Positions 1-43,939 of a stretch of 43,939 nucleotides of DNA are shown here, one piece after another (positions within the stretch are counted from its first letter, which is position 1; each line of letters starts with the position of its first letter). The stretch lies in the NCBI GenBank assembly GCA_011065175.1, contig JAAKFE010000003.1:1-43939 (forward strand), in the 5' to 3' direction. Under the pieces are notes generated by a model. That model was not told the origin of the DNA. It made no database searches and saw only the letters and a list, made by a program, of their open reading frames with translations. This DNA is from Candidatus Anoxychlamydiales bacterium (GTDB taxonomy: Bacteria > Chlamydiota > Chlamydiia > Chlamydiales > SM23-39). The position numbers were made by a program, and so were the translations under genes.

Positions 1-174
1 TTTGAAATGGTACTGAAAGATATGAATAAAAATGTAAATCATGTCATAAGTGATTTGGCTGGAATATTTTTTATTAATTCAGGTAAATATTTAAGAGATA
101 AAGAAAATTTTCTTATGTTTTTTGCAATAGTTTCTGTGGTTGCAACTTTGAGGGTGCTTTATTTGAAAATTTGA
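1..174 (+). CDS. 3' end of a hypothetical protein (partial, runs off window)
   Basis: Frame 1 is open from base 1 to TGA 172-174 (FEMVLKDM...FLMFFAIVSVVATLRVLYLKI) and has a hydrophobic tail; convergent with rtcA. Confidence 0.5.
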   Translation, partial: FEMVLKDMNKNVNHVISDLAGIFFINSGKYLRDKENFLMFFAIVSVVATLRVLYLKI

Positions 175-198
175 GTTTTTTTTTAAGTGGATTGAAAT

Positions 199-1242
199 TT
201 AGCCAATTCCATGAATAGTAAGAAGATTGCCAAAGATTTCAGATTTAACATTTAAAAATTTTTCAATTAGCCAAAGATTTGATTCAATATGCTCGGTCAT
301 TTTAGGAATTATATACTTAGATGTGCCTTTGGCTAGAGCTGCATATAAAATTAATTGATCTGCTGTATATCTATCTACCGTAGCGTTTGAATTAAAATCT
401 TGCATCAATCTTTTGGCGACTGTTTTGCCTATCGCTTCGGAGGTTCTGCCTATTTTTCCAGCAACGTCAATACCAATTATGCAGCCAGTTTCTGTTTCAA
501 TAAAGCAAGTAAGTGAAGCTCCTTTTTGATCGGCTGTTTCATCATAGATAAGTTCAATATCACTTTTTATATTGAGTCCCATATTTTCTAGCTCTTTTTG
601 AAAACTCAAAAACATTCTTTTTGATACTTCTTGTTCTTTTAAATTAGAAGATAGTGCGATACCCTTTATTTTTTTTATCTTTCCTTGTTTTTCTAAACAA
701 ATTGGCAAAACATTTTTTTTGATAGGATGTATTTTAAGTTTTATTTTTCCTCCTCCTGTAGGGACATATCCTGGTTTTAAAATTTCTAAAGATATGTCTA
801 TATTCATGCGTTTTAAAAGAGGTAAAACAACAAACGCAAGATGATGAGCTGCTGGAGCAAAATCTTGAAAAAGCCCGCCTGTTAGTTCAATAGTAGAAGG
901 TGTATCTGCAAAAAGAAGCATTGGAATTATAGCAGATGCTAGCATTGTAGTAGATCCTGCTGTACCTATGTCGAATGAATAATTTCCAGAAAATATTTTT
1001 TTTCCAGGAGTATAAAAAATTTCTTCAGATCCAACATAGGCATTTTTTAATTCACCTTTTGTAATCTCTTTGCAGGCTTCAATAGCTTTTAGATGTTGCG
1101 GCCTTAGTCCCTTTTTTTCTCTTTTTTGTCTGATATTAAAAAGATGAAGACTTTTCTTTGTTATAGAAGTAAGAGTAGCTGAATATCTTAGAATTGTTCC
1201 TGAGCCTGATTTTTCAGAGCCATCTATTTCAAAAAAACTCAT
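199..1242 (-). CDS. rtcA: RNA 3'-terminal phosphate cyclase
   Basis: IDGS..SGSGTILR, NIRQKR...GLRPQHL, IGTAGSTT, ADQLI and C-terminal TEHIESN (adenylated His motif). Confidence 0.92.
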   Translation of the reverse strand: MSFFEIDGSEKSGSGTILRYSATLTSITKKSLHLFNIRQKREKKGLRPQHLKAIEACKEITKGELKNAYVGSEEIFYTPGKKIFSGNYSFDIGTAGSTTMLASAIIPMLLFADTPSTIELTGGLFQDFAPAAHHLAFVVLPLLKRMNIDISLEILKPGYVPTGGGKIKLKIHPIKKNVLPICLEKQGKIKKIKGIALSSNLKEQEVSKRMFLSFQKELENMGLNIKSDIELIYDETADQKGASLTCFIETETGCIIGIDVAGKIGRTSEAIGKTVAKRLMQDFNSNATVDRYTADQLILYAALAKGTSKYIIPKMTEHIESNLWLIEKFLNVKSEIFGNLLTIHGIG

Positions 1243-3468
1243 CTAATTAAATGATTTAATTATTTTCTTTTTATATCTTTTCATAAAAAGTGAGTTTGTT
1301 ACAACCGAAACAGAACTAAATGCCATAGCAATAGCTGCAACCATTGGATTTAATAAAAAACCTGTAAATGGATATAAAATCCCTGCAGCTATCGGGATAG
1401 CAGCAGTGTTATATATAAATGCCCAAAATAGATTTTGTCTGATTTTTCTAATAACAAATTTTGAGAGTAAAATTGCTCTATAAACATCCCTAATGTCATC
1501 TTTCATTAAGACTATATCTGCAGATTCTATCGCTACATCCGTTCCTCTTCCAATCGCTATTCCTACATCTGATTGAGCGAGTGCTGGAGCGTCGTTTATT
1601 CCATCGCCTACCATTGCAACTGATATATTTTTAGCTTGGAGTTTTTTTATCTCATTTGCTTTATCTTGAGGCAAAACTTCTGCAATTATATCGTGATATT
1701 CAATTTTTGCTTTTATACCGATGGCCTCTGCTGTTTTTTTATTATCTCCTGTCATCATATATATGTGATCTACAATTCCTTGAAGCTTTATCATCGCTTG
1801 TTTTACATGTTTTTTTACAACATCAGCAATTGCAATTAAACCTAAGAGTTTTTTATTAACTACTACTAAAAGTGTGGTATTTCCTTCATTCATTAAATGA
1901 TCAATATCTAAATTTGCATTTGATATATCTATATTATTTTCTAGCATGAAATTTTTATTACCAATTAAAACTTCTTCATTATCTATTGTAGCTTTTGCAC
2001 CTTTGCCAGAGAATTCTTCAAAATTTAAAACTTCTTTAAACGAAATTTTTTCTTCTCTTGCTTTTTCAACAATAGCATCAGCTAGGGGATGCAAAGATTT
2101 TTTTTCGATAGATGCAGCGTATGTTAAAATCTCGGTTTTTTTAATTGAATAGGGAATGATATTTGTAACTTTAGGTTTTCCTTCTGTTAGAGTTCCCGTT
2201 TTATCAAAAACTATAGCATTTATATTTTTTAGTTTTTGAAGACTCTCTGCGCTTTTTATCAATATTCCTAACTCTGCTCCCATTCCTGTTCCAACCATAA
2301 TAGCAGTGGGAGTAGCGAGGCCTAATGCGCAAGGACATGCGATAATTAATACGGATATAAAAATAGTTAAAGAAAATATAAATGTAGATCCTAAAAAAAA
2401 CCAAAGACAAAAGGAAAAAATTGCTACAATTAGAACAATCGGAACAAAATATGATGCTATAAAATCAACTTGCTTTTGAATTGGAGCTTTAGATGTTTGA
2501 GCCTCTTCAACGAGTTTTATTATTTGTGATAAAACTGTATCTTTTCCAATTTTTAAAGCCTTAAAATTAAAGCTTCCAGTTTTATTTATCGTTCCTCCAA
2601 TTACATTTGAGTCTTTTACCTTTTCAATAGGAATACTCTCTCCTGTAATCATAGACTCATCTACAGATGAGTGGCCATCTATAATAATTCCATCAACTGG
2701 AATTTTTTCTCCTGGTCTAACCACAATAATATCATTTATTAAAACATCTGTTATTGGTATTTCAATTTCCTTTTGATCTCTAATTACTATCGCGAATTTT
2801 GGTTTTAGTCCCATTAATTTTTTTATAGCCTGAGAGGTTTTTCCTTTAGCAATTGCTTCTAGATATCTTCCAAGTAAAATAAAAGTAATTAAAAAAGCAG
2901 CTATTTCAAAATATAAATTTTGATGAGAAAAGCTTTCATTACCCAGCCATATTTGAATTACCGATACCAAACTATAGATATAAGCAGCTGAAACTCCAAT
3001 AGCGATGAGCGTATCCATGTTCGCTCTTTTTGTTTTATAAAGAGCAAAAATTCCTCTTGTAAAAAATTCATAGCCCATAAATATAACAGGCGTCGCTAAG
3101 ATGAGTTGAATAAAACCCATATGTTTTATCAAAATTTTAGGAAGAAAAGCAGATGTCATAGCAAAATACATCAAAGGAATAGAAAGTATTAGAGAAATTA
3201 TAAATCTAATTTTTAAGCTTTTTATCTCTTTTTCTTTTTTACGTTGATCTATGTCTTCTTTTTCAGCTAAGTAGCCAGCTTTTTCAACGGCTTTAAAAAT
3301 ATCTTCATCTTTTAATTTATTTTCATCAAACTCTACAAAAGCTTTAGCAGAAGCAAAATTTATATTTATCTTTTTTATTCCGTCTAATTTTTTTATCTCA
3401 GTTTCAATAGAATTTACACAGCTAGCGCAGTGCATGCCAGTTATTGAAAAATTTATTTTTTTTGCCAT
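1243..3468 (-). CDS. copA: Cu(I)-translocating P1B-type ATPase
   Basis: N-terminal GMHCASC HMA domain, [28 protein letters not shown] and MAFSS transmembrane motifs. Confidence 0.95.
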
Positions 3469-3539
3469 ATAAAAAAATCCTATTTATTCAATTTATATAA
3501 TATTTGAAAATTTGCTCATAGGAGTTTTGTGTGTTTTTA

Positions 3540-3569
3540 TTGATATTTTTAGGTTTTTTATGATAAAAT
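3540..3569 (+). promoter_or_regulatory. Sigma70/66-type promoter for hcp
   Basis: TTGATA-N18-TAAAAT with an extended TG; embedded in an imperfect inverted repeat (attgatattttta...taaaaaatcaat). Confidence 0.45.
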
Positions 3570-3603
3570 AAAAAATCAATTAATAATTTAATGGTCAAAA
3601 AAT

Positions 3604-5253
3604 ATGTTTTGTTATCAATGTGAACAAACAAAAGATTCTCTAGCTTGCAAAGGGCCTAGAGGCGTTTGCGGAAAAGATGAAACGGTAGCGAGTCTTCAAG
3701 ATGTTTTGGTTTATTTAACTAAGGGTATTTCTATGTATGCTCATAGAGCGGCTATTTTAAATGAGAAAGATGAAGATATCGATCTTTTTGTTATAGAAGC
3801 TCTATTTGCAACAGTTACAAATGTTGATTTTGATAAAGATAGATTTCTAAAATTAATAAAAAAAGCTTTTGAGATTAAGAAAAAAGCTAAAGATTTATAT
3901 GAAGGAGCATGTGAAAAAAATTTAAAGGAGATTGAAAAATTATATGGGCCTGCTTTAGAAGCTGAGATAACTGGATTAGATGAGCTTTTAAAATTTTCAA
4001 AAGAGGTTTCGTTTGAAAAAGAAAAAGAAAAGTTTGGCGATGACGTTGCTGGTTTATTAGATTTAATATTATTTGGTTTAAAAGGAGCTGCATCTTATTT
4101 GGATCATGCATATATCTTAGGGAAAAAAGATAAAAAACTATTTTCTGATTTTCATAAAATTTTAGATTTTTTAACTAAAGAAAAATTTATTCAAGAAGAA
4201 ATTTTACAAAAAGTTTTAAATGTAGGTGAGATCAATTTAAGGGTAATGAAGCTTTTAGATGAAGCGCATACTTCTACTTTTGATCATCCAACACCTACAA
4301 AAGTTAGAATTACACCAAAAAAAGGAAAAGCTATATTAGTCTCGGGTCATGATTTAAAAGATTTAGAAGATCTTTTGAAACAAACAGATGGACTTGGAAT
4401 TAATATATATACCCATGGTGAAATGCTGCCAGCTCATGGTTATCCTAAACTTAAAAAATATTCACATTTAGCGGGAAATTATGGAGGGGCATGGCAATTA
4501 CAAAAATGGGAGTTCGAAAATTTTCCGGGTCCTATTTTAATGACAACAAATTGTATAATTGAACCAAAAGAATCTTATAAAGATAGAATTTTTTCAAAAG
4601 GATTAGTAGGTTGGCCAGGTGTTAAACATATAAAAGATAATGATTTTAAAGAGCTAATTGAAAAAGCAAAAAAAGAAAAGGGTTTTGAAAAAGATGAAGA
4701 AGAAAAATTTATTACAGTTGGATTTGGTCACAATGCAGTTCTTTCTTTAGCAGATACAATTATCGATAAAGTAAAAAGCGGTAAAATTAAGCACTTTTTT
4801 TTAATAGGTGGCTGCGATGGCGCAAAGATTGGTAGAAATTACTATACAGATTTTGCAAATCTAGTACCTAAAGATTCAGTGATACTTACTTTAGCTTGTG
4901 GTAAATATAGATTTAATAAATTAGATTTTGGATCAATAGAAGAAATTCCAAGACTTTTGGATGTCGGTCAGTGCAATGATGCTTATTCTGCTATAAAAAT
5001 AGTGCTTGCTTTAGCTGACGCTTTTAAATGTGATGTAAATGATCTTCCGCTTTCTTTAGTTTTATCTTGGTTTGAGCAAAAAGCAGTGGCAATTTTATTA
5101 ACACTTTTGTATTTAAACATCAAAAATATAAGACTTGGACCTACACTGCCAGCTTTTATAACGAAAGATGTATTTAAAATTCTTCAAGATAAATTCAATA
5201 TTATGCCAACAGGTGATGCGAAGCAAGATATTGAAGATATTTTAAGAAAATAA
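3604..5253 (+). CDS. hcp: Hybrid cluster protein (hydroxylamine/NO reductase)
   Basis: MFCYQCEQT...C...GVCGK N-terminus, SGHDL, THGEMLPAH, TTNC, GGCDG, LACGKY, GQCNDAY, SWFEQKA. Confidence 0.97.
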   Translation: MFCYQCEQTKDSLACKGPRGVCGKDETVASLQDVLVYLTKGISMYAHRAAILNEKDEDIDLFVIEALFATVTNVDFDKDRFLKLIKKAFEIKKKAKDLYEGACEKNLKEIEKLYGPALEAEITGLDELLKFSKEVSFEKEKEKFGDDVAGLLDLILFGLKGAASYLDHAYILGKKDKKLFSDFHKILDFLTKEKFIQEEILQKVLNVGEINLRVMKLLDEAHTSTFDHPTPTKVRITPKKGKAILVSGHDLKDLEDLLKQTDGLGINIYTHGEMLPAHGYPKLKKYSHLAGNYGGAWQLQKWEFENFPGPILMTTNCIIEPKESYKDRIFSKGLVGWPGVKHIKDNDFKELIEKAKKEKGFEKDEEEKFITVGFGHNAVLSLADTIIDKVKSGKIKHFFLIGGCDGAKIGRNYYTDFANLVPKDSVILTLACGKYRFNKLDFGSIEEIPRLLDVGQCNDAYSAIKIVLALADAFKCDVNDLPLSLVLSWFEQKAVAILLTLLYLNIKNIRLGPTLPAFITKDVFKILQDKFNIMPTGDAKQDIEDILRK

Positions 5254-5351
5254 TTGGTGTAATCAAAACTTGAAGCCAGTTTTTTATTGAAAATAATAAG
5301 TTCAAAAGTTACTATTTCAAATCTTTTTAATTTTTTAATAAGGAGAAAAAA

Positions 5352-5811
5352 ATGGCAAGTGCTTTCGCAGTAAATTTTTTTTGATAATAGTGCCTGGAAG
5401 AGTATTAAAACAGGTGCAATCTACGGAGCTACAACCCTGGGGTTATGTGGTGTAATTGCAACGGTTGCAAGTGCTAATTTTGAATGGTTGTCTGGAGATT
5501 GCAGGAGTATAGATATGCATTGTCTAGCAAAGGAGGTTATTGCAGACCTTTCTTTTGGAATTTGTTACGGTTCTATCATTGGTGGTGCGTCAGGATTGGT
5601 CATTGATGGTTTATCAAGATTGGGCAACAATCCAAGATTGGAAGAAAAAGAAAAATTGATTAAAAGTCTTTCCTCGGCTCTTAATGTAGTAATTTTTGCA
5701 AGCATTTTCATCTGTAATTTGAACTTATTTTCAACTGCCCAAGAAAGATTATTATCAGGTGGAATTGGGGGGATAGTTGGTCTTTTATACATCTCGGGAG
5801 CGAATTTTTAA
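5352..5811 (+). pseudogene. Multi-TM hypothetical membrane protein frameshifted at a T8 tract
   Basis: AGGAG RBS at 5341-5345 and ATG at 5352. Translation stops at TGA right after the T8 run (5375-5382). Removing one T joins it in frame to ORF 5488..5811. Confidence 0.7.
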
Positions 5812-5842
5812 AAAAACCTTTTACAATAAATCCCCAAATTTC

Positions 5843-6065
5843 ATGAATTTTTTTTTGACAGATGAAGAAATAGCTTCTTTAACGAAACAGCATAAGAAGG
5901 AAAGAGATGGTCGAGTTAGAGATCGAATAAAAGCTGTTTTATTACGTGATAAAGGTCGGACTTGGATGCAAATAGCAGAAGCTTTACTACTTTCAGAAGA
6001 GATGCTTCGAAAGCATCTTGAAGACTACAAGATCTCAAAAAAGCTTAAACCTGAAAATGGCAGCT
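5843..6065 (+). mobile_element. IS630-family transposase N-terminal (HTH) remnant
   Basis: LTDEEIASL..QHKKERDGRVRDRIKAVLL...QIAEALLL is a typical IS630 N-terminus; no DDE domain follows. Confidence 0.75.
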
Positions 6066-6079
6066 CGCAACCGTCCCAT

Positions 6080-6170
6080 ATATATAGAAATCGAAGAAAA
6101 AGATTTGGTTTAAGATTTAATCTAATAGCAGGAATTTATAATTATGAAATTTAATTACACAAGAGTTCTA
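6080..6170 (+). mobile_element. IS5-family (ISL2-like, DDE_Tnp_4) transposase C-terminal remnant with probable right end
   Basis: YRNRRKRFGLRFNLIAGIYNYE followed by acacaagagttcta, which resembles IS5/ISL2-type ends as I recall them. Confidence 0.65.
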
Positions 6171-6248
6171 CTGTGTGCTGTAATATCTGGAGTAGAAGGA
6201 TGGCAAGATATAGAAAATTTTGGTAAAGCCAAGATTAATTTTTTTTAA
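6168..6248 (+). mobile_element. ISAs1-family transposase N-terminal remnant
   Basis: Unannotated frame reads LLCAVISGVEGWQDIENFGKAK, the DDE_Tnp_1-associated domain signature. Confidence 0.75.
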
Positions 6249-6350
6249 AAACTTTTAGCAAATAAATTAGAATTTTTAACAAAATTGCATTATTTGATAT
6301 TTTAGTTAATACTAATTTTGTCTATCAGAGATTTTAAGAAGAGAAGAGTT

Positions 6351-7868
6351 ATGTTAAAAAAAATATTTTTAATTCTTTGTATTCCTACTTTGTTTTTTTT
6401 AACCTCTTGTAAAAAAAAAGATAAAGAAAAAACAAAAAAGTGTTTAACAATAAATATTGTATCTGAGCCGCAGAGTTTATATCCTTTAAAAGCAAGAGAT
6501 TTAGTATCTCTAAATTTAGCAAAAACATTTTTCGATGGACTTATGAGAGTAGATAATGAAGGAAACATATTACCTGCAGTTGCTCAAAGTTATAATGTTT
6601 CAGAAGATGGTAAAATATATACTTTTTTTTTAAGAGACTCTTTTTGGTCAAATGGTGAGAAGTTAACAGCTGATGATTTTGAATATACCTGGAAAAAAGT
6701 TTTATCTCCTAGTTTTATCACGCCAAATGCAACTTCATTATTTGTAATAAAAAATGCAAAAAAAGCAAAAGAAAAAAAAGTTTCTTTAGATGAAGTAGGT
6801 ATAAAAACTATAGATGATAAAACTCTTAAAATTGAGCTTGAAAGAACTTGTCCATATTTTTTAAAGCTTTTAACTCAAGGCGCTTTTTTTGCAATAAATA
6901 AAAACGTTGATCAAAAAAATAAAAATTGGGCTTTAGATAAAAGTAGTTTTGTATCTAATGGAGCCTTTAAATTATCGGAGTGGAAAAAAAATGATATTAT
7001 TGAAGCTGAGAAAAATGAGTTTTATTGGGATAAAGATAAAGTTAAATTAGAAAAAATATCTATGCTGATGCTTACAAATGATGTTGAGCTTAATATGTTT
7101 GAGTTAAATGAGCTAGATATAGCAGGATCTCCATTTTCTACAATAATAATCGATAGTTTAGAAAATTTAAAAAAAGATAAAAATTTTCATATAAAACCAT
7201 ATTTTGGCACTAGTTTTTTAAGGGTAAATACTAAAAAAATAAAAGATGTAGATTTTAGACAAGCTTTAGTAAATTCTTTTGATAGAGAAAAAATTGTAAA
7301 ACATATTTTGCAAGGTGAGCAGCTTTCATCTTCTAGATTAATTCCTGTTAAAAAAAGCAAAAATGTTCCAATTATAAAAAAAGATTATTCTCAAAAAGAA
7401 ATAACTCTCACCTATATGGGTAATGATAGAGCTCATATTCTTGCGCAAGCTTTACAAAGTGAGTTAAAAAAGAATTTAAATATAGATCTAAAACTTTTAG
7501 TAGTTGAGAGAAAAACTTTTTATGAAAAACTCTCTAAACTTGATTATGATTTAGCTCTGTCATCTTGGATAGCAGATTTTGATGATCCAATAGATTTTTT
7601 AAATGTTTTTAAATATAAAGATAGCTCAACTAGTAATACAGGTTGGGAAAATCAAGAATATATTGAGCTTTTAGAAAAATCAGAAAATATTTTAGATCAT
7701 AAAAAAAGAGAAAAAACATTAAAAAAAGCTGAAGATATTTTATTAAAAGATGTTCCAATAATACCGATTTATCATCTAACTCAAAATTTTTTAAAAAAAG
7801 AAAATCTAAAAGATGTTTTTATTTATCCTAGCGGTTTTATAGATTTTAAATATGCATACTTTGAATAA
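6351..7868 (+). CDS. oppA: Oligopeptide ABC transporter substrate-binding lipoprotein
   Basis: Lipobox LTSC after ATG 6351; family-5 motifs DGKIYTFFLR..WSNGE.LTADDF, SNGAFKL, WIADFDDP. Confidence 0.9.
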   Translation: MLKKIFLILCIPTLFFLTSCKKKDKEKTKKCLTINIVSEPQSLYPLKARDLVSLNLAKTFFDGLMRVDNEGNILPAVAQSYNVSEDGKIYTFFLRDSFWSNGEKLTADDFEYTWKKVLSPSFITPNATSLFVIKNAKKAKEKKVSLDEVGIKTIDDKTLKIELERTCPYFLKLLTQGAFFAINKNVDQKNKNWALDKSSFVSNGAFKLSEWKKNDIIEAEKNEFYWDKDKVKLEKISMLMLTNDVELNMFELNELDIAGSPFSTIIIDSLENLKKDKNFHIKPYFGTSFLRVNTKKIKDVDFRQALVNSFDREKIVKHILQGEQLSSSRLIPVKKSKNVPIIKKDYSQKEITLTYMGNDRAHILAQALQSELKKNLNIDLKLLVVERKTFYEKLSKLDYDLALSSWIADFDDPIDFLNVFKYKDSSTSNTGWENQEYIELLEKSENILDHKKREKTLKKAEDILLKDVPIIPIYHLTQNFLKKENLKDVFIYPSGFIDFKYAYFE

Positions 7869-7892
7869 TTTTTATTAAAAAGGAATGAAAAG

Positions 7893-9296
7893 TTGAAAAA
7901 AACAAAAGTTTTAAATTTATTTACTCTTCTTTGGGTGACAGCAGCTTTTAATGTCTCCATTCGAAACTTAGGTATTTTTGCTACAACAAGCATGCATATG
8001 ATCTTTTTTGCTGTCGTTACTTTAGCTGTTTTTTATCTGCCTATTGCTTTAGTTACAGCAGAAATGGCTACGACATTTCCAAAAATGGGAGGTATCGCTG
8101 TTTGGGTAAAAGAAGCTTTTGGAAAAAAAATTGGGCTATTAGCAATTTGGCTTCAATGGACTTATATGAATATAGCAATGATCGCTATGCTATATTTTAT
8201 TTCAGCATCACTATCATTTGTATTTGCTCCTCATCTAGTTCATAATAAGGCTTATCTCATCTCAATGAATATTATTTTGATTTGGCTTTTTACTTTTTTT
8301 AATTTAAGAGGTCTTAAAATATCTACAAAGATCTCTCAAACATTTTTTATTTTAGGGATTTTGATTCCAGCTATTTTAATTATAGGATTGGGAGTTATAT
8401 ATGTAGTGCAAGCAAAACCAATTCAAATAGATACGACTTTTAGTGTTAAAAATTACTTGCCAGATTTTCATCTTACAACTTTAGTTATTTTAATTGGTTT
8501 TATGAGAGCTTTTGGAGGAATAGAAGGCTCTGCTGTCCATGCAAATAGCGTTGAAAATCCTAAAAAAAATTATCCTTTAGCTATTTTTTTTGCGGTAACA
8601 CTCGGATTTTTAATAAATATTTTAGGATCTATGTCACTTGCTTTTGTAATACCTCAAAAAGATATCTCTTTAATCGGGGGAGTAATGCATGCTTTTAGTA
8701 TTTATTTTACAAAATATAATCTTAAATTTTTGATTCCTCTTTTAGGTCTTTTAGTTGCAATTGGTCAGATGGGTGGATTTTCAACATGGCTAGCTGGTCC
8801 TGTTAAAGGACTTTTAGAAACTGCAAAAGCAGGGGAGCTTCCTGTTTTTTTTCAAAAAGTGAATAAAAATAACATGCCTTCTAACTTAATGATAATTCAA
8901 GCAATTGTTATCTCTATTTCTAGCACAACCTTTCTTTTAGTTAGCTCAAGTATTAATATGTCTTTTTGGATTTCTGTTGCTCTTTCCATGATGATATATG
9001 TTTCTATGTATTTTTTGATGATTCTTTCTTGTTTGTCTCTTAGATATAAAAAACCAGATATTCAAAGAGTTTTTAAAATACCTTTTAAAAATTTTGGACT
9101 ATGGTTAGTTTCTATTTTAGGAATGATGACTATGGTTTTTGCTTTTGTTATGGCTTTAATTCCGCCTAATCAATTAGAAAAAGAAAACTCTTTAAAATAT
9201 TTCTTAATTTTAATAATTTCAGTAATTATTGTTTATATAATTCCTTTTTTAATCCATCGATTAAAAAAAGAATCTTGGTTTGTTAAAAGCAAATAA
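7893..9296 (+). CDS. APC-family amino acid permease/antiporter, GadC-like (APC1)
   Basis: About 12 TM helices; AEMATTFPKMGGIAVWVKEAFG, GIE, NPKKNYP, LRYKKPDIQRVFKIP. Confidence 0.88.
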   Translation: MKKTKVLNLFTLLWVTAAFNVSIRNLGIFATTSMHMIFFAVVTLAVFYLPIALVTAEMATTFPKMGGIAVWVKEAFGKKIGLLAIWLQWTYMNIAMIAMLYFISASLSFVFAPHLVHNKAYLISMNIILIWLFTFFNLRGLKISTKISQTFFILGILIPAILIIGLGVIYVVQAKPIQIDTTFSVKNYLPDFHLTTLVILIGFMRAFGGIEGSAVHANSVENPKKNYPLAIFFAVTLGFLINILGSMSLAFVIPQKDISLIGGVMHAFSIYFTKYNLKFLIPLLGLLVAIGQMGGFSTWLAGPVKGLLETAKAGELPVFFQKVNKNNMPSNLMIIQAIVISISSTTFLLVSSSINMSFWISVALSMMIYVSMYFLMILSCLSLRYKKPDIQRVFKIPFKNFGLWLVSILGMMTMVFAFVMALIPPNQLEKENSLKYFLILIISVIIVYIIPFLIHRLKKESWFVKSK

Positions 9297-9297
9297 A
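9196..9297 (+). repeat. Direct repeat R1, copy a (last ~100 bp of APC1)
   Basis: Near-identical to 13730-13831 (aatatttcttaattttaataatttca...gttaaaagcaaataaa). Confidence 0.93.
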
Positions 9298-9455
9298 TAC
9301 AGAAATGGCGTATTAAAATTATTTTTCTATAAATAATCTTTCATGAGAAACTCTTCTTGTTATTTTTCAGGAGGTTCTGTTCATGGATTAAGGGGCATTA
9401 AAATATTTACTAAGAAAATATTTTGCGGGAGCTACTGTTTTTCTATCATTAAGCT

Positions 9456-9485
9456 TTGACAAATATCTAGAAATACAAATATAAT
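9456..9485 (+). promoter_or_regulatory. Consensus sigma70/66 promoter of the leader-SSS operon
   Basis: TTGACA (9456-9461), N18, TATAAT (9480-9485). Confidence 0.8.
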
Positions 9486-9529
9486 AATTGTAGTTTTCAG
9501 AGACAACAGGTCTCACAAAGGAGAAAAAC

Positions 9530-9661
9530 ATGAAAATACAATCAAAGGCAGACAGTTCAGAGTCTTTTGATTTAATAAAGGACTCTACTAATTTATTTAT
9601 TATTTTTTCATTTACTTCTATTTTCTCTCATTCTCATCATCATTTAATCCATCTTCATTAA
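9530..9661 (+). CDS. Putative His-rich leader peptide, 43 aa
   Basis: AAGGAG RBS at 9518-9523; MKIQSKADSSESFDLIKDSTNLFIIFSFTSIFSHSHHHLIHLH*, with six His among the last ten codons. Confidence 0.7.
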   Translation: MKIQSKADSSESFDLIKDSTNLFIIFSFTSIFSHSHHHLIHLH

Positions 9662-9695
9662 ATTTTAATTTTTAACAAATTAGTTTAAAAAACTG

Positions 9696-9767
9696 GATGT
9701 TAAAGAAGTAGCATATTTGCATATGTAGATTTTTAGAATCTATATCACTTCTTAAATATCTATTTTC
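9696..9767 (+). promoter_or_regulatory. Structured leader RNA (attenuator-like)
   Basis: Outer stem gatgttaaagaagt/acttcttaaatatc encloses catat-ttgc-atatg and tagatt-tttag-aatcta hairpins, followed by tattttct. Confidence 0.5.
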
Positions 9768-9814
9768 TAAGAGTAAAAAATTTAAATTAACAATAAAAAA
9801 TACAGGATTTTTAT

Positions 9815-11179
9815 ATGAATATTCCATTTTTTTTAGCAATTACAGCTCTATTGGGGAGCATATATATTTGGATAGGAAAGCGTTCTTCCAAAAACGTTCA
9901 GACAAATGATGATTATTTTTTAATGGGTAGAAAGCTTGGTTTTTTTCAACTGAGCTTGACCCTTTTAGCTACTCAGCTTGGAGGAGGATCTCTGTTAGGT
10001 GCAGCTCAAGAAGCTTATCAAAAAGGCTGGATTGTCCTCTTTTATCCTCTAGGAGCATGTCTTGGCCTTTTTGCTCTTGGCATGGGTTTTGGAGGGAAAT
10101 TACGAAAATTAAATATTTCTACAATAGCAGAAATTTTTGAAAAAATTTATAGATCTCGTCGTCAAAGGTTGATAGCTTCCGGATTATCAATTCTTGCATT
10201 GTTTTTTATTTTGGTAGCTCAAGGGATTGCTGCTAAAAATTTTTTTATAGCTATGAATTTCCAATCCCCAATTATATTTATTCTTTTCTGGGCCATTCTC
10301 ATAGCATACACTGTCATGGGGGGATTAAAAGCCGTTGTAAATACTGATATATTGCAGGCTTTGTTTATTCTTGTCACATTAGGTTTTGCATTTTTTTCTA
10401 TCAATTTTTCTAACATAGCAATATCTAAACATCAAGTATCCCCAAATTTGGGAATTTCAACAGTCCCATGGATATCTTGGTTTTTCATGCCGTTTCTTTT
10501 CATGCTCATTGAACAGGACATGGGACAAAGATGTTTTGCAGCAAAGAAGCCAAAAATAATTTCCATCTCAGCGGTAGTTGCCGGAATTCTTCTTTTAGTT
10601 AGTTCTAGCGTTGCTATTTATTTTGGTGTACTCGCAAAAAAATTAGGTATTCAAGCTTTGGGTAATGCAAGTATTCTAATTGAATCAGTCAAAGCTCTAA
10701 CTAATCCGGTTGTTACAACTTTATTTATGGGGGCTATCTTTATGGCTGTAATATCAACAGCAGATTCTATTCTTTGTTCGATAGGTTCAAATCTATCATA
10801 TGATTTTCTAGTTTCTAAAAAAATCTCAGCAAAAAAACAAGTTTGGATATCCAGAATGCTAACCTTAATAACAGGTCTTGGATCTCTTGGTCTTGTCTAT
10901 GTTTTCGATAATGTAGTTACTATGTTGATGTTTGCTTATGAGCTTTCTGTTTGCATCCTATTTGTTCCAATTACTCTAGCTATGCTCTCAAAAAATCCAT
11001 CACGCCTTGGCGCTTATTTCTCAATGGCTTTGGGGGCGATAGGTTTTGGCGTTTTCCGATTTATCTCTTTGCCAATTCCTAAAGAAGTGATGACATTATC
11101 TCTAAGTTTTATTGGTTATATGATAGGGAGAAAAATCGATTTGCAAAGAACTTATGTTAAACAAATTCAGGAGGAATAA
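9815..11179 (+). CDS. Sodium:solute symporter (SSS) family permease
   Basis: DYFLMGR, GGLKAVVNTDILQ, QRCFAAK and AVISTADS motifs; about 13 TM helices. Confidence 0.9.
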   Translation: MNIPFFLAITALLGSIYIWIGKRSSKNVQTNDDYFLMGRKLGFFQLSLTLLATQLGGGSLLGAAQEAYQKGWIVLFYPLGACLGLFALGMGFGGKLRKLNISTIAEIFEKIYRSRRQRLIASGLSILALFFILVAQGIAAKNFFIAMNFQSPIIFILFWAILIAYTVMGGLKAVVNTDILQALFILVTLGFAFFSINFSNIAISKHQVSPNLGISTVPWISWFFMPFLFMLIEQDMGQRCFAAKKPKIISISAVVAGILLLVSSSVAIYFGVLAKKLGIQALGNASILIESVKALTNPVVTTLFMGAIFMAVISTADSILCSIGSNLSYDFLVSKKISAKKQVWISRMLTLITGLGSLGLVYVFDNVVTMLMFAYELSVCILFVPITLAMLSKNPSRLGAYFSMALGAIGFGVFRFISLPIPKEVMTLSLSFIGYMIGRKIDLQRTYVKQIQEE

Positions 11180-11181
11180 AT

Positions 11182-11901
11182 ATGCAAAATAGAAGAAAAA
11201 AAACAATTGGAATCATTGGTGGAGCTGGACCCATGGCAGGAGTCTTACTTATGCAAAAAATCATCACAATCTGTCAAAAAAAATATAAATGTATCAATGA
11301 TTTTGATTTTCCAAAAATAATTTTGTTGAGTTACCCGTTTGCTGAAATGCTTAAACCTCTTTCTTTTCAGCAAGATGAAAAAAAAGTGACTAAGCAACTA
11401 AAAGAAGCTCTAAAGTTTCTAAAGAATAGCGGTATGGATTACATCACAATTGCTTGCAATACTCTTCATGGCTTTATAAATGATACTTATCGAAATAAAC
11501 TGATCGGTTTAATTGCTGAAACAAAATCATTTTTATTGGAACAAAATCTATCTAAAGTTTTGGTTCTTTGTACTAAAACCTCAGGACTTAAAGGTCTTTT
11601 TTACAATTTTGCAAACACTAAGCTTCTATCACCGAAAGAGCTCCAATGGATAGAAGAGTTAATAAAAAAAGTATTAAGTGGAACCTTTTCTTTGCAAGAT
11701 CGTAAAAGCCTCGAAAATTTTATCTTATCAAGTATTAAAAAAGATCCAAGTATCAATGGAATCTTACTTGGTTGTACAGAATTATCTGTCCTGATGGACA
11801 ATTTTTCTAGAAACAATCCAAAGATAAAAATCATAGATCCTCTTGAGATTGTTTCAAATAAACTTTGTAAATTAGTTTTTAACAAACAAAGAGGAGAATA
11901 A
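11182..11901 (+). CDS. PLP-independent Asp/Glu-family amino acid racemase (RacX/YgeA-like)
   Basis: IGIIGGAGPMAG, IACNTLH and LLGCTELS; both catalytic Cys are present. Confidence 0.9.
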   Translation: MQNRRKKTIGIIGGAGPMAGVLLMQKIITICQKKYKCINDFDFPKIILLSYPFAEMLKPLSFQQDEKKVTKQLKEALKFLKNSGMDYITIACNTLHGFINDTYRNKLIGLIAETKSFLLEQNLSKVLVLCTKTSGLKGLFYNFANTKLLSPKELQWIEELIKKVLSGTFSLQDRKSLENFILSSIKKDPSINGILLGCTELSVLMDNFSRNNPKIKIIDPLEIVSNKLCKLVFNKQRGE

Positions 11902-11903
11902 TT

Positions 11904-12035
11904 ATGAATAAAATATCTAGATTTACAAAAGAAAAAATCACGATCACATTTTTGCCTTTTGAGAGGAAAGAAGAGGGTAAAAAATTCATTATACAAGATG
12001 ATAATTTAGAATTATTAACGAGGTTAAAAATATGA
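11904..12035 (+). CDS. Small hypothetical protein, 43 aa, inside the operon
   Basis: GAGGAG RBS; MNKISRFTKEKITITFLPFERKEEGKKFIIQDDNLELLTRLKI*; fills the gap and overlaps the next gene as ATGA. Confidence 0.6.
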   Translation: MNKISRFTKEKITITFLPFERKEEGKKFIIQDDNLELLTRLKI

Positions 12036-12688
12036 TATACTATATAGATTTAAAAGAGATTATTATAAAAGATTGTAAAGAAGAACTTCTTGATGTTTCT
12101 AAATATTTGCCAGAAGTTTCTCTTAGATATCAGCAATCTGATATGTATGCTTACACAAAAAACATTTTTTTTCTTCGTAAAAGTTGCATTCAAATGTTAA
12201 AAAAAGCATCTGAGTTTCTTAAAGAGGCGCTACCAAATGCCAAACTTTTAGTTGTCTATGCTTATCGTCACCCTGAAGTTCAACAAAAGTATTTTCGTAA
12301 GCAGTATGATTTAATGAAACAAAAATATAATTTTTTGGAAAAAGATGAGTTATTTGAAAAAGTTCACCAATTGATAGCTGTTCCTGAAGTTGCGGGACAC
12401 CCAACTGGAGGATCAATCGATTTGACTATTCAAGTTGAGGGTAAAACCCTTGATATGGGTACGAAAATAGCAGATTTTAATGATAGCGAAAAAATAAAGC
12501 CTTTTTCGAAAGACATGACAGATGTTCAACAAAAAAATCGATTACTACTTAGAACTATTATGGTACAAGCTGGATTTGCTCCCTTTGACGGAGAATGGTG
12601 GCATTTTTCCTATGGAGACAAAGAATGGGCATGTTATTATAAAAAGCCATACGCTATTTATGAACAAGTTTTTTTGATCAAAAAATGA
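12032..12688 (+). CDS. M15D-family D-Ala-D-Ala dipeptidase (VanX/DdpX-like)
   Basis: AYRHPEVQ, HPTGGSIDLT, LDMGT and EWWHFSYG zinc-peptidase motifs. Confidence 0.88.
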   Translation: MIYYIDLKEIIIKDCKEELLDVSKYLPEVSLRYQQSDMYAYTKNIFFLRKSCIQMLKKASEFLKEALPNAKLLVVYAYRHPEVQQKYFRKQYDLMKQKYNFLEKDELFEKVHQLIAVPEVAGHPTGGSIDLTIQVEGKTLDMGTKIADFNDSEKIKPFSKDMTDVQQKNRLLLRTIMVQAGFAPFDGEWWHFSYGDKEWACYYKKPYAIYEQVFLIKK

Positions 12689-12690
12689 TC

Positions 12691-12748
12691 AAAAAAGGAC
12701 ACAGTTTATTCCACAGTTAAAAAAGAGAACTTGTGCCGTGTCTTTTTT
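12691..12748 (+). terminator. Stem-loop ending the SSS operon
   Basis: aaaaaaggacac/gtgtctttttt outer stem with an inner cacagtt/aacttgtg pairing. Confidence 0.5.
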
Positions 12749-12749
12749 C

Positions 12750-12882
12750 GTCAGGTAAGTATTTAGAGAATGTATCAAAGAAAAAAATTAATGTATTTGT
12801 TTTGAAAATATACGTCCTTTTTTTGACAAATTAATTTTTTTGCTTTAAATATGAAGTATAAGGAAAAAATAAAGAGTCACTT
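12750..12882 (+). repeat. Direct repeat R2, copy a (orphan copy of the APC2 promoter/5' UTR)
   Basis: Diverged copy of 16054-16189, including ttttttgacaaattaatttttttgctttaaatat and aaataaagagtcactt; no ATG follows. Confidence 0.9.
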
Positions 12883-13123
12883 TTTTCCTGTAAGTATTCA
12901 AAATCGACTTCATAAGGAATAAATTTTTCAAATTCCAGATCTTTATTTTTCATCTTAAACAGAGGCGCGATCAAATTGGAAGCTATTTATTGTTAGATAT
13001 TATCCGGGACTGTTGAGATCTAAAAAAAAATTAATAAAAAATTTAGAAAAATAACTTCTCAAATCAAAATAAAAGATAGTAGAAATCATTTTTTTTTATT
13101 TTTTATGAAAATAATTTCAGATT

Positions 13124-13325
13124 TCAACAGTCCCTATATCTACCTGATAATTCTCGAATTCTTTTACTAGAACCTATATTTCCTATATATTTTCCTTTTG
13201 GTTTTACAATATCTAAAACATTTTTTACTTGAATATTTGGAGGAGGAAGAATCGCATTTGACCAATCTTTTTCTTTTGCTCGTTTTGCTTCATTAGTGTG
13301 ATGATCCGATTGGATTTGTAGCAAA
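13124..13325 (-). pseudogene. Orphan, truncated toxin-tip fragment paralogous to 14295..15872
   Basis: EAKRAKEKDWSNAILPPP..VLDIVKPKGKYIGN.G...RIR matches the 525-aa protein; nt 13237-13325 repeat 14630-14717. Confidence 0.85.
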
Positions 13326-13406
13326 AAGTGTTTTCTTGCGCTGAAATGTGTTAAAAAATTAGATCTAAGTCAGGTTAAGTCTTGTCTACTAAATCTTATT
13401 AGAAAT

Positions 13407-13706
13407 TTATTTTTGATCTTGATTACTTTGAATTAATAATTTTTTAGCCTTTTTAAATATCTGAATAAATTCTTCATAAGAAAAATCCCAATATTCTTTT
13501 CCTATCGGTGGATATAATTTTATTTCAATATTCTCAACTCCTTTATCTTGATTTAAAACCGCTAATACTTCTTGTTTATGAATAATTTTAAGATTTTCAT
13601 CATTAGATTCTAAAAAATTATTATTTTGGGGAATATAAACTATATTCACAACCATACCTTCATAATCTAAATCGCTGCTAACTTCTAAATTAAAATAATT
13701 TTTCAT
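13407..13706 (-). CDS. Hypothetical protein, putative orphan immunity protein
   Basis: GGAG RBS favours ATG 13706. Small protein (SDLDYEGMVV...LNQDKG...W.F..EEF...KKAK) co-oriented with the toxin locus. Confidence 0.6.
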   Translation of the reverse strand: MKNYFNLEVSSDLDYEGMVVNIVYIPQNNNFLESNDENLKIIHKQEVLAVLNQDKGVENIEIKLYPPIGKEYWDFSYEEFIQIFKKAKKLLIQSNQDQK

Positions 13707-13729
13707 ATTGAGACTCCACAAATCCTTTT

Positions 13730-13831
13730 AATATTTCTTAATTTTAATAATTTCAATAATTATTGTTTATATAATTCCTTTTTTAATCCATCGATTAAAA
13801 AAAGAATCTTGGAATGTTAAAAGCAAATAAA
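13730..13831 (+). repeat. Direct repeat R1, copy b (orphan APC1 3' end)
   Basis: Near-identical to 9196-9297. Confidence 0.93.
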
Positions 13832-13896
13832 CAATGAATTGACTTTTTTTGTGAAATTTCATTTTTATAAGATCTATGACAATCCATTATTTCAGA

Positions 13897-14295
13897 TTAA
13901 TTTTCATCCCTATAAAATGGATCATCTTCCAATTCTGGTAATTTATTTAGATATTCAAATTCTTTTTTTCCTTTTTCTGTTATATCAAACCAAACTATTT
14001 CATGAGGATACAATTCCCTGCCTAAATTATCCCATTTAATCTTTATTTCTTTGATTATTTCTATTATTTCTTTATCCCAAACTTTAAAAGTATTGTCTTT
14101 TTGTAAAAATCCTGCTTCAATTACCCCTTCTTCTAATAAATTTTTAACAATTTCTAAAGTAGTATTTTTTAATACTTCCAAATCTTCATAATGATAAAAT
14201 TCTTCCACAAAACTAAAAACAGAAAATAAAGGTGTCCAATCTTCTATACACCAAGCTAAAATATTTAATTTGGTTTTTTCATATCTTATATCCAT
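13897..14295 (-). CDS. Putative cognate immunity protein, 132 aa
   Basis: TAATG overlap with the upstream toxin-like gene; acidic; EDW.PL...LLEEG.IEAG...F..W...W...WF.ITEKG pattern. Confidence 0.65.
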   Translation of the reverse strand: MDIRYEKTKLNILAWCIEDWTPLFSVFSFVEEFYHYEDLEVLKNTTLEIVKNLLEEGVIEAGFLQKDNTFKVWDKEIIEIIKEIKIKWDNLGRELYPHEIVWFDITEKGKKEFEYLNKLPELEDDPFYRDEN

Positions 14296-15872
14296 TACTC
14301 CTCTAAAAATTTGATTTTAATATTATTTTTTAATCCCTCTAATTTAACATCTATTGTCGGTGGTCCTGATTTAGAAAAGGATCTATATGTGATATAAGTA
14401 TCATCGGATAATTTATATATTTTTGTCAGATTATCTTGATATATAACTTTGCCATTTTTTGTTAATTCATCAAATATTTGTACAGCCTCGTTTTGTCCTC
14501 CTTTAAAAAGTCTAATACGAGATTTGGTTCCTTTATTTCCGGTCCATTGTCCCTTAGGTTTTATGATATTTAAAACATCTTTTCTAGTTTGAATAGATGA
14601 TAAGGCTTTAGCATTTTTTAATATTCCGCTTGGAGGAGGGAGAATCGCATTTGACCAATCTTTTTCTTTAGCTTCTTTAGCTTCAGTAGTGTACTGATCC
14701 GATTGATTTGTAGCAAATACTTGATCAATTTTTTGATGTCCTTGAAAAACGGTTTCTTCATATCTTTCTACCATTGATTTTTCGGCATCACCACACAAAC
14801 TATTATTTTGCATATCATCTATAAATTGATCTGGAATGATTTTTTTAGAACAATCTCCAATTTCTTGCATTGTTCCTGGAATAGTTTTTACATAGTCTGA
14901 AACTTCATCTAAAACCTTATGTGAAAGTTGAGCTCCGCTTTCTCTTAAGATTTCTTTAGTTTTATCCCATAAATTTTGATCTGTTTCAGGTGAATTTAAA
15001 TGATTATTATCCTGCAGATCAGCTTTAAAGGAAGAAATATTTTCTTCTAAAACTTCTGTAAATAAATGTTTTTTATTTTCTATGATATGATCTGAAGATT
15101 CGTTATCTTCATTGTTAAAATGATTATTATTTTCTTTTTCAATTTCTACAGGAGTACTTTCTTTGGTCTCTGGTTGACTAGTTTCAAATTTGCTTGAAGC
15201 TACAGCGCCAGCAGCGCCCGCACCAGCAGCGCCTGCAGCTGCAGCAGCTGAGGCGGTCGCTACTACAGCTACAGTTATAACAGTAACAGCTGTTACAACA
15301 ACAGCGCCGATAATGATCTCTTTTTTGTGTTTTTTTACGAACTTTTTAGTATGTTTCCATTGTTTTTTAATCCAGCTTTTACAGAGAACAACATCATAGT
15401 GATCATTGCTATAGAAAACAGCCGGTACAATTATGTACTCATTATTAGAACTAAGAGGTGAAGCATATTCGAATGAATCCCTCTCTTCGCTTAGTAATTT
15501 TTCAATATCATTTTTTAGCTTTAGATCTTCATAAGAATTATCTATAAGAATTCCCTCTTTTGCTAAGATGGCAAGGAATTGATTCAATTTTTCTAGGTTG
15601 AGAGAGGAGTATTTTTTCTCAAGCTCTCCCGATTCTAATTCATCGAGAAGATTAATTATTTCATCATATGACAAAAGATAGTTTTCTAAGAGGTTATGCC
15701 AATCTTGCGTTTCTAAGTTGGCTTTCTGTAAATCAATAAGACTTTCAAATTTATTTAGAACTTCTGGAGAATGAGAATTATCGATTGTAGATGCCTGAAT
15801 TTGAGAATTAAAAATAAAAAATATAAAAGTTTGAAGAAGAAAGAGATTAAAAATGCATTTAATTTGTTTCAC
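14295..15872 (-). CDS. Putative secreted polymorphic toxin with C-terminal RNase-like tip
   Basis: Signal peptide (..SQIQA/S), Lys-rich helix plus TM plus Ala/Gly stretch, DWSNAILPPP junction, and a basic ~110-aa tip ending YRSFSKSGPPTIDV...KIKF. Confidence 0.65.
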   Translation of the reverse strand: MKQIKCIFNLFLLQTFIFFIFNSQIQASTIDNSHSPEVLNKFESLIDLQKANLETQDWHNLLENYLLSYDEIINLLDELESGELEKKYSSLNLEKLNQFLAILAKEGILIDNSYEDLKLKNDIEKLLSEERDSFEYASPLSSNNEYIIVPAVFYSNDHYDVVLCKSWIKKQWKHTKKFVKKHKKEIIIGAVVVTAVTVITVAVVATASAAAAAGAAGAGAAGAVASSKFETSQPETKESTPVEIEKENNNHFNNEDNESSDHIIENKKHLFTEVLEENISSFKADLQDNNHLNSPETDQNLWDKTKEILRESGAQLSHKVLDEVSDYVKTIPGTMQEIGDCSKKIIPDQFIDDMQNNSLCGDAEKSMVERYEETVFQGHQKIDQVFATNQSDQYTTEAKEAKEKDWSNAILPPPSGILKNAKALSSIQTRKDVLNIIKPKGQWTGNKGTKSRIRLFKGGQNEAVQIFDELTKNGKVIYQDNLTKIYKLSDDTYITYRSFSKSGPPTIDVKLEGLKNNIKIKFLEE

Positions 15873-16053
15873 AATAAACTCGTAATTAAAAAAAAATAAA
15901 TTGTTGCTAAAATAGATTAGGTGCAGAAAAAAATCAAGTGTTTAATGATAAAAACATTTCTAGGCATTGATTATTTAAGGCTAATTTTATCATATTTTAT
16001 AAAACACAAGTAAAAAAAATAAGTAAAGAAGAAGAAAGAAAAAAAGCACTTTA

Positions 16054-16189
16054 GTCAGATAAGCATTTAGAAAATGTATCAAAGAATTTTTTTTTAATGT
16101 GTTTATTTTGCAAATAAACATACTTTTTTTGACAAATTAATTTTTTTGCTTTAAATATAAGTTATAAAGAAAAAAATAAAGAGTCACTT
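16054..16189 (+). repeat. Direct repeat R2, copy b (native APC2-aspD promoter region)
   Basis: Matches 12750-12882; contains TTGACA at 16129-16134 and ends immediately before ATG 16190. Confidence 0.9.
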
Positions 16190-17608
16190 ATGAAAAAAGG
16201 AAAAACAATTAGTTTATTTTATCTAATTATGGTCTCTAGTGCTTTAGTTGTCAGCATTAGAAATTTACCAACAATTGCTGCTACTGGTATGCAGATGATT
16301 TTTTTTGGAATCGTTGCATCTTTAGTATTTTTTATTCCAGGAGCACTAGTTTCTGCAGAGCTTGCAACCGGCTGGCCCGAGATGGGAGGTATTGCTGTTT
16401 GGGTAAAAGAGGCTTTTGGTAAAAAATGGGGTTTAGTTGCTAGCTGGCTTCAGTGGACTTATATGATTATAAGTGTTATTGCAATGCTTTATTTCATTGC
16501 ATCTTCTTTAGCTTTTGTCTTTGATCCAAAACTTGCTAGTAACAGAACGTATTTAATGATTACCGAGCTTATTTTTATCTGGGTCTTTACTCTTCTCAAT
16601 TTAAAAGGACTGAAAATTTCTAAAATGGTATCTACTATAGGATTTTTAGCGGGAGTTGTAATTCCTGCAGTATTAATTATTACTTTAAGTATTATTTATC
16701 TTATACAAGGCAATCCTATCCAAATGGATATGTCACTCACAGCTAAAAATTTATTTCCAAATTTCAAGCAGATATCCACAATAGTTTTGCTCGTTGGTTT
16801 TATGAGAGCTTTTGCGGGTATTGAAGTATCTGCTGCACACGCCAATAATGTTGAAAACCCACAAAGGAATTATCCTATAGCACTATTTATAGTTGTTATT
16901 TTTGGGCTTGTTGTTAATATTTTGGGATCTATGTCTGTATCTATAGTGATTCCTGAAAAAGAACTTAGTTTATCAGCGGGAGTTATGGATGCTTTTAAAG
17001 TGTTTTTTAATAAATTCGGTTTTAATTTAACTATTTTATTACCAATTTTAGGGCTTTTAGTAGCTGCTGGCCAAACAGGAGGTTTTAGCGCTTGGTTGAT
17101 TAGTCCTGTTAAAGGTTTATTAAAAATTGGTTCAGAAGGAGAGCTTCCTCCATTTTTTCAAAAAGTTAATAAAAATGGTGTTCCAAAAAATTTGATGATT
17201 ACTCAGGCGATAGTGATTTCGATTATTGGAACATTCTTTTTAATTTTTGCAGGATCTATAAACATTGCTTTTTGGATATCAGTTGCTCTTTCAATGTTAA
17301 TATATGTAACGATGTATTTTTTAATGTTTCTATCGGCTCTCTATCTTAGATATAAAAAACCACATGTTAAAAGAAAATTCAAAGTGCCAGGTAAAAATAT
17401 CGGTATTTGGATTGTATGTATGCTTGGAATGATTGCAATGGTACTTTCTTTTATAATAGCATTTTTTCCGCCAATTGAATTTCCTCCGCAGCATAAAAAT
17501 ATGTATTATGCGATTTTAATTGTCGGTATAACTATTATTTTTGTACTACCATTTATAATAAATGCTTTTAAAAAACCTTCTTGGAAATTAAAACAGGTAA
17601 AAAAATAA
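16190..17608 (+). CDS. APC-family amino acid antiporter, GadC-like (APC2)
   Basis: Clear paralog of 7893..9296 (MGGIAVWVKEAFGKK, GFMRAFAGIE, FWISVALSM); 11 bp upstream of aspD. Confidence 0.88.
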   Translation: MKKGKTISLFYLIMVSSALVVSIRNLPTIAATGMQMIFFGIVASLVFFIPGALVSAELATGWPEMGGIAVWVKEAFGKKWGLVASWLQWTYMIISVIAMLYFIASSLAFVFDPKLASNRTYLMITELIFIWVFTLLNLKGLKISKMVSTIGFLAGVVIPAVLIITLSIIYLIQGNPIQMDMSLTAKNLFPNFKQISTIVLLVGFMRAFAGIEVSAAHANNVENPQRNYPIALFIVVIFGLVVNILGSMSVSIVIPEKELSLSAGVMDAFKVFFNKFGFNLTILLPILGLLVAAGQTGGFSAWLISPVKGLLKIGSEGELPPFFQKVNKNGVPKNLMITQAIVISIIGTFFLIFAGSINIAFWISVALSMLIYVTMYFLMFLSALYLRYKKPHVKRKFKVPGKNIGIWIVCMLGMIAMVLSFIIAFFPPIEFPPQHKNMYYAILIVGITIIFVLPFIINAFKKPSWKLKQVKK

Positions 17609-17619
17609 AAGGATAAAAA

Positions 17620-19233
17620 ATGGAAAAAGAAAAACTTAAAAAATATCATGAAATGAGTCCCTTTGAAGTTAAAGATATTTTAATTACTTTAGCTAAAGAG
17701 AGTTTCAAAAAAAATGGAAAAGCAAAAGATAAATATCTCAATGCTGGAAGAGGAAATCCTAATTTTTTTAATACCACAGTAAGAGATGCTTTTGCACATT
17801 TTACTTTGTTTGCTAATCACTTTGCTGATGTTCTGAGTCCTTTTGAAGATATCGCTTTTAGATATACTAAAGAAAATCTGTATAAGAATTTTTCAGAATT
17901 TATCAAACGTTCAAAAAAAAATAAGGCTACTGTTTTTTTGGAAAAAGCAATAGATTTTGCTATAAAAAAATTTAAGTTTGATCCAGATAGTTTTCTCTAT
18001 GAACTTGCCGATGCAGCAATTGGTGATTTTTATCCTATGCCGCCTAGAATTTTTCCTAGCGTAGAGAAAATTTCTACGAGCTATCTGCAAAAGATTTTAA
18101 CTCCTGATAATAAACTTCCCGCAGGTAAATTTGATTTATTTGCCACAGAGGGCGCTACTGCTGCAATGATTTATATTTTTAATTCTTTAAAAAATAATAA
18201 AATAGTTAACCCAAAAGATCATATTGCTATCGCTTCTCCAATATTTTCTCCTTATTTAGAAATTCCAATGCTATCTGAGTTCAAATTAGTTGAAGTACTC
18301 ATTAAAGCTGATGAATTCGATTCTTGGCAAATTCCAGATAGTGAACTTAAAAAGCTACTAGATCCTTCTATTAAGGCTTTGTTTTTAGTAAATCCAACAA
18401 ACCCAACAGCTGTAGCTATTAAAGATGAAACTCTTTTCAAAATAGCTCATATAATAAAAAAACACAGAAAAGATCTTATTATTATTGCGGATACGGTTTA
18501 TGCCACTTTTGTAAAGGAATTTCATTCATTTGTTAAAGAAGTTCCTGAGAATACTATTTGTGTTTATTCTTATTCTAAATATTTCGGGGTAACAGGTTGG
18601 AGACTTGGGGTTATTATGCTTCATGAAAATAATGTTCTAGATAAAATTATAAAAAATTTAAGCGAAAAAGATAAAAAAGAAATTGATAAAAGATATATTA
18701 CGATTACTCCAGAGCCTAGAAAAATTAAGTTTATCGATAGATTATCGATGGATTCTAGAGATTCCGCTTTAGCTCATACAGGTGGTCTTTCTTGTCCTCA
18801 GCAAGTTATTATGGCTCTATTTTCTCTATATGAGATCATGGACACAGAAAAAATATACAAAAAAGATATTAGAGATATTTTAAGAAAAAGAATCACAAAT
18901 CTCTATGAGAATCTTGAGATTAAAATACCTATTGAGAAGGGCAATACTTATTATTATACGCTAATTGATTTAGCTGAAGTAGCGCAGACAAAGTATGGTG
19001 AAGATTTTAAAAAATATCTTATAAAAAATGTTGATATCTTAGACTTTTTATTTAAACTTGCCAAAGAAAAATTTATAGTTTGTTTGTCAGGAGATGGATT
19101 TGCAGGACCTAAATGGTCTTTAAGAGTGTCTCTCGCAAATCTTAAAGTTGAAGATTATATAACAATTGGAAAGGCTCTTTCAGATCTTTTAGGAGAGTAT
19201 CATAAAGAGTTTAAGAAAAATAAAAAAACTTAA
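17620..19233 (+). CDS. aspD: Aspartate 4(beta)-decarboxylase / aminotransferase
   Basis: SPFE.KD, LNAGRGNPN, FATEGAT, VNPTNP, PLP motif YSYSKYFG.TGWRLG, HTGGLS.PQQ, RVSLANL. Confidence 0.92.
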   Translation: MEKEKLKKYHEMSPFEVKDILITLAKESFKKNGKAKDKYLNAGRGNPNFFNTTVRDAFAHFTLFANHFADVLSPFEDIAFRYTKENLYKNFSEFIKRSKKNKATVFLEKAIDFAIKKFKFDPDSFLYELADAAIGDFYPMPPRIFPSVEKISTSYLQKILTPDNKLPAGKFDLFATEGATAAMIYIFNSLKNNKIVNPKDHIAIASPIFSPYLEIPMLSEFKLVEVLIKADEFDSWQIPDSELKKLLDPSIKALFLVNPTNPTAVAIKDETLFKIAHIIKKHRKDLIIIADTVYATFVKEFHSFVKEVPENTICVYSYSKYFGVTGWRLGVIMLHENNVLDKIIKNLSEKDKKEIDKRYITITPEPRKIKFIDRLSMDSRDSALAHTGGLSCPQQVIMALFSLYEIMDTEKIYKKDIRDILRKRITNLYENLEIKIPIEKGNTYYYTLIDLAEVAQTKYGEDFKKYLIKNVDILDFLFKLAKEKFIVCLSGDGFAGPKWSLRVSLANLKVEDYITIGKALSDLLGEYHKEFKKNKKT

Positions 19234-19289
19234 TCTTTTTAGAGTTATATAAAATTATTTTTGTTTGACTTATTTTTTTTAATTAAATT

Positions 19290-20282
19290 TTAATCTTTTT
19301 TCAGATTATTTTTATGTTTATGAATCTCGATGTGATGATGTCTAAGTCTGACTTTTCTCCAAAAATGAATTTTTTCTTCAGGGGGATGTTCAAAAATCTC
19401 TATGAATTTTTCTGGTTTCACTTTAATAATATATGAAATGGTCCCTCCAATTATTATTAGAATTGTCCCAATAAAAGAGAGATAACCAGGCATATTTTTA
19501 AAAAATATCCAGCTAAATAGACCTGTAAAAATTATCATAGAATATGAAATTGGAGATAGAAAAGATGCAGTTCCATGCATATACGCTGTTGTAAGAAGTA
19601 ATTGACCTAAAGCCATTAAAGTGCCAATGCTAACTAAAAATAGCCATTGACTATGTGTTGGATCTAACCACTTAATAATAGCAAAAGGCGCTGTGATTAT
19701 AGTAGAGATAAAAAAATAATAAAAAAGAGTTCTTATTAAAGATTCCATCTTTTGATTAAGTAATCTAATCGACACCAAAGCTATTGATCCTAAGATTCCT
19801 GCACTAATCCCAATCAGCGATCCCGCTTTTAAAATCTTTTCTGTTGGTTTTAGAATTAAAGCAATTCCAATAAAGCCTAATACTATAGTCCACCAAATGC
19901 CTTTTTCTATTTTTTTTTCTTTTGTAAAAAGCATCCAAATGATTGGAGTATAAAATGGAGCTGTATATGTGAGTACGGTTGCATCTACTAAATTCAGTTG
20001 CTTTATTGCTAAAAAATAACAAAAAAAGCTGCCAACTCCAGATATTGATCGAACCAAATGCAGTTTTATCAGCTCCGATTTAACTTTATAGAGTCTTTTT
20101 TTTATAAAAATAGGAGCTATAAAAATTACAGATATTATAGATTGCATAAATAAAATCTGTATCGTTGGAATGTTGACATCTAAGCTCCTAACGATTGCAG
20201 CAGCTAATGAAAAACAAAGATAAGCGCCAATAGTTAAAATGATCCCAAATGATAAATTTGGAGATTTTGGAACTACCCCCAT
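19290..20282 (-). CDS. DMT/EamA-family transporter
   Basis: About 10 TM helices in two EamA repeats (AIKQLNLVDATVLTYTAPF, LSPISYS); His-rich tail. Confidence 0.88.
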   Translation of the reverse strand: MGVVPKSPNLSFGIILTIGAYLCFSLAAAIVRSLDVNIPTIQILFMQSIISVIFIAPIFIKKRLYKVKSELIKLHLVRSISGVGSFFCYFLAIKQLNLVDATVLTYTAPFYTPIIWMLFTKEKKIEKGIWWTIVLGFIGIALILKPTEKILKAGSLIGISAGILGSIALVSIRLLNQKMESLIRTLFYYFFISTIITAPFAIIKWLDPTHSQWLFLVSIGTLMALGQLLLTTAYMHGTASFLSPISYSMIIFTGLFSWIFFKNMPGYLSFIGTILIIIGGTISYIIKVKPEKFIEIFEHPPEEKIHFWRKVRLRHHHIEIHKHKNNLKKD

Positions 20283-20425
20283 ATAAAAAACTTCCTCCTA
20301 TTTTTTACATACCCCAAGCTAATATTTTTAGTTAAGATAAATTTTTTGAAAAAAAGCTAGATCTTTTGCATAAAATTCGAGATTAATTTAAAAATAGTTA
20401 CCAAGAACTATAAAAAGGCAAAAAT

Positions 20426-21178
20426 ATGCAATTTGAAAAAAGTAAACTTCAGTGGATTGAATATGATCTTTTAAAAGATCATCCTGTAATAGATGCCAAA
20501 ACCTATCTTCGTCATGGGGGCTCTAGCGAAAATAAATTTTTTAGCTTAAATTTATCAAAGCAAGTAGGGGATTCTCCAGATAGCGTTAAAATGAACAGAG
20601 CTCGGATAAAAGAAGATATTCAAGCTAAAAATCTTGTTTTTGCAAATCAAATTCATTCCAATTATGTTGTAGAAATAACAAAAGATAATATTGATAAACT
20701 ATTCGATTGCGATGCTTTTGTTACTAAAGAAAAAGATATAGCTCTAGCAATTACCCATGCAGATTGTCAGGCAGCGCTTTTTTTTGATCCAGAAAATGAA
20801 ATTATAGCAGCTGTTCATGCAGGCTACAGAGGTCTTATTAAAAATATCTATCAAAAAACGATTGATTTTATGAAAGACAGATTTAACTCAAAACCTCAAG
20901 ATATTTTAGCTTGTATATCAGCATCTTTATGCCCAAAACATGCGGAATTTAAAAATTATAAAAAAGAATTTCCCGAAAATTTTTGGTCTTATAAAAAAGA
21001 TGATTATCACTTCGATCTATGGCAAATAGCTCAAGATCAGTTAAAACAAGCCGGGTTAGATGATAAAAACATAGAACTTGCTAATGAATGTACTTACTGC
21101 AATGAAAAAGATTATTTTTCATTTAGAAAAGATAATAAAACTGGAAGAAATGCAACTGTTATCTGCTTAAAAAAATAA
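20426..21178 (+). CDS. pgeF: YfiH/PgeF family purine nucleoside phosphorylase (laccase-like domain)
   Basis: RHGG.S, SLNL, QIHS, CDAFVT, THADC, AVHAGYRG, CTYC, FSFR...GR. Confidence 0.9.
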   Translation: MQFEKSKLQWIEYDLLKDHPVIDAKTYLRHGGSSENKFFSLNLSKQVGDSPDSVKMNRARIKEDIQAKNLVFANQIHSNYVVEITKDNIDKLFDCDAFVTKEKDIALAITHADCQAALFFDPENEIIAAVHAGYRGLIKNIYQKTIDFMKDRFNSKPQDILACISASLCPKHAEFKNYKKEFPENFWSYKKDDYHFDLWQIAQDQLKQAGLDDKNIELANECTYCNEKDYFSFRKDNKTGRNATVICLKK

Positions 21179-21194
21179 GCTAAAAACATCAGTT

Positions 21195-21452
21195 TTATTT
21201 ATCTGAGCCTTTAATAGGGCCCGTTTCTGACTCTTCGGAGTCTTTTTGTGACGGGCTTACTTCAGTGCATTTACATCCTTCAAAAGTTTCAAAGAATTTT
21301 TCTCCGATCTGTTTAGTTTCAAATGTACACTTACAAGAGTGCCATGAACCCTCAAGCCTTATGAAAAGTTTATAGACTTTTTCAGTAGGATTTGGATTGG
21401 AATCTTGAGCTCTACCACCTACTTGAGGGTTGCCACCTATTGGTTTGACCAT
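21195..21452 (-). CDS. Small CxC-x17-CxC protein A, 85 aa
   Basis: AAGGAG RBS (21461-21466) favours ATG 21452; paralog of 21737..21994. Confidence 0.75.
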   Translation of the reverse strand: MVKPIGGNPQVGGRAQDSNPNPTEKVYKLFIRLEGSWHSCKCTFETKQIGEKFFETFEGCKCTEVSPSQKDSEESETGPIKGSDK

Positions 21453-21497
21453 AGTCAATTCTCCTTGTTTTTTTTTAAGGCAAAGGTTTTCAAGAAG

Positions 21498-21566
21498 TTA
21501 TAATAAACAAATAACTTTAATTTCAAATAAAAAATCATAATTTAATATTTTTAAATATTAATTGCA
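21498..21566 (-). promoter_or_regulatory. Promoter block of CxC protein A, repeated at 22042-22111
   Basis: Minus-strand TTGAAA-N18-TATAAC; the block is conserved upstream of the paralog. Confidence 0.6.
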
Positions 21567-21613
21567 GGGCTGCTTGTTTTTATTGCATTTTCTACAGGTT
21601 TTAACCAAAGAGT

Positions 21614-21736
21614 AGATCTTTTAAAACAAGTAAGATTTTTAATATAAAAATATAGAATTTGCAAATGAATAGACTTACTGCAAAGAAAAAGATTATTTCT
21701 CATTTAGAAAAGAATTAGAAGAAATGCATCTGTTAT
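21614..21736 (+). pseudogene. Decayed duplicate of the pgeF 3' end
   Basis: Matches 21034-21162 (acttactgcaa.gaaaaagattattt.tcatttagaaaaga); the Cys codon TGT has become TAG. Confidence 0.85.
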
Positions 21737-21994
21737 TTAATCCAAGCCGTCAATAGGTCCAGTTTTTGAATCACAGTCGAATATTTGTGGTAATCTTTTA
21801 GGCTTAAGTTTTGTTGCAGTGCAGATGCATCCTTCAAGAGCATAAAGCGTATTTTTTCCTATTTTTGTAATGACAAGTATACATTCACAAGATGGTGTAG
21901 AAGAATTATTCTGTGATAGAACCCTAAATCTCTGTTTTTCAGCAGGAAAAAACGGTTTGGAACCTTGAGTATTACTATCTGTTGGTTTGATCAT
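21737..21994 (-). CDS. Small CxC-x17-CxC protein B, 85 aa
   Basis: AAGGAG RBS; shares M.KP, SCxC, IG, EGCxCT and TGPI.G.D with protein A. Confidence 0.75.
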   Translation of the reverse strand: MIKPTDSNTQGSKPFFPAEKQRFRVLSQNNSSTPSCECILVITKIGKNTLYALEGCICTATKLKPKRLPQIFDCDSKTGPIDGLD

Positions 21995-22040
21995 GAGTTA
22001 TTTCTCCTTAAATTTTTTTTAATATAAAAACTTTTATGAA

Positions 22041-22111
22041 ATTATAACAAGCAGATAGCTTTAATTGCAAATAAAAAATCATGATTTTAATTTTTTAAAA
22101 TAGTAATTGCA
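22041..22111 (-). promoter_or_regulatory. Promoter block of CxC protein B
   Basis: Minus-strand TTGCAA-N18-TATAAT. Confidence 0.6.
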
Positions 22112-22118
22112 TAATTAT

Positions 22119-22967
22119 TTATTTTATAGCGGCTTGCTTTACGACATTTTCAATAGTTCTTAACCAAATAGTCGATTCTTTTCCAAGCTGTTGTACTATA
22201 TAGAACCAAGCAGCGGCTAGCATAGCAAGTCCTACCCAGGATTTCAAAGGTATCCCTAAAAATACGATTTGAACGTTAGGCGCCATTCTATTAGCTATCC
22301 CTAAAAACATCTCAGCCATTAAAACTCCAATCAAAGGAGGCGCTGCTAGTTGAATTGCCATACTAAGTACATAATTTAGAAGTCCAACTAAAAGTTTCCA
22401 TAAAGGTATTTGCATAGAAAAAAAAGCTGGATTGATCAATTTATCTATAGGAAGAAGATGATATGATTTTCCAATAGCATCGATAAAAAAAAAGGGTCCT
22501 CCAATAAAAAAGAAGACAACGATTAAAACGTAGTTATAAAAAATACCAATAGGACCTGTTTGTGAGTTAGTTGTTGGGTCTGTCACTTGCAGAGATTGGG
22601 CTCCTCTCATATGATCGACGAGTGTTCCAGAGGTTTGAGCGATATAAAATGGGATAGTAACTAAAAGTCCTAAAATAAATCCAATGACAAGTTCTTTTAA
22701 AAATAGAGCTACAAATCTTAAATCAAAATAAATCTCAGCATGTAGAGAAAATAAAATTTGAGGAAGCAAAATGAGTAATATTGCAATAGATAGCATCATT
22801 CTAACATTAGCAGGAGCTATTTTAGCACCAAAGAAAGGAGCTAAAAACATAATTGGTATAAGCCTTGCTAAACTTAAAAAAAAAGCAGATAAAACTGTAA
22901 TTGGTTCGAGGTCTGTGAAAGATAAAAGTAGATTTAAATAACTATCTGTTAAACTGACTGCATCCAT
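22119..22967 (-). CDS. sctT: T3SS export apparatus protein SctT
   Basis: LARL.P.M.LAPFFG, KELVIGFILG, G.LVDHMRG, LGIANRMAP.VQI; probable start ATG 22967. Confidence 0.93.
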   Translation of the reverse strand: MDAVSLTDSYLNLLLSFTDLEPITVLSAFFLSLARLIPIMFLAPFFGAKIAPANVRMMLSIAILLILLPQILFSLHAEIYFDLRFVALFLKELVIGFILGLLVTIPFYIAQTSGTLVDHMRGAQSLQVTDPTTNSQTGPIGIFYNYVLIVVFFFIGGPFFFIDAIGKSYHLLPIDKLINPAFFSMQIPLWKLLVGLLNYVLSMAIQLAAPPLIGVLMAEMFLGIANRMAPNVQIVFLGIPLKSWVGLAMLAAAWFYIVQQLGKESTIWLRTIENVVKQAAIK

Positions 22968-22968
22968 T

Positions 22969-23238
22969 TTAAGGGTTCCAAGCAGAGAAATTTTTAAAAA
23001 TAGTATTTGCATACTGAACGATCTGAGCGCTTAGCCAAGGACCGAGTAGCATTAAAGTAATAATAACTGCAAAAAGTTTAACGGTAAAAGAAAGAGTTTG
23101 TTCTTGAATTTGGGTAGCCGCTTGAAAGACAGCAACTAAAAGACCTAAAATCATAGAGATAAGAATTGGAGGGCCAGAGAGCAGTAAAATTAATATCAAA
23201 GCTTGGTAAGTGAGCTGATAAATTTCATTTTGAAACAT
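22969..23238 (-). CDS. sctS: T3SS export apparatus protein SctS
   Basis: GLLVAVFQAATQIQEQTLSFTVKL signature. Confidence 0.96.
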   Translation of the reverse strand: MFQNEIYQLTYQALILILLLSGPPILISMILGLLVAVFQAATQIQEQTLSFTVKLFAVIITLMLLGPWLSAQIVQYANTIFKNFSAWNP

Positions 23239-23248
23239 ATTCTTTATC

Positions 23249-24007
23249 CTATTTAAACGTCAGCATTAGCCCTTGGACTAAAATAGTCCATCCATCGATC
23301 ATCACTAAAAGTAAAAGTTTTATTGGAAGAGCGATAGTAAGTGGCGAAAGCATCATCATTCCCATAGCAAGTAAGATATTAGAGGTAACTAAATCTATTA
23401 CAAAAAATGGCAAATATATAAGAACCCCAATTTCAAAAGCAGCTTTCAGCTGCGACGTTATAAAAGAAGGCATTAAAACGATAAGATCAGTTGGTTGTAA
23501 AGAAGACTTGTAAGGTTCTGGAAACGTCTTTTCAGCGATTTGATAAAAACTTCTAATATTTTTAGGTATTGAGTTTTTTAGTAAAAAAGTTTTAAAAGGC
23601 TCTTTCGCGGCATCGATAATTTCTATAATTTGCTTTGCTGAATCCGATGAAAAAACTGGAACAATAGCAGCCTTATCTATAACTTGCTTAGAGCTATTAT
23701 ACATAGCAACGCCAGTTGGAAACATAACATAAATTGTAAGTAAAAGAGCAAGCCCTGTTAATACTTGATTAGGCGGTGTTTGCTGTACTCCTAAAGCGCT
23801 TCTAAAAAGAGATAAAACTATAATGATTTTCACAAAAGATGTCAGAATCATTATTAAAAAAGGGAGCAAGGCTAGCCCTGCAAGAACAGCTAATTTTGCA
23901 ACCAAGGATGGTTGCTCTGTTGTAGTTGGATCTACTTGAGCAAAAACTTGGCTAGCAAAAATTATTAAAAAAAAAGTAAAAATAAAAGTAGTTTTTTTTA
24001 GTTTCAT
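23249..24007 (-). CDS. sctR: T3SS export apparatus protein SctR
   Basis: ALGVQQTPPNQVL, AFEIG.LIYLPF.VIDLV..NILLAMGMMMLSP, DGW. Confidence 0.96.
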   Translation of the reverse strand: MKLKKTTFIFTFFLIIFASQVFAQVDPTTTEQPSLVAKLAVLAGLALLPFLIMILTSFVKIIIVLSLFRSALGVQQTPPNQVLTGLALLLTIYVMFPTGVAMYNSSKQVIDKAAIVPVFSSDSAKQIIEIIDAAKEPFKTFLLKNSIPKNIRSFYQIAEKTFPEPYKSSLQPTDLIVLMPSFITSQLKAAFEIGVLIYLPFFVIDLVTSNILLAMGMMMLSPLTIALPIKLLLLVMIDGWTILVQGLMLTFK

Positions 24008-24633
24008 AATTTTTTCGTTTTCTCAAAAGATTTAAAAGCCGCTTCAATAGCTCTAAATTGATTTTCTAGTTGCGCATTAATTATACCTTTTTCTGTCTCT
24101 ATTATACAGCCTCCTGGCTCAATATCATCTCGCTCTTCAATAGTAAAAGTATCAGCAATCTGTAAAATCTCTTTTATTTTTTCTTTTTCTTTTTCAATAA
24201 TTTCTAAATCCTCTTTATTTACAAAAATCTTAACTTTTATGTGTTGAGAAATAGGCTTTAGAGCTCCTCTTACTATGTTTACGATAGCTTCCGGATTCAT
24301 TTTAAGTTCTGCAGATACGATCTTTTTAGCAGCTTTAAGAGCAATAGGAAGTACTTTTCCTTCATATTTTTTTGCTAGCTCTTTAGAAGTTTTGTCAAGT
24401 TTTAATATATGTTCATTTAAACTTTTGAGACCTTGATCAAAACCTTCTTTTTTTGCCTCTTCTTTTAATACTTCGCACTCTTTTTTTACTTTTTCTTTAT
24501 AAATAGCTGCATCGTCTATAGCTTTTTGGACAATTTCATTTGCTTCAATTAACTTGGAGAATTCCTCTTTGGGAATTATTTTTTCTCCGGGCTCTGGATG
24601 AATCTCTTCTTTTAAAAACGCAAAAAACTTCAT
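24004..24633 (-). CDS. sctL: T3SS stator protein SctL
   Basis: FliH/YscL-type A..EGF..G repeats and GGCIIETEKGIINAQLE. Confidence 0.93.
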   Translation of the reverse strand: MKFFAFLKEEIHPEPGEKIIPKEEFSKLIEANEIVQKAIDDAAIYKEKVKKECEVLKEEAKKEGFDQGLKSLNEHILKLDKTSKELAKKYEGKVLPIALKAAKKIVSAELKMNPEAIVNIVRGALKPISQHIKVKIFVNKEDLEIIEKEKEKIKEILQIADTFTIEERDDIEPGGCIIETEKGIINAQLENQFRAIEAAFKSFEKTKKL

Positions 24634-25478
24634 AGCTTTTCTTCAATAATATTTATAATTTTCAGAATCTCTAAAGCAATTATATCTGAAGCCTCTTTTT
24701 GCTTTTTAGCTCGACTCTCTTTAAAGATATAATTGCCACGGCCGATATCTAGAGTATGACATACATACCATATCAGATCAATGCTTTCTAAGCTAAGTGC
24801 ATAAGATAATCTTAAAAGACCACATCGATGAAAGGCATTTCTTAGTTTTTTTTTGTCATAGCTATATTTTTCGATATTAATTCTTTTAGTTGAAAAAGGC
24901 TCTTTATAATGCAAAATCTTTTTTAAAATTTTTTTCTCATCTTCTTTTAAATAAGAATAAATTGTTTTTAGTTTTTTCTTTTCAACTATGAATTTCAACT
25001 CTTTTGCAAGATCATACATACCTAAAAAATCAATTAATTTTACAAGAGAGTTTTTCGAAAGCAATAAAAGCTTATTTAATTTAGCATCGAAGAGAAAATT
25101 TATTGGAAGTAAATGATCTTCTTTTTTAATAAGACTTCTAAGGAGCTGCTCTTTTAAAAATGATTTAATGCTTTTGCTTAAATCATTTTGAGTATCTTCT
25201 AATCCCAAAATGTTTTGCAAAGCTTTTTTATTTTGTTTTTTCATTGCAAGCAAGAAAAGAGACGCTTCTTTATTTGAATAAATATTTAACATTGGAATAA
25301 ACCATGAGTAATGCACGCTATCTATGAGAGATTCTTTTGAAAATCTACTCTCTTTTATTTTTGCAAAAGAAGGAAGAGTATTTAAATTTGCGATTTCTAC
25401 ATCTGTTAAATATTTTATAAGTTTTTTATCCTTATCAAAATATTCTAAAAACCTTTTAAAAATTATAGTTTTTTTCAT
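24630..25478 (-). CDS. Chlamydial T3SS cluster protein (CT560/SctK-like)
   Basis: Lies between sctJ and sctL; VHYSW, LIDFLG.YDLA.E and HTLDIGRG motifs. Confidence 0.7.
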   Translation of the reverse strand: MKKTIIFKRFLEYFDKDKKLIKYLTDVEIANLNTLPSFAKIKESRFSKESLIDSVHYSWFIPMLNIYSNKEASLFLLAMKKQNKKALQNILGLEDTQNDLSKSIKSFLKEQLLRSLIKKEDHLLPINFLFDAKLNKLLLLSKNSLVKLIDFLGMYDLAKELKFIVEKKKLKTIYSYLKEDEKKILKKILHYKEPFSTKRINIEKYSYDKKKLRNAFHRCGLLRLSYALSLESIDLIWYVCHTLDIGRGNYIFKESRAKKQKEASDIIALEILKIINIIEEKL

Positions 25479-26317
25479 TTAGATTTTTTAATTTTCTTTA
25501 ATTGAGGATAAAATCTATAAATAAGCCAACCGAGTGATCCTGTAAAAGCAAAAATTATTAAAACTAGAGCAAAGAAGATAAACCTAAATGTTTTTGCAGA
25601 TCCCTTAGTCATAATTATAGACCATATTTTAACATATTCTTTGTCTAATGCTTTTGGGCCAAACATCTGAGAATCTGTCGGTAGGATGATATCTGTAAAT
25701 TTAGATCTATCTGAAATCACATTAACATCATCAAAACTTAAATTATCGATGCTAGATGATACTAATCTTTTTATTTTACTCTCCAAGTGCTGATTTGGAT
25801 CATCAAAAATACCTTGGTGTTTTACATATACTGCAGATTTTAGTTTAGCGGTTTCTGTCTCAGTTAAACCTGTCGATGTAGTTACAGGAAAGGATATTTT
25901 TACATCAGCATCAATAATGCCATCGATTTTTCGAATAGTATTTTCTAATTCTACTTCTAGTCCTGCTTGATATTTTATCGTTTCTTCTTTATCCGTTGTC
26001 ATTAGACCTTGCTGAGCAAAAAGCTCTAAAAGATTTGTTCCTTGAATTCTTGGAAGACCGTTTTCAGTAAGGATTGCCATAGCTTCTACTGATTTATTCT
26101 TATCTACATAGATATCATATGTCACTGTAGCAGTTGCCCCAGCCCCAGCCGCGACAGCTGCTTGAACTTTTTGAGCAGCAATACCTTTAGATGATAAAAA
26201 CACAATAATCTCGTTTGCTTGTCTTTCACTCATGCCACTTGAAATCGATTGATTTTTCTCACAACCCGTTAGAAAAATTGAAATTAAAAAAACAAATAAT
26301 AGTTTTTTCATATACAC
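25475..26317 (-). CDS. sctJ: T3SS inner-membrane ring lipoprotein SctJ
   Basis: Lipobox LTGC, ERQANEI, GLPR, IRKIDGIIDADV, SAVYVKH, C-terminal TM. Confidence 0.95.
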   Translation of the reverse strand: MYMKKLLFVFLISIFLTGCEKNQSISSGMSERQANEIIVFLSSKGIAAQKVQAAVAAGAGATATVTYDIYVDKNKSVEAMAILTENGLPRIQGTNLLELFAQQGLMTTDKEETIKYQAGLEVELENTIRKIDGIIDADVKISFPVTTSTGLTETETAKLKSAVYVKHQGIFDDPNQHLESKIKRLVSSSIDNLSFDDVNVISDRSKFTDIILPTDSQMFGPKALDKEYVKIWSIIMTKGSAKTFRFIFFALVLIIFAFTGSLGWLIYRFYPQLKKIKKSK

Positions 26318-26394
26318 ACTTTTTTTTATGTTACTTTCTATTTATAACATGTTTTGACTTTGAGAAAAATTATTTTTTTTATCTCAAAAAATTG

Positions 26395-27258
26395 TTATAT
26401 TAAAAGCATATCATTAGAAACGAAATTTTTCTCATCAATTATATCAAAAATAGATCTAATAAAATAGCTACTTTGATTTAAAGTTTTCGCAATAAAAACC
26501 ATCTTTTTTTGCTTTTCTAGTAAACTTTTAAAATCCCCAGTTATTTTTCTTATTTGAGAGTCATCTATTATTGAGGTTATTGGAATAATAATTACATTTT
26601 TTCTTTTTTTTACCAAACTTATCTTAAAATCATTAAAATCTTCTGAAAAAAAATGTAAAATTCCTTCGACATATGGAAAAGTTTTTACTATGTTTTGACA
26701 AGAAATTTCACTCTCAAAATAATAAAGTGGGCTAGAGCTCATTGAGCTTTTTGCTAAAAATAAAAAAAATGTATCTTTTTCATCTAAATTATTTTTTTTT
26801 AAAATACTTTTTATAGTTTTTTGAATAGCTTTTGCAAAAATTTGATGTTGTCCGTATGATTTTACCCAGAAAAATTTTTCTACAACATCATCATATAAAT
26901 TTAATGAAAAAAAATTAGCTATTTGATTTAAATCTACATTATATTGAGGATACATAGGAAAAATATAGTATCTATCAGCATTCTCTTTTTGGATCTCTTT
27001 TATAAATAGTTCATGAGACTCTTCTTGATTTAAATAAAAACAGTAGCATTTTTTTTCACTATATTTTGAAATAGATAATATCAATTTATCTAAAATCTCA
27101 TAAACATCTGTTTTATTTTCATCTAAAATTTTTGCTTTTTTTAAAAAGCTTTCTTTTATTTTTTCAAAAAAAGAGAATCTTTTTACTTCTTTAGAGATTT
27201 TTGCATTTTCATCACCAAACGATGCAAAAATATAAACAATTTTTTTGATTCGAAACAT
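26395..27258 (-). CDS. Ferrochelatase-like protein, degenerate active site
   Basis: IFPMYPQY, WVKSY..H and Y..E.E.SCQ.I recall chlamydial HemH, but the FSAHG and SDH.ETL motifs are replaced. Confidence 0.6.
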   Translation of the reverse strand: MFRIKKIVYIFASFGDENAKISKEVKRFSFFEKIKESFLKKAKILDENKTDVYEILDKLILSISKYSEKKCYCFYLNQEESHELFIKEIQKENADRYYIFPMYPQYNVDLNQIANFFSLNLYDDVVEKFFWVKSYGQHQIFAKAIQKTIKSILKKNNLDEKDTFFLFLAKSSMSSSPLYYFESEISCQNIVKTFPYVEGILHFFSEDFNDFKISLVKKRKNVIIIPITSIIDDSQIRKITGDFKSLLEKQKKMVFIAKTLNQSSYFIRSIFDIIDEKNFVSNDMLLI

Positions 27259-27359
27259 TTCTTATCCATATTTGAAGTAAGTAGCATTTCAGTTTTTAAT
27301 AATATTTTCAAATAAAATTCAACTTAAGATAAGATAAAAAGAAAAGAAAAGAAAAATTC

Positions 27360-43939: not shown

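What the first reader, a model, noticed from the sequence alone, without database searches (positions are those of the whole stretch)
9456..9814. Unannotated His-rich leader peptide and structured RNA: candidate histidine attenuator
Seen: a perfect TTGACA-N18-TATAAT promoter, a small gagac/gtctc hairpin, an AAGGAG RBS, and a 43-codon ORF ending HSHHHLIHLH (six CAT codons in ten) after a Phe/Ile/Ser stretch. A multi-stem RNA (9696-9767) follows, with overlapping and thus alternative inner hairpins, before the SSS gene. Known: runs of His codons in hisL sense charged tRNA-His. Inference: ribosome-mediated attenuation controls a non-biosynthetic transport/racemase operon in a chlamydial lineage, which I do not know to be described. 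An alternative is a metal-binding micropeptide.
Basis: partly seen in the sequence, partly recalled or inferred. Interest (0 to 1): 0.8.

Follow-up and report, generated by a model that had tools for sequence, protein, structure and literature searches.

The report
Histidine-sensing leader before chlamydial transporter
A tiny histidine-rich reading frame in front of a transporter gene is conserved across many environmental chlamydiae and most likely lets these histidine-dependent bacteria switch the transporter on when histidine runs short.

Summary
A perfect TTGACA-N18-TATAAT promoter, a 5' hairpin, an AAGGAG site and a 43-codon ORF ending HSHHHLIHLH (six CAT) precede the SSS transporter gene. 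A stable branched RNA lies at 9694-9762 (z -3.7).

Of 141 distinct orthologous SSS genes from Chlamydiota contigs, 79 have a short upstream ORF with at least 4 His in 8 residues, against 1-2 of 71-80 control regions. The His run lies at the peptide's C-terminal end.

RNA-level selection is visible. The last 16 codons use pyrimidine-only synonymous codons (Ser UCY 79% against 41% in the SSS genes). The window has a unique 101-nt G-free tract.

hisD and hisG were not found in this genome, and hisD was found in 1 of 41 relatives. The transporter has 1 His in 454 residues.

I read this as a ribosome-stalling sensor of His-tRNA charging that controls a candidate histidine importer.

How stalling is converted into expression is not settled. 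The candidates are an intrinsic terminator (9694-9762 plus UUUUCU), masking of a Rho loading site, and unmasking of the transporter's ribosome site. Each has partial support only.

My literature searches found no description of this in Chlamydiota. It is a new variant of a known kind.

The parts
9456..9485 (+). sigma-70-type promoter, TTGACA-N18-TATAAT
   Evidence: 12 of 12 consensus positions. It is the only perfect match in the window, with 0.09 expected. The same perfect pattern sits upstream of the leader in L032/L111, L037/L116 and L119.
9500..9514 (+). 5' hairpin between the likely transcript start and the leader's ribosome site
   Evidence: Present in the MFE fold. Hairpins of different sequence occupy the same place in L037, L033, L034, L038, L113, L122, L115 and L119; I read this by eye and did not count pairs formally.
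9518..9523 (+). Shine-Dalgarno site (AAGGAG) of the leader ORF
   Evidence: 47 of 79 leaders in the family have an SD-like 4-mer at -17..-5, against 62 of 436 other ATGs in the same upstream regions.
9530..9661 (+). leader ORF of 43 codons, with His codons at 9629, 9635, 9638, 9641, 9650 and 9656 (all CAT) and stop at 9659-9661
   Evidence: Homologous His-run ORFs precede 79 of 141 distinct orthologous SSS genes.
9582..9682 (+). 101-nt G-free, pyrimidine-rich tract covering the 3' half of the leader ORF and 21 nt beyond its stop. It is a candidate Rho loading site and/or anti-Shine-Dalgarno patch.
   Evidence: It is the only G-free run of 80 nt or more in the window; the longest C-free run is 70 nt. 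Family-wide, the last ~60 nt of the leaders are 29.6% C and 6.7% G. This stretch is the longest run with at most one G in the locus in 47 of 79 loci. Synonymous codons there are biased to pyrimidines.
9669..9706 (+). first spacer hairpin (HP1), a candidate antiterminator whose 5' arm starts 8 nt after the leader stop
   Evidence: It is the MFE fold (-8.5 kcal/mol) of the RNA up to 9712 with a ribosome masked on the His codons. It shares 9698-9706 with the next stem-loop.
9694..9762 (+). branched stem-loop (T), a candidate intrinsic terminator
   Evidence: z -3.69 against 200 shuffles. Conserved in L032 and L031, whose alignment over this region is 93% identical.
9763..9768 (+). U-rich tail (UUUUCU) directly after T
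   Evidence: The tail is one U shorter in L032 and L031.
9804..9817 (+). ribosome site (AGGA 9804-9807) and start codon (9815-9817) of the SSS gene
   Evidence: The best predicted upstream partner is the leader's His region: 9637-9640 with 9815-9818 and 9646-9650 with 9805-9809, -7.7 kcal/mol. The pairing is weak; the site is predicted 0.58 unpaired.
9815..11179 (+). SSS-family transporter, the regulated gene and a candidate histidine importer
   Evidence: PF00474, 102 bits. Superfamily-level match only in NCBIfam, below the PutP, PanF and ActP cut-offs. It has 1 His in 454 residues and ranks 7th lowest of 616 ORFs of 300 aa or more in the genome.
11182..11901 (+). Asp/Glu-type amino-acid racemase, 2 nt after the SSS stop codon and probably co-transcribed
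   Evidence: PF01177. NCBIfam asp_race and CuyB matches are below cut-off. It is adjacent to the SSS gene only in the same genus (L002).
12032..12688 (+). M15 D-Ala-D-Ala dipeptidase-like gene, same strand; I did not test whether it belongs to the operon
   Evidence: PF01427. NCBIfam matches are below cut-off.

Best explanation
The 43-codon ORF at 9530-9661 is a regulatory leader peptide gene, not a protein-coding gene in its own right. Its cluster of six His codons near the stop makes the translating ribosome a sensor of charged tRNA-His.

When histidine is scarce, the ribosome stalls on the His codons (inferred). This raises expression of the downstream SSS transporter, which in this genus is followed by a racemase gene (inferred). 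The organism appears unable to make histidine, so the transporter is most likely a histidine importer, or an importer of a histidine source (inferred).

Shown here:
- the leader is conserved, sits in a fixed position and has translation signals;
- RNA-level selection acts on its 3' end;
- no hisD or hisG was found;
- the transporter is very poor in His.

Not shown: how stalling is converted into expression. For this window I rank three routes.
(a) About 0.35. Transcription ends at the stem-loop 9694-9762 plus UUUUCU when the ribosome reaches the stop codon and covers the start of hairpin 9669-9706. Read-through occurs when the ribosome stalls earlier and that hairpin forms first.
(b) About 0.3. 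The G-free, C-containing tract 9582-9682 is a Rho loading site that a stalled ribosome covers, as in the tna operon.
(c) About 0.2. The pyrimidine and His-codon patch pairs with the transporter's ribosome site and start codon (CAU is the complement of AUG), and a stalled ribosome frees it.

Different lineages of the family probably use different routes.
For: Conservation:
- His-run ORFs (at least 4 His in 7) lie within 500 nt upstream of the SSS ortholog in 47 of 77 genome-contig loci. Control regions gave 1 of 77 (antisense), 2 of 71 and 1 of 71 (further upstream), 2 of 80 and 2 of 80 (inside the gene), and 2 of 78 and 1 of 78 (downstream).
- 41 of 78 metagenome loci carry one.
- Among 141 distinct proteins: 79 strong, 7 weak, 51 none, 4 with too little upstream sequence.
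- Carriers are spread over the whole tree; well-supported branches force at least 14 changes of state.

Leader anatomy in the 79:
- median length 37 codons (range 19-59), with 4-8 His;
- the last His lies 0-2 residues from the C-terminus in 67 of 79;
- an SD-like 4-mer is present in 47 of 79, against 14% of other ATGs.

RNA-level selection:
- The 24 nt before the His run are 78% pyrimidine, against 48% in the rest of the ORF.
- In the last 16 codons, Ser UCY is 174 of 219 against 1260 of 3079 in the SSS genes. Ser AGY is 12 of 219 against 803 of 3079. Leu CUY is 79 of 109 against 1815 of 4741.
- In one clade a 4-bp hairpin in the last codons is paired in 16 of 16 sequences (AU 8, GC 5, GU 3 at one pair). 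There a Gly-to-Glu codon change is matched by a synonymous change in an Ala codon.

Physiology:
- hisD and hisG were not found in this 92.9%-complete genome.
- hisD was found in 1 of 41 relatives.
- The SSS protein has 1 His in 454 residues, 7th lowest of 616 large ORFs.
- An SSS-family domain that takes up histidine is known: CbrA (passage in PMC7918813).

Output step:
- Stable T plus U-rich tail.
- Rho is present, and the G-free tract is unique in the window.
- The leader's last 45 nt are the main predicted upstream partner of the transporter's ribosome site in 36 of 75 loci, with 21 expected.
- Masking a stalled-ribosome footprint raises predicted site accessibility by more than 0.15 in 13 of 79 loci, against 2 and 1 for control masks.
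- Spacers of 70 nt or more are more structured than shuffles: median z -1.87, with 40 of 56 below -1.
Against: - There is no expression or histidine-response data, so regulation itself is inferred.
- 51 of 141 distinct orthologs have no detectable His leader.
- No Rfam family matches, including the proteobacterial His leader.

Against route (a):
- With hairpin 9669-9706 enforced, an alternative hairpin abutting the U tail still forms (-19.4 kcal/mol total). At equilibrium T always wins (-23.3).
- A test for bases that switch partners was no better than shuffles: mean 4.20 against 3.88.
- Hairpin plus U tail occurs in 28 of 79 loci against 13-20 of 79 in shuffles.
- Branched domain plus U tail occurs in 10 of 56 against 1-9 in shuffles.

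Against route (c):
- In the window the site is already predicted 0.58 unpaired and rises only to 0.61.
- The duplex z for the window's own locus is -0.7.
- Family median z is -0.40, and own pairs do not differ from permuted pairs (Wilcoxon p 0.74).

Against route (b): I tested only composition, and part of the C excess is forced by the His codons themselves.

On His poverty: leader-bearing SSS proteins have a mean of 1.0 His and leaderless ones 2.0. Phylogenetically independent pairs show no coupling (13 pairs, median p 1).

All family-level p-values ignore relatedness among the sequences.
Confidence: 0.78

Rival explanations
1. The ORF encodes a functional small protein. It would be a His-rich, metal-binding or transporter-associated micropeptide, possibly expressed as its own unit from the strong promoter and ended by the stem-loop 9694-9762.
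For: It has a strong promoter, a good ribosome site and a hydrophobic/Ser-rich stretch followed by a His-rich tail. A stable stem-loop with a U-rich tail follows the ORF. Some leaders also carry Cys next to the His run.
Against: - Only the C-terminal His run is conserved. Length ranges from 19 to 59 codons and the N-terminal parts are unrelated.
- Many family members have no hydrophobic stretch long enough to span a membrane (read by eye).
- Synonymous codon choice in the last 16 codons is biased to pyrimidines, which selection on the peptide does not explain.
- In one clade, amino-acid-changing substitutions (Gly/Glu/Lys codons) covary with synonymous substitutions to keep a hairpin.
- In 29 of 79 loci the ORF stops 80 nt or less before the SSS start, as little as 36 nt. 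That leaves no room for a separate terminator and promoter.
- No Pfam family matches.
Confidence: 0.08
2. The leader senses histidine with reverse logic. Stalling uncouples the ribosome from RNA polymerase and lowers downstream expression (polarity), so the transporter operon is expressed when histidine is plentiful. It would then serve export or catabolism rather than scavenging.
For: Chlamydial Rho-dependent polarity at codon-rich stretches under amino-acid starvation is reported for C. trachomatis (passages in PMC7755916). T forms whatever the ribosome position in equilibrium folds.
Against: No hisD or hisG was found, so import is needed. The SSS protein is extremely His-poor, as expected of a protein made under His shortage. 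The spacer downstream of the leader is not C-rich (C 14.0%, G 12.5%), whereas the patch under the stalled ribosome is.
Confidence: 0.08
3. The ORF is a chance product of AT-rich intergenic sequence and the RNA structure has no function.
For: AU-rich spacers give many alternative pairings by chance.
Against: Conservation is far above the controls. The ORF is the richest of only 5 His-rich small ORFs among 12142 in the genome. The structure z-scores are -3.69 for the window and a family median of -1.87.
Confidence: 0.01

Closest known systems
Enterobacterial his operon leader (hisL; Rfam His leader RF00514)
   Same: A short translated ORF with its own ribosome site and a run of His codons close to its stop, upstream of and co-oriented with the regulated gene. 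The ribosome serves as sensor of tRNA-His charging (mechanism as described in the Background passages of PMC9413887).
   Different: - No match to any Rfam model, even at E up to 10.
- The target is a transporter in an organism with no hisD or hisG found, not a biosynthetic operon.
- The phylum is Chlamydiota.
- The His codons are interrupted (H-S-HHH-LI-H-L-H) rather than forming one unbroken run.
- A conserved pyrimidine-rich, G-poor patch precedes them.
- A clean, mutually exclusive terminator/antiterminator pair was not found.
His leader peptides and attenuators of Firmicutes (hisS/hisZ in bacilli; his operon and hisXYZ transporter in Peptostreptococcaceae and Erysipelotrichales)
   Same: These are lineage-specific His-codon leaders found by comparative genomics outside Proteobacteria, some placed before histidine transport genes (passages in PMC2965389, and PMC9413887).
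   Different: Those were described with terminator and antiterminator hairpins and mostly precede biosynthesis genes or ABC-type transporters. Here the target is an uncharacterised SSS-family symporter and the output structure varies between lineages.
tnaC-tnaAB (a stalled leader ribosome blocks Rho loading)
   Same: It is a working analogy for route (b). A ribosome held at the end of a leader ORF would cover a C-rich, G-poor loading site and so prevent Rho-dependent termination. Rho is present and the G-free tract is unique in the window.
   Different: My knowledge of the tna mechanism is recalled, not taken from a call. In tna, stalling is caused by free tryptophan acting on the nascent peptide at the stop codon. 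Here it would be caused by lack of charged tRNA-His at sense codons. I tested Rho dependence by composition only.
Translational attenuation of the ermC type, and attenuators in which an RBS-sequestering helix replaces the terminator
   Same: It is a working analogy for route (c). A ribosome stalled in a leader opens a helix that hides the next gene's ribosome site. PMC9413887 (Background passage) states that in some amino-acid attenuators the terminator is replaced by an RBS-sequestering structure.
   Different: Support is partial: 36 of 75 loci against 21 expected and 13 of 79 against 1-2 for control masks. It is weak for this window.
Tryptophan-codon sensing in Chlamydia trachomatis (YtgCR WWW motif; putative TrpL)
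   Same: Same phylum. Ribosome stalling at runs of a scarce amino acid's codons is used as a regulatory signal, and chlamydial Rho is involved in polarity (passages in PMC7755916).
   Different: [quoted passage not shown] The WWW motif lies inside a long protein-coding gene and acts in trans through a repressor. Here there is a dedicated, widely conserved cis leader ORF.
CbrA SSS domain of Pseudomonas (histidine uptake)
   Same: It is an SSS-family transporter domain shown to take up L-histidine (passage in review PMC7918813).
   Different: I made no sequence comparison with CbrA. The window protein matches NCBIfam at superfamily level only, and its substrate is inferred from the leader alone.

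Membership tests
Amino-acid leader-peptide attenuator (classical, transcription-terminating) | Short upstream ORF with a start codon and ribosome site, co-oriented with the regulated gene | tested here: met
   AAGGAG 9518-9523 and ATG 9530. An SD-like 4-mer is present in 47 of 79 family leaders against 62 of 436 other ATGs.
Amino-acid leader-peptide attenuator (classical, transcription-terminating) | [quoted passage not shown] | tested here: met
   Six His in the last ten codons. 79 of 141 distinct orthologs have at least 4 His in 8. The last His is 0-2 residues from the end in 67 of 79. Controls gave 1-2 of 71-80.
Amino-acid leader-peptide attenuator (classical, transcription-terminating) | Intrinsic terminator (stable hairpin followed directly by a U tract) between the leader and the gene | tested here: inconclusive
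   In the window, the branched stem-loop 9694-9762 (z -3.69) is followed by UUUUCU. In the family, hairpin plus U tail occurs in 28 of 79 loci against 8 of 79 antisense and 13-20 of 79 in shuffles. Domain plus U tail occurs in 10 of 56 against 1-9 in shuffles.
Amino-acid leader-peptide attenuator (classical, transcription-terminating) | Antiterminator that excludes the terminator and whose formation depends on where the ribosome sits | tested here: inconclusive
   Hairpin 9669-9706 overlaps the 5' arm of T and starts 8 nt after the stop. When it is enforced, another hairpin next to the U tail still forms. The family-wide switching score is not above shuffles.
Amino-acid leader-peptide attenuator (classical, transcription-terminating) | Expression responds to the supply of the amino acid and depends on leader translation | not testable with these tools
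   No RNA run holds the locus. This needs a reporter or transcriptomics.
Rfam His leader (RF00514) | Match to the covariance model at or near the gathering score | tested here: not met
   No His-leader hit in 9000-10200, even at E up to 10. The six hits listed are unrelated families scoring 15-18 bits.
Sodium:solute symporter family (PF00474 / TIGR00813) | Full-length match to the family model | tested here: met
   PF00474: 102.1 bits, residues 34-407 on model positions 1-406 of 406. TIGR00813: 107 bits, which is below that model's own cut-off of 184.
Characterised SSS subfamilies (PutP, PanF, ActP) | Score above the equivalog cut-off | tested here: not met
   PanF 60 bits against a cut-off of 328; PutP 58 against 515; ActP 31 against 1099.
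Rho-dependent attenuator with a ribosome-masked loading site | C-rich, G-poor unstructured tract of several tens of nt at the leader's end, and Rho encoded in the genome | tested here: met
   101-nt G-free run 9582-9682; the 95-nt sub-stretch 9587-9681 holds 16 C. In the family, C is 29.6% and G 6.7% in the last ~60 nt, and this is the longest run with at most one G in 47 of 79 loci. Rho_RNA_bind scores 116.6 bits. This is composition only; Rho dependence itself cannot be tested here.

The most novel reading that the evidence does not exclude
The family may be a terminator-free leader-peptide switch in which the sensing codons are also the effector. In this reading, the His-codon run and the pyrimidine patch before it are selected at the RNA level. 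CAU is the complement of AUG, and UCY and CUY codons complement a purine-rich ribosome site. The patch would therefore be both the place where the ribosome stalls and either the anti-ribosome-site strand for the transporter gene or the Rho loading site. If so, this would be an ancient, phylum-wide chlamydial solution for sensing an amino acid the cell cannot make. It would also give an orphan SSS subfamily its substrate, histidine.
Probability: 0.3. Interest if true: 0.75.

Novelty: new variant of a known kind. Interest (0 to 1): 0.62.

Why it matters
Chlamydiae depend on imported amino acids, yet few of their importers have known substrates and little is known about how they sense starvation. 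The paper I read on C. trachomatis (passages, PMC7755916) states that the species lacks TrpL-type cis attenuation.

A conserved His-codon leader before one SSS subfamily offers three things:
- a concrete, testable substrate prediction (histidine) for a transporter family now named only by automatic labels such as sodium/glucose cotransporter or OpuE;
- the first comparatively supported cis leader-peptide sensor in the phylum, as far as my searches show;
- a natural series of about 80 diverged leaders with different spacers, in which terminator-based, Rho-based and ribosome-site-based outputs can be compared.

Leader-peptide control of a transporter in an auxotroph also shows that such leaders can report demand for uptake, not only for biosynthesis.

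Tried and rejected
- Rfam scan of 9000-10200 at E up to 10 found nothing relevant. Rfam at gathering threshold on 20 leaderless loci found only three tRNAs and one TPP riboswitch on the opposite strand in L068.
- RNA evidence: no RNA holder was listed for window:9440-10400. The only full holders are 4 DNA runs of one marine-sediment sample that may be the source.
- Direct-pairing hypothesis (His region with the SSS ribosome site) as a general rule was rejected: median z -0.40, own against permuted pairs not significant. It was kept for a subset: 10 of 79 loci at z below -2.
- Generic test for a 2:3 / 3:4 switch was not above shuffles.
- Coupling between leader presence and His count of the transporter: the raw means differ (1.0 against 2.0), but independent pairs show nothing.
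- The other four His-rich small ORFs in the genome (contigs C35, C37, C54, C107) lie inside or antisense to large ORFs and were dismissed.
- The marginal His_biosynth hit (19.9 bits over 40 model positions in a 350-aa frame) I did not take as a his gene.
- The first tree call gave no answer and was repeated with FastTree.
- Earlier-findings look-ups returned nothing.
- Literature searches that found no description of a chlamydial His leader or His-regulated SSS transporter. A term search in PMC8242063 found none of the four terms.
Those of PMC2965389 (predicted attenuators per phylum, including Chlamydiae) and of PMC9413887 could list such loci.
Full report
OBSERVATION

- TTGACA (9456-9461), 18 nt, TATAAT (9480-9485).
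- A 5-bp hairpin gagac/gtctc (9500-9514).
- AAGGAG (9518-9523).
- An ATG ORF 9530-9661 whose 43-residue product ends HSHHHLIHLH. All six His are CAT, at 9629, 9635, 9638, 9641, 9650 and 9656.

The promoter is a 12-of-12 match and the only perfect one in the window, with 0.09 expected. The gene at 9815-11179 is a sodium:solute symporter family member. An Asp/Glu-type racemase follows at 11182-11901 and an M15 D-Ala-D-Ala-dipeptidase-like gene at 12032-12688. Upstream on the same strand lie a GadC/TyrP-like amino-acid antiporter (7893-9296) and a family-5 solute-binding protein.

The RNA after the leader is more stable than chance. Bases 9490-9830 give z -2.94 and 9662-9772 give z -3.69, with none of 200 shuffles as stable. 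The centroid is a branched stem-loop at 9694-9762.

In the whole 1.59-Mb genome, only 5 of 12142 small ATG ORFs reach 5 His in 10 residues or HHHH. This ORF is the richest, and the other four lie within or antisense to large ORFs.

WHAT THE ORGANISM IS

The nearest orthologous contigs are titled Candidatus Anoxychlamydiales bacterium. The rest are almost all Chlamydiota metagenome-assembled genomes. A few carry other phylum labels, which I did not check. The genome is 29% G+C and 92.9% complete.

CONSERVATION, THE DECISIVE TEST

I first searched 41 related genomes with the SSS protein. Clear orthologs (E of 1e-50 or better) turned up in 15 of the 22 genomes that had a match. Most upstream regions held a small ORF ending in a His run, although the rest of the peptide was unrelated.

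I then fetched 80 loci from the genome collection and 80 from metagenomes, using a 12-sequence protein alignment.
- An ORF with at least 4 His in 7 residues lies within 500 nt upstream in 47 of the 80 genome loci. That is 47 of the 77 loci that have at least 400 nt of upstream sequence.
- The same holds for 41 of the 78 metagenome loci examined. Two of the 80, L117 and L174, lack the gene's 5' end and were left out.
- The same criterion applied to control regions of the same loci gave 1 of 77 (antisense), 2 of 71 and 1 of 71 (500-1060 nt upstream, both strands), 2 of 80 and 2 of 80 (inside the gene), and 2 of 78 and 1 of 78 (downstream).

After removing identical proteins, 141 distinct orthologs remain. 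Of these, 79 have at least 4 His in 8, 7 have 3, 51 have none and 4 have too little upstream sequence. Six of the 175 loci with uncertain gene starts were dropped first.

On a FastTree tree of 140 proteins, the leader-bearing genes are spread through all major branches. Well-supported branches force at least 14 changes of state. The simplest reading is an old leader lost many times, but I did not root the tree or test that.

ANATOMY OF THE 79 LEADERS
- Median length is 37 codons (range 19-59).
- Each has 4-8 His, written as 391 CAT and 53 CAC.
- The last His is 0-2 residues from the C-terminus in 67 of 79.
- 73 start with ATG.
- An SD-like 4-mer lies at -17..-5 in 47 of 79, against 62 of 436 other ATGs in the same regions.
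- The distance from the leader stop to the SSS start has a median of 102 nt (range 36-312).

The perfect promoter pattern recurs upstream of the leader in L032/L111, L037/L116 and L119. In the window's clade, a hairpin of varying sequence always sits between the promoter and the leader's ribosome site. I read this by eye.

RNA-LEVEL SELECTION ARGUES AGAINST A FUNCTIONAL PEPTIDE

The 24 nt before the His run are 78% pyrimidine, against 48% in the rest of the ORF. The last ~60 nt of the leaders are 29.6% C and 6.7% G. Spacer, leader 5' part and far-upstream DNA are all near 14-18% for both bases.

This bias is not only a matter of which amino acids are encoded. In the last 16 codons:
- Ser is UCY in 174 of 219 cases, against 1260 of 3079 in the SSS genes and 87 of 178 in the leaders' 5' parts.
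- Ser AGY is 12 of 219, against 803 of 3079.
- Leu CUY is 79 of 109, against 1815 of 4741.
- Third-position pyrimidines rise for Pro, Ala, Thr, Val and Ile.

In the window, the tract 9582-9682 is a 101-nt run without a single G. It is the only such run of 80 nt or more in 43.9 kb. In 47 of 79 loci, the stretch with at most one G over the leader's end is the longest on that strand of the whole ~4.4-kb locus.

In one clade, whose peptides end H-G/E/K-H-x-A-H, a 4-bp hairpin in the last codons is paired in 16 of 16 sequences. One pair reads AU 8, GC 5, GU 3, and another reads GC 14, AU 2. The covariation score is 0.243 against 0.137 +/- 0.026 in shuffles (0 of 500 as high), and slid controls give 27-47% paired. 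There an amino-acid-changing substitution (Gly to Glu or Lys codon) is matched by a synonymous change in an Ala codon. That is what selection on RNA predicts and selection on a peptide does not. These sequences are related, so the shuffle figure is not a probability.

PHYSIOLOGY

Histidinol dehydrogenase and HisG were not found in this genome, while both models hit all 14 control genomes. A His_biosynth hit of 19.9 bits over 40 positions I regard as unrelated. Histidinol dehydrogenase was found in 1 of 41 relatives, and there in four pieces in a 63%-complete genome. These organisms therefore appear to need imported histidine.

The SSS protein matches NCBIfam at superfamily level only, far below the PutP, PanF and ActP cut-offs. 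Its nearest solved relatives are choline and glucose transporters at E of 1e-16 or weaker. Database names for its relatives are generic or automatic.

It has 1 His in 454 residues (0.22%), the 7th lowest of 616 ORFs of 300 aa or more in the genome, whose median is 1.67%. Across the family, 36 of 78 leader-bearing proteins have no His at all. A protein that must be made when His-tRNA is scarce should be poor in His; that general principle is recalled, not taken from a call. Leaderless orthologs average 2.0 His against 1.0, but 13 phylogenetically independent pairs show no coupling. I use only the family-wide poverty as evidence.

An SSS-family domain that takes up L-histidine is known: CbrA of Pseudomonas (one passage in the review PMC7918813).

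HOW STALLING MIGHT BE READ OUT: UNRESOLVED

(a) Intrinsic terminator.

In the window, 9694-9762 is a stable branched stem-loop directly followed by UUUUCU. A first hairpin, 9669-9706 (-8.5 kcal/mol), forms when the polymerase has reached about 9712 and a ribosome is masked on His codon 9635-9637. Its 5' arm starts 8 nt after the stop codon, where a terminating ribosome would sit, and its 3' arm overlaps the 5' arm of the big stem-loop. This is the classical geometry.

The sister paralog clade (L115, L116, L122) has the same layout with a run of 7 or more U after the hairpin.

There are three points against it. When the first hairpin is enforced, another hairpin abutting the U tail still forms (-19.4 against -23.3 kcal/mol at equilibrium). 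A family-wide count of bases that switch partners is no higher than in shuffles (4.20 against 3.88). Terminator-like sites are only modestly enriched: 28 of 79 against 8 of 79 antisense and 13-20 of 79 in shuffles, and 10 of 56 against 1-9 for branched domains.

(b) Rho.

The genome encodes Rho, and the pyrimidine-rich, G-poor patch has the composition expected of a loading site. A ribosome held on the His codons would cover it. After normal termination of the leader it would be bare. This would explain why the patch is universal while the spacers vary. I tested composition only.

(c) Ribosome-site masking.

CAU is the complement of AUG, and the UCY/CUY patch complements purine-rich ribosome sites. 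In partition-function folds, the last 45 nt of the leader ORF are the main upstream partner of the SSS ribosome site in 36 of 75 loci, with 21 expected from equal tiles. Mean pairing mass is 4.36 nt against 1.36 nt. Masking a 30-nt footprint on the His run raises predicted accessibility from 0.381 to 0.423 on average, and by more than 0.15 in 13 of 79 loci. Control masks gave 2 and 1.

The duplex test is weak overall: median z -0.40, 10 of 79 below -2, and own pairs no better than permuted pairs. For this window the effect is negligible: 0.58 to 0.61 unpaired, with a duplex of -7.7 kcal/mol at z -0.7.

A general fact that any model must include is that spacers of 70 nt or more are more structured than their shuffles. 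The median z is -1.87, with 40 of 56 below -1 and 24 of 56 below -2.

All these family statistics treat related sequences as independent and so overstate significance.

COMPARISON WITH WHAT IS KNOWN

His-codon leaders are textbook for enterobacterial his operons. They have also been predicted before hisS/hisZ in bacilli (PMC2965389, passages), and before his operons and a histidine transporter operon in some Firmicutes (PMC9413887, abstract and passages). PMC9413887 also notes attenuators in which an RBS-sequestering helix replaces the terminator.

PMC2965389 remarks that almost none of the attenuators predicted in Chlamydiae have an associated function. For C. trachomatis, PMC7755916 (abstract and passages) states that TrpL-mediated attenuation is absent, that the annotated trpL is atypical and unvalidated, and that starvation is sensed through a WWW motif inside ytgCR and through Rho-dependent polarity.

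My searches found no description of a His leader or a His-regulated SSS transporter in Chlamydiota.

The element does not match the Rfam His leader. It is therefore not a member of that family, though it works like one at the sensing step.

VERDICT

This is a conserved histidine-codon leader controlling an orphan SSS transporter in histidine-auxotrophic chlamydiae. The sensing step is well supported by comparative evidence. The output step and the substrate are inferences. I class it as a new variant of a known kind.

Noticed in passing
window 9582-9682: A 101-nt run without a single G covers the 3' half of the leader ORF and 21 nt beyond its stop. It is the only G-free run of 80 nt or more in the 43.9-kb window; the longest C-free run is 70 nt.
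   Followed up: partly
window 9815-11179 and orthologs: The SSS transporter family is extremely poor in histidine. The window protein has 1 His in 454 residues, 36 of 78 leader-bearing orthologs have none, and the window protein ranks 7th lowest of 616 large ORFs in the genome.
   Followed up: yes
G000 contigs C110:30384(+), C33:2725(-), C2:465(+), C70:5819(-): Four other ORFs of 309-554 codons in this genome encode no histidine at all. I did not identify them. They may be further proteins made under histidine shortage, or chance ORFs.
   Followed up: no
window 9500-9514; same position in L033, L034, L037, L038, L113, L115, L119, L122: A hairpin of differing sequence always sits between the promoter and the leader's ribosome site in the window's clade (read by eye). 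It could be a 5'-end stabiliser or a further control element.
   Followed up: partly
window 9520-9536 with 9605-9627: In the MFE fold, the leader's own ribosome site and start codon pair with the U/C-rich stretch just upstream of the His codons. By eye, similar complementarity exists in L036, L119 and L033. I did not test it statistically.
   Followed up: no
window 11182-12688: An Asp/Glu-type racemase (best NCBIfam hits cysteate racemase and asp_race, both below cut-off) and a D-Ala-D-Ala-dipeptidase-like M15 gene follow the transporter. The racemase is adjacent only in the same genus. This may hint at scavenging of D-amino acids or D-dipeptides in sediment. A 43-codon ORF (11904-12035) lies between them.
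   Followed up: partly
L032 and L037 (contigs of one assembly): One related assembly carries two paralogous SSS genes, 88% and 65% identical to the window's. Each has its own His leader and a perfect promoter.
   Followed up: partly
L069, L008, L071, L073, L087, L094, L110, L149, L153, L157, L159, L161, L167, L172, L179, L188 (last codons of the leaders): A covarying 4-bp hairpin with a 5-nt loop lies inside the last codons of the leader, directly after the His run. It is paired in 16 of 16 sequences. In L069 and L087 the same bases are also complementary to the transporter's ribosome site.
   Followed up: yes
L068:2797-2894 (-): A TPP riboswitch (64.8 bits) lies on the opposite strand about 100-200 nt upstream of a leaderless SSS ortholog. 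It presumably serves a divergent gene.
   Followed up: no
G019:C4:530230-531413 (-): The only hisD match among 41 relatives is split into four pieces with a stop inside, in a 63%-complete genome of 6 contigs. It could be a decaying gene or an assembly with indel errors.
   Followed up: no
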